This document shows positions 1 through 64,000 of a stretch of 64,000 nucleotides of DNA, piece by piece; positions within the stretch are counted from its first letter, which is position 1; each line of letters begins with the position of its first letter. A model generated the notes under the pieces. It did no database searches and was not told the DNA's origin. It was given only the letters and a program-made list of their open reading frames with translations. The stretch comes from Candidatus Komeilibacteria bacterium RIFOXYD1_FULL_37_29. GTDB taxonomy: Bacteria; Patescibacteriota; Patescibacteriia; UBA1558; GWA2-36-10. Location of the stretch: positions 16,120 to 80,119 of the forward strand of contig MHKS01000002.1 of assembly GCA_001818495.1 (NCBI GenBank), read 5' to 3'. The translations under genes and the position numbers were made by a program.

Positions 1-109
1 AAAATGTCAAGGATAGAATTTTGATTGACAAGACGTTTAATTTAAAGGAATATTAATTAGTAAAGTTTGAACATTACAATAGTTTAACGATCCGAAAGGC
101 GGTGTTAAT

Positions 110-1189
110 ATGCAAGTTCCTAAACTGACAATCGGTCAGTTTACATTTGACAAGCCGATTGTCCAAGGCGCTATGGGGGTAAGGATATCTTCCTATCCTT
201 TGCCACCAATGGTGGCTAATCTAGGGGGGTGGGGTATGATTACCACCATTGGTTTGGGCGGCGATGAAGCTGTCCATCGTGATTATCCTCGGATTTCCAA
301 TGAGGCGCTCGTAGCCGAGATTGAACGTTGTTGCCAGCTCAGCACAAAACCAATGGCCGTCAATGTTATGGGGGCGCTCAGCAATGTTAACGACTTGATT
401 GATACGGCTGTCAGAAGCGGTATCAAAATTGTTGTTTACGGAGCGGGCATTCCTTTAGATTTGCCCAAGCTAGTACCTGATCTTAGTGTTAATTTGGTAC
501 CAATTGTTAGTTCAGCCCGATTGGTTAGGATAATCCTTTCCCGGTGGGCAAAGAAGTATCAGCGCTTACCAGCAGCCTTTGTTCTAGAGGGACCCTTGGC
601 CGGGGGTCATCTTGGCTTCAATCAATATGAGCTTGATCACCCAGAGATATTCAATTTAAAGAATATTTTGGCCGAGGTGCTGGCCGTTGTTCGTCCTTAC
701 GAACAAATGTTTGGTCAAAAGATCCCAGTGATTGTTGCTGGTGGGATTTTGATAGCTGATGTTCCATATTGGTTATCTTTAGGCGCTGCCGCTGTACAAC
801 TGGGCACACTTTTTGTGATGACAGACGAATGTCCGGCCGCGCCGGAATTTAAACAGGCTTACTTGGAGGCTAAGCCAGAAGATGTACACATCATTCATTC
901 GCCCGTCGGTCTATTGGGCCGAGTTATTCATAGTCCTTTTCTGGATAAAGTTGCCGCTGGGCAGGTTAAGATAGAGTGTCCTTATCACTGTATCACTTCC
1001 TGTGAGATCAAAACCGCTAGGTTTTGTATTGCCCGGGCACTTTATAATGCCAAGTTAGGACTACTCGATGACGGTCTTATTTTCGCCGGTGCCAACGTGC
1101 ACCTGATGGATCGTATTATTCCGGTTAGCCAACTAATGGCTGAAATTATAGAAGGGATAGAAGCCTCACCGCTTTCTTTGCCTTCTTGA
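110..1189 (+). CDS. Nitronate monooxygenase / NAD(P)H-dependent flavin oxidoreductase (NMO, FabK-like) family protein
   Basis: 359 aa; N-terminal IVQGAMGV...ANLGGWGMI and later ILIADV...GAAAVQLGTLF resemble the FMN-binding TIM-barrel NMO family; strong hairpin terminator downstream. Confidence 0.55.
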   Translation: MQVPKLTIGQFTFDKPIVQGAMGVRISSYPLPPMVANLGGWGMITTIGLGGDEAVHRDYPRISNEALVAEIERCCQLSTKPMAVNVMGALSNVNDLIDTAVRSGIKIVVYGAGIPLDLPKLVPDLSVNLVPIVSSARLVRIILSRWAKKYQRLPAAFVLEGPLAGGHLGFNQYELDHPEIFNLKNILAEVLAVVRPYEQMFGQKIPVIVAGGILIADVPYWLSLGAAAVQLGTLFVMTDECPAAPEFKQAYLEAKPEDVHIIHSPVGLLGRVIHSPFLDKVAAGQVKIECPYHCITSCEIKTARFCIARALYNAKLGLLDDGLIFAGANVHLMDRIIPVSQLMAEIIEGIEASPLSLPS

Positions 1190-1197
1190 ACCAAAAA

Positions 1198-1245
1198 GAG
1201 GACTGTGCGACTGGAGGGCCACACAGTCTTTTTTAATTGACTCTA
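1198..1245 (+). terminator. Rho-independent terminator (7-bp stem gactgtg/cacagtc + T-run)
   Basis: inverted repeat followed by tttttt seen directly. Confidence 0.5.
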
Positions 1246-1271
1246 TATTTTAATTAATATATCATAATTTT

Positions 1272-1922
1272 ATGATTACCAAAGAAGTTATCCAATTAGC
1301 TAAAAAAGTTAGCAATTATTTAATGATGCATCATCAGCTGGAGAAAGCTGATTGTATTTTGGTTTTGGGAACTTATGATGAAAGATTGGCTATGCGTGGG
1401 GCAGAGCTGTATTTGACTGGCTGGGCGCCACTATTGGTTTTTTCTGGTGGGCTGGGAGAGTTTGCCAAAAAAAATTGGCATGAGCCAGAAGCCGAACGCT
1501 TTACCAAAATCGCTATAAAAATGGGAGTGCCTAAAGAAAAAATTTTAATTGAAAAGAAGTCTACTAATACAGGAGAAAATATAATTTTTACTAAAGAGCT
1601 TTTTAAAAACCATAGTCTTGACCCACATAGTTTTATTATAGTGCAAAAACCGCATATGGAGAGAAGAAGCTATGCTACTTTTAAAAAACATTGGCCGGAT
1701 AAAAAAATATTAATAACTTCCCCACAAATATCTTTTGAAGATTATCCCACCAAGGGCATATCAATGAAGCGGGTAATCAATACATTGGTTGGTGATATGC
1801 AGAGAATAAAAATTTATCCTAAAATGGGCTATCAAATTTATCAAGAGATTCCCGATGATGTTTGGTCTGCCTATGAAAAATTGGTGGAGCTGGGTTATGA
1901 CGAGCGCCTGATTAGTGAGTAG
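1272..1922 (+). CDS. YdcF/DUF218 (SanA/ElyC-like) domain protein
   Basis: 216 aa; CILVLG...LLVFSGGLG...STNTGENI pattern typical of DUF218. Confidence 0.55.
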   Translation: MITKEVIQLAKKVSNYLMMHHQLEKADCILVLGTYDERLAMRGAELYLTGWAPLLVFSGGLGEFAKKNWHEPEAERFTKIAIKMGVPKEKILIEKKSTNTGENIIFTKELFKNHSLDPHSFIIVQKPHMERRSYATFKKHWPDKKILITSPQISFEDYPTKGISMKRVINTLVGDMQRIKIYPKMGYQIYQEIPDDVWSAYEKLVELGYDERLISE

Positions 1923-1965
1923 TTTTTCAATTGACTATTGGTATAGTTTAGGGCACAATATATTT

Positions 1966-3108
1966 ATGAAAATTATAGTTGCTACACCCCTATATCCTCC
2001 TGAAGGAGAAAGAATAGCTGTCTATAGTCGCCAGCTGGCCAAAAATTTAGGTGCCAAACATCAGGTGACGGTTTTGACTTATGGCTATAAAATAGAACCA
2101 ATAAATAATCTTCAGGTGGTAGTAATTGATAAAACTAAACCACTACCCATTAGACTTTTTAATTATGCTAAAAGTCTTTTGGCTTTAGCCAAAAGCCATG
2201 ATCTTATTTATGTACAAAACGCCGGAGCTATTGGACTCCCGGCTATTTTGGTAAAATATTTAAGTCGCAAACCAGTCATAATTAATTTTTTTGAAGACGA
2301 GGCTTTTAAAAGAGCTTTCCATCAGTCTTTGACGGATCAGCCACTAGAAGTTTTTTTAAAACATCCGCCGGCCAATGCTAAGATTAAAAGGATCATTAAA
2401 GTACAAGGCTGGGTACTTAGGCATGCTTCTTTGATCACAGTTTCTTCAGAGTATTTGGCTAAACTGCTTAGTGAAAATTATAAAGTATCACCGGAAAAAA
2501 TTGTCGTTAATCATTTAGCAGAAGACAGAGAGGAAAAGTTGCCTTTGCCTGTCCTAAAGAATCGTCATCAGATATTGGCCAGCGGACCGCTTTTGGACTC
2601 TTCTGGTTTGGACAAAATTATTCAAGCTGTAGCTAAGCTCAAGGAAAAATTTGCTGATATTCAGTTGATAATTACTGGCCAGGGGCAAAAGAAAAAACAA
2701 TTAATGGGATTAGTTCAGAAGTTAAAGTTAGATAGTAATGTAAAATTTTTAGGTCGAGTTTCTCAAGCAGAAAATTGGTATTTACTCAAAACCTCTAGTG
2801 TTTATGTGCACAATTTTTCCGGCTGGGATCAAAATGATCAAATCACTCGTAGCCTTTTGGCCAAGACATCGGTGTTGGCTCAAGACAATGTTTTAAATCA
2901 GGAAATTTTATCAAAAAATTCTAGTGGTCTTTTATTTTCAGCCACTAAGCCAGAAGATTTGGTCAGTCAACTAGACAAAATACTGACAGTCGAGAGTCTA
3001 GGGGAAGGATTGACCGTGCGGGCTAGTCAAAATTTGGTCGATAATTTTTCTTGGGAGTTTCATCTTAATAACTTAAATAGTATTTTCTCATCTTTGTTGA
3101 AAAAGTAA
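1966..3108 (+). CDS. Glycosyltransferase family 1 (GT4-like)
   Basis: ORF 1915-3108 overlaps the upstream gene; likely start at MKIIVATPLYPP (ATG 1966); C-terminal half has GT1-type fold signature; sits in an envelope glycosylation cluster. Confidence 0.5.
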   Translation: MKIIVATPLYPPEGERIAVYSRQLAKNLGAKHQVTVLTYGYKIEPINNLQVVVIDKTKPLPIRLFNYAKSLLALAKSHDLIYVQNAGAIGLPAILVKYLSRKPVIINFFEDEAFKRAFHQSLTDQPLEVFLKHPPANAKIKRIIKVQGWVLRHASLITVSSEYLAKLLSENYKVSPEKIVVNHLAEDREEKLPLPVLKNRHQILASGPLLDSSGLDKIIQAVAKLKEKFADIQLIITGQGQKKKQLMGLVQKLKLDSNVKFLGRVSQAENWYLLKTSSVYVHNFSGWDQNDQITRSLLAKTSVLAQDNVLNQEILSKNSSGLLFSATKPEDLVSQLDKILTVESLGEGLTVRASQNLVDNFSWEFHLNNLNSIFSSLLKK

Positions 3109-3109
3109 T

Positions 3110-4198
3110 ATGGCTATCAGTTATCTAAAAAATTGGGAAGAGTTTCGTGATCAGGAGTTAATCAAGGCTACTTTGCTTTTGGAGCAGTTGGGATTTTCTT
3201 TGGATACAAAACAGGTGCATATTAGTGGAGAAAGGTATTTGACTGGCAACCGCAAGTTAGTTTTATTGGGTTTTAGAAATAGCGACCAAAAACCAGTGGT
3301 GATGAAAGTTTCTAGCGATCCAGCTATAATTTCTGAGATAGAAGATGAGCGGCGGTCCCGCAATATTTTAAAAGAAATTAATTTTGCTTATCATATTTTT
3401 TCTTTTCCACCAGAGATTTTATATACTCACAAACAGGGTTGTGTTATTTTTATTACCGAGTTTATTGAGCAGGAAATGACTTTTTTAGAGCGTCCATTGG
3501 CCGAGCAGTTTTTTATAGCTCTAAAGGCTTTTGAAGCTCAAGAGGCTATTCACGCTACCACTTATGAGCATGCTAATATTATTAAAAAAGTCTTTGGTAT
3601 TTTTACGGCGCAGATTTATTTGGAAAAAATTAAAGAGTATTCTCGTGATATTGAAATAGTTTTTCAAGATGATAAAAATTTGAAAGGGGTTTTAGACAGA
3701 GCTCATGAGTTTATTGCCAATAATCTAGAAACCATAGATATTTATTCCAATTTTTTGACGCATTGGGACTTTGTGCCCCATAATTTTAGAGTATGGGGTA
3801 GTGAAATATATTTATTGGATCATGCCGCTTTGCGTTTTGGTAATAAATATGAAAGCTGGGCCAGGTTTATCAATTTTATGACTTTATACAATGAAAAGTT
3901 GGAGCAGGCCTTACTGAGCTATGTAAAAAATAATCGTGATCAATCAGAATATTTGTCTCTTAGATTAATGAGGGTTTTTCGTTTAGTCGAAATTATTTGG
4001 TATTATACTAACACTTTAGTCAAGGCTGTGGGCGATTTACACACTTTAAATCAGAAAAGAATTATTTTTTGGACTAAAGTATTGGAGTCTGTTTTAGCCG
4101 ATCAGCCGGTAAGTAGAAATATTGTGGAAGAATATAAACGTATTAGAGACAATCTGCGTAGTCCAGAAGAAAAAGAGCGTCAAAAGAAATTGCATTAA
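3110..4198 (+). CDS. Kinase-like phosphotransferase (APH/choline-kinase fold) protein
   Basis: 362 aa; VVMKV (beta3 Lys), HWDFVPHNF (HxDxxxxN catalytic loop), LLDHAALRFGNKYESWARF (DFG-like segment); embedded between glycosyltransferases. Confidence 0.4.
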   Translation: MAISYLKNWEEFRDQELIKATLLLEQLGFSLDTKQVHISGERYLTGNRKLVLLGFRNSDQKPVVMKVSSDPAIISEIEDERRSRNILKEINFAYHIFSFPPEILYTHKQGCVIFITEFIEQEMTFLERPLAEQFFIALKAFEAQEAIHATTYEHANIIKKVFGIFTAQIYLEKIKEYSRDIEIVFQDDKNLKGVLDRAHEFIANNLETIDIYSNFLTHWDFVPHNFRVWGSEIYLLDHAALRFGNKYESWARFINFMTLYNEKLEQALLSYVKNNRDQSEYLSLRLMRVFRLVEIIWYYTNTLVKAVGDLHTLNQKRIIFWTKVLESVLADQPVSRNIVEEYKRIRDNLRSPEEKERQKKLH

Positions 4199-4200
4199 AA

Positions 4201-4229
4201 AAATCCTCGTTTAGTTGAGGATTTTTTTA
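4201..4229. terminator. Bidirectional hairpin terminator between convergent genes
   Basis: aatcctc...gaggatt + T7. Confidence 0.5.
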
Positions 4230-5395
4230 AATATCTTTTCTTTCATCTGTGTAGCAATATTGTCCCAGTTGTATTTTTCACAAACCATTTGGTGAGCTGA
4301 GTCAGTGATAGTTTTTACTTTGCTGGGATTTTTTAAAATATCTCGGACGGCTTCGGCTATTTGCTGGGGACTGTCTTTATCTACTACCCAGGCTGTCTTT
4401 TGATCAAAGATAAATTCACTTAGTCCACCCGATCTAGTAGCTATCACCGGTAGGTGAGAAGCCATGGCTGATAAAAAGGCATTACCTAGGCCTTCACTGC
4501 GACTAGGCCCGACAAAAATATCGGATATTTTTCTATACTTAGTGACTTCAGTCCTGTCGACGGCGCCGACAAAGATTACTCTTGATGTTAGACCCAACTC
4601 TTGGCTTAGTTTTTTTAGATTGTCTTCTTCCGGTCCGTCTCCGACTAGTAGAAACTTTATGTTTGGCTCCAATTTGGCCAGCGCCCTGATAACACTATCA
4701 TGACCCTTTTGAGCTACTAGGCGGGCAGTGTTAACCAAATAAATATCATTGGTTTGCTTATTTAATTTTATTTTTAATCTATTTAATTCTTCAGCCGGTG
4801 TGTCATTTTTAAAATCTTGAGGGTTAGCACCATTATAAATCAACACAATATTTTTTGGTTTAACACCACGCTTTTTGGCCCAATCAGCCAAGTAAGCAGA
4901 AATGGTCTGGACAACTGTTGCTTGACTAAAAGCTTTGGTAAATAGAGGCCAGAGCGGTCGCATGGTCTTTTCTATTTTGGCTATTGGATCGCCTTCCTGC
5001 AGAGTCAGGGCGTATTTTATCTGAGGGTAAAAAATATTAAAAATAGTTGTCGGCACACCAGTGGAGTGAGCCATCATGGACCACAATGCGTCATATTTAT
5101 ATTTTTTGTGCAGACGCCAGGCTTTTAGTGGTGTTAAAAGTTGGTAAAGTGGTTTGTTTAAATCCAGTGGTAATTTTCCCAGATCTTTAAAACTAGGATT
5201 TTGGGTGGTCAGGCCGATTCGATGAATCAAGATATTACCAATTTTTTCAGTTTTAGGTAGGTAACTATTGTATCTTAAAGTTACCATGTGAAATTCAATA
5301 TCATGAGTGCGATCAGTGATCTCTTTGATAGCCGCCTCGGCACCACTGACATTATGGGGGTAATAGCTTAGAGAAAAAATCAAAATCTTTTTCAT
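4211..5395 (-). CDS. Glycosyltransferase family 4 (Glycos_transf_1)
   Basis: 394 aa; EGLGNAFLSAMASHLPVIATRSGGLSEF typical GT4 C-terminal motif. Confidence 0.8.
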   Translation of the reverse strand: MKKILIFSLSYYPHNVSGAEAAIKEITDRTHDIEFHMVTLRYNSYLPKTEKIGNILIHRIGLTTQNPSFKDLGKLPLDLNKPLYQLLTPLKAWRLHKKYKYDALWSMMAHSTGVPTTIFNIFYPQIKYALTLQEGDPIAKIEKTMRPLWPLFTKAFSQATVVQTISAYLADWAKKRGVKPKNIVLIYNGANPQDFKNDTPAEELNRLKIKLNKQTNDIYLVNTARLVAQKGHDSVIRALAKLEPNIKFLLVGDGPEEDNLKKLSQELGLTSRVIFVGAVDRTEVTKYRKISDIFVGPSRSEGLGNAFLSAMASHLPVIATRSGGLSEFIFDQKTAWVVDKDSPQQIAEAVRDILKNPSKVKTITDSAHQMVCEKYNWDNIATQMKEKIFKKILN

Positions 5396-5396
5396 A

Positions 5397-6287
5397 CTAA
5401 TGGCTCTTTTTAATTGTCTCTATGTATGATTTTAAAGTGTATTTTTGTCTCCAACCCAATTTTTTGATTTTACTGGAATCAAAAGCTTTGGAGGAGCGAG
5501 TGGTTTTTGTAGCTGGAGCCATAGTAATTTGGCAGCCAAACATTTTAGCTACTTGTAAAAGTGAATAAGTTTCTTTAGCGCTAATTCCATAATCATCCCC
5601 CTGGCCGTATTGGCCGGCTAAGATAATTCCGTCGACGGTATCAGACACATGAGTGAAGGCTCTAGTTTGGGTACCGGGTTTTCTGATGGAACATTTTTTA
5701 TTTTTTAGATAGCTTTGTTTAAGCGTCTCAATGATTGTGCCGTAAGCTCCATTAAACTGACCGGCTCTTTCTCGTGGTCCATAAACATTGTAAAAATAAA
5801 CTGTCGCATATTTTAATCCGTACCAACGAGCATAATTTTTTACCAATTCGGTATTGATAGCTTTGGTCCAGGTATAAGGAGCCAAGTCACGTCCTCTGGT
5901 GCCATCAACACGAGATGGATTAAACTTGGTGGAAGAGCCGGCATAGACTAATTTGCATTTATGTTTTCTCCAAAATTCCAAGACGCCAAAGGTACCAGCC
6001 ACATTAAGATCCCAGACTACAGCCGGTTCATGCAAACTGGCGGCTACTCGTGAATATTCTCCCAAATGATAGATAATATCTGGTTTTTCGTGGATGTATT
6101 TGGCGATATCTTTGGTGTGTCCTTTTCTGTAAATAGCGCCGGGCAGGTGATTTTTTACTGAACCGGAAAAGTAGTTATCCAGAGAAATAACCTTATTAGA
6201 TTTTGATTTTAATAGTTTTTCAATAAGGTTGGATCCGATAAATCCTGCTCCGCCAGTTATCACTATTATTTTTTTATTTGGGGCCAT
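5397..6287 (-). CDS. NAD-dependent epimerase/dehydratase (SDR family)
   Basis: 296 aa; N-terminal IVITGGAGFIGSNL Rossmann GxxGxxG; 2-bp from upstream GT gene (operon). Confidence 0.8.
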   Translation of the reverse strand: MAPNKKIIVITGGAGFIGSNLIEKLLKSKSNKVISLDNYFSGSVKNHLPGAIYRKGHTKDIAKYIHEKPDIIYHLGEYSRVAASLHEPAVVWDLNVAGTFGVLEFWRKHKCKLVYAGSSTKFNPSRVDGTRGRDLAPYTWTKAINTELVKNYARWYGLKYATVYFYNVYGPRERAGQFNGAYGTIIETLKQSYLKNKKCSIRKPGTQTRAFTHVSDTVDGIILAGQYGQGDDYGISAKETYSLLQVAKMFGCQITMAPATKTTRSSKAFDSSKIKKLGWRQKYTLKSYIETIKKSH

Positions 6288-6360
6288 TTTATGATTGATT
6301 TTAAAGTTTTAATATAGTAAGATTATATTACTTGAAATAAAAAGTAAAGATAAACATCGT

Positions 6361-6768
6361 ATGGTAAAAGCTGTTTGGCGATATATTGTTAATAATATAT
6401 ATTTTTTAATAAAATATGGAACAGTGGGTTTGATTTCAGGAGTGTTTGATTTTGGTGCTTTATTTATTTTAACAGATTGGGCACATTTATATTATTTAGT
6501 TTCAGCGACGATTGCCTTTATTTTAGGAGGCTCTACCAACTATTGGCTTAATAAGCATTGGACCTTTAAATCCAATGGTCAGCATAGAAAACAGTTACCG
6601 ATATTTTTTACTTTAGCTACCATAGGTCTGATTATCAATAATTATATTTTGTATGTATCAGTCGAGCATTTTAACTTTCATTACTTATGGGGTAAAGTAT
6701 TAGCCGCTGGTATAGTATTATTTTGGAATTTTTTTGGTAATAAATATCTCACTTTCAGAGTTAAATAA
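6361..6768 (+). CDS. GtrA family membrane protein (polysaccharide biosynthesis/flippase-associated)
   Basis: 135 aa, 4 TM; C-terminal FFGNKYLTFR GtrA signature. Confidence 0.7.
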   Translation: MVKAVWRYIVNNIYFLIKYGTVGLISGVFDFGALFILTDWAHLYYLVSATIAFILGGSTNYWLNKHWTFKSNGQHRKQLPIFFTLATIGLIINNYILYVSVEHFNFHYLWGKVLAAGIVLFWNFFGNKYLTFRVK

Positions 6769-6809
6769 AAAAACACCCCGCCAATCAAACAGGGTGTTTT
6801 TATTTTGTT

Positions 6810-7772
6810 TTAAATCATTTTCTTAAACTCTTCAACCATTGGCACCTGCTCGGATTCTAGTCCATATCCTTGGGAGGTATAGTATGATGCCCAGTCGGCT
6901 AGCAAAAGATTGGCAAATATTTCTTGCCAGCGGTTGTGTCCGGATAATTTAATATTGATAATCGGCAGACCTCTCTTTTGATAAAGCTGACCGGTTACGG
7001 CCATTCGTTTTTTTAGCTGGGAGTGGTCTTTGTTATCTTGGATAAAAATAAAACTAAAATTTTTTGATAAATTTTTTGTCTTGTCGGCCACATCAAAACC
7101 AGTCATTTCATTGTGGTTTAATTCCGGCAAGACATTGTAAAAGGCGGGTATTTTTCCGGTTTCATTAAATTTTATTTTCCAGTTGTAAGCCAGAGCCAAG
7201 TTGTGTTCTGAAGAATAGACAATAGGCACTCTATTTTTTAATTGTTGAGCCAGTTTTTTACCAGCCTTTTCGTATTTTTGTCCAGATAGAGTTTTGGCCA
7301 ATTGGTGTAGATTTTTATTGGCTTGGTTTTGTTTCATGGCTTTTAGTAGTGCCCTGCAGGAAAAGCCCAAAGCCGAGCGGGGCTGGATATTAGTATTGGG
7401 TATTTGGATATAGGGAAGATTTTTGGCTATGGCAAATTTAATTAGCTTACCGCCCACGGCAATAATTATAATGTTTAGTTTTTTGCGGTAGGCTAGACTG
7501 ACACCACTGATTACTTCGGCGGTATTACCAGAATAAGAGCTGGCAATAATCAGATAATTTTTTAGTTCTTTATCAGACAGGGGTGGCAAGTTGTAGTCTT
7601 TGTGGATAATAATATTAAGCTGGGGATAGACACTTTTGATAACGTCAGCCGCTAGATGTGATCCACCCATACCTAAAACAATATATTTTTTGGTCGGGCG
7701 ATATTTTTTATTATTTTTTATAATTGGTTGATAAGCAAATTGCTTAGGAAAGTCTAGAAAGGATTTTTTCAT
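6810..7772 (-). CDS. Bifunctional phosphoglucose/phosphomannose isomerase-like SIS protein (archaeal-type PGI/PMI)
   Basis: 320 aa; SIS motifs IVLGMGGSHLAADV and SYSGNTAEV. Confidence 0.55.
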   Translation of the reverse strand: MKKSFLDFPKQFAYQPIIKNNKKYRPTKKYIVLGMGGSHLAADVIKSVYPQLNIIIHKDYNLPPLSDKELKNYLIIASSYSGNTAEVISGVSLAYRKKLNIIIIAVGGKLIKFAIAKNLPYIQIPNTNIQPRSALGFSCRALLKAMKQNQANKNLHQLAKTLSGQKYEKAGKKLAQQLKNRVPIVYSSEHNLALAYNWKIKFNETGKIPAFYNVLPELNHNEMTGFDVADKTKNLSKNFSFIFIQDNKDHSQLKKRMAVTGQLYQKRGLPIINIKLSGHNRWQEIFANLLLADWASYYTSQGYGLESEQVPMVEEFKKMI

Positions 7773-7776
7773 AGAT

Positions 7777-8736
7777 TTATTTTTTAAGTAACTTTAAAGC
7801 GTGTTGAATAATATAAGGATGGGTCAATTGGTGTTTTTCCCAAAGTTCTTCGGCCTGGCCGCTTTGTCCAAATTGGTCACTGACACCCATTATTTTTAGT
7901 GGTCGAGGCAGGCTTTGAGACAGTAGCTCGGCCACGGCTGATCCTAGGCCACCATGTATTTGATGATCTTCTAGGGTAATAGCTCGGCCAGTTTTTTTGA
8001 CACTAGCTAAAATAGTTTTTGCATCCAATGGTTTAATACTAGAAGAATTTATTATTTCTGCTCTAATTCCTTTTTTGGCTAATTCACGGGCAGCTAAGAT
8101 GGCTTCATAAAGTAAAGGACCAATACCAATGATAGTAATATCTTTTCCGGGTATTAGTATTTTGGCTCGGCCGATGATAAAGGTTTGTTTAGTAACAGTA
8201 AAAATCGGACTGGCTTGTCTGGCAAAACGAAGATAGACTGGACCTTGATGTTTAGCGGCGGCTAGGGTGGCCATTTTAGTTTCATTAAAATCCGCTGGCG
8301 CTAAAACTACCAAGTTTGGTAAGCATCTAGTGATGGCAATATCTTCTAAGGCTTGATGGCTAGCTCCGTCTGGTCCGACTGATAATCCAGTGTGGCTGGC
8401 TATTATTTTTACATTGGCTCGAGAATAGCAAATAGATACTCGTAGTTGATCCCAATTTCTGCCGGGGCTAAATACACCAAAACTAGTGGCAAAGGGGATT
8501 TTTCCTTCTAGCGCTAAACCAGTGGCTACGCCCAGCATATTTTGTTCGGCTACTCCTACTTCAATGAATCGCTCATGATATTTTTTGGCAAAAGGCTGGA
8601 CGCGAGTTGATTCGGCTAAATCAGCACTGACTACTACTACCTCTTTATTTTTTTTACCCAACTCCAACATAGCTTCGCCAAAACCATCGCGAGTAGAGCG
8701 CCAGTTATTTTTTTGTTGTTTTATGTTACTTACCAT
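7777..8736 (-). CDS. Transketolase, C-terminal subunit
   Basis: 319 aa; pyrimidine-binding and C-terminal domains of split transketolase; overlaps N-terminal subunit gene by 11 nt. Confidence 0.85.
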   Translation of the reverse strand: MVSNIKQQKNNWRSTRDGFGEAMLELGKKNKEVVVVSADLAESTRVQPFAKKYHERFIEVGVAEQNMLGVATGLALEGKIPFATSFGVFSPGRNWDQLRVSICYSRANVKIIASHTGLSVGPDGASHQALEDIAITRCLPNLVVLAPADFNETKMATLAAAKHQGPVYLRFARQASPIFTVTKQTFIIGRAKILIPGKDITIIGIGPLLYEAILAARELAKKGIRAEIINSSSIKPLDAKTILASVKKTGRAITLEDHQIHGGLGSAVAELLSQSLPRPLKIMGVSDQFGQSGQAEELWEKHQLTHPYIIQHALKLLKK

Positions 8737-9550
8737 GTTGTAGTTCTTTTAAAGCTTTAGCTGCTTCTTCTTTGTTGGGCGCTAAGCCGTGCCAAGAATA
8801 TTTATTTTCCATAAAGGAAACACCTTTGCCTAAAATAGTGTGGGCGATGATAGCCACGGGTCTTTTGATGGTTTTGGCTTTTTCCAAAGTCTTGATGATA
8901 TTTTTAATATCATGACCATTTGTTTCTAAAACCTCCCAGCCAAAAGCTTCGTATTTTTTACGCAGAGAGAGGAGGGGCATAATATCTTTGGTGTAGCCAT
9001 CAATTTGAATGCCATTGTAATCAACAATGTTGATTAGATTACCAAGCTGGTATTTATGAGCGGTCATCAGGGCTTCCCAGAGTTGGCCTTCGTTGTGCTC
9101 TCCGTCAGAGCTAATACAAAAAATGTGATGATTTTGTTTATTCATCTTAGCAGCTAGGGCCATACCAACTGCCTGAGAAATTCCTTGTCCGAGTGGACCA
9201 GAGCTGGTTTCTATGCCTGGTAGAGATCCGCGGTGGGGATGTCCTTGTAGTTGGCTATTTATTTTGCGTAAGCTTTTTAATTTAACTAGCGGAAAATATC
9301 CAGCTCGGGCTAAAGTAGCATATTGGACCGGACAGATATGGCCATTGGATAATATCAGTCTATCGCGATAAGGATTATTTGGTTGCTCTGGTATGTGTTT
9401 TAAAATTTTAAAATAAAGTACAGTAAAAATATCGGTCATACCCAATGATCCGCCGGCGTGTCCAGATCCAGCTAAAACTAGCATCCGGATAATATCTTGG
9501 CGGATAGTATTGGCAATAATTTTTAGTTCGCGGATATCAGGTTTCCTCAT
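8726..9550 (-). CDS. Transketolase, N-terminal (TPP-binding) subunit
   Basis: 274 aa; GHAGGSLGMTDIF...SDGEHNEGQ TPP-binding motif. Confidence 0.85.
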   Translation of the reverse strand: MRKPDIRELKIIANTIRQDIIRMLVLAGSGHAGGSLGMTDIFTVLYFKILKHIPEQPNNPYRDRLILSNGHICPVQYATLARAGYFPLVKLKSLRKINSQLQGHPHRGSLPGIETSSGPLGQGISQAVGMALAAKMNKQNHHIFCISSDGEHNEGQLWEALMTAHKYQLGNLINIVDYNGIQIDGYTKDIMPLLSLRKKYEAFGWEVLETNGHDIKNIIKTLEKAKTIKRPVAIIAHTILGKGVSFMENKYSWHGLAPNKEEAAKALKELQHGK

Positions 9551-9619
9551 ATACTGTATTTTATCATAATTTTAGTCGCAATAAAACTGAGTCTAGCTCA
9601 GTTTTATTGTTGGGCATTT

Positions 9620-10003
9620 TTATTTTTTTAAAGAATCCCTAATCTCTCTTAGTAGTATTGTGTCTTCATTGACTAAAGCTGGTTTGGCTTCTTCTTTTTT
9701 TCGCAACCTATTTATTTGTTTGATGACAATAAAGATAGACAAAGAGATAATTAAGAAGTCAAAAATGGTGTTTATAAATAGGCCGTAATTAAGAGTAATG
9801 GCCTCTACGCCAGCACCAGCTTTTTTTAGGGTGATATGTAGATTGGAAAAATCTATTCCGCCAGTCAAAAAACTAAGGGGTGGCATGATAATATCAGAGA
9901 CAAAAGAACTGACAATTTTTCCAAAAGCAGCGCCAATCACTACACCAACCGCCATATCCACCACGTTGCCTTTCATGGCAAAATTTTTAAATTCTTGTAG
10001 CAT
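9620..10003 (-). CDS. mscL: Large-conductance mechanosensitive channel
   Basis: 127 aa; [27 protein letters not shown] canonical MscL N-terminus. Confidence 0.9.
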
Positions 10004-10005
10004 AT

Positions 10006-10467
10006 TTATTTAATTAGTTTATTTTTTCTAATTAGCGTTAGGCTGGCAATGGCTAGGAGAGTAGAAGTAAGGGCAGATAAGAGACAATATTGACAGAGGG
10101 CGTTTATTACAAAAAACATTAGATAAATCAGATAAAGAGAAAATATAAAACCGCCGATCGGGAGATATAAGATCACTAATTTGCTCCATTTATTTTGATT
10201 ATCGATATAAAGCAGAGTATTGATGAGGATAAAAAAATAATAAAGAGCTCCTAAAAGTGCCAAGGGTATGCCTAGTATTTGGCTATATTGACTAGTTAAG
10301 ACTTCTTGGCAACCAGAAATTAGCGAACAGGCAATATGTCCGGTAAAGTGTGAAACAGTCAAATAGATAGCATCCAAAAATCCAACCAAAGCCAATCCGG
10401 CTACGGCAAAAAAGAATTTATTGGAGTTTTGAAAGCTCGTCTCTAACGGCTTGTCGGAGTTTGTCAT
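10006..10467 (-). CDS. Vitamin K epoxide reductase (VKOR) family membrane protein
   Basis: 153 aa; CSLISGC CxxxxC motif followed by TM helices, second CQYC pair; annotated start overlaps dsbA stop by 50 nt (true start may be downstream). Confidence 0.55.
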
Positions 10468-11056
10468 AGCTACGGGGGTTATTTATTTTATTGCCATTTA
10501 AAAATAAGGTGGGAGTTCCTTCGACCAAAGCTTGATTGCCACTACGCACGTCGTCTTTAACAGCATCTTCAATATCATCATTGCTTAAATCAGCTTTAAA
10601 TTTTTCTACATCTAGTCCTAGCTCTTTAGCATAGCTGATAAATATTTCTTCAGCCTTTGGTTGGTTGGACCAAGCGCTTTGGTTAGAAAACAATTTATCA
10701 TGCATGGGCCAAAACGATCCTTGCTGGCCAGCGGCTTCAGCTGCTTGAGCAGCCAGTTGAGCCTGGGGATGGATAGAGGATAATGGGTAATGTCTATAAA
10801 TCACTTGTACTTCCTCACCCATTTCTTCCGCCAATTTATTGATCATTGGATAATAGCTAGCACAAGCCGGACATTGGAAATCACTATATTCTATCAAAGT
10901 AACTAGGGCATTGGGGTTGCCCTTAGCCCATTCTTCATCAGTCACCACTGTAGAGCCTTGGGTATTTGGTTTGGCAATACTTATTATCAGCCAAGTTAAA
11001 ATCAAGGGGACAGAAATGGAAATAATCCAAAACCACAGACGCTGTTCTCTTTTCAT
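10418..11056 (-). CDS. DsbA family thiol:disulfide oxidoreductase
   Basis: 212 aa; N-terminal TM, SDFQCPACASYYP CxxC thioredoxin-fold motif. Confidence 0.75.
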   Translation of the reverse strand: MKREQRLWFWIISISVPLILTWLIISIAKPNTQGSTVVTDEEWAKGNPNALVTLIEYSDFQCPACASYYPMINKLAEEMGEEVQVIYRHYPLSSIHPQAQLAAQAAEAAGQQGSFWPMHDKLFSNQSAWSNQPKAEEIFISYAKELGLDVEKFKADLSNDDIEDAVKDDVRSGNQALVEGTPTLFLNGNKINNPRSYDKLRQAVRDELSKLQ

Positions 11057-11132
11057 ATATATAATGTTTTTAATAGTTAAGGCTATTTTATTTTACCCTG
11101 CAAGGTAAGCTTAGTCAATAAATTTATTTAAA

Positions 11133-11166
11133 TAAAAATCCCGCCGCGTCTGACGCGGCGGGATGA
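11133..11166. terminator. Hairpin terminator (atcccgccgcg/cgcggcgggat)
   Basis: 11-bp GC stem seen directly. Confidence 0.6.
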
Positions 11167-11176
11167 TAAAGCACTT

Positions 11177-11938
11177 TTATTTTAATATAGCATCTAGAGA
11201 AGCCTTGACGCTTTCGTAAGGCAAGGCGCCAGGGATAGCTACTTTTTGGTTACCGGAGATAATGACACTATATGGTGTGCCTCGTCCGCCAGCTTTTTGA
11301 GCTTCTTGACTTTGGGCTTGAATCTTACTGTCATATTTATCAGAGTCCAAACATTCTTGGAATTTATCTTTATTAGCACCAACTGAAACGGCTACATCGG
11401 CTATATTAGCCAAGGTTTCATCACCATCAAATAGTTTGTCCAAAAATGACCAGAAGGCATCATTACCTTTTTGTTCAGCTACGCATTCAGCTGCTACGGC
11501 TTTTTTGAAAGCTTCTGGATGGAGGCTGGTTAATGGGAAATGACGATAGACCCAGCTGACTTTGCCGGCATAGTCAGTCATTACCTGTCTCATGGTATCA
11601 TGGAAACGAGTACAGAATGGGCAGTCAATATCAGAAAATTCCACAATGGTTACATCGGCATTTTTATCACCGCGTACCCAATCACCATCACTAAGACCGT
11701 TTACTACTATTTCTGTCGGAGCCGTAGGATTAGGGTTAGTGTTTTCGTTAGTGTTGGCTACGATATTATTATCGTCATTATTGTTTTTATTACTACCGAA
11801 ATCTTTACCATTGAGCATCATGCCCAAAAGCACAAAGAAACCGATAATACAAACAACGGCTAGACCAGACAAAAGACCAGCTTTGAAAGCGGTTTTTGGA
11901 CGAAGATTATCAATTAGACTCTTGTTATTTTCTTCCAT
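11177..11938 (-). CDS. DsbA-like thioredoxin-domain protein with N-terminal TM and Asn-rich linker
   Basis: 253 aa; DIDCPFCTRFHD CxxC motif; low-complexity NKNNNDDNN linker. Confidence 0.7.
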   Translation of the reverse strand: MEENNKSLIDNLRPKTAFKAGLLSGLAVVCIIGFFVLLGMMLNGKDFGSNKNNNDDNNIVANTNENTNPNPTAPTEIVVNGLSDGDWVRGDKNADVTIVEFSDIDCPFCTRFHDTMRQVMTDYAGKVSWVYRHFPLTSLHPEAFKKAVAAECVAEQKGNDAFWSFLDKLFDGDETLANIADVAVSVGANKDKFQECLDSDKYDSKIQAQSQEAQKAGGRGTPYSVIISGNQKVAIPGALPYESVKASLDAILK

Positions 11939-12067
11939 ATATTTTTTAAGGTTAATTATTTTAAATTAGAAAACAGTTTGTCTATTATATCAGTTTTTTT
12001 TTGTAAAGACAACTTATTTTTTGTATTCAATAGTTTACTACGGATAAATAAAGTTTGTCTTACAGCC

Positions 12068-12096
12068 TTGACAAAACGTAAAATATATGCTATTAT
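12068..12096 (+). promoter_or_regulatory. Sigma-70-type promoter (TTGACA-17-TATTAT)
   Basis: consensus -35 and near-consensus -10 with 17-bp spacer; this implies the downstream CDS starts at ATG 12143, not 11978. Confidence 0.5.
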
Positions 12097-12142
12097 GGCG
12101 CATAACCCAAAGAAACAGGGTTTTTTTAATTTAAGGCAACTT

Positions 12143-12649
12143 ATGAAAATCTATATTAATAGTTTGTCGAAAAATTTAATCGAAGAGCTTACCCAGCATA
12201 TAAAATCTATATTTTTATTAGTATTAATGTTGTTTTTCAGTTTTCCGCAAATTACTATTTCTGAGAGCTTACCACAGATTATGAAAGGACCAATACCTAG
12301 GGCAGTGATTACTACCTATTATAATGGGCCGACTTTACCAGAAATACCAGCCAGAGTGGCTGATCGAACTATGCGTATTGTCGTAACCGCTTACAATAGT
12401 GAACCCGGTCAAACCGATGATACCCCTTTTATTACTGCTTTTGGCACTCATGTTAGAGATGGTATAGTGGCTACAAATTTTTTACCAAAGGGCGCTTTGG
12501 TGCGTTTTCCTGAGCTTTTTGGGGATAAGGAGTTTGTGGTAGAAGATAGAATGAATGAAAGATACTATTACCACATGGATATTTGGATGGCCGAAAAGGC
12601 TGAAGCCGTTAAATTTGGAGCCAAATTTGTGGACATGGAAATATTATAA
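12143..12649 (+). CDS. 3D (Asp-Asp-Asp) domain cell-wall-associated protein (MltA/YabE-like)
   Basis: RIVVTAYNSEPGQTDDTPFITAFGTHVRDGIVATNF...VEDRMNERYYYHMDIWM matches 3D domain; N-terminal signal/TM. Confidence 0.6.
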   Translation: MKIYINSLSKNLIEELTQHIKSIFLLVLMLFFSFPQITISESLPQIMKGPIPRAVITTYYNGPTLPEIPARVADRTMRIVVTAYNSEPGQTDDTPFITAFGTHVRDGIVATNFLPKGALVRFPELFGDKEFVVEDRMNERYYYHMDIWMAEKAEAVKFGAKFVDMEIL

Positions 12650-12661
12650 TTATTACTAAAA

Positions 12662-12688
12662 TAGACCCTAAAATGGGTCTATTTTTGG
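12662..12688 (+). terminator. Rho-independent terminator (agaccc/gggtct + T-run)
   Basis: seen directly. Confidence 0.55.
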
Positions 12689-12714
12689 GGATAAACTGTG
12701 GGCTAGTGAGGGGT

Positions 12715-12743
12715 TTGACAAGTTCTAAAAAATAGTATATAAT
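12715..12743 (+). promoter_or_regulatory. Perfect consensus sigma-70 promoter (TTGACA-17-TATAAT), candidate rRNA promoter
   Basis: ttgacaagttctaaaaaatagtatataat about 370 nt upstream of 23S 5' end; leader contains long inverted repeat (12897-12950) typical of rRNA processing stems. Confidence 0.55.
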
Positions 12744-13112
12744 ACCAGCGCTGTAAAAAGCTTAATAAATCAACAATACATTTAATGATAGTTAGTCTAA
12801 AAATAAATAAAACTTAAAAGGATTTTGGGTAGAATTTATTTTTACGTGAAATCCCGCCTGACGGGATTTTTGAGACCTTAAAAAAATAATCGCTAGCAAG
12901 TAGTTTTTTAAATAGGTAGGCTTACGCGACTTTTTTAAAAAACTACTTATTACCGATTAAAAGGTAAAGAACTTTGAAAAGTGAATACAATACAAATCAT
13001 AAATATAATAAACAATGTTTATGAGCATCTTTAGATAAAAAATATCTCGTATAGATATAAACGAAAATTATATCCAAAATTAAATCCATTAAAAGTTTTC
13101 AGAATTTTTGAT

Positions 13113-16215
<3,103 letters not shown>

Positions 16216-16470
16216 ATTAAAAATTTTGGAAGTTTTTTCACTCTACTTTACAAGAAGTAATGAGTGGATCCCGCTTCGGCGGGAAGTGGAGCTTTATACG
16301 TGATATTTTATAAGCTCATGAACATTGATAAACACACCGGAATGATCAAAATAATTTTGATCTTCCTGATGCTAATTGTATTCTTAGGGGTAGTATTTTT
16401 TCTAACCCCGTTAAAACAAATAGTATAAAAAACGATATTTTGGTAAGAAATTAGGTTAAGAAGAAGGTAT

Positions 16471-16590
16471 TACTCTCGTGGCACTAGCGAGTTGGCAACA
16501 CCTGATCCCATTTCGAACTCAGTAGTTAAGCGACTCAGCGCCGATGGTAATAGCTTATCATGGCTGTGAGAGTAGGTCGTCGCGAGAGTT
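16471..16590 (+). rRNA. rrf: 5S ribosomal RNA
   Basis: CCTGATCCCATTTCGAACTCAGTAGTTAAG...CAGCGCCGATGGTA...TGTGAGAGTAGG conserved 5S core; helix 1 ctctcg/cgagag. Confidence 0.85.
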
Positions 16591-16724
16591 ATGCCTTTTT
16601 CTCTAATTAACATTACCGCAATGTCGTTTTTTATTTGGCAAAATTTAAATTGACAATGAATATATTTTATGACAATATAAGGTGTTAATTGTTACATTAA
16701 ATATAAAATAGAAAGGAGAGTCCA

Positions 16725-17558
16725 GTGAACTCTATAGTTTTGTGCCTTAAGGTATCTCGCTTTTGGCATGTTGTCTTTGCGGCTACGGCTACCTGGGTGA
16801 TTGCTATGTTGTCCAATGGACCGCATTGGTTTACAACGGCTAAAGTTGTTTCGTCAGCTGTGATGGGACTGTCGGTTTTATCAGCCAGTCTATACCATTT
16901 CGGCGCGGCTAATCCTATGTACGCCCGGAAGAATGAAGTTTTGTCCGTTAGTCTATTAGTTCGTGGAGGATTGATTGGCCTGGGTATTTTGGGCATGGCT
17001 GGGGCAGTGTATTTGTCCGTTAATTATCTAAACACTTCTTGCCAGATAGTGGTCGCACTTGATGCTCTTATCATAGCGGCTTATGCCGGCATACTGTCTC
17101 GTCATTGGGCCACTAAGAATTTGCTAATGGCTTTTGTCTGTGCTTCGCCAGTTTTACTGGGGTGGTTAGCGGGTCATCGTCTGCATCCGGCTGTACCATA
17201 TGGAATCGGTGTGACGTTTTTGACTTATCTGACCAGAGAAGTGGTCAAAGATATTCAGGACCGAGTGGTCAATCATGGACATCGTATTACCTTGCCTTTG
17301 TGGCTAGGGGTAATGCCAGCTAGGCGCATAGCTTCCGGCTTAATGCTGGTGACTACTCTTGTGTCCGTGATCTTCGGAGTCAAGCTAGTCAGTTATAATT
17401 GGTATACTATTATACCGTATGTGCTAAGTGTTGGTGTATTTCTGATCACTACCCACTCTCTGGCTTTTGGCCAACCTGGCGACGAAAAAAAAGAATCAGC
17501 CTACATTTTGGCGGGCAGCCTTTTGATGCTAATTACCTTCGGGTGCATTCTATTTTAG
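16725..17558 (+). CDS. UbiA prenyltransferase-family-like polytopic membrane protein (GTG start)
   Basis: 277 aa, ~9 TM; KDIQDRVVNHGHRITLPLWLG matches UbiA second motif DxxxD...GxxTLP...G, but the first Asp-rich motif is absent; GC ~50% versus ~35% flanks; RBS gaaaggagag. Confidence 0.35.
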   Translation: MNSIVLCLKVSRFWHVVFAATATWVIAMLSNGPHWFTTAKVVSSAVMGLSVLSASLYHFGAANPMYARKNEVLSVSLLVRGGLIGLGILGMAGAVYLSVNYLNTSCQIVVALDALIIAAYAGILSRHWATKNLLMAFVCASPVLLGWLAGHRLHPAVPYGIGVTFLTYLTREVVKDIQDRVVNHGHRITLPLWLGVMPARRIASGLMLVTTLVSVIFGVKLVSYNWYTIIPYVLSVGVFLITTHSLAFGQPGDEKKESAYILAGSLLMLITFGCILF

Positions 17559-17575
17559 GAGGACAAGATATTTGA

Positions 17576-17616
17576 GCCCTCCCCGACCTATAGTTGGGGA
17601 GGTGCTTTTCTTTTTG
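17576..17616 (+). terminator. Rho-independent terminator (cctcccc/ggggagg + T-run)
   Basis: seen directly. Confidence 0.6.
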
Positions 17617-17699
17617 TAAACAATTTAAAAGAGGCGCCAATTTGGCCCGAGATTTCGGCAATACTTTATTTTTTATAGTTATTTTGCTAAGATGATTTC

Positions 17700-18191
17700 A
17701 TGTCAGAAGAAATTATTATTGTCGATAAAAATGACGAAGTGATCGGTTATAAGCTTCGTCAGAACATAAAGCCCAGCGATATTTATCGTGTCTCTGCTCT
17801 TTGGCTAACCAATTCTCGTGGGGATATTTTATTGGCTCAGCGGGCCTTTGATAAAAAACAGCATCCCGGTAAGTGGGGTCCAGCTGTAGCGGGCACTTTA
17901 GAGAAAGGTGAGACCTACGACAGCAACATTTTAAAGGAATGTGCTGAAGAATTAGGACTTATAAATTTTAGTTTTGTTAAAGGCCCTAAAACATTTTACA
18001 ATAGTGACTATATACATTTTACTCAATGGTATATTGCTATTCTGGATAAAAAAATTAAAGATTTTGATATTCAACCAGAGGAAGTGGTTAAAATCAGGTG
18101 GTTTTCTAAAAGTGATTTAGAAGACCAAGTTAAAAACAATCCAGAAAATTGTTTACCAAATTTACCAAGTTATTTTAAATTATTATCATGA
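17700..18191 (+). CDS. NUDIX hydrolase
   Basis: 163 aa; GKWGPAVAGTLEKGETYDSNILKECAEELGL Nudix box. Confidence 0.8.
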   Translation: MSEEIIIVDKNDEVIGYKLRQNIKPSDIYRVSALWLTNSRGDILLAQRAFDKKQHPGKWGPAVAGTLEKGETYDSNILKECAEELGLINFSFVKGPKTFYNSDYIHFTQWYIAILDKKIKDFDIQPEEVVKIRWFSKSDLEDQVKNNPENCLPNLPSYFKLLS

Positions 18192-19453
18192 GACAGATCA
18201 TAGATTTACATATTCATAGCAAATATGCTCGTGCCACTTCTAAATTTTTTGATTTAGCAGAAATGGTCAAATGGTCAGAAATAAAAGGAGTAGATATTAT
18301 CTCCTGCGCTGATTTTACTCATCCAGCTTGGTTTGCCCAGCTAGAAAAAAATTTAATAGAGGACAATAGTAGCGGACTATATAGATTAAAAGACAGCAAT
18401 TCGGCTGTTAGGTTTATTATTTCTACCGAAGTTTCTTGTATTTATCGCCAAGGTGACAAAACTAGACGCTTGCATCTTTGTATTTTAATGCCAAATTTAA
18501 CATCCGCTGGAAAATTTAATCAGGCTCTAGCAGCACGTGGTGCTAAATTGGCTTCCGATGGCCGACCGATATTGGGGATGAGTGCCAAAGAAGTGTTACA
18601 GATTATGTTAGAAACTGACAAGCGGGCGATGATGATCCCAGCGCACGTCTGGACACCGTGGTTTGCAGTTTTTGGATCTAAATCTGGTTTTGAATCTTTG
18701 GAAGAATGTTTTGAAGAATTAACGCCGCATATTAAAGCGATTGAAACCGGTTTATCATCTGATCCGCTGATGAATTGGCGCTTAAAAGAGTTAGATAATA
18801 TCACTTTAGTTTCCAACTCGGATGCTCATAGCGGACCGCAGATTGGTCGAGAGGCCAATGTCATGGATTTATCGGAGAAAACTTATCAGGAAATTGTGGA
18901 TATTATAGCCACAAAAAATAGAACAAAATTTTTGTACACTATTGAGTTTTACCCCGAAGAAGGTATGTATCATGCCGATGGCCATAAAGACTGCGGATTT
19001 TCTTGTCTGCCAGAGGCTAGTCAGAAACTCAAAGGCCTATGTCCAAAATGCAAAAAGCCTTTAACTATTGGAGTCTTGGCGCAGGTAGAAAAATTAGCCA
19101 CCTTAAAAGATAATGAGGTAGACAAAAATCAGCATATTCCTTATAAGAGCATTGTACCCTTGCCTAGTATAATTTCCGATTATTTGGGGGTGGGTAGAAA
19201 TTCCCAGCGGGTACAAAAATTATTTTTAGATATTATAGTTAGCGCTGGTAATGAATTTAAAGTTTTACTTGATTTATCAGCCGAGGAGCTCATAAAAATT
19301 ATGCCAGCTGTTTTAGCAGATGGTATTATCAGAATGCGTCAGAATAAAATAAAATTAATTCCTGGCTATGATGGCCAGTACGGTCAGGTGGAAATATTTT
19401 CTAAAAAAGAGCGTCAGGTAGCCAGGGACAATCAGCAGACTAAATTGTTTTAG
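18188..19453 (+). CDS. Endonuclease Q family protein (PHP domain + zinc ribbon)
   Basis: 421 aa; DLHIHSKYARATS, NSDAHSGPQIGREANV, C..C...CPKCKKPL zinc finger, LIPGYDGQYGQVEIF; these resemble the EndoQ family as recalled from Pyrococcus EndoQ. Confidence 0.7.
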   Translation: MRQIIDLHIHSKYARATSKFFDLAEMVKWSEIKGVDIISCADFTHPAWFAQLEKNLIEDNSSGLYRLKDSNSAVRFIISTEVSCIYRQGDKTRRLHLCILMPNLTSAGKFNQALAARGAKLASDGRPILGMSAKEVLQIMLETDKRAMMIPAHVWTPWFAVFGSKSGFESLEECFEELTPHIKAIETGLSSDPLMNWRLKELDNITLVSNSDAHSGPQIGREANVMDLSEKTYQEIVDIIATKNRTKFLYTIEFYPEEGMYHADGHKDCGFSCLPEASQKLKGLCPKCKKPLTIGVLAQVEKLATLKDNEVDKNQHIPYKSIVPLPSIISDYLGVGRNSQRVQKLFLDIIVSAGNEFKVLLDLSAEELIKIMPAVLADGIIRMRQNKIKLIPGYDGQYGQVEIFSKKERQVARDNQQTKLF

Positions 19454-19567
19454 TTTGTTTTACGCTCGCGATGACTTTAAAAATAAAAAATCCCCTTATT
19501 CCACTGGGTATAAAGGGATTTTAATTTTATCCTGTTTTTTAAAAAATTGGATAAACAGAAATGAATT

Positions 19568-19696
19568 TTATCTTTTCTTTCTGCGAGCAACTTTTCTCTT
19601 CTTAGAAGTTTTTTTAGCTACTCTCTTTTTAGCAACTTTTCTCTTCTTAGAAGTTTTTTTAGCTACTCTCTTTTTAGCAACTTTTTTCTTTTTCAC
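19568..19696 (-). CDS. Lys/Arg-rich 42-aa micro-protein (VKKKKVAKKRVAKKTSKKRKVAKKRVAKKTSKKRKVARRKKR), putative nucleic-acid-binding
   Basis: strong SD AGGAGGT 7 nt upstream of GTG; perfect 45-bp tandem duplication encodes a repeated 15-aa unit; the + strand ORF 19455-19721 is its antisense artefact. Confidence 0.45.
   Translation of the reverse strand: MKKKKVAKKRVAKKTSKKRKVAKKRVAKKTSKKRKVARRKKR
19591..19680. repeat. Perfect 45-bp direct tandem repeat x2 inside the K-rich micro-ORF
   Basis: cttttctcttcttagaagtttttttagctactctctttttagcaa repeated back-to-back (19591-19635, 19636-19680). Confidence 0.9.
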
Positions 19697-19762
19697 GTGT
19701 CCCACCTCCTTTCTTTTGTAAAGATTTTGTGTCAATTAATTGACTTTTATTTTTATTATTTT

Positions 19763-20023
19763 TTAGCTAATTTTAGCCCCAAAAATGCTGGTAGCGATCC
19801 ATTTGGCAAAAGCCTCACCTAGATTGGTCGCTTGCAAAAAACCACCAAAGATAATCACAATACCTATTAGCTTGTACATCAATCTAGTACCTCCCTCTGA
19901 ACCGAGATGTCTATCGGCCCAATCAATCCGGCCTAAATTATTTAACAGCCAATCGGCTTTCCAAACAATAACAAAACCAATTGCTGCTATAAGTAGTCCA
20001 CCAAAAAAATTTCCAAAGCTCAT
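19763..20023 (-). CDS. Small membrane protein, hypothetical
   Basis: 86 aa, two predicted TM helices; own extended -10 (TGgTATAAT at 20054-20062, minus strand); no SD (near-leaderless). Confidence 0.4.
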   Translation of the reverse strand: MSFGNFFGGLLIAAIGFVIVWKADWLLNNLGRIDWADRHLGSEGGTRLMYKLIGIVIIFGGFLQATNLGEAFAKWIATSIFGAKIS

Positions 20024-20120
20024 AAAAACAAATTAAGATTTATAACAACTTTTATTATACCATAATTTACCAATCGTGAGAATAGTTTTGGCGTAAAATT
20101 TTATATTTTTTTAAAATTAG

Positions 20121-20160
20121 AAATAAAATAGCCGGTCGATGAAAAATCATCGACCGGCTT
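20121..20160 (-). terminator. Strong rho-independent terminator (agccggtcgatg/catcgaccggct) ending the zinc-ribbon transcript
   Basis: 12-bp stem, U-run on minus strand. Confidence 0.65.
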
Positions 20161-20175
20161 AAGAAGGCGAAACGA

Positions 20176-20295
20176 TCAAGCGGCTTTGGCCTTGATGGTT
20201 TTTATTTTTTTGCCACAACTTGGGCAAGCGCCGTGTAGTTTGACAAACCAACGGTAAATTTTCTGTAAGCAGTGAGGACAAGATAGGGTTTTCAT
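20176..20295 (-). CDS. 38-aa zinc-ribbon micro-protein (MKTLSCPHCLQKIYRWFVKLHGACPSCGKKIKTIKAKAA)
   Basis: SD aaaggag 7 nt before ATG; two CPxC pairs 17 residues apart; the only ORF between the SAM-I riboswitch and the next terminator. Confidence 0.55.
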   Translation of the reverse strand: MKTLSCPHCLQKIYRWFVKLHGACPSCGKKIKTIKAKAA

Positions 20296-20375
20296 GGTTT
20301 GCTCCTTTTACCAATTTATGGTTGATCTAGTTTTATTTCGCCACTATTGCAATGAGCCTAAAAAAACTAACCTTT

Positions 20376-20420
20376 GGAAAGATTAGCTTTTTTAGAATCA
20401 AAAAAAGTCCTTGGACAAGA
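20376..20420 (-). terminator. Tandem weak hairpins each followed by U7 (riboswitch expression platform / attenuator)
   Basis: minus strand ...cuuguccaaggacuuuuuuu... and ...cuaaucuuuccaaagguuaguuuuuuu... Confidence 0.4.
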
Positions 20421-20433
20421 ACTATTTTAGTGT

Positions 20434-20558
20434 GTTATCTTCCCCGCATTCGTCCGGCGTATGTCGGATGGGCTGGATTTAGCACCTGTACTGTTTATTA
20501 GTCGGTTGCTGACTATCATCGGGCCAGTCCCTTAGCAGATAGTACTCTTGATAAGCTT
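20434..20558 (-). promoter_or_regulatory. SAM-I (S-box) riboswitch aptamer
   Basis: minus-strand sequence CUUAUCAAGAG...UAAGGGACUGGCCCGAUGA...GCAACC...GGUGCUAAAUCCAGC...GAAGAUAA matches the SAM-I consensus elements (P1 UUAUC/GAUAA, K-turn GGGA/GAUGA, CUGGCCC, GCAACC, GGUGC..AA..CC); ~48% GC in a 35% background. Confidence 0.8.
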
Positions 20559-20601
20559 GTCCCGTACTTGATACGGGATCTAAATTGTCAATGTGATATT
20601 T

Positions 20602-20629
20602 ATATTAACACAAGTATTATTTTTGTCAA
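20602..20629 (-). promoter_or_regulatory. Putative promoter for the riboswitch transcript (TTGACA-16-TgtTAATAT)
   Basis: -35 consensus plus extended -10-like element on minus strand about 45 nt upstream of aptamer P1. Confidence 0.4.
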
Positions 20630-20640
20630 ATAATAAGAAT

Positions 20641-20670
20641 AGACGCACATCAAGTTAATGATGTGCGTCG
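20641..20670 (-). terminator. Perfect 10-bp hairpin (gacgcacatc/gatgtgcgtc) + U-rich tract on minus strand
   Basis: ends the GC-rich structured region 20671-20860 on the minus strand. Confidence 0.45.
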
Positions 20671-21044
20671 TGCTAATTTGGAATGTTTCATCCTTTCGCT
20701 GGGACAATCAGCGTGTCCGTGACCAGTTGGTCACCTGTTGTTTCCCATAAAGGGCGTGAATTTTCCTGTTCTTCGGGGGTACAACAGCAATTCCCATAAA
20801 TATACTTTCCAGAGCTGGTTCACGTAATATCTGAACTTTTACGCTAAGTATATTGCAAAGAACAGCACCCGCATGACAGCACAGGATATTATCCTTATTT
20901 ATACCCTAGGATCCCATGTGCGGGCTTTGCGTATATTACGGTTAAAGGGTTTTAATCTTTTTCAAATAAAATCTCCTTTCTGCAAAAGAACATTTTCTAA
21001 GATTATTCTAACAAAAAACAGCCTTGTTAGACAAGACGTTTTTT

Positions 21045-21121
21045 TGGTGGGCGCTAAGGGATTCGAACCCCTGACCCTCTCGGTGTAAACGAGATGCTCT
21101 AGCCAGCTGAGCTAAGCGCCC
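21045..21121 (-). tRNA. tRNA-Val (anticodon TAC)
   Basis: cloverleaf by eye; GGGCGCUUAGCUCAGCUGG...anticodon loop UUUACAC; T-loop GGUUCGAAUCC; encoded CCA. Confidence 0.9.
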
Positions 21122-21139
21122 TAAATGTAAATTTTAATT

Positions 21140-21216
21140 TGGTGGACCCAAGGGGATTCGAACTCCTGACCTCCTCGGTGCAAACGAGGCGCTCTAGCCA
21201 ACTGAGCTATGGGCCC
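21140..21216 (-). tRNA. tRNA-Ala (anticodon TGC)
   Basis: GGGCCCAUAGCUCAG...; anticodon loop UUUGCAC; G3:U70 Ala identity pair present; encoded CCA. Confidence 0.9.
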
Positions 21217-21229
21217 AAAATGAATTGAT

Positions 21230-21318
21230 TGGTGCCGAAGAGAGGATTTGAACCTCCACACCCAAGAACGGGTACAAGCCCCTCAAGCTTGCGTGTCTAC
21301 CAATTTCACCACTTCGGC
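21230..21318 (-). tRNA. tRNA-Leu (anticodon GAG)
   Basis: 89 nt with long variable arm; anticodon loop UUGAGGG; T-loop GGUUCAAAUCC; encoded CCA. Confidence 0.85.
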
Positions 21319-21353
21319 AGGGAGTTCAAATAGACCAATTACAATATAATAAT

Positions 21354-21737
21354 TTAGGAAATTTTGTTCTCTTTGAGTTTTTTCTTGTAATCTCTAAGAT
21401 AAGAAAGCTTGGCGCGGTTTACCTGAGCTTGTTTGACTGGCTCTATTTTAACAATCAGTGGTGAACTCAAGGGAAATATTTTTTCTACACCGACACCGTC
21501 TGATATTTTTCGGACAGTAATAGTAGCTCCAATTTCTTGGCGGTGTTTTCTGGCCAAGACAATACCTTCAAAAATTTGAATTCTTTGTTTTTCTTCGCCT
21601 TTGGCATTTTTCTCGCGGATGGTTTCGTGAATGCGGACAGTCATACCAGGTTTAATCTCGGTATTTGATTTTCCTCCGGACTTATTTTCAGCAGTTTTTT
21701 CAACTTCTTTTGGACCGGTCTTTTTTTCTTCAGACAT
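21354..21737 (-). CDS. rplS: 50S ribosomal protein L19
   Basis: 127 aa; PGMTVRIHETI...QIFEGIVLARKHRQ...TVRKISDGVGVEKIFPLSSP matches L19; Lys-rich N-terminal extension. Confidence 0.85.
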   Translation of the reverse strand: MSEEKKTGPKEVEKTAENKSGGKSNTEIKPGMTVRIHETIREKNAKGEEKQRIQIFEGIVLARKHRQEIGATITVRKISDGVGVEKIFPLSSPLIVKIEPVKQAQVNRAKLSYLRDYKKKLKENKIS

Positions 21738-21940
21738 AATATCTTGGTTATTTATTATTGAGCCCCTTTAATTAATTTTTAATAGGGCGAAATCCCCCGT
21801 AGTTTTAAAACTTCGTATTATTAGTAAATACATACGAAGGGGGATAAAAAAAGCCATTAATGAAATAATGACGTATCTATTTTAGCCGATTTTGCCCATT
21901 TTGTCAATATTGGTAATAGGCGGACAATGGGGGGTATTTT

Positions 21941-22498
21941 TTAGTATTTATTTAGTATTTTTACTACTTTTTCAATGGTTTGCTCAGCTTTGTTATTGTA
22001 GTTGATAATTTTATAATCAAAATACTCCGCCTGATCAATAGTTGATTTGGCCTGGGCAATTCGAAGATTTTTCATAGTTTTACTCATTTTTCTTTGGCCA
22101 ATTCTAGCTATCAGGTCTTCAATTTTTTCTGGCAAGATGAAAATGGAAATATGGCGAGGAAATTTTTTCTTGATACTTCTAGCGCCTTGGACATCTATAT
22201 TCATTAGGACATTGTGGGTCCGGAGAGTTTCTTCTAGGGCCTGCCTACTGGTGCCATAAAAATTTCCATAAACTTGGGCCCATTCAACAAATTTTTCTTC
22301 ATCCATCATGTTTCTAAATTCTTTCTCCGAAATATAATGCATGATTTTGTCCTCGGACTCTTTGTCTCTTTTGTCTCGGGTAGTATAAGTAGTGGATGGT
22401 TTAAAGTTTTTTAGCTGCTTTAAAACACCTTTAGCAATAGTAGTTTTGCCAACCGCTGATGGTCCAGTAATAATAGCTATTATTTTTTCCGCCTTCAT
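21941..22498 (-). CDS. gmk: Guanylate kinase
   Basis: 185 aa; P-loop GPSAVGKTT, TTRDKR, YGNFYGTS. Confidence 0.8.
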   Translation of the reverse strand: MKAEKIIAIITGPSAVGKTTIAKGVLKQLKNFKPSTTYTTRDKRDKESEDKIMHYISEKEFRNMMDEEKFVEWAQVYGNFYGTSRQALEETLRTHNVLMNIDVQGARSIKKKFPRHISIFILPEKIEDLIARIGQRKMSKTMKNLRIAQAKSTIDQAEYFDYKIINYNNKAEQTIEKVVKILNKY

Positions 22499-23401
22499 TT
22501 ATTTGGCTTTGTTTAAAAAGTCTTGCAGTAGGCCTGGTAGTTTTGAATTGTATTCTCTGTTATTTCCAGCTAGATCTTTAAATTTTAAGTAACTGGCGTG
22601 TAAAAATATTCTTTGCTCCAATACTTTTTTCTTTTTTCGGATATCTTTGGTTTGATATAGCTTGTCCCCGACAACTGAATGACCAATACTATAAAAATGG
22701 GCGCGGATTTGGTGCATACGGCCAGTTTTTATCTGTACTTTAAGCAAAGTGTAATTTATTAATTTTTTTACTACCTGATAAATCGTTATTGCTGGCTTAT
22801 CTAGATATTTATCAGACTGGACTTTCATCAGGCCAGTTTTTTTGTCGCGCTCTAGAGGTGTGTTTACTTCACCACTTTCATTGATCATTTGGCCGTGGAC
22901 TAGAGCGGTATATTCTTTGGTAATAGTCCGATCTTGAAATTGGTTTTTTAGATTATCAAAACTAGCTTGAGTCAGCGGGATAACCATCAGTCCCGATACT
23001 TCTTTGTCCAATCGATGGACTATAGCCGGTCGGGTAGGGTCATCACCAATTTTTTTGGTTTGGGGAAATTCTTGAATCAACCAGTCGGCCAGGGTGTTGG
23101 TTTCTTTCTTATCAGTCGGGTGGGTCAAGAGATTGTGTGGTTTTTCTATAATCAAAAACTCGTCGGTTTTTTCTACTATCTTAGGCAGAGCTGGAAAGTC
23201 AGCGGGTTTGGCTGCCTTTAATTGCGCATAGTCAATTTTGTCGCCAGGCTTAAGCCAATGATGGACACTAGCCAACCGTTCATTGACGCTGACTTGGCCA
23301 TCTAAAATAATTTTTTTAATCTGACTGCGGGATATACCAAGATGCTGGATTAAATATTTATCCAAGCGTTCTTTGTCAGTTCCTTGATAATTTATCTTCA
23401 T
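22499..23401 (-). CDS. rluD: RluA-family 23S rRNA pseudouridine synthase (RluD-like) with S4 domain
   Basis: 300 aa; HRLDKEVSGLMV catalytic motif; N-terminal S4-like; stop abuts gmk start. Confidence 0.8.
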   Translation of the reverse strand: MKINYQGTDKERLDKYLIQHLGISRSQIKKIILDGQVSVNERLASVHHWLKPGDKIDYAQLKAAKPADFPALPKIVEKTDEFLIIEKPHNLLTHPTDKKETNTLADWLIQEFPQTKKIGDDPTRPAIVHRLDKEVSGLMVIPLTQASFDNLKNQFQDRTITKEYTALVHGQMINESGEVNTPLERDKKTGLMKVQSDKYLDKPAITIYQVVKKLINYTLLKVQIKTGRMHQIRAHFYSIGHSVVGDKLYQTKDIRKKKKVLEQRIFLHASYLKFKDLAGNNREYNSKLPGLLQDFLNKAK

Positions 23402-23499
23402 ACCTATAATTTAACAGATATTGGATTAAAAATAAAGTTTAGCAAATAAAAAGGCGGCACTCTAAACAGAGCACCACCAACCGAGGCACCAACATTACC

Positions 23500-23691
23500 T
23501 CAGCTATTCTGCCCGGAAAGCTCCTGGCAGACTGTCCCAAAGGGGAAGAAATGATCTGGCTCGTCCAGATCTCGGTTGAAATCGATCATTTCCAGAGGGT
23601 CCTCTGATTCGAAGGGACCACGATTGCCAATGCCAGACATAGAATTACCGCCTTTCGGGTACTTTATTAAGTGGAGAGGACTAGTAAACAA
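23500..23691 (-). CDS. Hypothetical 63-aa protein (uncertain; region may instead be a structured RNA)
   Basis: ORF lies in a ~50% GC patch with multiple stable hairpins; no SD; no recognisable domain. Confidence 0.2.
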   Translation of the reverse strand: MFTSPLHLIKYPKGGNSMSGIGNRGPFESEDPLEMIDFNRDLDEPDHFFPFGTVCQELSGQNS

Positions 23692-23801
23692 GCTACTTTA
23701 TCATAATATAACGTTTTAGTCAATCCCGTAAAGATACTTGTCTATAAGTTATATTAAAAAATACCCCCCAAGGGGTATTTTGTTATTGAACTATAGTAAA
23801 A

Positions 23802-24113
23802 TTATTTTTTTATTTTCAGTTTAGATTCAACTAATTTGTAAATTGTTATAATAAAATAGGGTTGTATCAGCATAAATAAATACTCTTCTAGCGGCATTAA
23901 CCCTATTGTAATACCAAGATTTTTTTCAGGAAGAAAAAGCCAGTGCCCTCTATAAATAGCGAATGTGTCCCAGGCTACGCCTATTAAAAATAATACTAGT
24001 GTAATTATAACTCTTTCTTTTTTAGTATTAAAAAGTTGTAAGTGGCAAGTTTTTTCTAGCCAAATAGTTATACCAAGGACTATTAGTAAAATGATTAGGT
24101 ATTCAGAAGCCAT
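23802..24113 (-). CDS. Lycopene cyclase domain-containing small membrane protein (CrtYcd-like)
   Basis: 103 aa, 3 TM; PLEEYLFML resembles the PxEE(x)3F motif of the heterodimeric lycopene cyclase domain. Confidence 0.4.
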   Translation of the reverse strand: MASEYLIILLIVLGITIWLEKTCHLQLFNTKKERVIITLVLFLIGVAWDTFAIYRGHWLFLPEKNLGITIGLMPLEEYLFMLIQPYFIITIYKLVESKLKIKK

Positions 24114-24146
24114 GTTTTTTGTAAATGTAGGTAGATATATTTAGGA

Positions 24147-24222
24147 TGGTGCCCTCACCAGGATTCGAACCTGGGACCGTTTGCTTAAGAGGCAACTGCT
24201 CTACCAACTGAGCTATAAGGGC
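24147..24222 (-). tRNA. tRNA-Lys (anticodon CTT)
   Basis: GCCCUUAUAGCUCAGUUGG...; anticodon loop CUCUUAA; encoded CCA. Confidence 0.85.
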
Positions 24223-24231
24223 TGGTTTTTT

Positions 24232-24308
24232 TGGTGCACCCGGCAGGATTTGAACCCGCAACCTACTGGTCCGAAGCCAGCCGCTCTATCCAATTGAGCT
24301 ACAGGTGC
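24232..24308 (-). tRNA. tRNA-Arg (anticodon TCG)
   Basis: GCACCUGUAGCUCAAUUGG...; anticodon stem GCUGG/CCAGU, loop CUUCGGA; encoded CCA. Confidence 0.85.
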
Positions 24309-24380
24309 TTAAATTAAAAAAAGCTTTATAAAAGCCATGAAGTCCCAACACTATAACATAATAATCTAGATAAATCAAGA

Positions 24381-25337
24381 CTAATATTTAACAAACGGAT
24401 CAATATAAATCTCTTTTATTTCAGCTTGAGCAGAAGAAAATTTTTCCCAAATCATATCTTCTATAGCTGGCGCTAATTGGCTAGCAATGGCTTGGAGCAA
24501 TATTTTATTATTGACGCTGAAGTTACTTTTATCACTTCTGTCTCCCAAAATTATAAAACCAAAAACACGGTTTTTGACATGGATAGGAGAAATAATGAGG
24601 TTGTTGCATTTATAGGGTAAATCAGAGGATCCTTTGGGCCAAGTGTCAAAATCAAACACACTGGTGCCCGGCTCTTTAACCAATAAATTTAAAACATGAT
24701 CTTTGTGGGCGTCTATATATTGACCTTCTTTGATATTGGGATAGCCAAGGCTTTTGTGGACTAGAGCTTTTTTTGTTTCTGGTGAATAGGTTAAAAATAA
24801 GGCGCGGTCAAAGGGAATAATATTTTGGATAATATCTACAATCGCACCGCTTAGTTCATTGAAGCTATTGTAAGAGCCGATCATTTTTCCGGTAGTAAAC
24901 AGAGTGACTAGTTTATTATTGGCATGGTTTAATCTATTTTTGAGATTTCTAGCGATGTTTTGATAAACCTTTTCTGCTAGCTGAGGAGCTTTTTTAATAA
25001 TAGTATACCAATTGTAGCTAGACAGTTCCCATCCGCTAAAATTTGGACTGACTACTTTGACATTATAATTATGGTGACTGCTATTATCTATTAAAGCCAT
25101 TTCTCCCAAGCTGTCGCCTTGTTTAAAGAGGGCAATGGTCTTGGGCCCTTTTAGTTCGGCTTCTAGGACTACCAAGCCCTCATCAACAATGATTATTTTG
25201 TCGCGTATTTTTCCTTTGGTAAAGATCAAATCGTCTTGTTTGTATTTTGTGTCAATCAAAAAAGTTTTGACCAAATCCAACTCTTCGCTGGTGAGATTTT
25301 TAAAGAGGGGGATATTTTTTATTTCCATTTTACTCAT
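24381..25337 (-). CDS. Cyclic nucleotide-binding (cNMP) domain + GAF domain protein
   Basis: 318 aa; N-terminal cNMP-binding beta-barrel signature (FKQGDSLGEMALI); C-terminal GAF-like region; 3-bp gap from pilT (operon). Confidence 0.5.
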   Translation of the reverse strand: MSKMEIKNIPLFKNLTSEELDLVKTFLIDTKYKQDDLIFTKGKIRDKIIIVDEGLVVLEAELKGPKTIALFKQGDSLGEMALIDNSSHHNYNVKVVSPNFSGWELSSYNWYTIIKKAPQLAEKVYQNIARNLKNRLNHANNKLVTLFTTGKMIGSYNSFNELSGAIVDIIQNIIPFDRALFLTYSPETKKALVHKSLGYPNIKEGQYIDAHKDHVLNLLVKEPGTSVFDFDTWPKGSSDLPYKCNNLIISPIHVKNRVFGFIILGDRSDKSNFSVNNKILLQAIASQLAPAIEDMIWEKFSSAQAEIKEIYIDPFVKY

Positions 25338-25339
25338 GA

Positions 25340-26371
25340 CTATTGTAAATTATTAAGGTAGGCCAAGGCAGTGGTTTCTTCTATTAGCCCCTCCTCCAAC
25401 AACTCTTTGATATTTTGTTCCATAGAAAACATGCCTTCATCGGCGCTGGTTTGAATGACACTTTTAATCTGCGGAATTTTATTTTCGCGGATAATATTGG
25501 CGACCGCTGGAGTATTGATTAGTATCTCTCTAGCCGCTACTCGTCCACCGCCGGTTTTTGGTAAAAGCTGTTGGGAGATAATGCCGTTTAAAGAAATAGA
25601 CAATTGTAATCTGACTTGAGATTGTTGGTGGGGTGGGAAAACATCAATAATACGATCAATGGTTTGGGCAGCATTGTGGGTGTGTAAAGTAGCTAGGACC
25701 AAGTGACCAGTTTCAGCTAGAGTAATCGTAGCCGACATAGATTCTAGGTCTCTAACTTCGCCGACCATGATGACATTGGGGTCTTGACGCAAGACATGGC
25801 GTAAGGCCGAGTCGAAAGATAGCATATCGTTGCCTAGTTGGCGCTGTTTGATGATACTTTTATTGGGCTTGTGAATGTATTCTATCGGATCTTCCAAAGT
25901 GATGATATTGGCAAAACGCATGGAATTTATTTTTTCTACCATAGCGGCCAAAGTAGTAGATTTACCGCAACCAGTCGGACCAGTGACTAGGAGTAATCCG
26001 GCGGTACGCTCTATCATTTCATTGACAATCGGTGGTAGTCCCAAATCTTCCATATTAGGCACATCATTGGAGATAACTCGAGCCACTAGACCGATATTGT
26101 CTTTTTCCCAGTGTAAGTTGACACGATAGCGAGAAAATTTGGGTATTTCATAGGAGAGGTCTAGTTCTCTTTCTTCAATGAATTTGTTTTTTTGTCTTTC
26201 AGTCAAAACGCTAAAGATCATTTCTTCAGCTTTGGTTTTAGTGATTTCCGGTTCGCCGTCGATAAATTTAAGTTCGCCATCTATTCGTAATATTGGTGGT
26301 TTACCGACAATAATATGTAAATCAGAGGCTTTACACTCAGTTGCTTTTTTAAATAAAGAGTTAATATTCAT
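25340..26371 (-). CDS. pilT: Type IV pilus retraction ATPase PilT
   Basis: 343 aa; Walker A GPTGCGKSTT, conserved PilT Asp/His boxes, typical length. Confidence 0.85.
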   Translation of the reverse strand: MNINSLFKKATECKASDLHIIVGKPPILRIDGELKFIDGEPEITKTKAEEMIFSVLTERQKNKFIEERELDLSYEIPKFSRYRVNLHWEKDNIGLVARVISNDVPNMEDLGLPPIVNEMIERTAGLLLVTGPTGCGKSTTLAAMVEKINSMRFANIITLEDPIEYIHKPNKSIIKQRQLGNDMLSFDSALRHVLRQDPNVIMVGEVRDLESMSATITLAETGHLVLATLHTHNAAQTIDRIIDVFPPHQQSQVRLQLSISLNGIISQQLLPKTGGGRVAAREILINTPAVANIIRENKIPQIKSVIQTSADEGMFSMEQNIKELLEEGLIEETTALAYLNNLQ

Positions 26372-26459
26372 TGTTTGTTTTTAATTTTTTAGCATTTTTA
26401 TTATACCACAAAATAAAAAAAACGTCCTCGTTGACCGAAAAGACGTTTTTATTAAATAT

Positions 26460-26984
26460 TTATTTAACGACAGCTAGTTTTTTGTGTTTGATAGCCAAAG
26501 CGATGGCTTCCCAAGCACCAAAAATTATTAGGGAATAGCTGATATCACTTAGTAAAGTGGCCTTAAAGAAGGGAATAGCTAGAGTATAAGACCAAGCTAG
26601 TCCAGCCAGATCATGACTATACCAAGTGCCAAAATACCAGACCGCAAAATTGGTCAGCAGGAAAAATAGCAAAGATGAAGCCAGGGCAGAAGTAGTGATA
26701 TTTAAGAAGTTTTTGTTTTTCTTGAGCCACATGCCAAGTAGGCCGATTAGCGCCAGTGATCCATAAACAGATAGCATGATTTCAAATTTGTAAAAGCCTA
26801 TAAATAGATCGGAAATAAACAAAGCTATTAAAGGTAAGATAATATATTTTTTGGATTGTCCATAGACACCAGTAAAAAGCGCTACGCTAGCTAGCGGAGA
26901 GAAATTTGGCAGATGTGGTATTAGCCGAGCGACGACCGCCACAGTGCAGATAATTAATATTAATAATATATTTTTTTTGTTCAT
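26460..26984 (-). CDS. Polytopic membrane protein, possible ECF-type S component (CbrT-like?)
   Basis: 174 aa, 5-6 TM; context next to DUF4430 and BtuR suggests a cobalamin-uptake role; sequence family not firmly recognised. Confidence 0.3.
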   Translation of the reverse strand: MNKKNILLILIICTVAVVARLIPHLPNFSPLASVALFTGVYGQSKKYIILPLIALFISDLFIGFYKFEIMLSVYGSLALIGLLGMWLKKNKNFLNITTSALASSLLFFLLTNFAVWYFGTWYSHDLAGLAWSYTLAIPFFKATLLSDISYSLIIFGAWEAIALAIKHKKLAVVK

Positions 26985-27010
26985 ATTTTGAATTCACCCT
27001 ATATAATTAT

Positions 27011-27427
27011 TTAAAATTCTGATTCCATAAACTTCCATTCAATTATTGATCCGTCAGGAGGGAAATATTTGTCAGCTGAGACTTGGACCTGCTTGCTGTC
27101 TGCAAAAAATTGCCAGTATTTTTGATCTTGACCATTCGCTTTGTCTTTGATTTGGACAATCAAGACACCCATGTCCCCATAATCTTTAAAATCATAAGCC
27201 CATTTTTCCTGGCCAGCTATATTTTGTGTTATTTCAGATAGACTAAGTGGTTCTGGGTTTTTGATATTGAAAGAAACTTGTTCGGTTTCGGAAAAATAAA
27301 AAGCTACAATAATATTTTGGGGCTGATTGGCGTTTGGGGTGGTGTCAGCCACTGGTTTTTTTTGCCAAAAATAAAAAATTGCCCCAATGACGATGATTAA
27401 AATTACAAGAATTGATAATTTTTTCAT
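27011..27427 (-). CDS. DUF4430 domain secreted protein (B12-binding-associated family)
   Basis: 138 aa with signal peptide; C-terminal ...KYFPPDGSIIEWKF resembles DUF4430 Y-x-[LV]-x-DGD-x-[IV]-x-W motif. Confidence 0.45.
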   Translation of the reverse strand: MKKLSILVILIIVIGAIFYFWQKKPVADTTPNANQPQNIIVAFYFSETEQVSFNIKNPEPLSLSEITQNIAGQEKWAYDFKDYGDMGVLIVQIKDKANGQDQKYWQFFADSKQVQVSADKYFPPDGSIIEWKFMESEF

Positions 27428-27473
27428 AGTTATATTTTTTATTCCTCAACTACTCTCAGGAGGACTCTAGAGA

Positions 27474-28016
27474 TCAAAATTCAATGCCTTTTCTAGCTCC
27501 TAGTCCAGTAGTCATATAGTGTTTGAGGGGCTTCATCTCAGTAATCAGATCCGCTCGTTCCATTACTTTATCAGGGCAATAGCGACCAGTCAAGACTAAT
27601 TCTAGATTGGCTGGTTTTTGTTCCAATAAATTTAAAATATCGTCTAGTTCTAAGAGGTCGGTAGCTACGGTGGTATTTATTTCATCCAAAATTAAGAGAT
27701 CAAAAGCTTCTTTCATCCACTCTAATGCTTGTCTGATAGCCAGCTGAGCCTGCTCTAGATCTTTTTGGTTATTTTGAAAGCGAAAACCTCGGCCGTCACT
27801 CATCCGTGCTTCGCCAAAAGCCAAATATTTTAAGCCGTCGGTGGTCAACTTGTCCAAAATCTTTCTCTCGCCATAATAATCGCCACCTTTATCAAAATAA
27901 ATAATACCAACTTTTAGACCATTGCCAATGGCTCGAATAGCCAGACCCAGAGAAGCAGTGGTTTTGCCCTTGCCGTCCCCAGTATAAATATGTATTTTAC
28001 CGGTAGTTTTTTGCAT
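27474..28016 (-). CDS. Cob(I)yrinic acid a,c-diamide / cob(I)alamin adenosyltransferase (BtuR/CobA/CobO family)
   Basis: 180 aa; IHIYTGDGKGKTTASLGLAIRAIGNGLKVGIIYFDKGG canonical. Confidence 0.85.
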   Translation of the reverse strand: MQKTTGKIHIYTGDGKGKTTASLGLAIRAIGNGLKVGIIYFDKGGDYYGERKILDKLTTDGLKYLAFGEARMSDGRGFRFQNNQKDLEQAQLAIRQALEWMKEAFDLLILDEINTTVATDLLELDDILNLLEQKPANLELVLTGRYCPDKVMERADLITEMKPLKHYMTTGLGARKGIEF

Positions 28017-28158
28017 TTCGTAGATTATTTTTAGAAGTTTATTTACCCTTATTTTACCTTGCTATTATTTGTTTAGTCAAACTATTTTACTTAGTCATTT
28101 TGGCTCTTTAATTAGATTATGCTATTCTTTAATTAGAAGATTATTAATAAATATTATT

Positions 28159-28722
28159 ATGGGTCTATTGGGAGATATTTTAAAAAAGAAATTGCCTACT
28201 GGTCGTAAATTTCAAGCCAAAGTAGGGTCAGGTAGTTTGGAAAAAAAGCTCTATGAAGCTACTCGTTCTGGTGCCTTGGATAATCTAGCTGATAATCAGG
28301 AATTGATTAAGCAGATAGCCTCTAAGCGGCAGTCAGATATTCGCGGCGGTCATTATACTAGTGAAGAAAGGAAGACAGATATAGAGAGGGCTTTTAAAGA
28401 CAAGAGTTTAAGTCAGGACGACAAAAAAGAACTGAAAGGTATTGTAGAATATTGGGGCAAGGGTGATCAGTCAACTGGTAATACAGCACCAGTTAAGCCA
28501 ACTGAACCAAGTGCTGCTTTAAAAAGAGCAGCCGAAGCTAGAGCTAGACTTAATCCAGAACCAGTTAGAGAGTTGCCGGATTTTTTGAAACATAGAGGGA
28601 GCGTATCGGTTTCTAAAAATCCTTGGTCTGGCGCCGGAAATAATAGTGGTGGTTTGGGTGGAGGGATATCGGCTGGCATGAATCAGGGTAAGGGTTTTAG
28701 AAAACCAACTTTACTTAAATAA
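28159..28722 (+). CDS. Hypothetical protein with Gly-rich C-terminus
   Basis: ORF 28069-28722; upstream part is AT-rich promoter-like sequence, so start at ATG 28159 (MGLLGDILKK) preferred. Confidence 0.35.
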   Translation: MGLLGDILKKKLPTGRKFQAKVGSGSLEKKLYEATRSGALDNLADNQELIKQIASKRQSDIRGGHYTSEERKTDIERAFKDKSLSQDDKKELKGIVEYWGKGDQSTGNTAPVKPTEPSAALKRAAEARARLNPEPVRELPDFLKHRGSVSVSKNPWSGAGNNSGGLGGGISAGMNQGKGFRKPTLLK

Positions 28723-28735
28723 TTTTTTAATTTTT

Positions 28736-28789
28736 AAATCCCACCGTAGCTGTTCACATTTGATGTGATTGACGCGGTGGGATTTTTGT
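28736..28789 (+). terminator. Rho-independent terminator (aatcccaccg...cggtgggatt + T-run)
   Basis: seen directly. Confidence 0.6.
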
Positions 28790-28911
28790 ATCTTTTTAGT
28801 ACTGGACAGATTAATATAGCTCTGCTAAGATCGGAAGAATGATTTATTAGTCATAGTTCTATACATTAGACAATTAAAGCCAAATAACACTATTATGGAA
28901 AGAGGTGTAAT

Positions 28912-29427
28912 ATGTCTGAAAACTGTCAAGCTTTTATTAGTGTTAGAGACACTAAGGGGCTTTTGGAGTTGGCGGGTCACTTGACGGCCGCTGGTTATGC
29001 TCTGACTTGTTCGGTCGAGACAGCTTCTTTTTTGGGCCAAAATGGTGTTGAGGTGGCCCAACTGGTATCTGAGGTCGACATGCCTCAATTTGATCTGGTG
29101 GTCTGCGATCTCTTTGATTTTCAGAATCTGATGAATCAAGAGGGTGGGCTGACCGAAGAAGAGGCTAGAGCTAAGATGGATTTGGAACACCAGGCTATTA
29201 TTTTGGTGGCGGCTGCAAACTACCACCAGACAGCCATCATCTGTGAGGGTGGTGACTATCGCCGCTTGAAAGAGCATCTTAAGCACTTGGGGGAAACTAC
29301 CCCGACTTTTCGTAAGTATTTGGCGGCCAAAGCTTTTCGCAAAGTGGCCGAACACAACTTTGCCATCTCGGCCTATCTCAACTTGACCGGCGCCAATGTC
29401 GGCCAGCAGGAAACTCTGCCTTTGTAA
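28912..29427 (+). CDS. Stand-alone MGS-like domain protein (PurH N-terminal/IMP cyclohydrolase-like fold)
   Basis: 171 aa; AFISVRDTKGLLELAGHL...GYALTCSVETASFL...VEVAQLVSEV...FDLVVCDLFDF parallels the PurH MGS-like domain; SD aaagaggtg; ~50% GC; the antisense ORF 28825-29457 is rejected. Confidence 0.5.
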   Translation: MSENCQAFISVRDTKGLLELAGHLTAAGYALTCSVETASFLGQNGVEVAQLVSEVDMPQFDLVVCDLFDFQNLMNQEGGLTEEEARAKMDLEHQAIILVAAANYHQTAIICEGGDYRRLKEHLKHLGETTPTFRKYLAAKAFRKVAEHNFAISAYLNLTGANVGQQETLPL

Positions 29428-29539
29428 AAAGGAGATCAATATGAATTGTCTAAGCACCTCCGGAGAAATTCGGAGGTGCTTTATTTTACAGATAGTAGGC
29501 TTGATTTTTTACTAAATATTTGCTATATTAGCCTGTTTA

Positions 29540-29782
29540 ATGACAATGAGGTCATTGGACAAAGCAAAAGAAAGGATTGGTCAAATGGAGAAGATTAAGA
29601 TTTTTATCAGCGGAACCAATGATGAATTCACTGAGCTGGAGAACCGGATCAACACCTGGTTCTCAAAAAATGAAGGCATCACCATCACCGCTCGGCAGGT
29701 TAAGACCGTGTCTACCGTCAATTTCAAAGGCGAGCCCATTGTCAACTGCACCATCGTGATCTTCTATCAGCCCAAGGCCTGA
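29540..29782 (+). CDS. Hypothetical small protein
   Basis: 80 aa, no recognisable domain; inside GC-rich island. Confidence 0.25.
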   Translation: MTMRSLDKAKERIGQMEKIKIFISGTNDEFTELENRINTWFSKNEGITITARQVKTVSTVNFKGEPIVNCTIVIFYQPKA

Positions 29783-29898
29783 TCAAAAACGTTGCGGAGT
29801 CGAGCGCATCGACTGCCCCGTTACAACCCACAATCACACAGATTGTCGATAAGGGTTGTTTTTAATATAAAAAAAGACCCCGGCATTTGCCTGTTGTG

Positions 29899-30618
29899 TT
29901 AAGCATTTGGTGGGGTCTTGGTAGAGGTGGTAGATAAATTGGACAGAATTTTGACACTCTGCTGTTTCAGATTGTGGCGTAGCATAGTGGCATCAGTCAT
30001 AGATTGTTCAGTGTGTTTGAGTAGCATTTCGAGGTGACAGAGCCTCATCTGAACTAGCCGGTGTCTGGCTATCTGCCGTGATCTTGGTTTGGCTTGACGC
30101 CATTCTTCTTCGGCCTCAGCCTGGAGTAATTCTAGATGCCCGATTGTAGGCAGCTCTTTATCTTCGAGATGTTCTATAACTGCCAAATCAATGTGCAGTT
30201 TCCAGTTGAGCAGAGGAATAATTAATCCATTGTGGATTTCATATTCTTCACGCACCACGATTTCTCGTTGATAAATTTCTTGAGAAGAAAGCTGGGTGTA
30301 TTCCCGTTTGATTTGCAGAACTTTTTCTTCCAGTTCGGCTAAGGCTTGGGGAATATGCTCCAGCATTTTTCCGTGGACAAACTCCTGGGTGATCAGAGCC
30401 CAGATACCGGGCTCGCTGAGTGATTCCCAATATCTTCTAGGGCAGATATCCAAAGCTAGGATATTGGTGGAGTTATCTTCTTCCAGAAACAGGGCTGCCT
30501 TGGGCATGCCATTGATAGAATTACCAAGGAGCAAGGTAAAGAAGGATGGTAAAGGCTTACCAGTAATCAGCGAGACACCGTGACGGTAGATAGCTCTCGC
30601 TTCTTTTTTGGTGCGCAC
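29899..30618 (-). CDS. Hypothetical protein
   Basis: 239 aa, GC ~47%, no recognisable domain; terminator hairpin 29850-29895 downstream. Confidence 0.35.
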   Translation of the reverse strand: MRTKKEARAIYRHGVSLITGKPLPSFFTLLLGNSINGMPKAALFLEEDNSTNILALDICPRRYWESLSEPGIWALITQEFVHGKMLEHIPQALAELEEKVLQIKREYTQLSSQEIYQREIVVREEYEIHNGLIIPLLNWKLHIDLAVIEHLEDKELPTIGHLELLQAEAEEEWRQAKPRSRQIARHRLVQMRLCHLEMLLKHTEQSMTDATMLRHNLKQQSVKILSNLSTTSTKTPPNA

Positions 30619-30675
30619 TGACGCTCCTTTCTTTTTTCCCGAGGGGGAGCAATTGCTCCCCCGGGTAGGTAGTAG

Positions 30676-30918
30676 TTATCGGCCGTCGCCACGCATATCT
30701 TTGAGGGTCTTCCTGACCTTGGATTTGATGTCGGGGTCGCTTGTTTTCCCGACTCTTTTCAGGATGACGCCACCCAGGCCGATGATAACCACGATGCCGC
30801 CTGCGATAGTCTGAACCGACAACGGTCCGATGTCATTGGCCATGGCGGGCGTGTAGTCGATCAGGACCAAAAATATGGCCAGACCGAGCAGGCTGATGAA
30901 AGATAAGAGTTTCAGCAT
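30676..30918 (-). CDS. Hypothetical small membrane protein
   Basis: 80 aa, two TM segments, basic C-terminus; GC-rich. Confidence 0.3.
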   Translation of the reverse strand: MLKLLSFISLLGLAIFLVLIDYTPAMANDIGPLSVQTIAGGIVVIIGLGGVILKRVGKTSDPDIKSKVRKTLKDMRGDGR

Positions 30919-31116
30919 AAGAGATTCCCTTCTTTAGGGTGTTGGGTTTGAAAATCCATTTCCGGGCTGTAAGTCCTATTTATCTATATATAAGAGGTTG
31001 TAAATAACAAAGCATAGACTGGCTAAATTATCATAAATAGGGCTATGTGTCAATGATAAAAGGACACCCTTTTTACCTAAAAGAGTGTCCAGAAAACTAG
31101 TTGGTTTAAAATTATT

Positions 31117-31776
31117 TTAGTTTTTAGTTAACAGTATAATTGTTTTTTCAAAATTATTTGGGACATCGATTATTTCCCAGGAAAAATTAGTCGGTAATTT
31201 TAGATTGCCCGAAGCAAGGATTTCTTCCACATGAGCCCTATCTGCTTCAGTCGATAAAATCATTTGGCCATTTGTTTTTAGTAATTTTTCGCAAGTCTTC
31301 AGTGTTTCGGGGTTGCTTATTAGTTCGCCACTGAGATAAAACATAGTTATTAAATCAGTCACTTCTTGGTCTGATAATTTATTAAAGTCAGTTTCTAAAA
31401 TAGCTGGCGAGTTTTCAAAATCAATTTTATCTATTTCTTTAAGAGTAATGTCTAATTGATTAAATAATTCTAAGGCCTGCTCATTTTTGGCCGGCACATT
31501 TTCAATACCGACAGTTTTAATTCCTTGAGCATCCAACATAACAGTGCCATAGCCAAAACCCGATCCAACATCTAAAGCTGTCTCTGGATTATGGAGTTTA
31601 TCTTTGATTGTTTCCCAGACATTTCGTATGGACAGCATCCTTTCATAGGGATTTAGCTGTTCCTGATCAGCAGTTTCTTGTTCCAGATCAATATCTACTG
31701 TCTTTAGTTTTTCTAATAGGGAGTCTATTTTTAATTCAGCTTCAGTTTTTTGTCTTGGTATATTGGGGTTTTGCAT
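31117..31776 (-). CDS. Class I SAM-dependent methyltransferase
   Basis: 219 aa; motif I LDVGSGFGYGT. Confidence 0.7.
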   Translation of the reverse strand: MQNPNIPRQKTEAELKIDSLLEKLKTVDIDLEQETADQEQLNPYERMLSIRNVWETIKDKLHNPETALDVGSGFGYGTVMLDAQGIKTVGIENVPAKNEQALELFNQLDITLKEIDKIDFENSPAILETDFNKLSDQEVTDLITMFYLSGELISNPETLKTCEKLLKTNGQMILSTEADRAHVEEILASGNLKLPTNFSWEIIDVPNNFEKTIILLTKN

Positions 31777-31792
31777 AGTGGGGAGTAATTAT

Positions 31793-32626
31793 TTATTTTT
31801 CTTCACTAATGATTCTTTCCAAAAGACCTTTGATAATCACATCTAGCTGAGAGTTGGCCGAGTAGTCAGCTGGAGCGACATAGTTTACTCTGTCTTCGGA
31901 AATCAGTTTATAGATTTTTTCTTTGTGTTTAGTATCTGCCCATTCTTTAGGGCCAAAAACTCCTAGAGAAGAGCCACCGTGAAATTTGACCATTTTCATG
32001 GCTGGGATATCCGTATCGCCATCGCCTAGATAAATCATCCGCTCAAAAGATACTGGTCGCTTTTTCATGACCATCCATTTGTTTAGACCCTTATTGTCAT
32101 GGTGATTTAAAATACCTTTATTTATTCTAAAGAGATATTGGGTTTTGGTAGTGTAGTTTATGGCCACGCCCGGGTACAATAGATTATCCTGATCATCAAA
32201 AATATATTTAGAAGCAAAGATAGTTTGAAAGTGTTTAGCAATACTAGTGGCTTCCATTATTTCGTATAGACCGGAAGAAATTACGTAGTGTTTTAAGATA
32301 TAATCATTGTTAGAAATTTTGGCGCTATAACTATTTATTCTTTCAAACCAATCTTGGACACCAGAAAATAAGGGGACATCTTGGCCGTAGCCATTTAATA
32401 TTTTTCTGGATAATTTAAAATTTTTCTCTTTGGCATATTTAGCCAATAGATACATGTAGGCCAAGACCCCGTCAATATCTTTTTCTTCGGTGATTTTTTC
32501 TACTTCTTGCCAGAAGGATTCTTTATCTATACCAATATCGGGAAGTAGTTTATGATCGGGCAGATTTCCTTCGGCTAGAGTGCCGTCAAAGTCGTAGATT
32601 AGGGCAATTTCTTTGGGTTTAGACAT
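31793..32626 (-). CDS. HAD-superfamily hydrolase
   Basis: 277 aa; motif I IYDFDGTLA, motif IV YLGDGDTDIPAM. Confidence 0.6.
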   Translation of the reverse strand: MSKPKEIALIYDFDGTLAEGNLPDHKLLPDIGIDKESFWQEVEKITEEKDIDGVLAYMYLLAKYAKEKNFKLSRKILNGYGQDVPLFSGVQDWFERINSYSAKISNNDYILKHYVISSGLYEIMEATSIAKHFQTIFASKYIFDDQDNLLYPGVAINYTTKTQYLFRINKGILNHHDNKGLNKWMVMKKRPVSFERMIYLGDGDTDIPAMKMVKFHGGSSLGVFGPKEWADTKHKEKIYKLISEDRVNYVAPADYSANSQLDVIIKGLLERIISEEK

Positions 32627-32638
32627 AATTTAAGGCAA

Positions 32639-33103
32639 TTATTTTATTAACTGTAAAATTTTTTCAGCGCCAATTTGCATTTCTTCTGGCTTGATGGATT
32701 TTAAAGCTAGCCAGCGTGGTTTTTCCGATTCGTCTAATTGATCGACTTGATCATCTTTTATTAGTTTTGTTTTTTTTGGCCGGCACAGATAAAAGAAGGA
32801 GAAATTTTGGTATGCTTCATCTAGCGGTTCGTAATAGAAGAAAATTTCTTGGAAGGAAAGGAATTTTTTGATGACTAGTTCAATACCAGTTTCTTCGCGT
32901 ACTTCACGCCTGAGGCCTTCTTCTAGTTTTTCACCTAGATCAATACCACCGCCTGGAAACCAATATTTTCCAGTACTTTTAGTCTTCAACAATAAAACTT
33001 TTCCTTTATTAATGATCACCGCATAAGCCGCTGGTCGAAAAACCAATTTTTCACGAGGAATCATTTTTTTATTACCATGTAAAGTTAGGCATTCTACTAA
33101 CAT
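32639..33103 (-). CDS. NUDIX hydrolase
   Basis: 154 aa; GGGIDLGEKLEEGLRREVREETGIEL Nudix box. Confidence 0.8.
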   Translation of the reverse strand: MLVECLTLHGNKKMIPREKLVFRPAAYAVIINKGKVLLLKTKSTGKYWFPGGGIDLGEKLEEGLRREVREETGIELVIKKFLSFQEIFFYYEPLDEAYQNFSFFYLCRPKKTKLIKDDQVDQLDESEKPRWLALKSIKPEEMQIGAEKILQLIK

Positions 33104-33334
33104 AAGGATAGGGGATATTGTTTAGTTATTTTTTACTTTTTTTATTTAGTATTTTTTCATAATTTTTTAGGCTGTTTTATAATAAATCGTTTTCGTAGCG
33201 GAACGAAGAAAACACCTTATCACCCCTCTTTAATTAATGAAAAAGAAGTTTGAAAATTTTTTAAATCAATTGGGCGATAGCCCAAAAAAGAAGCAGGGGG
33301 CAGAGGTGAATACACCCGAGCCTAAGTACGCTAT

Positions 33335-34483
33335 TTAATCCTTGCCAATAAATAAGTTTATATACTCTTTATAAACATAAGACTGTCCGTATTTATTATC
33401 CTTATCCTTTGGCGTCAATATCCCCATTTGTATAAATCGATCAATTACAGTTTGCGCTCCAGCTCTAGTAAAGCCAGTCCATTTTTGGATAACATTAACA
33501 TTGACTATTGGCTGGCCATAAAGCTTTGGTAAAATAACAGTCGCACTTTCTGAAGCTCGTTTGCCCAGAGCTTGGACTTTGCTAATATTTTTTTCTCGCA
33601 ATAAAGTAATTTTATCAACAATAGTTATAGCTTCATTGGCAATCTCAATGACGCCATCAAGAAAAAAGTTTGTCCAGTCAGCTACCTCACCATTGTGATA
33701 AGCAAACAACTTTTCATAATATACTTTTTGGTGTTTTTTAAAATATGAGGATAAGAACAAGACAGGTTTTTCTAGATAGCCTTCTTGCCAAAGATAAAAA
33801 GTAATTAACATTCTACCAGTTCTGCCATTGCCGTCTAAAAATGGATGGATACTTTCAAATTGAGCATGAATTAATCCCGCTTTTATAACAGTAGGGATAG
33901 AGTCATTAGTATGTATAAATTTTTCTAAATCATTTAAAGCATTGTGCATTTCCACAACTGGTGGTGGCACAAAGCGGGCATTGTCTGGTCGTGTTCCGCC
34001 AATCCAATTTTGGCTTTTTCTAAATTCACCAGGATCAGAAAAATGTGTGGCTCGTGCCTTATGCATTAGCTGTTTATGTAGTTCTTTGACAAATCTTAGC
34101 GCCATAGGAAAGTTATCATTTTTCATTCGTTTCATCCCATAATTTAGAGCTTTGATATAGTGTAAAATATCATCCACATCTTCTGGTGTATTATTATTTA
34201 TTTTTACTTCAGCCTCAATAGCGTCAATCATCGTGGCCATAGTGCCTTCAATTTGGCTGGATGAAGCCGCATCTTTTCTCAAATACATCAAAAGAAAAAA
34301 ATCAGAATCAGGTAATAGTTTGGTAATGCCATCAAGCTTGCCCAAGAGACGAGTAGCCTCATTATTCTTTTTTAGTATTTTTGGCTCAAAATCAAAGTCC
34401 TCTTTTGGTGGGTAGGGATTAGGAATAAAGGCTTTAAAGCCAGCTTTTTGCTCAATTAATTTGCCAATTTCTAAGTGTTTCAT
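33335..34483 (-). CDS. Fic family protein (AMPylase/phosphocholine transferase fold) with C-terminal wHTH
   Basis: 382 aa; HPFLDGNGRTGRMLITF canonical Fic motif. Confidence 0.85.
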   Translation of the reverse strand: MKHLEIGKLIEQKAGFKAFIPNPYPPKEDFDFEPKILKKNNEATRLLGKLDGITKLLPDSDFFLLMYLRKDAASSSQIEGTMATMIDAIEAEVKINNNTPEDVDDILHYIKALNYGMKRMKNDNFPMALRFVKELHKQLMHKARATHFSDPGEFRKSQNWIGGTRPDNARFVPPPVVEMHNALNDLEKFIHTNDSIPTVIKAGLIHAQFESIHPFLDGNGRTGRMLITFYLWQEGYLEKPVLFLSSYFKKHQKVYYEKLFAYHNGEVADWTNFFLDGVIEIANEAITIVDKITLLREKNISKVQALGKRASESATVILPKLYGQPIVNVNVIQKWTGFTRAGAQTVIDRFIQMGILTPKDKDNKYGQSYVYKEYINLFIGKD

Positions 34484-34770
34484 GTTTGTTTACATCCTAT
34501 TTATAATATATACAAAGTATATATGTTTGTATACATTGTGTCAACAGCTGTATACAAGTTGTTTTATCTTGCTAATTTGCCCATTCTTTTATATTATAGC
34601 TATAGATAAACTTTTAAGCTAAATTTATGCCCAACTTCGGTGAACAATTTTTTCTTTATATCGAGCATTTCATCGTAAAATGCTATGCTTCCGCAGATTG
34701 TGATGTTCATAATAATAGATTAGAATTTAATTATATAGAGGTATTGATTGATCATGGGTGTTCGTGGGTT

Positions 34771-35676
34771 TTAATAGATCAAATTAATCGGTTTTTTATT
34801 TAACCAGGCTTCTACATTATCTATCATCATATCATTGGCCACTCTTTTTGTATCCCAAGTGTTATAGGCAATGTGTGGTGTAGTCAGTATTTTGGGATGC
34901 TGGAGCAGTTTTTGATAATAATGGTCATTGGTATTTCCTACCTTGATACTGCCAGCATCCATCGCTACTCCGGCTAAGATATTTTGGTCTAAAGATTTTA
35001 TTATACCATCAGTATCATAAATTTCCGTTCCAGTAACGGTTAAAAAATAAGAGCCCTCTTTGAGAGATAAAAAGAATTTTTCGTTTAGTAATCCTTTAGT
35101 GGTTGGATTGGAACTTAAAGTATCTACAACCACATCGGCATTTTTGACTGATTTTAATAAATCATCGCCCCTTTGAAAGTAAGAGACATTCATCTCTAGT
35201 GCTTCGCATATTTTTCCCACCCTTGAGCCTACATGCCCCTTTCCTAAAATTGTAATATTTTTGTCTTTTAGACTATGCTCAATCGGAGGCAAATCGTTGT
35301 TTAAGGTGGTGTTGTTTATATAAAAGGGAAATCTTCTCAGTAGATTAAAGATCATGCCAATAATCCATTCCGAAACCGCTACTTTATTACAGCCCGGACT
35401 TTTGGCCACTACGATATTTCTTTTTTTTAAAATCTTTTCATCAAAAAAATCAACTCCCACAAAGGGCAGTGATATGAAAACATTTTCTAAATCTTGATAT
35501 TTTTCTTTAAGACCAAATTTACCGCCACAGATTATATCAGCACTCTTGACTCTTTGGAGCCACTCTTCTGGCGTTTTGGCCCAGTCGTTATAGAAGGTGA
35601 CAGCACCTAATTTTTTTAATCTTTTGATTTGATCAGGAAATAGTTCAAGATTTAAGGGGACTACTATTTTTAGCAT
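34771..35676 (-). CDS. D-isomer-specific 2-hydroxyacid dehydrogenase family (NAD-binding)
   Basis: 301 aa; ILGKGHVGSRVG Rossmann motif, catalytic-domain layout. Confidence 0.75.
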   Translation of the reverse strand: MLKIVVPLNLELFPDQIKRLKKLGAVTFYNDWAKTPEEWLQRVKSADIICGGKFGLKEKYQDLENVFISLPFVGVDFFDEKILKKRNIVVAKSPGCNKVAVSEWIIGMIFNLLRRFPFYINNTTLNNDLPPIEHSLKDKNITILGKGHVGSRVGKICEALEMNVSYFQRGDDLLKSVKNADVVVDTLSSNPTTKGLLNEKFFLSLKEGSYFLTVTGTEIYDTDGIIKSLDQNILAGVAMDAGSIKVGNTNDHYYQKLLQHPKILTTPHIAYNTWDTKRVANDMMIDNVEAWLNKKPINLIY

Positions 35677-35704
35677 AATTTTTATTGATATACTATTAGG
35701 ATAA

Positions 35705-36220
35705 CTAATGTTTTGCTCTATTTAAAATATTATTTATAAATTCAGCTTTGCCTTCAGTATATTTTTCACGGAGATTGCTGTATTTTTCTGCTAATTCGTT
35801 TTTTAGGTTATTATATTCATCTCTTGCCTTTTTATCTTTTAAAAGAAAATCACGAAAAAGTATCATTTCATCCCATCCCAAACTATTATATTTAACGGCA
35901 TGTATATAATGAGTACGATTATGATCTAGACCTTTGGCAAAAAACCTATACTCTATTTTACCTTTTTCACCCATATCTTCATAACCAGCTGATTTTATTA
36001 AATTAAATATATTTTCTTTCTGACTATCATCAGTATATCCAACAGCAATATCAATAATTGGTTTGGCCATTATGTCAGGTATGGCAGTGCTTCCTACATG
36101 TTCAATTTTAATATTATTTCCAAGTATTTTATTGAGTGATTTTCTTTCCTGTTCAAAAAGACTGGTCCATTTTTTTTGGTGTGGCACTAGTTTAACAATA
36201 CCTCTTTTCAAACCAATCAT
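35705..36220 (-). CDS. GrpB family (UPF0157) nucleotidyltransferase-fold protein
   Basis: 171 aa; IEHVGSTAIPDIMAKPIIDI GrpB signature. Confidence 0.75.
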   Translation of the reverse strand: MIGLKRGIVKLVPHQKKWTSLFEQERKSLNKILGNNIKIEHVGSTAIPDIMAKPIIDIAVGYTDDSQKENIFNLIKSAGYEDMGEKGKIEYRFFAKGLDHNRTHYIHAVKYNSLGWDEMILFRDFLLKDKKARDEYNNLKNELAEKYSNLREKYTEGKAEFINNILNRAKH

Positions 36221-36327
36221 AATTTTTGATTAATATACTACTAGGATAACCAATTTTGATAAATATGTAAATTATTAAAAAAGCCGCGAATAGCCGCGGC
36301 TAAATTAGAGATTTTTATGATGCGAGT

Positions 36328-37131
36328 TTATTTTATTATTTTTTGATGTTTAAGAAGTCTTTTATCACTAATTTGTAATTTTTCATCAAGGAGCAAAACA
36401 AAAGTAAAATTTAGTATAGACTGTGCAATTTTTTGGGGTATATTTTTATCTTTAGGATGAGCTGAATATATCCTATATATATTAAAAATTTCTATTAGAG
36501 GTGAGTGTTCTCCTGGCAGTATTTTTCTTAGAGAGTTAAATTTTTTATCTTTGAATTTTATACCATTTTTATCAAATAAAGAAATGAGGGTACCTAATGG
36601 TGATGTTTCGAAATATTTTTTGTATAAGGTTTTATTTTTTTTCTTGATTAAATAATGTAGTCTAGCTTCAACGGAAGAAACAGCCATAATCACAGAGGAA
36701 GAGAAACAACCATTTCTGAAATTTGTTATAGCCTCATCTAAACGTATGCATTCTTGGCATGTTAGTTTAGACAATTTTTCATTTATTTCTTCATTATATA
36801 TTACATCTATATTTTCAAATATTGAATCTAAGTGTACTTTAAAATCTTTTTTATTAGTGGTGTAGCTAAAATTTTCTAAAATTTTTATTTCTTTTTTAAG
36901 GGAATTTATTGCCGGTTCGTATATATCTAAAAATTCAATCCGGTCTATAAAATCATTTAGCTGAGAAAGTATATATTCTATAGGGGGACTAGTTTTATAT
37001 AATAAGGGAAAATATTTATTGTTAGGGTCTGGAAAATGAAGTATAGCGTCTTTTTTAGCACCTTCTAATAGACTTATTATATTTTCTGATTTACTCATGT
37101 GCAGTATATCTTGATGTTTAGTGTTATTCAT
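36328..37131 (-). CDS. Hypothetical protein, very AT-rich orphan
   Basis: 267 aa, Lys/Asn/Ile-rich, no recognisable domain; hairpin terminator 36281-36303 downstream. Confidence 0.4.
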   Translation of the reverse strand: MNNTKHQDILHMSKSENIISLLEGAKKDAILHFPDPNNKYFPLLYKTSPPIEYILSQLNDFIDRIEFLDIYEPAINSLKKEIKILENFSYTTNKKDFKVHLDSIFENIDVIYNEEINEKLSKLTCQECIRLDEAITNFRNGCFSSSVIMAVSSVEARLHYLIKKKNKTLYKKYFETSPLGTLISLFDKNGIKFKDKKFNSLRKILPGEHSPLIEIFNIYRIYSAHPKDKNIPQKIAQSILNFTFVLLLDEKLQISDKRLLKHQKIIK

Positions 37132-37187
37132 ATTTTTAATATTTAATATTTTAAAAACGAGAGCTATAAAAGCTCTCGTTTGGTTAA

Positions 37188-40127
37188 CTATTTCATATCA
37201 CACGAACCTTTCATACCGCATTGTTTGGAGCACTCGGTACAACCGCCAATTTTGACCATGATGCCCTTTTTACATTGGGGGCAGGTTTGACCAACTCCCG
37301 AGCCGTAGACCTTATCATCATCTTCTGGTAGCTCTACGCCAGCTTGTTGGCGGGGGTTTTGCATTTCCGGTATTTCTGGTTTGACCGCTTCTTTGAAAGC
37401 GGGGATTTGTTCTTGTTTGGCGGGTTTTCTCTCACCGTTATAAGCCAGGTTTTTTTCTTCAGTGTGGCTGTCAGTGGAGAGTACTTGCTCATCACGAGAA
37501 TTGTCGCGGTAAATGGTCACACCCTTACAACCCAGTTCATAGGCCTTTTCATAAAGCTGAGCAGTTTGCTCGACAGTATAGTCAGCTGGAGCATTGGCAG
37601 TTTTAGAAATTGAGGAGTCAGTCCATTTTTGGACAGCGGCTTGGACTTTGATGTGCTCGAGCGGTTCTAGACCCATGGCTGAGACAAAAAATTCCGGTAA
37701 AGATCCGTTGCTCTTATAATTTTGCGCCAGTGGTATAAAGACCTCATGAAAGCCCAGGCGTGATTGGCGGTAAAATTTAAAAGCATAGTATGGTTCAATA
37801 CCAGTCGAAGTTGAGAGCATAGAGCCGACTGTACCGGTTGGTGCCTGGGTAGTCAAAGTAACATTTCTAATACCATTTTCCATAATCAACTGGCGGACAT
37901 CTTCTGGCATATTTTTCATAAAGCCGGAGTCTAGGAATTTGGCGGCATTAAATTTGGGGAAAGAGCCTTTTTCTTTGGCAATACGAGAGGACTCTTTATA
38001 CATTTCAGAGGTAATGGTTTTGTAGAGTTCATCGATAAAAACCAAAGACTCATCAGAGCCGTAGCGCAAGCGTAGTTTGATTAGCATTTCTCCTAGTCCT
38101 AGCGTACCACCGCCGACACGTCGTTCTTTTTTCTGATTATCTTCATTTTCTGGGAAGTGGTAGGGAGTAAGATCAATGACGTTGTCCAAAAATCTAGTCA
38201 GGGTGCGGGAGGCTAAGCGGAGCTCATCCCAATTTAATTTGTAAAGTGGTCCCAAATCATCATAGCCGGTTTCTTCCAAAAATGAAGCCAGATAAAGATG
38301 GCCCAGATTACAGACTCCCCAGCCCGGTAGTCCCTGTTCACCACAAGGGTTGGTAGAAATTATTTTATTGAAATAATAGGAATTGGACTGCTTGTTGTAT
38401 CTTTCCATAAAGACCACGCCCGGTTCAGCACTAGCGTGAGCTGAAGTAACCAGTTTGTTCCAAAGATCGCGAGCTTTTAAGGTCTTGTATACTTTGGTAG
38501 GATAGCCGGCAGTTTTCCAAGCCTGCAAATCGCCGTCCCACTCTTTGTCATAGATATCGGAAAAAGCTGGATTTTCATAATCAGGAAATTCTAAATTCCA
38601 GTCACCGTTGTTTTTGACGGCTTCCATAAAGCCGTCAGAGACCATCACAGAGATATTGGCATTTTCTATTTGTCCGGCCACTGTTTTAGAAGAGATAAAC
38701 TCTATCACATCAGGATGCCAGTCCCATTGCATCAGCATCAGAGCACCCCGACGAGAGCCGCCTTGCTCTATTAGCCCTGTAGCATAGGAAAATAGCCCGG
38801 CCCAAGACACTGAGCCAGAGGATTTACCGTGGACACCTTTGACATAGGCGTAGCGAGGTCGTAGAGCTGATAAAGTCATACCGACACCGCCACCCCGACT
38901 CATTACCTCTACCATTTGATGCAGGGAATCTTTGATGATGGATTTACGACTATCCAAAGGAGATGGTAAGACATAGCAATTAAAAAGTGTTAGGTTGGAA
39001 GTATAGTTACCGTGTTGGTCAATATTGGCGCCGGTCATGATGCGTCCGCCCGGTTGGATATATTTTTTAGACAAAGCTTCAAAAAAAGCTTCAAAGTATT
39101 TGGTTTTATTTTCTTCAGTAGTTTCCACACTAGCGACCGCTCGGGCAATCCGGCGGTGTGAGTCGGCAATAGCTTCTTTGGGTTTGTCGCACTTGAAAAT
39201 ATCTTGAGTAAATTCAAAATTATTGGTCTCATCAGCAAAGACACCGGTCAGCATATGCAATTTAACTTTCTCGTCTTTGAGCATTTCTTTGATAATGCCC
39301 AAATCTTTTTTGGGATATTTGCGGTCTTCTTTGGTAATGACAATCACTAGATCGCCCAGGGCAATATCTTCCCGTTTTTCTTTGATAGAATAGCGATCCA
39401 AAAAAATAATCCGACCCAGTTTATCAAAATTGGTGGAGTTATTTAAAATATGCTTGGCTTGTTTGGATAATTCTACTCCAGCCTCTTGGAGTTTTTTTAC
39501 TTCCTCAGAAGTAATATCCTTGCCTTTTTCTAGACGGATCTTTTTTCTTTGTTCGCGATAGAGGATGAAATGTTTGGCGGTTCTGGCCCAGTTGGACTGA
39601 ATCAGGATGATTTCAATGATATCTTGGATTTGTTCTACATTGGGAGTTAGACGGTCATTGAACTTATGTTCCAAAATAGCGGTCACCACATCGGCCAAAC
39701 GTTGGGCTTCTTCGCGGTTATATTCACCAGAGGCCTGGCCAGCTCTAAACAGAGCGGAAAATATCTTATCTTTATCAAAATCTACAATGGAGCCGTCTCT
39801 TTTTTTGATTTGTTTGACGCCAGTAGCCATTTTTCTTTCCCGTACTAGTTTTTGGCCACGGGTTTTGAAGTAAACTTTGGCTACTTCGGAGTAATTGTTG
39901 TCCAAAAGTACAATATTAACAGCACTACGGATGTCATCGGTATCAATTGTTTGGTAGGGAGAGTGGTTTTCTTCTAAATACTTGGTAACTTGAGCGGCTA
40001 CCTTGCCAGAAATAGGGTTATCTTTTAGTCCGGTGGCGGTAATAGCCTGAGAAAGAGAGTAAGTCAGCTTACTAAGGTCGAAGGCTTCTATTCGGCCATC
40101 TCTTTTTTTTATTTCTTTTAGGGGCAT
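37188..40127 (-). CDS. nrdJ: Adenosylcobalamin-dependent (class II) ribonucleotide reductase with two N-terminal ATP-cone domains
   Basis: 979 aa; two VKKRDGR/VKKRDGS ATP-cone starts; active-site ISTNPCGEQ; C-terminal CPQC...C..C zinc-ribbon. Confidence 0.8.
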   Translation of the reverse strand: MPLKEIKKRDGRIEAFDLSKLTYSLSQAITATGLKDNPISGKVAAQVTKYLEENHSPYQTIDTDDIRSAVNIVLLDNNYSEVAKVYFKTRGQKLVRERKMATGVKQIKKRDGSIVDFDKDKIFSALFRAGQASGEYNREEAQRLADVVTAILEHKFNDRLTPNVEQIQDIIEIILIQSNWARTAKHFILYREQRKKIRLEKGKDITSEEVKKLQEAGVELSKQAKHILNNSTNFDKLGRIIFLDRYSIKEKREDIALGDLVIVITKEDRKYPKKDLGIIKEMLKDEKVKLHMLTGVFADETNNFEFTQDIFKCDKPKEAIADSHRRIARAVASVETTEENKTKYFEAFFEALSKKYIQPGGRIMTGANIDQHGNYTSNLTLFNCYVLPSPLDSRKSIIKDSLHQMVEVMSRGGGVGMTLSALRPRYAYVKGVHGKSSGSVSWAGLFSYATGLIEQGGSRRGALMLMQWDWHPDVIEFISSKTVAGQIENANISVMVSDGFMEAVKNNGDWNLEFPDYENPAFSDIYDKEWDGDLQAWKTAGYPTKVYKTLKARDLWNKLVTSAHASAEPGVVFMERYNKQSNSYYFNKIISTNPCGEQGLPGWGVCNLGHLYLASFLEETGYDDLGPLYKLNWDELRLASRTLTRFLDNVIDLTPYHFPENEDNQKKERRVGGGTLGLGEMLIKLRLRYGSDESLVFIDELYKTITSEMYKESSRIAKEKGSFPKFNAAKFLDSGFMKNMPEDVRQLIMENGIRNVTLTTQAPTGTVGSMLSTSTGIEPYYAFKFYRQSRLGFHEVFIPLAQNYKSNGSLPEFFVSAMGLEPLEHIKVQAAVQKWTDSSISKTANAPADYTVEQTAQLYEKAYELGCKGVTIYRDNSRDEQVLSTDSHTEEKNLAYNGERKPAKQEQIPAFKEAVKPEIPEMQNPRQQAGVELPEDDDKVYGSGVGQTCPQCKKGIMVKIGGCTECSKQCGMKGSCDMK

Positions 40128-40637
40128 GGGGAAATATTTTAGTATTTTTTATTGTTTTTATCAGGGCAGATAAAAAAAGGACAAAAATTTTTAGCTATTT
40201 TGTACTACATGTTGTGTCCAAAAATATTATAGCACACAAGATATAGATTTGCCAAATTTCTGTCTTTTGTTTTTATTTTGCAGTCAAAAACGCTTTGACC
40301 AGAGCTTTTATATTATAGTAGATGAAAAAAAATTTGTCCAATCTTGTCCGCCAACCGGCGGATTTTGGGCTATTGTCAGCCCAATAGCTATTTGCTATGA
40401 TACTTTCATGTCTAAAATATTTAAAAAATCATTTGTAAAAAATAGCAATTTATCTCAGCGACCAGTCCCGTCAGTCAAAGAAGACATTATGGATCCGATT
40501 TTATATAGTGGGGGTTTGGATAAGGAAAAATATCCACAGTTGCCACTGGAAAATGAGACTAAAGTAGAAGAGGATGTGGAGAACCCTTTAAATCAGCGAC
40601 GGACTTTATAATTATTAGTCTTTAAATTAGTCAAACA

Positions 40638-40670
40638 AAAAACCCCGCGTTAAACGCGGGGGATTTTATT
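40638..40670. terminator. Bidirectional terminator (ccccgcg/cgcgggg)
   Basis: seen directly, A-run before and T-run after. Confidence 0.6.
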
Positions 40671-40798
40671 TAACGACAGAGACAATTACCTCCTCCTTGT
40701 ATATACCAGGTAGCTAGCACCACATAAGTGACTAGAATAAAGGCAACCAAGATATATAGCATCAACCAAGGAAAAGTAAGCTTATTTTGTTTGGCCAT
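40670..40798 (-). CDS. Possible 42-aa membrane micro-protein (MAKQNKLTFPWLMLYILVAFILVTYVVLATWYIQGGGNCLCR)
   Basis: ORF below the 60-aa track cutoff; single TM; weak SD. Confidence 0.2.
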   Translation of the reverse strand: MAKQNKLTFPWLMLYILVAFILVTYVVLATWYIQGGGNCLCR

Positions 40799-40819
40799 AC
40801 TTTTTTAGTTAAGAATTAT

Positions 40820-42175
40820 TTATTTTAATATTACGGGTTGATTATACTTTAGTATTTCTACTTCACGTTTCAAATCCTCTCCTATCATTATAGCAAATTT
40901 TTGCAAACTTGGCTTGTCCCCATGGCTTAGACAGATTTTTTTGGGATTTTCGAAGTGTTTTAGCCACCCCAGCAAAGACCCCTGGTCAGCGTGAGCGGAG
41001 AAGCCATCGATTTGTTGGGTGGTGGCGTGGATGGGTATTTTTTGGCCATAGTAGTCAAAATCAAAGTCACCACTTAGTATTTGATAGCCCAAGGTGCCAG
41101 GAACTTGAAAACCCATGAAAAGTATTTGATTTTTTTTATCAGATACATATTGAGCTAGGTGGTGGATTATCCGTCCGCCTTCCATCATACCCGAGCCAGC
41201 CATGATAATCTTGGGGTTGGGGGTTTTATTTATTTCTTTGGATTGACGAATGTTGTTGGTTATCTTTAGATGAGGGAAATCAAAAATATCTCGGTCTCTT
41301 TCTAGATCAGCTTGGGCGGTTTCATTTAAATCTAGTAAATGCTTTTTGTATATTTTGGTAGCTTGAGCCGCCATGGGGCTGTCCAAAAATACTGGCACCT
41401 TAAAATCTATGTGTGACTCATAATAATCATTGAGTACCCGTAGGATATCTTGAGTGCGCTCAATAGCAAAGATAGTGATTAAGAGAGTAGATTTATTTAG
41501 GGTGGTACGCAGCAGTGCTTTGATTAGTTCTTGATCACGGGTTTTTATAGCTTGATGGCTTCTATCGCCATAGGTTGATTCACAAACTACATAGTCGGCT
41601 TTATCAATAAAGTCAACATCTTTGACCAAGGGCATATTTTGTCCACCTAGATCACCGGAGAAAACAATAGTTTTTGACCCAGCTTGTATTTTGATAATGG
41701 CCGAGCCCAAAATATGTCCGGCATTGTAGAGAGTAAAGCTGATGTCGGGGGTTAGCTGACGACTTTGATAATAGCTTATAGGTGTGAAACTCTTATTGGT
41801 TTTTAGGAGGTCGTTTTGACGGTAGAATCTGGGTATTTTTTTACGGAAGGATTTTTCTTCCATAATAAAGTAGCTGTCTTCCAAAACTATTTTAGCCAAA
41901 TCAATAGTGGCCGGGGTGGCAAAAATCGGTCCATTGTAGCCTTCGGCGTAGAGCTTGGGCAGACGGCCGCAGTGATCCAAGTGGGCGTGGGTTAAAATAA
42001 CCGCGTCCAAACTTTTCGGATCAAATAAAAATTTGTCCCAGTTTTTTACATAGTTTTCCCAGTCGCCTTGCCACAGGCCACAGTCAATCAGTATTCGGTG
42101 GCCATCAATATTTAAGAGATGACATGATCCGGTGACTTCTTCGGTGGCTCCATAGGATGTTAATTTTATTTCCAT
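40820..42175 (-). CDS. MBL-fold metallo-hydrolase of the beta-CASP RNA-metabolising family (RNase J/CPSF-like)
   Basis: 451 aa; HAHLDHCG motif and beta-CASP layout. Confidence 0.7.
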   Translation of the reverse strand: MEIKLTSYGATEEVTGSCHLLNIDGHRILIDCGLWQGDWENYVKNWDKFLFDPKSLDAVILTHAHLDHCGRLPKLYAEGYNGPIFATPATIDLAKIVLEDSYFIMEEKSFRKKIPRFYRQNDLLKTNKSFTPISYYQSRQLTPDISFTLYNAGHILGSAIIKIQAGSKTIVFSGDLGGQNMPLVKDVDFIDKADYVVCESTYGDRSHQAIKTRDQELIKALLRTTLNKSTLLITIFAIERTQDILRVLNDYYESHIDFKVPVFLDSPMAAQATKIYKKHLLDLNETAQADLERDRDIFDFPHLKITNNIRQSKEINKTPNPKIIMAGSGMMEGGRIIHHLAQYVSDKKNQILFMGFQVPGTLGYQILSGDFDFDYYGQKIPIHATTQQIDGFSAHADQGSLLGWLKHFENPKKICLSHGDKPSLQKFAIMIGEDLKREVEILKYNQPVILK

Positions 42176-42205
42176 TGTTGATATTTTTAAAAGTAGCTTT
42201 ATATT

Positions 42206-43051
42206 CTATGCACATAAAGTTTTGAGCAATTTGTTTAGATACTTGAAGTCGCCATCGTCAGTTATTATTATATCAAAGTTTTTTAAAAAAGTATTTTTTA
42301 TTTTTGGCTCAGAGTAGTTTAAGAATCCCACTTTTATCAGCTGATCATAAGCAAAGCCAGTGATCATAGCGACATCGCTGATATTATCTCCTAGCAAAAT
42401 AACATTTTTTCTCTGAGAAATTTGCCGATAAATTTTAGGGAAATTTTTAAGCACTGTTTCGTCTTTGTTTAAAGAGTGAATGATTGGTTCTTTGATGGCC
42501 AAGGCCTGACCAGATTTTGACCACTTCAGAGAATTGACAATATAGTGAATGTTTTTATAATTTTTTTTGGCGTTTTTAAAATACAGTGGTACCGCTTCGC
42601 CGACACCGCTGGCTGATAAAATCACTAGGGGAATTTTTTTGGTTTTTAGATAATCTAAAAATTCCGGTGCTCCTTGGCGAAATTTTATCTGCGGGTCTTT
42701 AACTATTTTTAGTAGGTCATATTTACTCAGACCAGATTTTATTAATAGTTTTTTATGAGTGCGCCACCAGGTGTTCATAGCTTTTTTCTTTTTAGACAAA
42801 GCCAGGTTCGGATCTTTTTCTATTGGTTGGTATTTATCAAATAAAGCATGCGCTTTTTTAGCATAGTCAGCGCTGAGATAATGGCCGTTTCTTAAAATAG
42901 CGATTAAAGATGGTGTGGGGACATTATTGATGGCACGATAAGTCATGGTGCGGTCAAAATCAGCCAAGACATGTAGTTTAGCTGGACCGTCTTGTCGGAT
43001 GGCTTTTATAGTAGCCGCTAATTTTTTTGCTTTAGGTATGATGATGCTCAT
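42206..43051 (-). CDS. HAD-superfamily hydrolase, pyrimidine 5'-nucleotidase (UMPH-1)-like
   Basis: 281 aa; motif I LADFDRTMT, ILSASG, GDNISDVAM. Confidence 0.45.
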   Translation of the reverse strand: MSIIIPKAKKLAATIKAIRQDGPAKLHVLADFDRTMTYRAINNVPTPSLIAILRNGHYLSADYAKKAHALFDKYQPIEKDPNLALSKKKKAMNTWWRTHKKLLIKSGLSKYDLLKIVKDPQIKFRQGAPEFLDYLKTKKIPLVILSASGVGEAVPLYFKNAKKNYKNIHYIVNSLKWSKSGQALAIKEPIIHSLNKDETVLKNFPKIYRQISQRKNVILLGDNISDVAMITGFAYDQLIKVGFLNYSEPKIKNTFLKNFDIIITDDGDFKYLNKLLKTLCA

Positions 43052-43123
43052 GATTAGTGTTTGATAATATGAGCATTATAGCATAAAAAGGCTCTTTTCT
43101 AAAAAATTGAGAAGGGCTATTCT

Positions 43124-43152
43124 TTGACAAAATTAAAAAAGTATGTTATAGT
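43124..43152 (+). promoter_or_regulatory. Sigma-70-type promoter TTGACA-17-TATAGT
   Basis: seen directly upstream of 43212 CDS. Confidence 0.5.
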
Positions 43153-43211
43153 ATGATTTAATTATCTGTTCTTGAAATCAATCACCACTTTATAGAGAAA
43201 GGGATTCTTTT

Positions 43212-43610
43212 ATGAAAACCAGCTCTTACGTACTGAGCATCCTAGTGGTGGCAGCTTTAATCGCCGGTTTCTATTTCAAGTATTCGTATTCGTACGGAAA
43301 CTTGCACGGTGAACAGCTGTCCATCTTCTGGGGAGCGACAGCTTATGTCGCGGTGGTGGCTATCGGAGTAGGCCGCTCCTTTGTTTGGGGGCTTCTTGTT
43401 GGAGTCATGACAGGTGTTGTTGCCTGGCGTGTTTTCTCGGCACTTATGCCTGAGTACCAAACACAAATGCTCCTAGCCTGCGGCTTGGTCTATTCGCTAC
43501 TGTTTTTGATCAGTAGTGCGGTTCATGAGAACCACAAGGAAAAGACCTCCACTACTATAGCTGATCAGAGCTACAGGATCCAAGCAGGCGCCAAAGCACT
43601 TCTTGGCTAA
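43212..43610 (+). CDS. Hypothetical membrane protein
   Basis: 132 aa, 3-4 TM; GC-rich (~50%). Confidence 0.4.
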   Translation: MKTSSYVLSILVVAALIAGFYFKYSYSYGNLHGEQLSIFWGATAYVAVVAIGVGRSFVWGLLVGVMTGVVAWRVFSALMPEYQTQMLLACGLVYSLLFLISSAVHENHKEKTSTTIADQSYRIQAGAKALLG

Positions 43611-43623
43611 TTGTACCCACCAA

Positions 43624-43737
43624 ATTTTTGGCCGCGACACGTCACACGTGTCGCGGTTTCTCGTTTTGACAAAAATAATTTCTCCAGATATTATTTAAAT
43701 AGATAAAGTTCTATTCAAATTTTTTGGAGAAGCTATG
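43624..43737 (+). repeat. 114-bp cassette copy A: hairpin terminator (ccgcgacacgt-cac-acgtgtcgcgg) + TTGACA-17-ATATTA promoter + GGAGAAG RBS + ATG
   Basis: identical to 44452-44565; the ATG here opens only a 5-codon leader (MIAKE*) whose stop overlaps the aaggag SD of the 43758 gene. Confidence 0.85.
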
Positions 43738-43757
43738 ATAGCAAAGGAGTAGTAATT

Positions 43758-44444
43758 ATGAATATAACACAAGTAATGCCACGATGTGTTTTTATCCCTA
43801 GGACAGTACTCTCGATAGCCTTGAAGCTACTTCAGCTGGTGATACTGAAGTTGGCAAAATGGAATGTAGATCCCAATTATATTACAATAATTGGGCTTAT
43901 AACAAACCTATTGGCGTCATACTTCGCATATGTACAACAGTTTTTAATTTCGGGTTTGTTATTAGCATTCGGAGGATTATGTGATTACATAGATGGTGGA
44001 GTGGCACGAGCAACACTACGTAATTCATCAAGAGGCGCTGCCCTTGATTCTATCGCTGACAGATTGTCGGAGATGGTATTTCTAACAGCTTTGGGGTTCT
44101 TTTTTGAACAATATGGTTCAAGAATACTCGCAATTTTATCCTTTGTTGCATTGATCGGTAGTATACTGACTAGCTACGCACGAGCTATTTCTAGAGCGGA
44201 AAGCATGGGTGTATTTAGTTGTTTATTCTATCGGCAGGACAGAGTGATAATCCTAGTTGTGGGATTGCTATTAACATCGGTAAATAGTTTATTGTTTAAT
44301 AGCAATTCTCAATCTCAAGGGGACATTGGCCAATTATTTGCGATTGCTTATTGGCCTTTGTCAATATCAGTTATAGTTCTGGCTATTTTTACGTGTATTT
44401 CTGCTGGTCAGAGAATTTTATCAATTTGGAAGAGCGACTCCTAA
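43758..44444 (+). CDS. CDP-alcohol phosphatidyltransferase family protein (PgsA/PssA-like)
   Basis: 228 aa; DYIDGGVARATLRNSSRGAALDSIADRLSE = D-G-x2-A-R-x8-G-x3-D-x3-D signature; polytopic. Confidence 0.75.
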   Translation: MNITQVMPRCVFIPRTVLSIALKLLQLVILKLAKWNVDPNYITIIGLITNLLASYFAYVQQFLISGLLLAFGGLCDYIDGGVARATLRNSSRGAALDSIADRLSEMVFLTALGFFFEQYGSRILAILSFVALIGSILTSYARAISRAESMGVFSCLFYRQDRVIILVVGLLLTSVNSLLFNSNSQSQGDIGQLFAIAYWPLSISVIVLAIFTCISAGQRILSIWKSDS

Positions 44445-44451
44445 TGTCCTT

Positions 44452-44565
44452 ATTTTTGGCCGCGACACGTCACACGTGTCGCGGTTTCTCGTTTTGACAA
44501 AAATAATTTCTCCAGATATTATTTAAATAGATAAAGTTCTATTCAAATTTTTTGGAGAAGCTATG
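44452..44565 (+). repeat. 114-bp cassette copy B (terminator-promoter-RBS-ATG)
   Basis: 100% identical to copy A; here the ATG starts a 28-aa hydrophobic peptide ORF. Confidence 0.85.
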
Positions 44566-44649
44566 TTTAAGACAATGTTTTATACCAAGTGTGTTCTGAC
44601 CGCTTTAGGTTGGATCTTGTTCATCATTGCGATGATCGCCAGCAAATAA
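44563..44649 (+). CDS. 28-aa hydrophobic micro-peptide (MFKTMFYTKCVLTALGWILFIIAMIASK)
   Basis: driven by duplicated promoter/RBS cassette; single TM; bidirectional terminator 44679-44706 follows. Confidence 0.35.
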   Translation: MFKTMFYTKCVLTALGWILFIIAMIASK

Positions 44650-44727
44650 TGGACCCTCTCCATCAAAAATCCTCGCCAAAAAACTCGGACTAGTTCCGAG
44701 TTTTTCGCTTTCAAAGTTTTTTAGTAA

Positions 44728-45351
44728 TTATATTTTTCCGACTAGATTCAAACCAGGTTTTAGAGTGTCTTGGCCGGGTTGCCAATTGGCTGGACAAACC
44801 TGATCGCCATATTTAGCAACAAATTGTGCGGCTTGCAGTTTACGCATCAGCTCATCACCACTTCGGCCGATACCGTCACCATGTATTTCAATGGTTTTTA
44901 TTTTTCCTTCCGGAGAAATAATATAAGTACCGCGTAAAGCAATGCCTTGATTGGCTATTAGCACGCCGTATTTTCTACAAATTTCATGGGAGGCGTCAGC
45001 TAGCATAGGAAATTTTATTTTTTTAATCGTATCACTAGCTTCATACCAAGATTTGTGCACCTCTACTGTATCGGTAGAAACTGATAATACTTCGGTATTG
45101 AGATTTTTGATAGTTTGATAACGATTGGCTACATCACCGAGCTCGGTTGGGCAGACAAAAGTAAAATCTTTGGGGTAAAAGATCAAAATTACCCATTTGC
45201 CTCGATAATCTTTTAGGCTAATTTTTTTGGCACTATCTTCATGATAGGCCTCAGCTGTAAAATCGGGAGCTAGAGAGTCTATCGGCGGGGTCAGGTTGTC
45301 AAAATATTCTTCTTGGCAGCACTGGCCACCACAACAGTTTTCTTTTTCCAT
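44728..45351 (-). CDS. Peroxiredoxin (typical 2-Cys, AhpC/Prx1 family) with Cys-rich N-terminal extension
   Basis: 207 aa; FYPKDFTFVCPTE peroxidatic Cys motif; N-terminal CCGGQCC. Confidence 0.9.
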   Translation of the reverse strand: MEKENCCGGQCCQEEYFDNLTPPIDSLAPDFTAEAYHEDSAKKISLKDYRGKWVILIFYPKDFTFVCPTELGDVANRYQTIKNLNTEVLSVSTDTVEVHKSWYEASDTIKKIKFPMLADASHEICRKYGVLIANQGIALRGTYIISPEGKIKTIEIHGDGIGRSGDELMRKLQAAQFVAKYGDQVCPANWQPGQDTLKPGLNLVGKI

Positions 45352-45370
45352 ATTTGATTTAGGTTATTTA

Positions 45371-46261
45371 TTAAATAATAAAGCCGATTTTTTTGAGGAG
45401 CTGTTCTCCTTTGTAAATACCGTGCTCATAAGACTGATGGATGCGGTCTAGATTTTTTTCAGTTTTGGAAATATATATTTCATCATAGACTACGTGAACA
45501 TTTTTATAGCCCCTTAAGGTCTCTATATAAGGGTAGCTAAACAGGCTAAAAAAATGTTTAATGCCATAGGCCAACCCTAAATAACGGGTTTTAAATAAAA
45601 GGTCTAGCAGGTCCCAAAGGATATATTTTAAAACTCGTGGGACGGTTTTTTTGTCGTTGAAAATATAAAATATTTGTTTGTCCGGGTGTTTGCTAATGAC
45701 ATTTTTTATAAAATCGCGGGTGGGCATAATACCGCCGTCATAGTAAAGTTCATTTTTTATTTTGGTATAAGCATAAGGCGGTATTTTGGCCGATTGAACC
45801 AAACGATTAATGGTGTCTATTTTAGCGTCGAGATATTCCAAACCCAAAGTATCAGGATTAAAGACCCGGACATAGAAGTTGACGGGTGATTGTTTGATGC
45901 TTTTGACATCTAGTTTGGTTTCGCCCATGGTTTCTATTTCCCGAGCATAATCTAGGTCAATAATGTCAAAGGATTTTTTGTAAAGTAGTAGTTGCCAAAA
46001 TTTATGCCAAATTATTTTTGGTGATAAGTCTGTTAGGAAACGATGTTTTTTGCATAATTTATCATGATAGATTTGAGCAGCCAATTCGGTTTGATGAGCC
46101 AAAAAATAAGCTGAGCTGTGAGCGCCAGAAGACACAGCGTAAATAGAGTGTACGCGATCATAAATATTGTGTCTTTCAAAGGCTGTTAAAACACCGGTGC
46201 TAAATATTCCCTGGATGGTACCGCCTTTGACAATGATGATAATATCTCGCTCTGTTTCCAT
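45371..46261 (-). CDS. Patatin-like phospholipase family protein
   Basis: 296 aa; GGTIQG oxyanion region, AVSSGA (GxSxG-like) and YDGGI (DGG) motif. Confidence 0.5.
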   Translation of the reverse strand: METERDIIIIVKGGTIQGIFSTGVLTAFERHNIYDRVHSIYAVSSGAHSSAYFLAHQTELAAQIYHDKLCKKHRFLTDLSPKIIWHKFWQLLLYKKSFDIIDLDYAREIETMGETKLDVKSIKQSPVNFYVRVFNPDTLGLEYLDAKIDTINRLVQSAKIPPYAYTKIKNELYYDGGIMPTRDFIKNVISKHPDKQIFYIFNDKKTVPRVLKYILWDLLDLLFKTRYLGLAYGIKHFFSLFSYPYIETLRGYKNVHVVYDEIYISKTEKNLDRIHQSYEHGIYKGEQLLKKIGFII

Positions 46262-46278
46262 GATTTTTGACTAGTAGT

Positions 46279-46893
46279 TTATTTATTGGCCTGATATTTT
46301 TCGGCTACCTTTAGCCAGTTTATCACATTAAAGAAGTTTTCGACAAATTCGGCGCGGCGATTTTGGTATTTTAAATAATAGGAGTGTTCCCAGACATCAA
46401 TGCCTAAGATTGGTTGATGACCCAAAGAATAAGGACTATCTTGATTGCTAGTTTTTTCTATGATTAGTTTTCCATCAACCAAAGATAGCCAAGCCCAGCC
46501 AGCACCAAAAACAGTCATAGCGGCAGTGGTAAACTCCTCTTTAAATTTTTCAAAAGAGTTGAAGCTGCTAATAATGGCTTTAAGTAGCTCTCCTTGTGGT
46601 TTACCGCCTTGGCCGGCTGGAGCCATAATTTCCCAGAAAAAATTGTGATGGACATGACCCCCGCCGTGATTTTTGACAGCGGTACGTATTTCTTCGGGCA
46701 CAGAGTTTAGCTGACTGAGTATTTCTTCAGCCGATTTTTCAGCTAGTTTTGGATAATTTTCTAAGGCTTTATTAAAATTGGTAGTGTAGGCGACATGGTG
46801 TTTATCATGATGAATTTTCATAGTCGCTTCGTCTATATATGGTTCTAAAGCATTGTAAGCATATGGTAAATCTGGTGTTTGAAATTGTGACAT
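46279..46893 (-). CDS. sodA: Fe/Mn superoxide dismutase
   Basis: 204 aa; LPYAYNALEPYID...HHDKHH, DVWEHSYY. Confidence 0.9.
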   Translation of the reverse strand: MSQFQTPDLPYAYNALEPYIDEATMKIHHDKHHVAYTTNFNKALENYPKLAEKSAEEILSQLNSVPEEIRTAVKNHGGGHVHHNFFWEIMAPAGQGGKPQGELLKAIISSFNSFEKFKEEFTTAAMTVFGAGWAWLSLVDGKLIIEKTSNQDSPYSLGHQPILGIDVWEHSYYLKYQNRRAEFVENFFNVINWLKVAEKYQANK

Positions 46894-46923
46894 ATATTTT
46901 ATTGGTTAGTTTATTAAATAATT

Positions 46924-47595
46924 TTAGCCGAAGTATTTTTCCGTATAGAATCTGATTAGTTGTTCTACTTCGGGAATAACTTCGGGATTACCTACACCCA
47001 CTTTGGTTTTTTTCTGGACGGCTTCCAGAGTCTGAGCTCCTTCGAGGACGGCTTCTTCAATATCGTGATCGGTGACATTGGCCGCTTTGTCTATGATACG
47101 GACCTGCTCTTTGACCACGCGATCTTTTTGATGAGATTTTATAAAATAATTGTTAATGGCCGAGCGCAAGGCCTTATCACCCAAGACAGAGCAGTGTATT
47201 TTTCTGGTTGGTAGATCGCCGAGACGTTTGGTGATATCTTGTGGCTTGATGCTAAGCGCTTGGGCTATTTTCATGCCGCCATTTTCAGTGACCATCACAG
47301 ATAGCATAGAGGTAGCCGCTATGGCGCTACCGCAACCAAAGGTTTGCCACTTCATTTCTTGGAGGCGGTCGTCTTTTTTATCTACTTTTATCCAGATTTT
47401 CATCATATCACCGCAGGCTGGGGAGCCGACCATACCTAAGCCGTCGTAGCCTTTCATAGCCGAAGCATCCATGACCAGATTTTTGGGGTGGAAAAAATGT
47501 TCTTTGACTATATCAGTGTAGACCCAGACGTCATTGGTGCCTTTGGGCACCACATCCACAGCGCTGGCCGCACTGATTTTCTTTTTAGTAGTCAT
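46924..47595 (-). CDS. Fe-S cluster assembly scaffold NifU/IscU-like
   Basis: 223 aa; GSPACGDMMK, TFGCGSAIA, KIHCSVLG three-Cys scaffold motifs. Confidence 0.8.
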   Translation of the reverse strand: MTTKKKISAASAVDVVPKGTNDVWVYTDIVKEHFFHPKNLVMDASAMKGYDGLGMVGSPACGDMMKIWIKVDKKDDRLQEMKWQTFGCGSAIAATSMLSVMVTENGGMKIAQALSIKPQDITKRLGDLPTRKIHCSVLGDKALRSAINNYFIKSHQKDRVVKEQVRIIDKAANVTDHDIEEAVLEGAQTLEAVQKKTKVGVGNPEVIPEVEQLIRFYTEKYFG

Positions 47596-47621
47596 ATATA
47601 TAAATGTCTTTTAATTATTAT

Positions 47622-48863
47622 TTAAAGTTCAATGATTTGCCGAGGTGCATTTTTTATCGCTTTGGCTACTTCATCCATATCAACGCGCACTGGACTGGCG
47701 TGTCGTAAGTGATCCACTATTTTTGGTAAATGTTTGATAACATAGTCTATGTCATCTTCGGTGGTAGCTTTACCCAAAGTAAAACGCATGGATCCATGAG
47801 CCACTTCATAAGGGCAGCCCAGGGCTCTGATGACATGCGACGGATCAAGGGTCGTAGAGGTGCAAGCTGAGCCGGTAGAAGCCTGGATACCTATTTCATC
47901 AAGATAAAGTAACATGGCTTCGCCTTCAATATCTAGGATAGAAATATTGACATTATTGGGCAGTCTTTGGCTGGGGTGGCCATTTAATCTAGTTTTGGGA
48001 ATTATAGCCAAAATTTCTTTGATTAATTTATCTCGCAATTTTATCAGTCGGGCATTTTCTTTGGTCTGCGACTGGTGCGCTAGTTCCAAGGCAGTGGCTA
48101 AGCCGACTATGCCCGGGACGTTTTCTGTACCAGAGCGAATATTTTTTTCCTGACCGCCACCGTCAATAATTGGTCCCAGGTTGGTGCCAGTTTTCATATA
48201 CAAAGCGCCGACGCCTTTAGGGCCGTAGACCTTAGAGCCATTGATAGTCAAAAGATCAACGTGTAGTTTTTTGACGTTTAAATCTAATGTTCCACCAGCT
48301 TGGCAGGCATCAGTGTGGAAGTAAATTATTGGTAATCCTTTGGCTATTCTTTCGCGGTTTATTTTTTCTATCAAAGCGCCGATTTTTTGAATATCTTGAA
48401 TCACGCCAATTTCATTATTGGCTATCATGATAGAAATTAGCTTGGTGTTGTCTTTAATAGCTTTTTCAATATCTTCTAATCTGATAAAACCTTGGTCATC
48501 GACCGGTAAAATAGAGACACTGTGGCCGAGTTTTTTCAAAGTATCAGCGGTATGTAAAACAGCGTGGTGCTCTATGGAGGAGGTAATAAAGTGAGCGCCG
48601 GGATTTTTTTGTAAAACACCTTTTAAAGCTAGATTAATACTTTCGGTTCCGCCACCAGTAAAGATTAGCTCATCGGCTTGGCAGTCTAGTAACTGACTGA
48701 TTTTTACGCGAGCCAAGGTAATAGCATTTTTGCTTTGTAGTCCCAATTGGTAAAGACTGGAAGGGTTGCCATAATATTTGGTCCAATATGGCTCCATAGC
48801 TTTGACTACCCGCGGGTCAGTCGGGGTAGTAGAAGCGTGATCTAGATATATATTTTTTTTCAT
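47622..48863 (-). CDS. Cysteine desulfurase (NifS/IscS, class V aminotransferase)
   Basis: 413 aa; PLP-Lys SGHKVYGPKGVGALY and active-site SSGSACTS. Confidence 0.9.
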   Translation of the reverse strand: MKKNIYLDHASTTPTDPRVVKAMEPYWTKYYGNPSSLYQLGLQSKNAITLARVKISQLLDCQADELIFTGGGTESINLALKGVLQKNPGAHFITSSIEHHAVLHTADTLKKLGHSVSILPVDDQGFIRLEDIEKAIKDNTKLISIMIANNEIGVIQDIQKIGALIEKINRERIAKGLPIIYFHTDACQAGGTLDLNVKKLHVDLLTINGSKVYGPKGVGALYMKTGTNLGPIIDGGGQEKNIRSGTENVPGIVGLATALELAHQSQTKENARLIKLRDKLIKEILAIIPKTRLNGHPSQRLPNNVNISILDIEGEAMLLYLDEIGIQASTGSACTSTTLDPSHVIRALGCPYEVAHGSMRFTLGKATTEDDIDYVIKHLPKIVDHLRHASPVRVDMDEVAKAIKNAPRQIIEL

Positions 48864-48866
48864 AAA

Positions 48867-49328
48867 TTATTTTAAAGCTTTAAGTATTTCTTGATTTTTC
48901 GGCAGACCGCGCTGTAAAAAGATAATTTTTCCCTTTTTATCTATTAAAATTACGGATCTTTTAACGCTTTCATGGCCAAACATAAATTTTAAGGCTTTGT
49001 ATTTTTGAGCCACTTGATGATCTTTATCTATTAAAAGGTCAAAGGGAAAACGGTAATTGTTTATAAAGTCCTGATGTGATTTTTCATCGGCTGGATTGAT
49101 ACCCAACACTTCGATGTCCAACTCTTTCAACTTAGTAAAGTCATCTCTTAAAGCACAGAGCTGTTTGGTACAGCCGGGGGTATTATCACCGGGATAAAAA
49201 ATTAGCAAGACATTTCTTTTGCCTAAATAATTTTTTAGAGAGATTTCTTCCCCTGATTGGTTTTTCAGAGAAAATAAAGGCGCCTGATCACCAATTTTGA
49301 TAGGCGGTATGTCTTGATAAACTGACAT
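48867..49328 (-). CDS. bcp: Thioredoxin-dependent peroxiredoxin Bcp
   Basis: 153 aa; FYPGDNTPGCTKQLC. Confidence 0.85.
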   Translation of the reverse strand: MSVYQDIPPIKIGDQAPLFSLKNQSGEEISLKNYLGKRNVLLIFYPGDNTPGCTKQLCALRDDFTKLKELDIEVLGINPADEKSHQDFINNYRFPFDLLIDKDHQVAQKYKALKFMFGHESVKRSVILIDKKGKIIFLQRGLPKNQEILKALK

Positions 49329-49333
49329 ACGAT

Positions 49334-49552
49334 TTATTTTAGAGGAGGATGAATCTGTTTGCCGTCATCATCATAGATAATGATAGCGTTGACCGGACAG
49401 CTTTGAGCAGCTTGTAAAATTGTTTGCCTATCATCTCCGGTAGGGTTTTTTACTACGGCGATGCCCTCATCATCAAGCTCAAAGGTATTGGGAGCAATAG
49501 CTACACAGCTAGCCACACTGGTACAGAGTTCTCTGTCTACTTCTATGCGCAT
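49334..49552 (-). CDS. Small ferredoxin-like protein (divergent 4Fe-4S mono-cluster)
   Basis: 72 aa; CTSVASC...C...CP pattern. Confidence 0.45.
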   Translation of the reverse strand: MRIEVDRELCTSVASCVAIAPNTFELDDEGIAVVKNPTGDDRQTILQAAQSCPVNAIIIYDDDGKQIHPPLK

Positions 49553-49620
49553 ATTTGAATTATTTTTAATTATAATATAGTAGTATTATTGTAACCCAAA
49601 ATGAAAAATTTTTATATAGG

Positions 49621-49649
49621 TTGACAAAAGGCGTTTTTAATGCTATACT
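49621..49649 (+). promoter_or_regulatory. Promoter TTGACA-17-TATACT
   Basis: seen directly. Confidence 0.45.
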
Positions 49650-49665
49650 GTATTGGTAAGTTAGA

Positions 49666-49710
49666 ATTGGCACTCGGTTCCAAAGGGAACTATGCCAATT
49701 TTTATTTTTC
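49666..49710 (+). terminator. Hairpin + T-run immediately (~15 nt) downstream of promoter: attenuator or ~55-nt sRNA
   Basis: attggcactcgGTTCCaaagGGAACtatgccaat + tttttattttt. Confidence 0.4.
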
Positions 49711-49814
49711 TATGATATAATTTAGTAGAAAAATGATTAATGCCCCAATTTTAATTAATAACTTACAATAAACTTCCATATTTTCTTCGTGAAAAATGGT
49801 AGGAGGAATAAATT

Positions 49815-59720: not shown

Positions 59721-60366
59721 ATTTTAGTTTATTTAGTGCTTGTCTGATATTGGTAGATTTTTGAAAGTATGATCCAGGACAGACTATATTGGCACCAGCT
59801 CTCACGAGAGCGTGAAAGGTCTGATTATTTACTCCGCCATCTATTTCAATATTTATTTTAGGAAATTTGTAACGTAGGGCTTTGATTTTAGGAATTATTT
59901 TAGTCTCAAATTTTTGTCCTTGGCGACCGGGAGTGACGCCCATCAGCTGGATAGTATCAAAATAGGCAATAAGGTTTTTTATTTTAGCTAGAGAGGTGTT
60001 GGGATTAAGAGCCAGGCCAGTTTTTATTTTGTGGGCTTTCAGGTATTTGTTTAGAAAGGTAATATGACGGATATTTTTGTCGGCTTCATAGTGCCAGATA
60101 ATTTTTTGGACATTTTTTAATTTTAACCAGGAGTTGATATGGCGTGGTAGATCTTTGACCATCAAGTGTATTTCTAATTTATGTTGTCTGGTCAAATTTT
60201 TTATAGACTGAGGCGTTAGAGTATTTTTGGCTTTGACCAAATGGCCGTCCATAATATCAATTTGTAAACACTTAAAATAAGGACTGACTTTTTTAAATTG
60301 TTTTATAAATTCAGCTTTGTTGAGAGCTAATAACGAAGGAATGATTTTAATTTTTCTTTTGGTCAT
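59719..60366 (-). CDS. rpe: Ribulose-phosphate 3-epimerase
   Basis: start chosen at ATG overlapping rpiB stop (TAATG); KIIPSLLALN...IDIMDGHLV...HLMV...GVTPGRQGQKF...IEIDGG matches Rpe. Confidence 0.8.
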   Translation of the reverse strand: MTKRKIKIIPSLLALNKAEFIKQFKKVSPYFKCLQIDIMDGHLVKAKNTLTPQSIKNLTRQHKLEIHLMVKDLPRHINSWLKLKNVQKIIWHYEADKNIRHITFLNKYLKAHKIKTGLALNPNTSLAKIKNLIAYFDTIQLMGVTPGRQGQKFETKIIPKIKALRYKFPKINIEIDGGVNNQTFHALVRAGANIVCPGSYFQKSTNIRQALNKLK

Positions 60367-60797
60367 TAGCGGTCTATTTTTTTTATTCTTCTCTTGTAGC
60401 GAGTTAGTCCGGCAAAGGCAGTGTTGAGCCAGGCGCTGACAATGTGTTTGCCTTGTTCGTTGGTTAGACCCCAGGCCGGCAGACAAAGGATATTGGCATC
60501 GTCATCATGGCGGACTCGGCGGGCGGCGGCGGCTGACCAGCCAAAAGCTGCTCGGACATTTTTGTAGCGATTGGCTGTTATACACATGCCTTGGCCACTG
60601 CCACACATCAAAATACCCAGGTCTTTTTTATTTTTTTGGACTTTTTTGGCCACTAGCTTGGCCCAATCTGGGTAATCGTCGGTTTTTTGAAATTTTTTAT
60701 TACCCAGATCGACATAGATAATGCCGCGTTCATCTAGATATTTTTTTAAATATTCTTTGAGGTGAAAACCATTGTGGTCCGCTCCTAAATACAACAT
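60366..60797 (-). CDS. rpiB: Ribose-5-phosphate isomerase B
   Basis: 143 aa; MLYLGADHNGFHLKEYL..., CGSGQGMCITANR. Confidence 0.85.
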   Translation of the reverse strand: MLYLGADHNGFHLKEYLKKYLDERGIIYVDLGNKKFQKTDDYPDWAKLVAKKVQKNKKDLGILMCGSGQGMCITANRYKNVRAAFGWSAAAARRVRHDDDANILCLPAWGLTNEQGKHIVSAWLNTAFAGLTRYKRRIKKIDR

Positions 60798-60801
60798 ATA
60801 A

Positions 60802-61188
60802 TTATCTTAATTTTAAATTTTTTGATTTGCGGCTGATGGCAAAAATACCCAAAACTGACAGATAGGTAGCTGTAAATTCAGTAGATATTTTGTAGTGGCT
60901 TTTGTCGTAGGCACTGAGTAGAATAAATCCCAACATTAGGATAGTCCAGAGAATAATGAAAACCTCACCGTGGTAGCGGGAAAGGAACTGTTTGTTTTTC
61001 CAACGGTTTAATTCTTTAATACCGGTAAAGATGGATAAAATGGACAGATAAATAATAGTGACATCAGATAAAATGTGGGATAAGTCGTAAACTTTAAAAA
61101 AAGTTAGTAAGAAAAATATAGCAGTGACCGATCCCCAGACATCGCTGAGTATTTTCCAAAATAGTAATTCCAGTGTCAGCTGTTTCAT
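60802..61188 (-). CDS. Hypothetical 4-TM membrane protein
   Basis: 128 aa; hydropathy only. Confidence 0.3.
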   Translation of the reverse strand: MKQLTLELLFWKILSDVWGSVTAIFFLLTFFKVYDLSHILSDVTIIYLSILSIFTGIKELNRWKNKQFLSRYHGEVFIILWTILMLGFILLSAYDKSHYKISTEFTATYLSVLGIFAISRKSKNLKLR

Positions 61189-61298
61189 AGCTATATTTTA
61201 CCATATTTTACCATAAAGCAAAAAGAGAATTTGGCTGACAGCCCAGAGTTTGCTAGCTTAGTTTAAAAATGTTAGAATAATTTCACTATTTATAATAT

Positions 61299-63047
61299 AT
61301 GAAGTTTATTTTTAAATATCTTAAAGATTATCGAAAAACGCTGGTGGGAGTTCTATTTTTGGCTACCATCAATCAAGTTTTTTCTCTGTTAGATCCCCAA
61401 ATTTTTCGTCTGCTGGTGGACAATTATGCTGCACGGGTAAATGAGCTGTCCAAAGCGGAATTTTTTAGCGGTTCGGGATTATTACTTTTAGGCTTTGTGA
61501 GCGTAGCCTTAATTTCGCGGATTGCCAAAAATTTTCAGGATTACTATGTCAATGTGATTACCCATCGTCTTGGTACCAAGCTTTATGCGGAGAGTGTCCA
61601 CCATTCTTTATTTTTACCCTATAAAATATTTACTGATCAAAGCTCCGGAGAGATTTTGCAGAAAATGAAAAAAGCCCGAGAAGATATTCAGAGGATTATT
61701 ACGGGCTTGATCAATGTATTATTTGTCTATATTTTGGGAATTGCTTTTGTCTTAGCTTATGCTTTCTGGGTGCATTGGCTGATTGGGCTAGTAATATTTT
61801 TGGTAGTGCCGACACTGGGTATCACAATATTTTTAATTAGTCGGCGGATAAAAAATATTCAGACCAAAGTAGTATCTCAACAGGCTAGTTTGGCCGGTTT
61901 TACTACTGAGACTTTACGCAATATTGAATTGGTTAAAAGTCTAGGTTTGGAACAACAGGAAATAGATCGGTTAAATAAAGTCAATGATGCTATTTTAGAT
62001 TTGGAGCTGAAACGAGTAAAATTGGTCAGAACCTTGAGTTTTATCCAAGGTACTCTCATCAATGGTCTGCGGGCCTTTATCATGCTGGTGATGTTGTATT
62101 TGATGTATAATCAGGTTGTGAGCTTGGGACAATTTTTTACTTTATTATTTTATTCATTTTTCTTGTTTAGTCCTTTGGCTGAGTTGGCCAATTTGGCTGA
62201 GCAGTATCAGCAAGCCCGAGCTAGTAGCGAAGAACTGGACAAGGTTTTAAATATTCCTCCCGAACCACAACCGAAAAATCCAATAGCCATTGGTGATATT
62301 TATAAGATTTCTCTAAAAGATGTAAATTTTACCTATCGTCAGGACGGGGAGCGGGCTTTGTATGATATAAATTTAGATATCAAAGCTGGCGAGTCAGTCG
62401 CTTTTGTCGGTCCATCTGGGTCAGGCAAAACTACTCTGATAAAACTTTTAGTCAAACTTTTCCAAATTACCGGTGGGCAGATTTTATTAAATGATCAGAT
62501 TAGTCTCTACGATGTCGCCAATGAAAATTTGCGAAAAAAAATCGGCTTGGTTTCTCAAGAAACGCAACTTTTTTCCGGAACGATTCGGGAGAATCTTTTA
62601 TTTGTCAGGCCAGAAGCCAATGAAGAAGAATGTTTGAAAGTGTTGCATATGGCCGCTGCTGACAGCCTAGTCAAAAGAGGCGATCATGGCTTAGATACCA
62701 AGATAGGCGAGGGTGGTCTGAAGCTCTCGGGCGGAGAAAAACAAAGACTGGCTATTGCCAGAGCTTTGCTTCGTCGGCCGGATATTTTGATTTTTGATGA
62801 GGCCACTTCGAGCTTAGATTCTTTGACTGAGCGTCAGATTACAGACACTATCAAAACTATTGAAGCAGCTCATCCGCAGATGATCAGTGTTTTGGTCGCT
62901 CATCGGCTTTCCACTATAGCGCATGTCAAGAAAATATATGTTTTGGAAAAAGGTCGGATTGTGGAGATTGGTCGACACGATGATTTGATAAAACAAGGTG
63001 GACTTTATGCTGCCTTGTGGCGAGAGCAGTCAGGAGCCAGAAGCTAA
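61299..63047 (+). CDS. ABC transporter, fused permease/ATP-binding (type I exporter, MsbA-like)
   Basis: 582 aa; 6 TM then Walker A GPSGSGKTT, signature LSGGEKQR, Walker B ILIFDEATS. Confidence 0.85.
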   Translation: MKFIFKYLKDYRKTLVGVLFLATINQVFSLLDPQIFRLLVDNYAARVNELSKAEFFSGSGLLLLGFVSVALISRIAKNFQDYYVNVITHRLGTKLYAESVHHSLFLPYKIFTDQSSGEILQKMKKAREDIQRIITGLINVLFVYILGIAFVLAYAFWVHWLIGLVIFLVVPTLGITIFLISRRIKNIQTKVVSQQASLAGFTTETLRNIELVKSLGLEQQEIDRLNKVNDAILDLELKRVKLVRTLSFIQGTLINGLRAFIMLVMLYLMYNQVVSLGQFFTLLFYSFFLFSPLAELANLAEQYQQARASSEELDKVLNIPPEPQPKNPIAIGDIYKISLKDVNFTYRQDGERALYDINLDIKAGESVAFVGPSGSGKTTLIKLLVKLFQITGGQILLNDQISLYDVANENLRKKIGLVSQETQLFSGTIRENLLFVRPEANEEECLKVLHMAAADSLVKRGDHGLDTKIGEGGLKLSGGEKQRLAIARALLRRPDILIFDEATSSLDSLTERQITDTIKTIEAAHPQMISVLVAHRLSTIAHVKKIYVLEKGRIVEIGRHDDLIKQGGLYAALWREQSGARS

Positions 63048-63052
63048 AATCA

Positions 63053-63081
63053 TTGACTAAATCTTTATTTTTTGTTATAGT
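63053..63081 (+). promoter_or_regulatory. Promoter TTGACT-17-TATAGT upstream of tRNA pair
   Basis: seen directly. Confidence 0.4.
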
Positions 63082-63101
63082 TGGCTGTGTTTTTAATTTT
63101 T

Positions 63102-63176
63102 GCCCCGGTAGTTCAACGGATAGAATAGAAGCCTTCTAAGCTTTAGATTCAGGTTCGATTCCTGGCCGGGGTACCA
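63102..63176 (+). tRNA. tRNA-Arg (anticodon TCT)
   Basis: GCCCCGGUAGUUCAACGG...; anticodon loop CUUCUAA; T-loop GGUUCGAUUCC; encoded CCA. Confidence 0.85.
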
Positions 63177-63184
63177 TATCATAT

Positions 63185-63260
63185 GGTGCCCATGGTGTAA
63201 CGGTTAACACAGCGGTTTGTGGTACCGCTAATGAGGGTTCGATTCCCTCTGGGCACCCCA
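63185..63260 (+). tRNA. tRNA-His (anticodon GTG) with encoded G-1
   Basis: extra 5' G pairing with discriminator C73 (His hallmark); anticodon loop UUGUGGU; encoded CCA. Confidence 0.9.
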
Positions 63261-64000
63261 AACGGTATCTAATATAACCGAGTTCGGTTGATTGGATATC
63301 ATTGCAGGAATCTCGGCAATTTGTCGGGATTTTTGCGTTTTAGGGGCAATCTTGGATTTTGATTTGCCAGCTATGAACGGTGTGAATTCTACGGCCAAGT
63401 CGGTTATTATTCTCGGACCGGTAATTTCTTTGTATTTCTTGGTAAAGACCATGTCTTCGGCTTGCATCAGTCCTCTGATGATCGGTGATGGTATTACGGT
63501 TTGGATTTTTTTGTCAGCCACCTCAAACCTCTCCCAATAAAGGCCAAGGAATAGTCTTTTCATTTCATCCGGCGATTTGGTATAGGCTTCGTAAGCGTTG
63601 CGGACAAACAAGAGCATATCTTGGAGTTCATCAATTCTCATATTGAGTTTTTTATCTTGGGTATACAATTCGTCTTGCAATAGCTCGAGCTGTTCTTTGA
63701 TTTTAACTTTTACTCTGGAGAAGTCGTCATCAGTGATTAATCCGGCAAAAAGTTTTTCCTCGGCTGTATCCCGTTTCTTTTCAAACATCATCTTTTGAGT
63801 ATTCAGGGCTTTCTTATCTTTATTAATCACTTCTTTACGAGTGCTATAAATCTTTTCAATCTTGGTCACTAGTCTATCGGTAAAATTGGGAGTAAATTCT
63901 ATGTACTTGAACAAGTTAGCAACTTGCTGTTCTATGTCCCAAACCTCCACATACTTATCTTGGCATTTAATCTGATCACCAGACCGGTTGCAGTGATAAT
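63228..64000 (-). CDS. Hypothetical coiled-coil protein, 5' end outside window; C-terminus overlaps tRNA-His antisense
   Basis: reading frame stays open to the window edge; heptad-like KIKEQLELLQDELYTQDKKLNMRIDELQD; last 11 codons are antisense to the tRNA-His 3' half. Confidence 0.25.
   Translation of the reverse strand, partial: YHCNRSGDQIKCQDKYVEVWDIEQQVANLFKYIEFTPNFTDRLVTKIEKIYSTRKEVINKDKKALNTQKMMFEKKRDTAEEKLFAGLITDDDFSRVKVKIKEQLELLQDELYTQDKKLNMRIDELQDMLLFVRNAYEAYTKSPDEMKRLFLGLYWERFEVADKKIQTVIPSPIIRGLMQAEDMVFTKKYKEITGPRIITDLAVEFTPFIAGKSKSKIAPKTQKSRQIAEIPAMISNQPNSVILDTVWGAQRESNPH

Follow-up and report, generated by a model that had tools for sequence, protein, structure and literature searches.

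Is a 42-codon micro-ORF a gene?

Can a reading frame that consists of little more than lysine-rich repeats be a gene, and if so, what would its product do in the cell? This question is raised by a micro-ORF in the window, by which we mean the whole 64-kb stretch of DNA that was analysed. The frame lies on the minus strand at 19568..19696, opening with a GTG codon (19696-19694) and closing with TAA (19570-19568), and is preceded by a Shine-Dalgarno (SD) sequence, AGGAGGT, on the same strand (19704..19710), 7 nt 5′ of the GTG. The first-pass annotation had proposed just such a minus-strand GTG ORF of 42 aa, and its limits (19696..19568), SD sequence and 7-nt spacing were all confirmed. The predicted product, VKKKKVAKKRVAKKTSKKRKVAKKRVAKKTSKKRKVARRKKR (42 aa, 5.0 kDa), has a computed pI of ~12 and a charge of +26.5 at pH 7; it is made of XXKKK-type pentamers (VAKKR-VAKKT-SKKRK), with lysine and arginine accounting for 64% of the residues and acidic, aromatic and leucine residues all absent. 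No other ORF in the 64-kb window combines an SD sequence with a K+R content of at least 55%. AF2, run in single-sequence mode, returned one long helix (pLDDT 94) that we take as helical propensity only, since a +26 peptide is not expected to form a stable free helix.

The micro-ORF has a close neighbour on either side. Directly 5′ of it, and co-oriented, is the gene for an 86-aa 2-TM protein (19763..20023, minus strand) that belongs to no Pfam or NCBIfam family; AF2 models it as a helical hairpin (pLDDT 88), and a Foldseek search of the PDB with this model retrieved nothing below E = 1.6. On the other side, tail-to-tail with the micro-ORF, a gene of the endonuclease Q (EndoQ) family (18188..19453, plus strand) encodes 421 aa that match the PDB chains 5zb8_A (E 3.2e-46, residues 6-404) and 7k30_A (E 1.5e-45). 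Its match to TIGR00375 scores 155 bits, which is under the equivalog cut-off of 326.6 bits, and its relatives are named 'endonuclease Q family protein' in their sources. The window further holds 23S and 5S rRNA genes, tRNAs and rplS, and in many lineages synteny extends over the whole block rplS - tRNAs - 2-TM - micro-ORF - endoQ - NUDIX. Loci identical to this one are present in the Rifle groundwater MAGs GCA_001818445.1 and GCA_001818865.1, and the nearest relatives that have a name are Candidatus Komeilibacteria, of the Patescibacteria/CPR.

Orthologues and evidence for coding

The family to which the micro-ORF belongs escapes sequence searches, and its distribution is known from loci that were sampled through neighbouring genes. 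A homologous-protein search with the 42-aa protein gave no candidate, phmmer found 0 matches among 1.84 billion representatives, and none of 10 family members was present in the collection when looked up as exact clusters; an exact look-up of contigs encoding the 42-mer with an M start returned no record. Likewise, neither the 42-aa protein nor a 103-aa member retrieved any PDB sequence at E <= 10, and the product matched nothing in Pfam or NCBIfam at E <= 0.1. Orthologues were instead reached via homologues of the 86-aa 2-TM protein and of EndoQ, which yielded 37 distinct members from Patescibacteria with lengths of 14-121 aa, an about 9-fold range. Species whose 2-TM proteins are 68-77% identical to that of the window have the same layout, namely a GTCAA...TTGAC palindrome (degraded in locus L015), GGAGGTG, a GTG or ATG start, a Lys-rich frame and a terminator, with micro-ORFs of 39, 47, 55, 103 and 121 aa that end in ...RRKK(K/R). 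The micro-ORF is carried, too, by Patescibacteria that are less closely related (2-TM identity 44-61%).

Across the family the composition is strongly restricted (K 52%, A 14%, R 12%, V 10%, T 7%, P 4%), with zero D, E, F, W, Y, C, H, L or N among ~1,600 residues, and beyond the termini no motif is conserved. The sense frame contains no stop in 1388 codons; the two alternative frames of that strand contain 93 and 113. The C-terminal Arg-Arg is retained through CGC/CGT and AGA/AGG changes that are synonymous on the minus strand only. Over loci with GC contents of 24-57%, K+R keeps between 0.52 and 0.73; with rising GC, AAG climbs from 0.2 to 0.8 of the lysine codons, and CGN substitutes for AGR. 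An SD sequence of the form GGAGGTG or GGGGGTG, at matching spacing, precedes nearly all members, and of the 31 whose 3′ side was checked, nearly all have an intrinsic terminator. A strict scan for SD-preceded ORFs with K+R of at least 55% found 25 in the 283 kb lying downstream of the 2-TM gene on the same strand and 0 in the remaining 898 kb of the same loci.

Amino-acid attenuator leaders are small, rich in one class of codons and followed by a terminator. The micro-ORF looks leader-like in just these respects, being small, dominated by one codon class and followed 3′ by a terminator; its antisense frames are almost stop-free too, and NCBI annotation frequently omits the ORF. All of this would fit an attenuator leader of Lys/Arg codons, or a purine-rich open repeat with no coding role, whose product has no function as a protein. 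We nevertheless consider it very improbable that the protein is non-functional. The gene 3′ of the micro-ORF is convergent in all ~39 loci, leaving nothing co-oriented to attenuate, and members of up to 121 aa are too long for a leader; moreover, the conserved SD and start, the synonymous turnover of the arginine codons and the constancy of K+R over 24-57% GC argue for selection on the protein. The attenuator leader was accordingly rejected, there being no co-oriented gene beyond the terminator in the window or in any of the ~39 related loci. The micro-ORF is a genuine conserved gene of the Patescibacteria (CPR bacteria) that mostly goes unannotated.

The first-pass annotation had likewise called the frame a coding ORF for a Lys/Arg-rich micro-protein, and the retention of SD, start, frame and terminator in the orthologues bears this out. 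It had also dismissed an 88-aa ORF on the plus strand as an antisense artefact, rightly so, as it is only in the minus-strand frame that the changes in the Arg-Arg codons are silent; the plus-strand ORF is best seen as a shadow, because lysine codons read in reverse never yield stops.

A recent in-frame duplication that is polymorphic

Two identical 45-bp repeats had previously been placed at 19591-19680. They exist and are contained in a larger perfect tandem block of period 45 on the minus strand (19586..19685, 2.2 copies), across which the identity s[i]=s[i+45] holds over 55 nt, far exceeding chance; TRF itself delimits 19586-19690 (period 45, 2.3 copies, 98% matches, score 203). The duplicated 15-aa unit is composed of the three pentamers VAKKR, VAKKT and SKKRK.

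That the duplication is recent, as the first-pass annotation had supposed, could be examined by following its suggestion to look for repeat-number variation in related genomes, and both one and two units were found. For the window species, about a dozen distinct contigs supplied 15 loci for inspection: 10 have two units (42 aa), three have one (27 aa; L001/L174 and L178) with otherwise identical flanks, and in the remaining two the scaffold ends within the repeat. The 27-aa alleles might in principle be assembly collapses, but they come from two contigs and two samples that were assembled at k = 141 and k = 127, and both k-mer settings exceed the 90-bp repeat. Comparison of these contigs thus indicates that the duplication is recent and polymorphic in the population, with one or two units.

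Length also varies elsewhere in the family. In a second species the micro-ORF encodes 50 aa in L183 and 35 aa in L184, although the EndoQ proteins of the two loci are identical, and L019 and L100 differ by 6 aa. The higher-order repeat is 45 nt in the window lineage, 27 nt in L009, L007 and L107, and 99 nt in L015 (2.0 copies, 97%), and beneath it a 15-nt period is present in every family member tested. The lineage-specific higher-order repeats, together with the allele lengths, indicate that expansion and contraction have occurred repeatedly and independently. We envisage that replication slippage or unequal recombination at the perfect DNA repeats would add or remove units in frame, such that the length of the protein, and hence its charge, would vary within populations and between lineages. 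Should our reading of the micro-ORF prove wrong, an in-frame repeat polymorphism in an uncultured lineage would still have been documented.

Palindrome, promoter and terminator

The perfect 14-bp palindrome GTCAATTAATTGAC lies in the 66 nt that separate the 2-TM gene from the micro-ORF. It had been reported earlier, within 19716-19740 and overlapping a TTGACA element; palindrome and overlap are both real, but the palindrome occupies 19731..19744, with TTGACA on the minus strand at 19735-19730. The further suggestion that it is an operator could not be upheld. Perfect 14-bp palindromes are usual for the window (7, against 6.4 +/- 2.5 in Markov-1 simulations), even if the chance of finding one within the 66-nt spacer is 0.002. 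The inverted repeat, GTCAA-N4/5-TTGAC, is kept in L009, L107, L007 and L016 of the Komeilibacteria-like clade and broken in L097 and in the close relative L015. In the covariation analysis 97% of the cells were paired, and a single pair had changed on both sides (T:A to A:T), a result reached by 85 of 500 shuffles and thus not significant. With covariation this weak and the repeat lost in L015, the operator was set aside as the less likely reading. A sigma-70 promoter at the palindrome was rejected, TTGACA having no -10 partner at 16-18 nt.

In other lineages, the corresponding position, 5′ of the SD and 3′ of the promoter or upstream gene, is taken by unrelated inverted repeats. The spacer of the window folds as RNA with -4.3 kcal/mol (z = -2.1), and for the 65 nt 5′ of the SD the mean z against dinucleotide shuffles is -1.4, with z < -2 in 12 of 32 cases. 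The palindrome is therefore probably an intercistronic or leader RNA stem-loop, which might act in stability or processing and possibly in autoregulation.

A promoter-like site, TTCTCA-17 nt-TGGTATAAT with an extended -10 and the motif AAAACTATTCTC, was located on the minus strand 5′ of the 2-TM gene (20054..20090), and the arrangement AAAACTATTCTC...TG(G/T/C)TATAAT recurs 5′ of the 2-TM gene in 9 lineages. In the window lineage, the 2-TM gene is likely the first gene of an operon with the micro-ORF; micro-ORFs that are parted from the 2-TM gene by tRNAs or other genes have a TGnTATAAT promoter of their own. At the other end, the intrinsic terminator AAAATCCCTTTAT...ATAAGGGGATTTTTTATTTTT (19479..19522, minus strand) has a stem that is flanked by an A-tract and a T-tract, for which reason it is probably bidirectional and common to the micro-ORF and endoQ. 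The terminator, the 2-TM gene and endoQ were all absent from the first-pass annotation, as was the linkage to endoQ, which is the strongest signal that the context provides.

The micro-ORF tracks a convergent endonuclease Q gene

We tabulated 144 distinct loci with the 2-TM gene, of which 34 have a convergent endoQ and 110 do not. The micro-ORF is present in 32 of the 34 endoQ loci. The script found 28 of these; in four more the ORF was too long (121 aa, L016 and L098) or too short (14-15 aa, L038 and L117) for its limits. The two endoQ loci that lack it are L018 and L046, where the genes abut. Among the 110 loci without endoQ it occurs in none or one, the possible exception being L124, where the contig ends just past the ORF. 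These counts come from loci that are phylogenetically related, and hence non-independent. All five loci picked solely by EndoQ homology (56-68% identity) contain the micro-ORF, and in L185 and L190 it sits beside endoQ with other genes upstream and without the 2-TM gene. The distance from the micro-ORF stop to the 3′ end of endoQ is 54-200 bp; tRNAs, a DedA-like gene, LysE and NUDIX genes are found inserted between the 2-TM gene and the micro-ORF, and in the loci examined nothing is ever inserted between the micro-ORF and endoQ. The location of the micro-ORF thus tracks the convergent endoQ and not the upstream 2-TM gene, and this linkage displaced the 2-TM gene as a candidate functional partner.

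The same pattern could mean that the polycation is an accessory of EndoQ that recruits, stimulates or restrains the enzyme, or that convergent transcription regulates the two genes mutually. The tail-to-tail arrangement in 32 of 34 and five of five loci, two of them without the 2-TM gene, the near-absence of the micro-ORF where endoQ is missing, insertions that spare the interval between the two genes and a bidirectional terminator that is apparently common to both would all suit such a role. Convergent genes, however, are not co-transcribed, and the arrangement does not imply co-expression; it may reflect conserved synteny alone. The whole block is syntenic in many lineages, so that the linkage may be inherited rather than selected, and the sampled loci are not independent; inherited synteny in streamlined genomes is sufficient to explain it. 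In addition, the known partners of EndoQ are sliding clamps and not basic peptides (PMC4858679). An accessory role in EndoQ function is, in our judgement, improbable.

Polycationic peptides can be active on membranes or penetrate cells. Since the micro-ORF probably forms an operon with the gene for a small membrane protein in the window lineage, its product could be an exported cationic peptide, either antimicrobial or directed at the host cell of these episymbionts, with the 2-TM protein as exporter or immunity factor. This we hold to be highly improbable. The product has no signal or leader peptide and no hydrophobic N-terminus; its mean hydrophobicity is -0.93, and its hydrophobic moment of 0.26, reached by 15% of shuffles, is not above that of shuffled sequences, unlike the moments of magainin, melittin and LL-37. 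What is more, 109 loci have a 2-TM gene but lack the micro-ORF, and L185 and L190 have the micro-ORF but lack the 2-TM gene. An amphipathic antimicrobial peptide was rejected on the grounds of this moment and of the extreme hydrophilicity of the sequence.

A free-standing polycation that may bind DNA

From its composition we infer that the microprotein binds polyanions. Our preferred reading, to which we give about even credence, is that the micro-ORF is a translated gene for a free-standing polycation that binds nucleic acid, most likely chromosomal DNA. DNA would be the likeliest target in view of the analogy with Hc2, BpH1 and the tails of H1, and of the DNA-repair gene next door. In the window lineage, the micro-ORF would probably be co-transcribed with the 2-TM gene from the conserved extended -10 promoter; its translation would start from the near-perfect SD, and the transcript would end at the terminator that is probably common with endoQ. 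The polycation, whether unfolded or helix-prone, would then bind nucleic acid electrostatically and non-specifically, and binding would neutralise charge and bring about compaction, as is the case for the C-terminal tail of H1, for Hc2 and BpH1, and for the MDP1 and HupS tails. In members of 14-15 aa, DNA condensation would be weak.

The target could instead be rRNA or mRNA, in which case the polycation might chaperone RNA, associate with ribosomes, act as a hibernation-type factor or stand in for ribosomal protein tails that have been lost. The affinity of Hc2 for RNA is higher than that of Hc1, and Hc2 represses translation (PMC2848022). The surroundings of the micro-ORF are rich in translation genes (rplS, tRNAs, 23S-5S rRNA), the very strong SD and the promoter suggest high expression, and the leader hairpin found in many members could autoregulate in the manner of ribosomal proteins. 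On the other hand, a length range of 14-121 aa and 15-aa indels within a population are unfit for a fixed site on the ribosome, no ribosomal-protein family in Pfam or NCBIfam and no PDB chain was matched, and the conserved neighbour is a gene of DNA repair and not a ribosomal one. We regard an RNA- or ribosome-directed function as unlikely, though worth keeping in mind.

Alternatively, the microprotein might act as a general counter-ion for polyanions, in the form of a polyamine substitute or of a peptide that binds polyP like the tail of AlgP. Its sequence is almost pure charge with a conserved motif only at the termini, its length varies freely down to members of 14-15 aa, and the H1-like KPAA tail of AlgP associates with polyP granules (PMC9239181). 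Genes for polyP or polyamines were not seen in the neighbourhood, however, and the conserved, regular spacing of the pentamers suggests more than bulk charge, which makes a counter-ion quite improbable.

An extension of the DNA-binding reading would be that the length-tunable polycation is the main condensing agent of the nucleoid in these ultra-small cells, as a surrogate for protamines or polyamines, that it is coupled to EndoQ (for instance through access of EndoQ to compacted DNA), and that slippage serves as a compaction dial. We offer this as speculation and think it rather unlikely. The nucleoid organisation of CPR/Patescibacteria is essentially unstudied: our literature search turned up no publication on H1-like or nucleoid-associated proteins of these bacteria, and a search on CPR ribosomes, NAPs or small proteins found nothing relevant. 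As the family escapes standard homology tools and is often skipped by gene callers, Patescibacteria cells likely have a conserved, probably highly expressed component that has so far been overlooked.

Comparison with known polycations

Protamines, eL41, bTHX and bS22 are likewise small, with more than 55-60% basic residues. Protamines differ from the micro-ORF product in being Arg-rich and eukaryotic, and the ribosomal microproteins differ in having a fixed length and sequence, whereas the micro-ORF family is ~9-fold variable. Searches for bL34, bL36, bS21, bS22 and bTHX gave no Pfam or NCBIfam match and no PDB chain at E <= 10. The first-pass annotation had likened the product to histone-H1/Hc1-like or ribosome-associated basic tails. 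The first half of this comparison gains from the H1/Hc-type composition, the pentamer periodicity and the repeat polymorphism; lengths that range from 14 to 121 aa speak against the ribosomal half.

Hc2 (HctB) of Chlamydia and BpH1 of Bordetella are lysine-rich pentamer proteins, the size of which is set by repeat number; both bind DNA and RNA, and Hc2 condenses DNA (PMC2848022). Hc2 and the micro-ORF family both arrange lysine-rich pentamers in higher-order repeats, and in both the in-frame gain or loss of repeats gives rise to size variants within a species; in the family, the autocorrelation of the non-basic residues peaks at a lag of 5-6. The two differ in size (Hc2 has 165-237 aa and 36-aa elements, the micro-ORF family 14-121 aa), in phylum, in gene context (endoQ) and in that the micro-ORF family has Val and Thr in place of much of the Ala; furthermore, binding to DNA and RNA has been demonstrated for Hc2 and is a prediction for the micro-ORF family. 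Against the Pfam model HC2 (PF07382), with a gathering threshold of 40 bits, the window protein reaches 9.4 bits (E 1.4) and the best family member, the 68-aa protein of L039, 25.9 bits (E 1.2e-5), while two 103-aa members have no match. No Pfam model other than HC2 reports the window protein; for its relatives HC2 scores best, and the 68-aa relative has two additional, weaker matches at chance level. With all scores under the threshold, the likeness to Hc2 is one of composition, and we do not claim membership of HC2 for the family. BpH1 and the Hc2-like proteins of Burkholderia and Ralstonia also consist of consecutive lysine-rich pentamers, vary in size among strains and lack a globular domain (PMC2848022). 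They are, however, proteobacterial, have 149-231 aa and are not reported to be linked to endoQ; neither the homologous-protein search nor phmmer detected homology between them and the micro-ORF product.

The C-terminal tail of H1, AlgP/PhaF, MDP1 and HupS share with the product a sequence that is rich in K/A/P/V/T and free of acidic residues, and such H1-like tails are disordered, or become helical on binding, and bind and compact DNA electrostatically (PMC9239181, PMC10810275 and PMC11229371). Tails of KPAA repeats bind DNA (PMC9239181). AAPKK and PAKK motifs are present in members of the micro-ORF family; the window protein has neither the KPAA tetramers nor the N-terminal domain of AlgP/PhaF. 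Linker histone H1/H5 (PF00538) and Hc1 (PF07432) gave no Pfam match at E <= 10, and the product is repeat sequence throughout, with no globular H1 or Hc1 domain. Thus, while H1-like tails are appended to folded domains (a winged helix, the HU fold or the N-terminal domain of AlgP), here the tail-like peptide is the whole protein.

If the microproteins bind DNA, they would be the smallest free-standing H1-tail-like protein family described and would provide a natural length series for the effects of charge and length on compaction, and the tail-to-tail conservation with endoQ would offer a testable link from chromatin state to the repair of deaminated bases. What sets them apart from the known H1-tail-like repeat proteins of bacteria is that they form a free-standing microprotein family in the Patescibacteria, that they are linked to endoQ and that they have been invisible to annotation.

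Repeat and length of the micro-ORF

The last bases of two independent ANAN16 scaffolds from the window's own species (loci L181 and L182) fall within the 45-bp tandem repeat of the Lys/Arg-rich micro-ORF (19696..19568, minus strand), and we therefore conclude that the assemblies were broken by the repeat. Across the family table of orthologues, micro-ORF length tends to vary inversely with the GC content of the locus, with products of 19–30 aa where GC is at least 0.46 and of up to 121 aa at a GC of about 0.32–0.35, a trend that may reflect phylogeny only.

The upstream two-TM gene and its conserved motif

The co-oriented gene upstream of the micro-ORF (19763-20023, minus strand) encodes an 86-aa protein with two TM segments and an invariant loop, ...WAExHLGSEGGTRLMYKLIG.... 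This protein is widespread in Patescibacteria, as represented by 127 genome and 325 metagenome matches; neither a Pfam nor an NCBIfam family was assigned to it, and a structural search of the PDB returned no match. Preceding the gene on the same strand (20054-20090) is a strikingly conserved motif, AAAACTATTCTC followed after ~17 nt by TG(G/T/C)TATAAT, which is present at equivalent positions in all eight related loci listed (L007, L009, L015, L016, L019, L024, L033 and L039). In the window and in these lineages alike, no SD is visible ahead of the ATG, and the motif may constitute a conserved promoter or regulator site.

Neighboring genes and public labels

The plus-strand gene at 18188-19453 encodes a 421-aa member of the endonuclease Q family (PDB 5zb8, E 3e-46) that shares 56–81% identity with the many Patescibacteria homologues among the matches listed. 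In several public records, relatives of this protein carry the name 'DNA helicase UvrD', apparently a misannotation. The Patescibacteria-type gene block also occurs in many MAGs titled 'uncultured Gammaproteobacteria' (L017-L019, L024, L031-L035 and others; binchicken and SRP co-assemblies), and these taxonomic labels are probably wrong.

Because the 23S rRNA match (13112-16588, plus strand) spans 3107 nt vs. the 2925 positions of the model, the gene probably carries insertions. It is followed by the 5S, and since the whole 64-kb window gave zero matches to SSU rRNA, the rRNA operon appears to be unlinked.

A SAM-I riboswitch and a zinc-ribbon micro-ORF

On the minus strand at 20557-20130 lies a unit that opens with a SAM-I riboswitch (RF00162, 51.3 bits) bearing a terminator-like platform, continues with an SD and a 39-aa zinc-ribbon micro-ORF (CPHC...CPSC; 20295..20176) and is closed by a strong terminator (20159-20130). 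The related locus L007 carries a matching pair at 3450-3802, namely a riboswitch scoring 55.1 bits and a 35-aa CPHC...CALC ORF; at L009 and L010 the equivalent place is occupied by a TauE gene, with no riboswitch reported at either locus. A tiny zinc-ribbon protein is an unusual sole target for a SAM riboswitch.

Follow-up and report, generated by a model that had tools for sequence, protein, structure and literature searches.

A conserved SAM-I riboswitch leader with two tandem hairpins precedes a predicted zinc-ribbon microprotein gene in Patescibacteria

We analyzed a 64,000-nucleotide stretch of contig MHKS01000002.1 from Candidatus Komeilibacteria bacterium RIFOXYD1_FULL_37_29 (hereafter the window). 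Its source, a Patescibacteria/Parcubacteria MAG, agrees with the CPR-like character that an earlier reading of the letters alone (the sequence-only reading) had ascribed to it. Positions 20629 to 20130 of the minus strand form a self-contained monocistronic unit made up of a promoter, a SAM-I aptamer, two short hairpins termed T1 and T2, a 39-aa ORF and a strong intrinsic terminator (Table 1). The unit is conserved among a group of Patescibacteria known from Parcubacteria-type MAGs.

Table 1. Features of the riboswitch-microprotein unit in window coordinates.
Feature	Position	Strand	Description or basis
Sigma-70-type promoter	20602..20629	minus	TTGACA 20629-20624, 16-nt spacer, TG-extended TAATAT 20607-20602
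Conserved box ACATTGACAAT	20584..20594	minus	at or near the transcript 5' end
Lineage-specific 5' hairpin UCCCGUA-UCAA-GUACGGGA	20560..20578	minus	folding
SAM-I (S-box) aptamer	20432..20557	minus	RF00162 match; P1-P4 and pseudoknot
Strand X, GGGGAAGAUAA, 3' strand of P4 and P1	20435..20445	minus	proposed shared antiterminator
T1, hairpin AGUUCUU-GUCC-AAGGACU and U7	20400..20423 (stem-loop 20423-20406, U run to 20400)	minus	-4.3 kcal/mol; proposed first SAM-dependent terminator or pause
T2, A6 tract, hairpin GCUAAUCUU-UCCA-AAGGUUAGU and U7	20358..20395 (core 20387-20366, U run to 20360)	minus	core -6.8 kcal/mol; proposed second terminator
Shine-Dalgarno (SD) sequence AAGGAG	20302..20307	minus	6 nt before ATG
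Predicted Cys4 zinc-ribbon microprotein ORF, 39 aa, MKTLSCPHCLQKIYRWFVKLHGACPSCGKKIKTIKAKAA	20176..20295	minus	conservation, pN < pS
Strong intrinsic terminator after the ORF	20130..20159	minus	13 bp, 8 G-C, T-rich tail

The TTGACA-16-TAATAT promoter noticed in the sequence-only reading is indeed found at the head of the unit. It matches the consensus at 10 of 12 positions, carries the additional TG upstream of the -10 element and is kept in relatives together with its spacer, AAAAATAATA. The box that follows is invariant or almost so in alignment A1 and is also found in distant lineages. This box was considered as the -35 element of a second promoter and rejected, because its spacing to P1 or to any -10-like sequence is not conserved. 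Between the box and P1, the 5' hairpin forms an insertion of 22 nt that is missing in L011, L015 and L016, and L033 has a different hairpin at that site. At the opposite end, the terminator had been described as a 12-bp structure at 20132-20160; a strong terminator does lie there, with 13 pairs at 20159-20130, and in L011, L015 and L016 its position is kept while the stem shows compensatory changes. Since a scan of the window sequence detected nothing resembling a promoter from T2 to the SD, and the ORF is followed by this strong terminator, the tiny ORF is the only gene that the riboswitch could control, in line with the earlier claim that no other ORF precedes the terminator. The next gene, which encodes an 86-aa membrane protein (19763-20023), has its own extended -10 promoter as previously proposed (TTCTCA-17-TATAAT with TG). 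This gene lies downstream of the cassette in L011, L015, L016, L029 and L033 as well as in the window lineage, and one could imagine that it is the real target of the riboswitch, reached by read-through, with the micro-ORF being incidental. We consider this highly improbable, as the terminator and the TG-extended promoter both lie between the two genes, L013 and L014 retain the 86-aa gene without riboswitch or peptide, and the cassette occurs without an 86-aa neighbor in L018, L023, L030 and L031.

The aptamer matches RF00162 over model positions 1-108 of 108 with a score of 51.3 bits (gathering score 44.4 bits) and an E-value of 7.2e-9 for the whole window. All upper-case blocks of the RF00162 consensus are retained (UUAUCAAGAG, AGGGACUGGCCCGAUGA, GCAACC, GGUGCUAAAUCCAGC and GAAGAUAA). 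The sequence-only reading, which had called the element a canonical SAM-I aptamer, listed its features correctly apart from small details; it had put the GC content at about 48% in a 35% GC genome, and we measured 0.49 for the aptamer and 38.2% for the window. Aptamers of relatives score between 44.5 and 59.4 bits, and members with large insertions fall under the threshold. When 22 aptamers of this subclass were aligned, P1 to P4 were recovered by RNAalifold and 99.7% of the paired cells could pair, compared to at most 48% in slid controls. Compensatory changes were observed in 9 aptamer pairs of these 22 sequences, including 4 pairs in P2 and 2 pairs in P3. The pseudoknot between the P2 loop and J3/4 reads CUGG:CCAG in the window and CUAG:CUAG or CUGA:UCAG elsewhere, with three of its four pairs covarying in the same alignment. 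We conclude from the model match and the covariation that positions 20432-20557 are a genuine full-length SAM-I riboswitch, which is predicted to bind SAM. A match to the RefA1 sRNA at 20305-20495, with 29 bits against a threshold of 94, was discarded as noise.

The subclass displays peculiarities of its own. P2 is 6 nt longer than in the Rfam consensus, the P4 loop comprises 24 nt and some members carry P3 insertions of roughly 90 nt. The K-turn region of the window contains CCCGAUGA, like canonical members, and in the subclass the K-turn GA covaries with the 5' strand in Watson-Crick fashion (columns 22-23 with 46-47), a pairing that leaves a 6x3 internal loop (UGCYAA / RAU). The longer P2, the pairing of the canonical GA and the P3 insertions could point to a change of ligand, for instance to SAH or another adenosyl compound, by way of a re-registered P2/K-turn region. 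Such a change appears quite improbable to us, since the consensus nucleotides of J1/2, J3/4, P1 and P3 and the pseudoknot are all retained, and the alterations of the subclass fall outside the binding pocket that the known SAM-I structures reportedly define. The retained junction nucleotides also lend indirect support to SAM as the predicted ligand.

Downstream of the aptamer, the tandem short hairpins reported in the sequence-only reading are present, each with its U7 run. T1 and T2 were found in every leader. T1 is almost invariant in the window lineage and has a full U6-7 tract behind it in every leader, whereas the T2 stem shows compensatory changes among relatives. Both hairpins are AU-rich and weak in the window, and a simple terminator scanner leaves them out there, the number of G-C pairs being below three in either stem; they are likewise unlisted in L023, and T2 is flagged only in an extended form, in L060. 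Strand X, which is invariant in the 22 aligned aptamers except for one deletion, shows complementarity to the loop and the 5' half of each hairpin. To gauge this complementarity, we took as controls 70 further hairpins of terminator-like form in the same loci. The X:T1 duplex has an energy of -7.1 kcal/mol in the window and a median of -8.6 kcal/mol across leaders, against -4.2 kcal/mol for the control terminators. The X:T2 duplex has -10.4 kcal/mol in the window and a median of -13.0 kcal/mol across leaders, a value reached by none of the 70 controls. Mann-Whitney tests against the controls gave p = 1e-11 for T1 and 1.6e-14 for T2, values that overstate independence because the leaders are related. 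X being invariant, its pairing with T1 and T2 draws its support from conserved complementarity and not from covariation. The C-run of the T2 loop is retained even where a hairpin is inserted in the loop (L043 and L052).

Folding of the leaders agrees with a competition of the kind expected between the 3' strand of P1 and an intrinsic terminator. In co-transcriptional snapshots of the window sequence, X shifts from T1 to T2, and the minimum-energy fold goes to X:T2 once the 5' half of T2 has emerged. X is paired with the 5' strand of T2 in the minimum-energy folds of 16 of 28 leaders, and in 8 of the 28 T2 is formed and X is unpaired. For the full-length window leader, the fold in which X pairs with T1 while T2 is formed exceeds the one with X on T2 in stability by 0.9 kcal/mol. 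Given this preference and the 8 leaders with unpaired X, read-through of T2 would have to be kinetic. The form of the two hairpins, their conservation and their complementarity to the antiterminator suggest that both would act as terminators, and that one antiterminator strand, X, probably serves two successive terminators, which is a new point. Pairing between the U7 of T1 and the A6 tract of T2 was rejected as an anti-T2 structure, since L015, L016 and L029 have not kept the A tract. A simpler arrangement, in which only one hairpin is regulated, has some appeal and is a possibility we hold to be on the unlikely side: T1 might be a programmed pause that gives time for SAM binding with T2 as the real terminator, or T2 might be a constitutive attenuator that lowers expression in the ON state. 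T1 is very weak in all lineages (-4 to -6 kcal/mol), T2 is a much better partner for X than T1 is, and the folds with T2 formed beside a free X also fit this arrangement. However, the 5' half and loop of T1 match X far better than control hairpins do, T1 is never without its full U tract, and the conserved C-run of the T2 loop speaks against a constitutive T2.

The ORF lies outside the switching region, its start being 64 nt beyond the final U of T2, and it is preceded by an SD that is conserved in relatives as AAGGAG or AAGAGG. It had been described as a 38-aa peptide with two CPxC pairs and a good SD; the cysteines and the SD are as stated, and the product is 39 aa long. It was also correctly said to be unannotated: no gene on record has this product, and in ten assemblies containing the window sequence the region is either empty or occupied by a wrong-frame ORF call of 51 aa. 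These ten assemblies are 100% identical in the region and hence carry no comparative signal. Among family members, pN ranges from 0.12 to 0.47 and pS from 0.28 to more than 1, with pN lower than pS in 66 of 66 pairs. C6, C9, C24 and C27 are invariant, with the exception of one phage-like member that has CPKH, and the Cys codons vary by synonymous changes among relatives. The family motif is C-x2-C-x3-[IV][YF]xW[FY][VI]-x5-C-x2-C. In an AF2 model (pLDDT 80.7), residues 3-5 and 12-14 form strands and residues 15-21 a short helix, so that two CxxC knuckles and a beta-hairpin are present as in a Cys4 zinc ribbon, and zinc binding is predicted. The four invariant cysteines and the excess of synonymous change indicate that the 39-aa ORF is a real gene that evolves as a folded protein. 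Its size under the usual gene-calling limits and its missing annotation might otherwise have suggested an untranslated chance ORF, or merely a leader or sensory peptide as the sequence-only reading had offered as an option. With a conserved hydrophobic core, independent family members recovered by phmmer, a strong SD, a confident minifold and a position beyond the switching region, we give this explanation almost no credence; the location and the mode of evolution both argue against a short sensory ORF.

Searches with phmmer and profiles recovered a small family. In 13 bacterial lineages the ORF recurs in this position, with the four Cys and the core [IV][YF]xW[FY][VI] retained, and in 13 of the 13 lineages examined it has the riboswitch immediately upstream in the same orientation, a count that leaves out P0032 and P0035. 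The check for a conserved, riboswitch-linked peptide across genomes thereby came out in favor of the link. The cassette occurs in at least three different neighborhoods (tRNAs and the 86-aa gene; RecR, L21 and Mur ligase; clpP), and the ORF is present in syntenic relatives whose neighboring 86-aa gene is only 70-73% identical. Zinc-ribbon relatives without a riboswitch were detected on two phage-like contigs, so that the role of the protein is not bound intrinsically to SAM sensing. A search of genomes with a back-translated pattern gave five matches, one of which, L032 (Polaromonas, GC 68%), was set aside as a chance match inside a coding region. The lone match to the riboswitch pattern in a viral scan, L061 (same sequence as L037), was a chance hairpin.

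The window peptide, its family and the other ORFs found behind the leader gave nothing above threshold in Pfam, NCBIfam and PADLOC. The best sub-threshold profile was NF004633 (DUF983-like), with 21.6 bits against a cut-off of 187; the HVO_2753 profile scored 17.9 against a cut-off of 80, and the LysW, YacG and FmdB profiles were also below their cut-offs. Lar-family restriction alleviation proteins were absent among the profile matches of the peptide and its family. A PDB sequence search with the peptide returned generic CPxCGK knuckles only and no family match, and Foldseek of the AF2 model against PDB and BFVD yielded nothing at E < 0.09, the closest structural likenesses (E > 0.09) being generic RING/U-box-like or zinc-ribbon minifolds. 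No defense profile of PADLOC-DB matched the window peptide or eight other proteins of the family or from behind the leader. P0041 had one marginal match in that database (E = 0.008). The loosely Trm112-like nature suggested earlier did not hold: Trm112 (PF03966) was neither among the families listed for the window peptide nor among those matched by the 12 members scanned. Trm112, a methyltransferase activator, is likewise small and in some organisms is a zinc-knuckle protein with a link to SAM-dependent enzymes, but differs in length and predicted topology, and the present ORF has no methyltransferase neighbor. Known Cys4 microproteins (Haloferax HVO_2753 type, LysW, YacG, the Lar family and the N-terminal ribbon of DUF983) share with the peptide a length in the range of about 35-60 aa, a pair of CxxC knuckles and, by prediction, a beta-hairpin/zinc minifold, whereas the core [IV][YF]xW[FY][VI] that separates the knuckles is peculiar to the present family. 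To our knowledge, none of these families is riboswitch-controlled. By these searches, the putative zinc-ribbon protein belongs to a previously unannotated family.

The same leader also stands in front of unrelated orphan ORFs of 35-167 aa in related genomes, and the site is often a variable slot flanked by clpP and rny. Besides the zinc ribbon there are at least three further orphan cargo families, and in one pair of close relatives the cargo switches exactly after T2. No viral relative of cargo family C was found in the viral scan. That one leader drives many unrelated small proteins is a new point. The leader, including its 5' box, is far more conserved than the sequence downstream, and a near-consensus promoter followed by two terminators would yield many short RNAs. 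It could thus be asked whether the unit is mainly an RNA regulator, whose abundant terminated transcript acts in trans or as a sponge with the ORF as a passenger. In Listeria monocytogenes, the SAM riboswitch transcripts SreA and SreB reportedly act in trans, and they likewise derive from SAM-I leaders giving an abundant terminated short RNA with a possible role of its own. Unlike these, every leader examined far enough downstream precedes an SD and an ORF and then a strong terminator, and the zinc-ribbon ORF is under purifying selection. As no candidate target complementarity was found and the 5' box is short, we judge an RNA regulator very unlikely.

We propose, as the likely working model, a SAM-repressed unit with a hand-over of X, in which a folded Cys4 microprotein would be made only in SAM shortage. 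Transcription would start from the near-consensus promoter and run through the SAM-I aptamer. With SAM bound, P1 and P4 would close and sequester their shared 3' strand X, T1 and T2 would fold, and transcription would stop before the ORF, leaving short transcripts of about 195 or 235 nt. Under SAM scarcity, X would be free and would pair with the 5' half and loop of T1; as soon as T2 has exposed its 5' half and C-rich loop, X would shift to this better-matched partner and T1 would refold behind. RNA polymerase would then run through both terminators, read the 39-aa ORF and halt at 20159-20130. The riboswitch is thus most likely a transcriptional OFF switch, which implies that production of the microprotein is restricted to times of SAM scarcity, and two terminators under one aptamer would multiply repression to give a very tight OFF state. 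Our best guess for the microprotein is that it binds and modulates another macromolecule within a SAM-starvation response.

The logic resembles that of the S-box/SAM-I leaders of Firmicutes, such as yitJ, metI, metE and metK of Bacillus subtilis, which have the same aptamer family with its four-way junction, pseudoknot and conserved junction nucleotides, and in which the 3' strand of P1 is shared with an antiterminator that opposes an intrinsic terminator, SAM meaning OFF. In contrast to these, the leader described here lies in a Patescibacterium, has a longer P2 with a Watson-Crick paired K-turn GA and two terminators in series that are both complementary to one P4/P1 3' strand, and precedes orphan zinc-ribbon or other small ORFs and not a methionine, cysteine or SAM gene or a transporter. 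Tandem riboswitches are known from the Bacillus clausii metE leader (SAM-I and AdoCbl) and as tandem TPP or glycine aptamers. They too place two termination checkpoints in one 5' leader for a sharper or tighter response; they use two aptamers, each with its own terminator, whereas here a single aptamer appears to govern two through one strand. A literature search revealed no report of SAM riboswitches in CPR, Patescibacteria or Parcubacteria, of such tandem terminators or of a link to zinc ribbons, consistent with the earlier statement that a zinc ribbon is not a described member of the SAM regulon.

A bolder and rather improbable extension would see the leader as a portable "SAM-depletion alarm" module, in which a strong promoter and a double terminator ensure near-zero leakage and strain-specific effector microproteins are swapped, the zinc ribbon and the orphan cargos being potentially conflict-related. 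The cargos might relieve self-restriction at times when a lack of SAM makes DNA methylation fail, or they might be abortive-infection/anti-phage effectors triggered by phage SAM-degrading enzymes that deplete SAM. The hypervariable cargo at a conserved locus, the tight-looking repression and the ungated zinc-ribbon relatives on phage-like contigs would fit such an alarm.

The proposed SAM-repressed unit takes the SAM-I riboswitch beyond sulfur and methionine metabolism. The use of one aptamer strand as antiterminator for two terminators suggests a design for very tight control that may be useful for synthetic biology. The replacement of cargo right after T2 in close relatives indicates that a regulatory leader behaves as a reusable module, and the riboswitch can serve as a beacon for real, unannotated micro-ORFs that domain databases and gene callers overlook. 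Ultrasmall symbiotic bacteria have almost no biosynthesis; in them, this switch would report SAM shortage to microproteins and may thereby point to an unexplored starvation or conflict response.

When the whole 64-kb window was searched, RF00162 (SAM-I) matched the minus strand over the full length of the model with 51.3 bits (gathering score 44.4, E = 7.2e-9, GC 0.49), and the aptamer has every block that is strongly conserved in the family, in agreement with the sequence-only reading, which had described a canonical SAM-I riboswitch. The sequence around the aptamer forms a complete monocistronic unit. As that reading had claimed, an unannotated micro-ORF lies under the riboswitch, but it encodes 39 aa and not 38, and the next gene, for an 86-aa membrane protein, indeed has its own promoter; the GC content, put at 35% for the genome, is 38.2% in the window. 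Two hairpins with U tracts, T1 and T2, stand between aptamer and ORF; both are AU-rich and neither is listed by a simple terminator scanner.

Coordinates of the features in the window and in loci of relatives (L numbers)
Feature	Sequence	Position	Strand	Remark
Terminator of upstream tRNA cluster	window	20669-20642
Promoter	window	20629-20602	-	TTGACA-16-TG-TAATAT
Conserved box ACAUUGACAAU	window	20584-20594	-	transcript 5' end; consensus CAUUNACAAY, same position in all leaders
SAM-I aptamer	window	20432-20557	-	RF00162
P2 K-turn region	window	~20536-20528 + 20514-20509		columns 21-29 + 43-48 of the subclass aptamer alignment (A5)
T1	window	20423-20400	-	hairpin, then U7
T2	window	20395-20358	-	hairpin, then U7
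CAUUGCAAU	window	~20354-20346		resembles the 5' box; 3' of T2 in the window lineage
Spacer	window	between T2 and SD	-	52 nt, no promoter-like site
SD	window	20307-20302	-	AAGGAG
39-aa ORF	window	20295-20176	-	MKTLSCPHCLQKIYRWFVKLHGACPSCGKKIKTIKAKAA
Terminator after ORF	window	20159-20130	-	13 bp
86-aa gene	window	19763-20023	-	TG-extended promoter
55-aa ORF	window	19568-19735	-	VAKKRVAKKTSKKRK twice
23S rRNA	window	13112-16218	+	3107 nt
5S rRNA	window	16474-16588		downstream of 23S
DUF6580, DUF4430, CobA/CobO/BtuR genes	window	26460-28016	-	adjacent
Aptamer with insertion	L023	971-1175
Aptamer with insertion	L027	1592-1786
Leader/orphan-ORF locus	L055	2457-2571
Leader/orphan-ORF locus	L060	549-1299
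Leader/orphan-ORF locus	L038	915-1402
Segment compared with L045/L027	L040	1273-2655
Region with TauE/SafE-family gene	L013	4768-5301
Region with TauE/SafE-family gene	L014	4746-5478
Family member	L062	10678-10818	-	own promoter
Divergent member P0039	L021/L022	4001-4240		no riboswitch

RNAalifold recovered all four helices, P1-P4, from 22 non-redundant aptamers of the subclass, with 99.7% of cells paired when the pseudoknot was included, as compared to 20-48% with slid partners. Compensatory changes were seen at nine pairs, and three of the four pseudoknot pairs covary. Judged from this alignment, selection maintains the SAM-I fold in the subclass, and by score, helices, pseudoknot and platform features the window RNA belongs to RF00162. 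P2 is six nucleotides longer in the subclass than in the consensus; the canonical K-turn sheared-GA positions covary as Watson-Crick pairs and a 6x3 internal loop (UGCYAA / RAU) remains. Some aptamers (L023, L027, L040, L041, L048) carry insertions of ~60-90 nt, mostly a branched P3 extension starting AACCAAC..CUUCGGUUGGCAAGC, because of which the RF00162 score falls below threshold or the match is missed.

The exact sequence of the 86-aa neighbour occurs on at least 24 contigs, including the MAGs GCA_001818445.1 and GCA_001818865.1 and groundwater metagenomes; riboswitch and ORF were identical in 10/10 fetched copies, and the 39-aa ORF is annotated in none of the identical copies. In the syntenic loci L011/L012, L015 and L016, where the 86-aa protein is just 70-73% identical, an RF00162 match of 48.4-55.1 bits lies between the tRNA cluster and the 86-aa gene, and a small ORF with the Cys4 pattern occupies the same place in all of them. 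The syntenic DNA alignment retains promoter, aptamer, T1, T2, SD, start codon and post-ORF terminator, with compensatory changes in T2 and in the post-ORF terminator, and substitutions in the ORF track the codon frame (TGT/TGC, ATT/ATC, TAC/TAT, CTA/CTG/CTC). When 12 sequences were compared pairwise across a core of 22 codons, pN (0.12-0.47) was below pS (0.28 to saturation) in 66/66 pairs.

phmmer, run exhaustively over 1.84 billion representatives, yielded 15 matches at E < 1e-3, the best of which share the motif CPxC-x3-[IV][YF]xW[FY][VI]-x5-CPxC, and the family is rare, since a profile search of 5.8 billion proteins gave only seven solid clusters. Genomic contexts were judged by cmscan together with direct reading of the sequence. 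The same type of riboswitch lies directly upstream of P0041 (56.8 bits; MAG 'Candidatus Parcubacteria bacterium nzgw376', locus L018, with a different neighbourhood of RecR, L21 and Mur ligase), P0025 (L030, 55.9 bits) and P0028 (L029, 40.3 bits). The same holds for P0029 (L027/L028), a tandem duplication of the zinc ribbon whose aptamer has a ~90-nt P3 insertion and is mis-scored by cmscan at 29.3 bits, and for P0031 (L023-26), downstream of clpP, whose aptamer has two insertions and is missed by cmscan. When 185,579 species-representative genomes were scanned with the back-translated motif, four true loci came up, all four with the riboswitch and two of them new (L031, L033), along with one chance match; the metagenome scan added the variants L050 and L057. 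L031 (CAZINP010000001.1, 240.8 kb, 40% GC) carries a Parcubacteria-type riboswitch and tandem zinc-ribbon cassette; its label 'uncultured Gammaproteobacteria', or its binning, is probably wrong. The riboswitch thus precedes the zinc-ribbon ORF in 13/13 bacterial lineages. Relatives without riboswitch were found on two phage-like contigs, an IMG/VR contig with a terminase-like gene (L062) and one with HNH and DnaB genes (L021/L022). We conclude that the 39-aa ORF is a genuine gene, conserved together with the riboswitch; the core of the sequence-only reading, a SAM-gated zinc-ribbon micro-ORF, is supported.

T1 (a 6-8 bp hairpin followed by U6-7) and T2, which is longer and often stands between A6 and U6-7, are present in every leader of the subclass. 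The 3' strand of P4 and P1 (X, GGGGAAGAUAA) is invariant and complementary to the 5' half and loop of T1 (CUU-N-CC), and matches those of T2 (AUCUU(U)CCCC) better; the C-run of the T2 loop is retained despite a hairpin inserted in the loop in L043 and L052. Because X does not vary, the evidence for this pairing does not include covariation. Duplex energies computed for X against the 5' half and loop of each hairpin had medians of -8.6 kcal/mol for T1 (n = 26, Mann-Whitney p = 1e-11 versus controls) and -13.0 kcal/mol for T2 (n = 28, p = 1.6e-14), as compared to -4.2 kcal/mol (best -8.6) for 70 other terminator-like hairpins of the same loci, none of which reached the T2 median, the p-values overstating independence because the leaders are related. 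When the segment from X to T2 was folded with the U tract left out, X paired with the 5' strand of T2 in 16/28 leaders, with T1 enclosed. In snapshots of co-transcriptional folding of the window sequence, X sits on T1 as long as T1 alone has emerged (-5.2 and -6.9 kcal/mol) and on T2, with T1 refolded inside, once the 5' half and loop of T2 have emerged (-13.6 kcal/mol); in the full-length leader the two states are near-degenerate (-14.5 versus -13.6 kcal/mol). A weaker reading, in which T1 is a pause and T2 the real terminator, is a less likely rival. From complementarity and thermodynamics we infer SAM-controlled double-terminator switching: SAM-locked P1/P4 would let both T1 and T2 form, and free X would disable first T1, then T2.

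Scanning 241 million metagenome records with the subclass-specific P2 sequence returned 25 loci, two of them chance matches; the others have the promoter, 5' box, aptamer and both hairpins in common. Most of these leaders (among L036-L060) precede ORFs of 35-167 aa that show no relation to the zinc ribbon; each such ORF has an SD and a strong terminator to itself, and none matches Pfam or PADLOC. At least three further cargo families recur: ~70-80 aa (L038, L059, L058, L040), 167 aa (L055, L060) and Cys-rich (L048, second ORF of L042). Ten loci (L038, L042, L043, L047, L048, L052, L055, L058, L059, L060) have the cassette flanked by clpP and rny (RNase Y), beyond which come a ymdB-like gene and hup; the L023 zinc ribbon is likewise directly downstream of clpP, and on the far side the loci share a conserved rny promoter region (CTTGCCAAAAAT..TATGCTAGAnT). 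The locus is conserved and the content of this slot varies. L040 and L045/L027 are 92-95% identical in nucleotides from the upstream genes to the end of the leader; the similarity ends with the last U of T2, beyond which L040 encodes a 69-aa protein and L045/L027 the tandem zinc ribbon. Riboswitch and peptide are absent from L013/L014, the closest to the window lineage by 86-aa protein identity (77%), where a TauE/SafE-family membrane transporter gene lies between the tRNAs and the 86-aa gene.

Elsewhere in the window, the 86-aa two-helix membrane protein belongs to a small family without Pfam match, whose 24 homologues come only from Patescibacteria/Parcubacteria MAGs and are named just 'Patescibacteria group' or 'Parcubacteria group' bacterium. 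The 55-aa ORF, extremely Lys/Arg-rich with an internal repeat, is among the called genes of several relatives, and an 88-aa ORF on the plus strand overlaps it; its product is possibly a histone-like or nucleic-acid-binding protein. The 23S rRNA is longer than its 2925-nt model and has, in domain I, several insertions of at least 50 nt, such insertions being common in CPR bacteria, and no 16S rRNA was detected within the window. The DUF6580, DUF4430 and cob(I)alamin adenosyltransferase-like genes, annotated in identical contigs, may be a cluster with which a reduced genome takes up or salvages cobalamin.

Unlike described S-box leaders, those studied here have a regulon of orphan microproteins, a proposed double terminator addressed by one strand, a re-registered P2 and a different host phylum; a literature search found no report of any of these features. 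AlphaFold2 with the family alignment gave a confident minifold (pLDDT 80.7) of two knuckles, a beta-hairpin and a short helix. Foldseek returned just generic RING/U-box or zinc-ribbon minidomains (E > 0.09), and PDB, Pfam and NCBIfam only sub-threshold generic ribbon matches; Trm112, to which the peptide had been loosely likened, was not among these, and the idea of a sensory ORF found no support. Since C-terminal tails range from basic in the window peptide to strongly acidic in P0041 and P0035, it is the 28-residue ribbon that the family conserves. The microprotein, predicted from its leader to be made only at low SAM, is dispensable or replaceable between close relatives, has phage-borne relatives and has the same regulatory module as other orphan proteins that vary between strains. 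Hypothetically, it may be a starvation or conflict effector, which would fit this pattern better than a core metabolic enzyme.

Follow-up and report, generated by a model that had tools for sequence, protein, structure and literature searches.

The locus described here lies within a 64-kb stretch of DNA (64,000 nucleotides, referred to as the window) from a groundwater CPR bacterium, Candidatus Komeilibacteria. Two copies of a 114-bp unit (R) flank a CDP-alcohol phosphatidyltransferase gene (P). Copy A follows the gene for a membrane protein (U) and copy B leads into a short open reading frame (sORF), downstream of which lies a convergent AhpC gene. The individual features are as follows.

43124..43152, forward strand: promoter-like site of U, TTGACA-17-TATAGT with a TG extension; an equivalent site is conserved in L017
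43212..43610, forward strand: U, encoding a 132-aa membrane protein with four hydrophobic segments; left flank of the insertion site
43624-43737, forward strand: R copy A, with a hairpin (43630-43658) and T-tract that form the predicted terminator of U
43666-43671, 43689-43694, 43726-43729 and 43735-43737, forward strand: -35, -10, GGAG and ATG of copy A
43735..43752, forward strand: mini-ORF (ATG ATA GCA AAG GAG TAG; MIAKE and stop), with its ATG from R and the remainder from the inserted DNA
43738..44451, forward strand: non-repeat part of the insertion, 714 bp, made up of a 20-nt 5' leader with SD, the P ORF and 7 nt past its stop
43758..44444, forward strand: P, CDP-alcohol phosphatidyltransferase of 228 aa (Pfam PF01066)
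44452-44565, forward strand: R copy B, with a hairpin (44458-44486) and T-tract that form the predicted terminator of P
44494-44499, 44517-44522, 44554-44557 and 44563-44565, forward strand: -35, -10, GGAG and ATG of copy B
44563..44649, forward strand: sORF, encoding a 28-aa single-TM protein, MFKTMFYTKCVLTALGWILFIIAMIASK; orthologous alleles in L034, L016 and L015
44679..44705, no strand assigned: bidirectional terminator hairpin (A-run, stem, T-run) common to the sORF and the convergent AhpC gene
44728..45351, reverse strand: AhpC/peroxiredoxin gene, right flank, used as the anchor for finding relatives

The two copies of R are each 114 nt long and 100% identical, with a start-to-start spacing of 828, which confirms the exact duplication reported in an earlier note on this DNA. 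A 42-nt core of R gave two matches at up to three mismatches in the 64-kb window against none in 100 shuffles, and no third copy was detected in the window by whole-window repeat finding and blastn-short. The stem-loop consists of 13 pairs closed by a 3-nt loop; the 11-bp hairpin seen previously is present as 11 perfect pairs, to which two outer G.U pairs are added. Its free energy lies between -24 and -26 kcal/mol (z -3.6 for copy A and -6.0 for copy B), and TTTCTCGTTTT comes directly after it in both copies. R contains the elements of a rho-independent terminator, namely, at a gene's 3' end, a GC-rich stem-loop that leads straight into a T-rich tract, and this hairpin is kept in the related alleles L015 and L016. 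A promoter-like site, TTGACA-17-TATTAT (43666-43694 and 44494-44522), matches the consensus at 11 of 12 positions. The site and its TTGACA had been recognized before, but with the -10 element displaced by one base (ATATTA); the true register is TATTAT. The final three bases of R are the ATG. Another GC-rich hairpin sequence is also present twice in the window, at 11125-11165 and 50534-50574.

Between related species R is 86–89% identical (a difference of 11–14%), with a dS of 0.8–0.95 for the adjoining U gene, and the hairpin, -35, -10, GGAG and ATG are all kept. The composite of terminator, promoter, RBS and ATG proposed for each copy is thus borne out, in so far as its predicted elements are conserved among related species. 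Judged from this conservation, R is a native intergenic control region in this Komeilibacteria lineage, providing the putative terminator of U together with the near-consensus sigma-70 promoter, SD and start of the sORF. Both the activity of these signals and translational coupling at the locus are predictions from sequence.

U has a GC content of 49.6%, compared with 38.2% for the window, has no family match in Pfam or NCBIfam, and has only three relatives among 5.8 billion proteins, at 73–81% identity. The hairpin at 44679..44705 has a free energy of -17.1 kcal/mol (z -3.5), and in L015 a different complementary stem takes the place of its stem. The neighbours of the locus are housekeeping genes. 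NCBI lists the proteins of the locus itself as Candidatus Komeilibacteria MAG proteins. No transposase or integrase was found within approximately 10 kb by Pfam annotation, which likewise gave no vector, integrase or replication genes at the locus, and an Rfam search over 42500-45500 returned only sub-threshold noise. With UMPH-1 as a synteny anchor, the only sequence recovered from genome contigs was a Woesearchaeota contig (49% identity), and this did not help with synteny.

P matches Pfam PF01066 at 47.4 bits, above the gathering threshold of 22. Residues 76-101 form the signature DYIDGGVARATLRNSSRGAALDSIAD, and the full D-x2-DG-x2-AR-x8-G-x3-D-x3-D pattern is present, leaving the catalytic signature intact. 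Six hydrophobic segments were found by a crude Kyte-Doolittle scan. The SD of P is AAGGAG (43744-43749), 8 nt ahead of the ATG at 43758, and the 714-bp inserted segment possesses neither a promoter nor a terminator of its own. Of the earlier label ‘pgsA-like’, the assignment to the CDP-alcohol phosphatidyltransferases stands, but that to PgsA does not: P scores 34.6 bits against the PgsA equivalog TIGR00560 (cut-off 109.1), and inositol-phosphate-type models score higher. The top-scoring subfamily models in NCBIfam are NF040950 (archaetidylinositol-phosphate synthase, 114.8 bits, cut-off 180) and NF045883 (phosphatidylinositol-phosphate synthase, 84.7 bits, cut-off 170), yet P remains below the cut-off of both. 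Similarly, the nearest solved structures in the PDB are IPCT/DIPPS (4mnd) and PIP synthases (5d91, 6wm5), and homologues of P at 34% identity share operons with genes for inositol-1-phosphate synthase and for a GT4 glycosyltransferase. Searching by tblastn, neither an inositol-1-phosphate synthase nor a second copy of P was found within the 64-kb window. P therefore shares with the known PIP and archaetidylinositol-phosphate synthases and PgsA the PF01066 signature and about six hydrophobic segments, but differs from them in falling under every equivalog cut-off and in being at most approximately 35–40% identical.

No relatives of P above this 35–40% identity were found among 15 billion proteins. 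The best match in a word-indexed protein search was 39% identical, and the best other match in an exhaustive HMMER search of 1.84 billion cluster representatives was approximately 35% identical over the full length; in the latter set nothing except P itself was recovered at E<1e-30. The nearest named relatives come from Candidatus Kryptonium, the others being metagenome proteins. These protein searches gave no donor, and the P protein had no match in viral contigs. Its composition is host-like (GC 38.3%, GC3 33%) and, among the matches listed, all P-carrying contigs have it at this same locus. Because the composition is host-like and no donor was identified, a ‘foreign’ origin is suggested only by the absence of P from relatives. 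On these scores P is an orphan lineage, the PgsA model being more distant than those of the (archaetidyl)inositol-phosphate synthases.

At the junction of copy A with the inserted segment, the ATG of R opens the five-codon ORF MIAKE. The existence of this ORF, proposed previously as a leader peptide, is upheld, but its stop does not overlap the SD of P: codons 4 and 5 (AAGGAG, 43744-43749) are the SD, and the stop comes after it. Only 5 nt separate this stop from the ATG of P, and 43695-43790 folds no more stably than shuffled sequences (z = +0.36). The suggestion of a leader-peptide or attenuation arrangement is thus unsupported, and no alternative terminator/antiterminator pair, as attenuation would require, was found ahead of P. 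The mini-ORF is missing from single-copy alleles, where the same ATG opens the 28-aa ORF. It is a by-product of the junction, a foreign leader read from the ATG of R.

L025, a single low-coverage SPAdes contig (coverage 2.2) from sample ERZ5996431, differs from the window at 43181-48569 by 10 mismatches in 4561 nt (99.8% identity). It is without exactly 828 bp, corresponding to P and one R, which leaves the order U, R, sORF and AhpC, and its R is identical to that of the window. P is also missing from the more distant L015, L016, L027 and L028. L015 and L016, in which the U protein is 74–81% identical, have one R and the 28-aa ORF. In the outgroups L027 and L028 the order UMPH-1, small membrane gene and AhpC is retained without P; their small membrane proteins have no detectable homology to U (E >= 0.07), and L027 has no R at all. 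As expected of a duplicative or Campbell-type insertion, the P-less allele has exactly one R and unchanged flanks. The presence of P thus appears, from these sequences, to vary within the species. The proposal that the duplication is recent is supported, with no differences in 114 nt against 11–14% between species and a single copy in a 99.8%-identical strain. The direction of the change, whether gain here or loss in L025, is inferred, as recombination between the two R copies would yield exactly the P-less alleles. As judged from these alleles, the locus is a case of recent, reversible gene gain or loss and not a mobile promoter family.

The 28-aa single-TM ORF at 44563-44649 is as originally described, and its conservation could be followed in relatives. 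There are four orthologous alleles, all of 28 aa, with a dN/dS of approximately 0.2–0.4, and in five of the six pairs compared the differences fall most often at third codon positions. It lies behind a single R in L015, L016 and L025, and L034 has it together with the sequence just upstream. In the relatives the 132-aa membrane gene is immediately followed by a single set of these signals (hairpin, TTGACA promoter, GGAGAAG, ATG), with the sORF behind it. No family match for the protein was found in Pfam or NCBIfam. By its presence behind a single R in relatives the sORF is ancestral, a conserved membrane-protein gene, which contradicts the idea that the duplication created it. The event would instead have given rise to the five-codon ORF and supplied the inserted P with a promoter. 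Co-regulation of the enzyme and the peptide, also suggested earlier, follows trivially from the common promoter sequence, but a functional partnership is not indicated because the sORF is present without P in the relatives and in L025 of the same species.

The following history is considered likely. A promoterless 714-bp segment, comprising P with its own SD, would have entered the native control region in the lineage of the window and R would have been doubled in that same insertion event, giving U-R-P-R-sORF; the insertion would be recent, with P still variable in the species. Copy A would still end transcription of U while its promoter now transcribes P, and copy B would terminate P and keep the sORF expressed. 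As copy A would drive P and copy B the sORF, both genes would have the same promoter sequence. Joined to the foreign leader, copy A's ATG would open the accidental five-codon ORF across the SD of P, which is probably translated from its own SD or via termination-reinitiation. The two 114-bp direct repeats would let RecA-type recombination delete P precisely. Such an excision would free an R-P circle able to re-enter at a resident R; alternatively, P could spread by flanking homology. The original duplication may have come about by staggered or double illegitimate recombination or by template switching, or else by the Campbell-type entry of a circle already bearing R.

Several other explanations bear on the reality of the structure and of its P-less counterpart. 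Many assemblies end at or within R (L001, L002, L003, L010, L011, L032, L035), as would be expected if the two-copy repeat were a collapsed or duplicated-read assembly error. The full layout from U through R, P and R to the downstream DNA was, however, assembled independently in L005, L006, L008 and L009 from different samples and with different assemblers, and contigs for which the assembly k (141 or 127) exceeded the 114 nt of R cross from U through R into P (L003, L012) and from P through R into downstream DNA (L004, L031). With at least four independent assemblies spanning the whole and such contigs crossing each junction, the possibility of an artefact, raised in the earlier note, is close to negligible. 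It is somewhat more conceivable, but still improbable, that the absence of P from L025 is the artefact, in which case P would be carried throughout the species and the comparison would stand only between species. At a k-mer coverage of 2.2, gap-broken pieces of P could have been clipped as tips to leave U-R-sORF. The remaining 4.5 kb of L025 is nevertheless gap-free and carries its own SNPs, another SPAdes contig of similar depth (L009, coverage 2.7) resolves R-P-R correctly, and no P-carrying contig, among the matches listed, comes from the sample of L025. That R is instead a MITE-like mobile promoter/terminator element, or one of a family of dispersed regulatory repeats, inserted on both sides of P is extremely unlikely, despite its being a compact, self-contained expression module and the occurrence of the second GC-rich hairpin sequence twice in the window (11125-11165, 50534-50574). 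The ends of R (ATTTTTGG... and ...GAAGCTATG) do not form an inverted repeat, the sole one being the internal hairpin, and no target-site duplications were found at R. Relatives have one R at the orthologous position, continuous with its flanks. No copy was found elsewhere than at this locus in the window, the fetched loci, GTDB representative genomes, JGI metagenome contigs or IMG/VR. The hairpin pattern CCGCGACACGTNNNACGTGTCGCGG gave no matches in the GTDB species representatives, from which this species is evidently absent, none in IMG/VR, and one in JGI metagenome contigs (a subset that omitted L001, L002 and L008), this being the locus itself (L013).

The age and purpose of the arrangement may also be read differently. 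If U-R-P-R-sORF were ancestral to the clade, with the R copies equalized by gene conversion and P lost repeatedly by recombination between them, deletion between the 114-bp direct repeats would give exactly the single-copy alleles seen; the host-like composition of P agrees with this, and the star-like, unrooted tree of U genes makes parsimony weak among the closest relatives. At least three or four independent losses would be needed, however, including in outgroups without any R (L027), together with perfect homogenization over 114 nt, and no P orthologue survives in any other sequenced organism according to the protein searches. An old arrangement is therefore unlikely. It is very improbable that the duplicate and the five-codon ORF constitute a selected device, either for leader-peptide control or for obligatory stoichiometric co-expression of enzyme and peptide. 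The two promoters are identical and the mini-ORF overlaps the SD of P, ending 5 nt ahead of its ATG, but all the relatives, as well as L025 from the same species, have the peptide gene and no P, there is neither room nor structure for an attenuator (z = +0.36), and the mini-ORF is merely the foreign 5' leader read from the ATG of R. The preferred reading remains the recent insertion of a promoterless P with duplication of R.

Read as such an insertion, the locus would be a clean natural case in which a small, mobile-element-poor genome gains a gene and expresses it at once: by duplication of the control region the newcomer would receive a promoter and terminator and the resident gene would retain its own. 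CPR bacteria are generally thought to be limited in lipid biosynthesis, and P is worth annotating as an orphan CDP-alcohol phosphatidyltransferase lineage, nearest to inositol-phosphate-type synthases, in a CPR bacterium. The same applies to the sORF, a conserved 28-aa membrane-protein gene missed by standard gene callers.

The arrangement resembles several known products of recombination. Target-site duplications made by transposases are typically 2–15 bp. Like these and attL/attR sites, R forms direct target repeats around an insert with one copy at the empty site; unlike them it is 114 bp long, is a complete functional control region and has no recombinase core site. The R-P-R locus also differs from transposons and integrative elements in its absence of a transposase, an integrase or terminal inverted repeats. 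A dif- or attC-like site-specific recombination site at the hairpin was considered and rejected, as the duplicated stretch continues for 80 nt beyond the hairpin, as far as the ATG, and the neighbourhood contains no recombinase gene. Campbell-type single-crossover integration, as of suicide plasmids, places an insert between direct duplicates of the homology region and is reversible. The product is the same here, an insert between direct repeats that would be reversible by recombination, but the circle must already bear R, so that this process explains transfer between strains of the same species and not the first origin.

The closest known analogue is the PeSL (promoter-early stem-loop) cassette of T4-type phages (Arbiol et al., 2010, PMC2839356; Comeau et al., 2014, PMC4122927). 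This unit of approximately 100 bp comprises an upstream stop region, a stem-loop terminator, a strong sigma-70-type promoter, an SD and a start codon (PMC2839356), and R has the same composite make-up at a similar length. An accessory ORF, itself lacking known relatives, lies between two cassettes in one phage genome where a very closely related sister genome has a single cassette, and mini-circles have been described, recombination between flanking PeSLs being predicted to give precise mini-circle excision and possible re-insertion (PMC2839356). Similarly, the R-P-R locus holds an accessory ORF without close relatives between two units, with a single unit in L025 and a predicted R-P circle. 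Each phage genome has approximately 50 PeSLs, similar but not identical to one another and clustered in its hyperplastic regions, whereas R occurs as two identical copies in 64 kb at one chromosomal locus rather than in tens per genome, and represents the normal control region, with orthologues in relatives, of a conserved host gene in a CPR bacterium, not a T4-type phage. R is accordingly not a member of the PeSL family. It is a speculative and rather doubtful extension, by analogy, that, in CPR bacteria, composite units of terminator, promoter and RBS may serve as general substrates for homologous recombination, as PeSLs do, with single promoterless accessory genes plugged in, immediately expressed and popped out via R-gene mini-circles or transformation. 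If true, R-P-R would be the first instance in which a cassette mechanism of this kind had been caught in a cellular genome where mobile elements are very scarce. Current understanding is not overturned by this locus, the value of which lies in a well-documented case and a possible parallel to the phage PeSL cassettes.

Read from its sequence, the locus is best described as one where alleles differ by the recent insertion or deletion of an orphan gene, the CDP-alcohol phosphatidyltransferase gene P, flanked by a duplicated host terminator–promoter–RBS unit (R). The presence of P apparently varies between strains, the within-species single-copy allele coming from one low-coverage contig.

Features of the locus (window coordinates)
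42206–43051, minus strand: UMPH-1-type pyrimidine 5′-nucleotidase gene
43212–43610: U, gene for a 132-aa membrane protein
43624–43737: R, copy A
43735–43752: MIAKE, a 5-codon junction mini-ORF
43758–44444: P
44452–44565: R, copy B
44563–44649: sORF, gene for a 28-aa single-TM membrane protein
44679–44705: bidirectional hairpin
44728–45351, minus strand: convergent AhpC gene
Each copy of R, stem-loop: 13 pairs, 3-nt loop, −24 to −26 kcal/mol, z −3.6 / −6.0, then TTTCTCGTTTT
Each copy of R, promoter: TTGACA-17-TATTAT, 11/12 consensus positions
Each copy of R, Shine–Dalgarno: GGAG, five nt 5′ of the ATG

The copies of R are identical over 114 nt and lie 828 nt apart, as found by reading 43000–45200 and with a repeat finder; together with the independent assemblies this confirms the exact duplication reported in the earlier note. 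The 42-nt core of R has two matches in the window at ≤3 mismatches and none in 100 shuffles. R starts 13 nt past the stop codon in copy A and 7 nt in copy B, and its 3′ end falls exactly on the ATG in both. In the earlier description of the signals only two details need correcting, one being the −10 box, which was placed off by one base. A MITE-like element, also suggested, is unsupported when tested: R has no terminal inverted repeats, and neither whole-window repeat finding nor blastn-short gave a third copy in the window.

An assembly error had been raised as a possible source of the duplication. Exact-protein look-up recovered numerous independent contigs from this one population, which is represented by the MAGs RIFOXYD1_FULL_37_29 and RIFOXYC1_FULL_37_11 (Candidatus Komeilibacteria; CPR/Patescibacteria). 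On alignment, the whole R–P–R structure is contained in four assemblies (L005, L006, L008, L009), which differ in sample and assembler. Contigs assembled with a k-mer size above the length of R (k=141 or k=127) cross the junction from U through R to P (L003, L012) and that from P through R to downstream DNA (L004, L031), so that an artefact is unsupported. Other assemblies end at or within R, as expected of a two-copy repeat.

U has just three relatives, at 73–81% identity, and the contigs of two reach downstream. In both (L015, L016) the order is U, a single hairpin/TTGACA promoter/GGAGAAG/ATG unit, the 28-aa ORF, a terminator and convergent AhpC, and P is absent from the locus. With AhpC as the anchor a further contig, L025, was found, which differs from window 43181–48569 at 10 of 4561 positions and lacks exactly 828 bp, corresponding to P plus one R; its single R is identical to that of the window. 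In two more distant relatives, with AhpC 81–82% identical (L027, L028), the order UMPH-1, small membrane protein, AhpC is kept, and P is again absent from the locus. This comparison of alleles indicates that the sORF has R as its native control region and that P is the variable element of the locus, and the presence of P appears to vary within the species, as judged from L025.

U itself has a GC content of 49.6% (GC3 55%) against 38% for the window, and its L015 and L016 orthologues have 51–52%; the family has only four members among 5.8 billion proteins. The small membrane gene in the U slot of L027 is non-homologous to U and has 49% GC against 34% for that locus. The UMPH-1-type gene has one confirmed relative in GTDB representative genomes, from a Candidatus Woesearchaeota archaeon (49% identity), which hints that it is common to CPR bacteria and DPANN archaea through sharing. 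In one scaffold (L006/L019) about 195 nt of the UMPH-1/U promoter region (equivalent to window 43038–43232) occur twice, one copy diverged, probably two strain alleles merged in scaffolding.

The earlier claim that the duplication creates the sORF is wrong, as single-R relatives carry the gene and four orthologous alleles of 28 codons each are found.

Alleles of the sORF
Window: MFKTMFYTKCVLTALGWILFIIAMIASK
L034: MFKTIFYTKCVLTALGWLLVIILMVTHN
L016: MFKTIFYTKCALTALGFIVVIILMIAFR
L015: MLKTIFYIRCVGTVIGLIFIIILMITNR

Pairwise dN is 0.17–0.36 and dS at least 0.6, and third codon positions hold the largest share of the differences in five of six pairwise comparisons. Judged from these alleles, the sORF is a real gene older than the duplication. 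It is listed in none of the gene tables; common gene callers have a minimum gene length above that of a 28-aa ORF, which would explain this. The bidirectional hairpin at its 3′ end is common to the sORF and AhpC. On the minus strand of the L028 locus (4712–4801) a 30-aa single-TM ORF, MSNIRKYCLMPIGITLMFIAWSIIASIQAR, has GGAGG and a promoter-like TTGACA ahead of it and a terminator of its own; it lies upstream of the U-like membrane gene, not downstream, and may be a distant sORF homologue of weak similarity.

It was MIAKE, not the sORF, that the insertion event created: in MIAKE the ATG of R is read on into the 5′ leader of the insert, whose own AAGGAG lies 8 nt 5′ of the P ATG. Copy A would end the U transcript and its promoter would transcribe MIAKE and P, while copy B would terminate the P transcript and drive the sORF from the identical promoter. 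As MIAKE covers the P Shine–Dalgarno and stops 5 nt ahead of the P ATG, translation of P would start from its own Shine–Dalgarno or by termination–reinitiation. The stop lies after the Shine–Dalgarno and, contrary to the earlier description, does not overlap it, and the proposed leader-peptide arrangement is unsupported, with no space and no stable fold for attenuation (z = +0.36).

The 228-aa product of P matches PF01066 with 47.4 bits (cut-off 22), has six hydrophobic segments and carries the complete signature D-x2-DG-x2-AR-x8-G-x3-D-x3-D at residues 76–101. The label 'pgsA-like' is imprecise, P being a poor PgsA with 34.6 bits on TIGR00560 (PgsA) against a cut-off of 109. The top scores come from the models for archaetidylinositol-phosphate synthase (114.8 bits) and phosphatidylinositol-phosphate synthase (84.7 bits), neither reaching its cut-off; among solved structures IPCT/DIPPS and PIP synthases match best, and homologues at 34% identity adjoin inositol-1-phosphate synthase and a GT4 glycosyltransferase. 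A word-indexed search of 5.8 billion proteins gave no relative above 39% identity, and HMMER, run exhaustively over 1.84 billion cluster representatives, gave none at E<1e-30 but P itself. The next-best HMMER matches are full length at ~35% identity, the sole organism-named one from Candidatus Kryptonium. By these searches P is an orphan. Its composition is host-like (GC 38.3%, GC3 33%; window GC 38.2%), and every P-carrying contig has it here, in the R–P–R locus.

Between species R is 86–89% identical, with the hairpin, −35, −10, GGAG and ATG all retained, while dS for U is 0.8–0.95, and R is therefore under constraint. Despite this, R shows ~11–16 differences per 114 nt between species and none between copies A and B, which argues for a young duplication; we estimate that it falls within roughly the last quarter of the between-species divergence time, barring gene conversion. 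The 99.8%-identical single-copy allele of L025 is consistent with a very recent event. The duplication described in the earlier note is real and looks recent, and its interpretation is partly supported.

Several small repeats were also seen. A 14-nt motif, ATTGTACNCACYAM, between the U stop and R (window 43610–43623) has one copy in the window, two in L016 (555–580) and three in L015 (762–806), which makes it a small tandem repeat of variable number in the U 3′ UTR. The junction of copy A with the insert (43732–43742) is an 11-nt perfect palindrome, GCTAT-G-ATAGC, which may be coincidence or may have been left by the mechanism of joining. A GC-rich palindromic hairpin, ATCCCGCCGCG-loop-CGCGGCGGGAT, is nearly the same at 11125–11165 and 50534–50574, both intergenic and 39 kb apart, and seems to be another repeated hairpin of terminator type. 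At 19586–19675 a 45-nt stretch is exactly duplicated in tandem, which in a coding region would give an in-frame 15-codon repeat.

Population variants lie in short dense tracts within DNA otherwise identical to the window (41741–41834, 42932–43133, 44546–44767 and 45214–45292, seen in L009/L020, L008, L034 and L025); L034 has 36 variants in 44546–44767 and is then identical up to 47053. The population contigs are thus mosaics, and the tracts indicate that the population recombines and suggest that homologous recombination with diverged relatives is frequent.

Transposases make target-site duplications far shorter than 114 bp, and neither a transposase nor an integrase gene is present within ~10 kb of the locus. 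Campbell-type entry of an R–P circle would give the same product, but the circle must already carry an identical R, so that this route would account for within-species spread and not for the first origin. We infer that the first event was more likely either two illegitimate joinings at staggered points of the sister chromosomes or a replication template switch copying R twice. After either event, selection would keep the sole outcome giving P a promoter while the sORF stays intact. As the 114-bp direct repeats would permit precise RecA-mediated loss of P, either gain in the window lineage or loss in L025 may account for the difference.

The closest described system is the PeSL cassette of T4-type phages, a ~100-bp unit that combines a stop region, a stem-loop terminator, a strong sigma-70 promoter, a Shine–Dalgarno and a start codon and flanks ORFs without known relatives; one phage has two cassettes where its sister has one, and the formation of mini-circles has been demonstrated (PMC2839356; PMC4122927). 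The topology of R–P–R is the same. However, PeSL is a dispersed family of T4-type phages, whereas R–P–R has two identical copies in a bacterial genome and R is the orthologous control region of a conserved gene, which places R–P–R outside the PeSL family.
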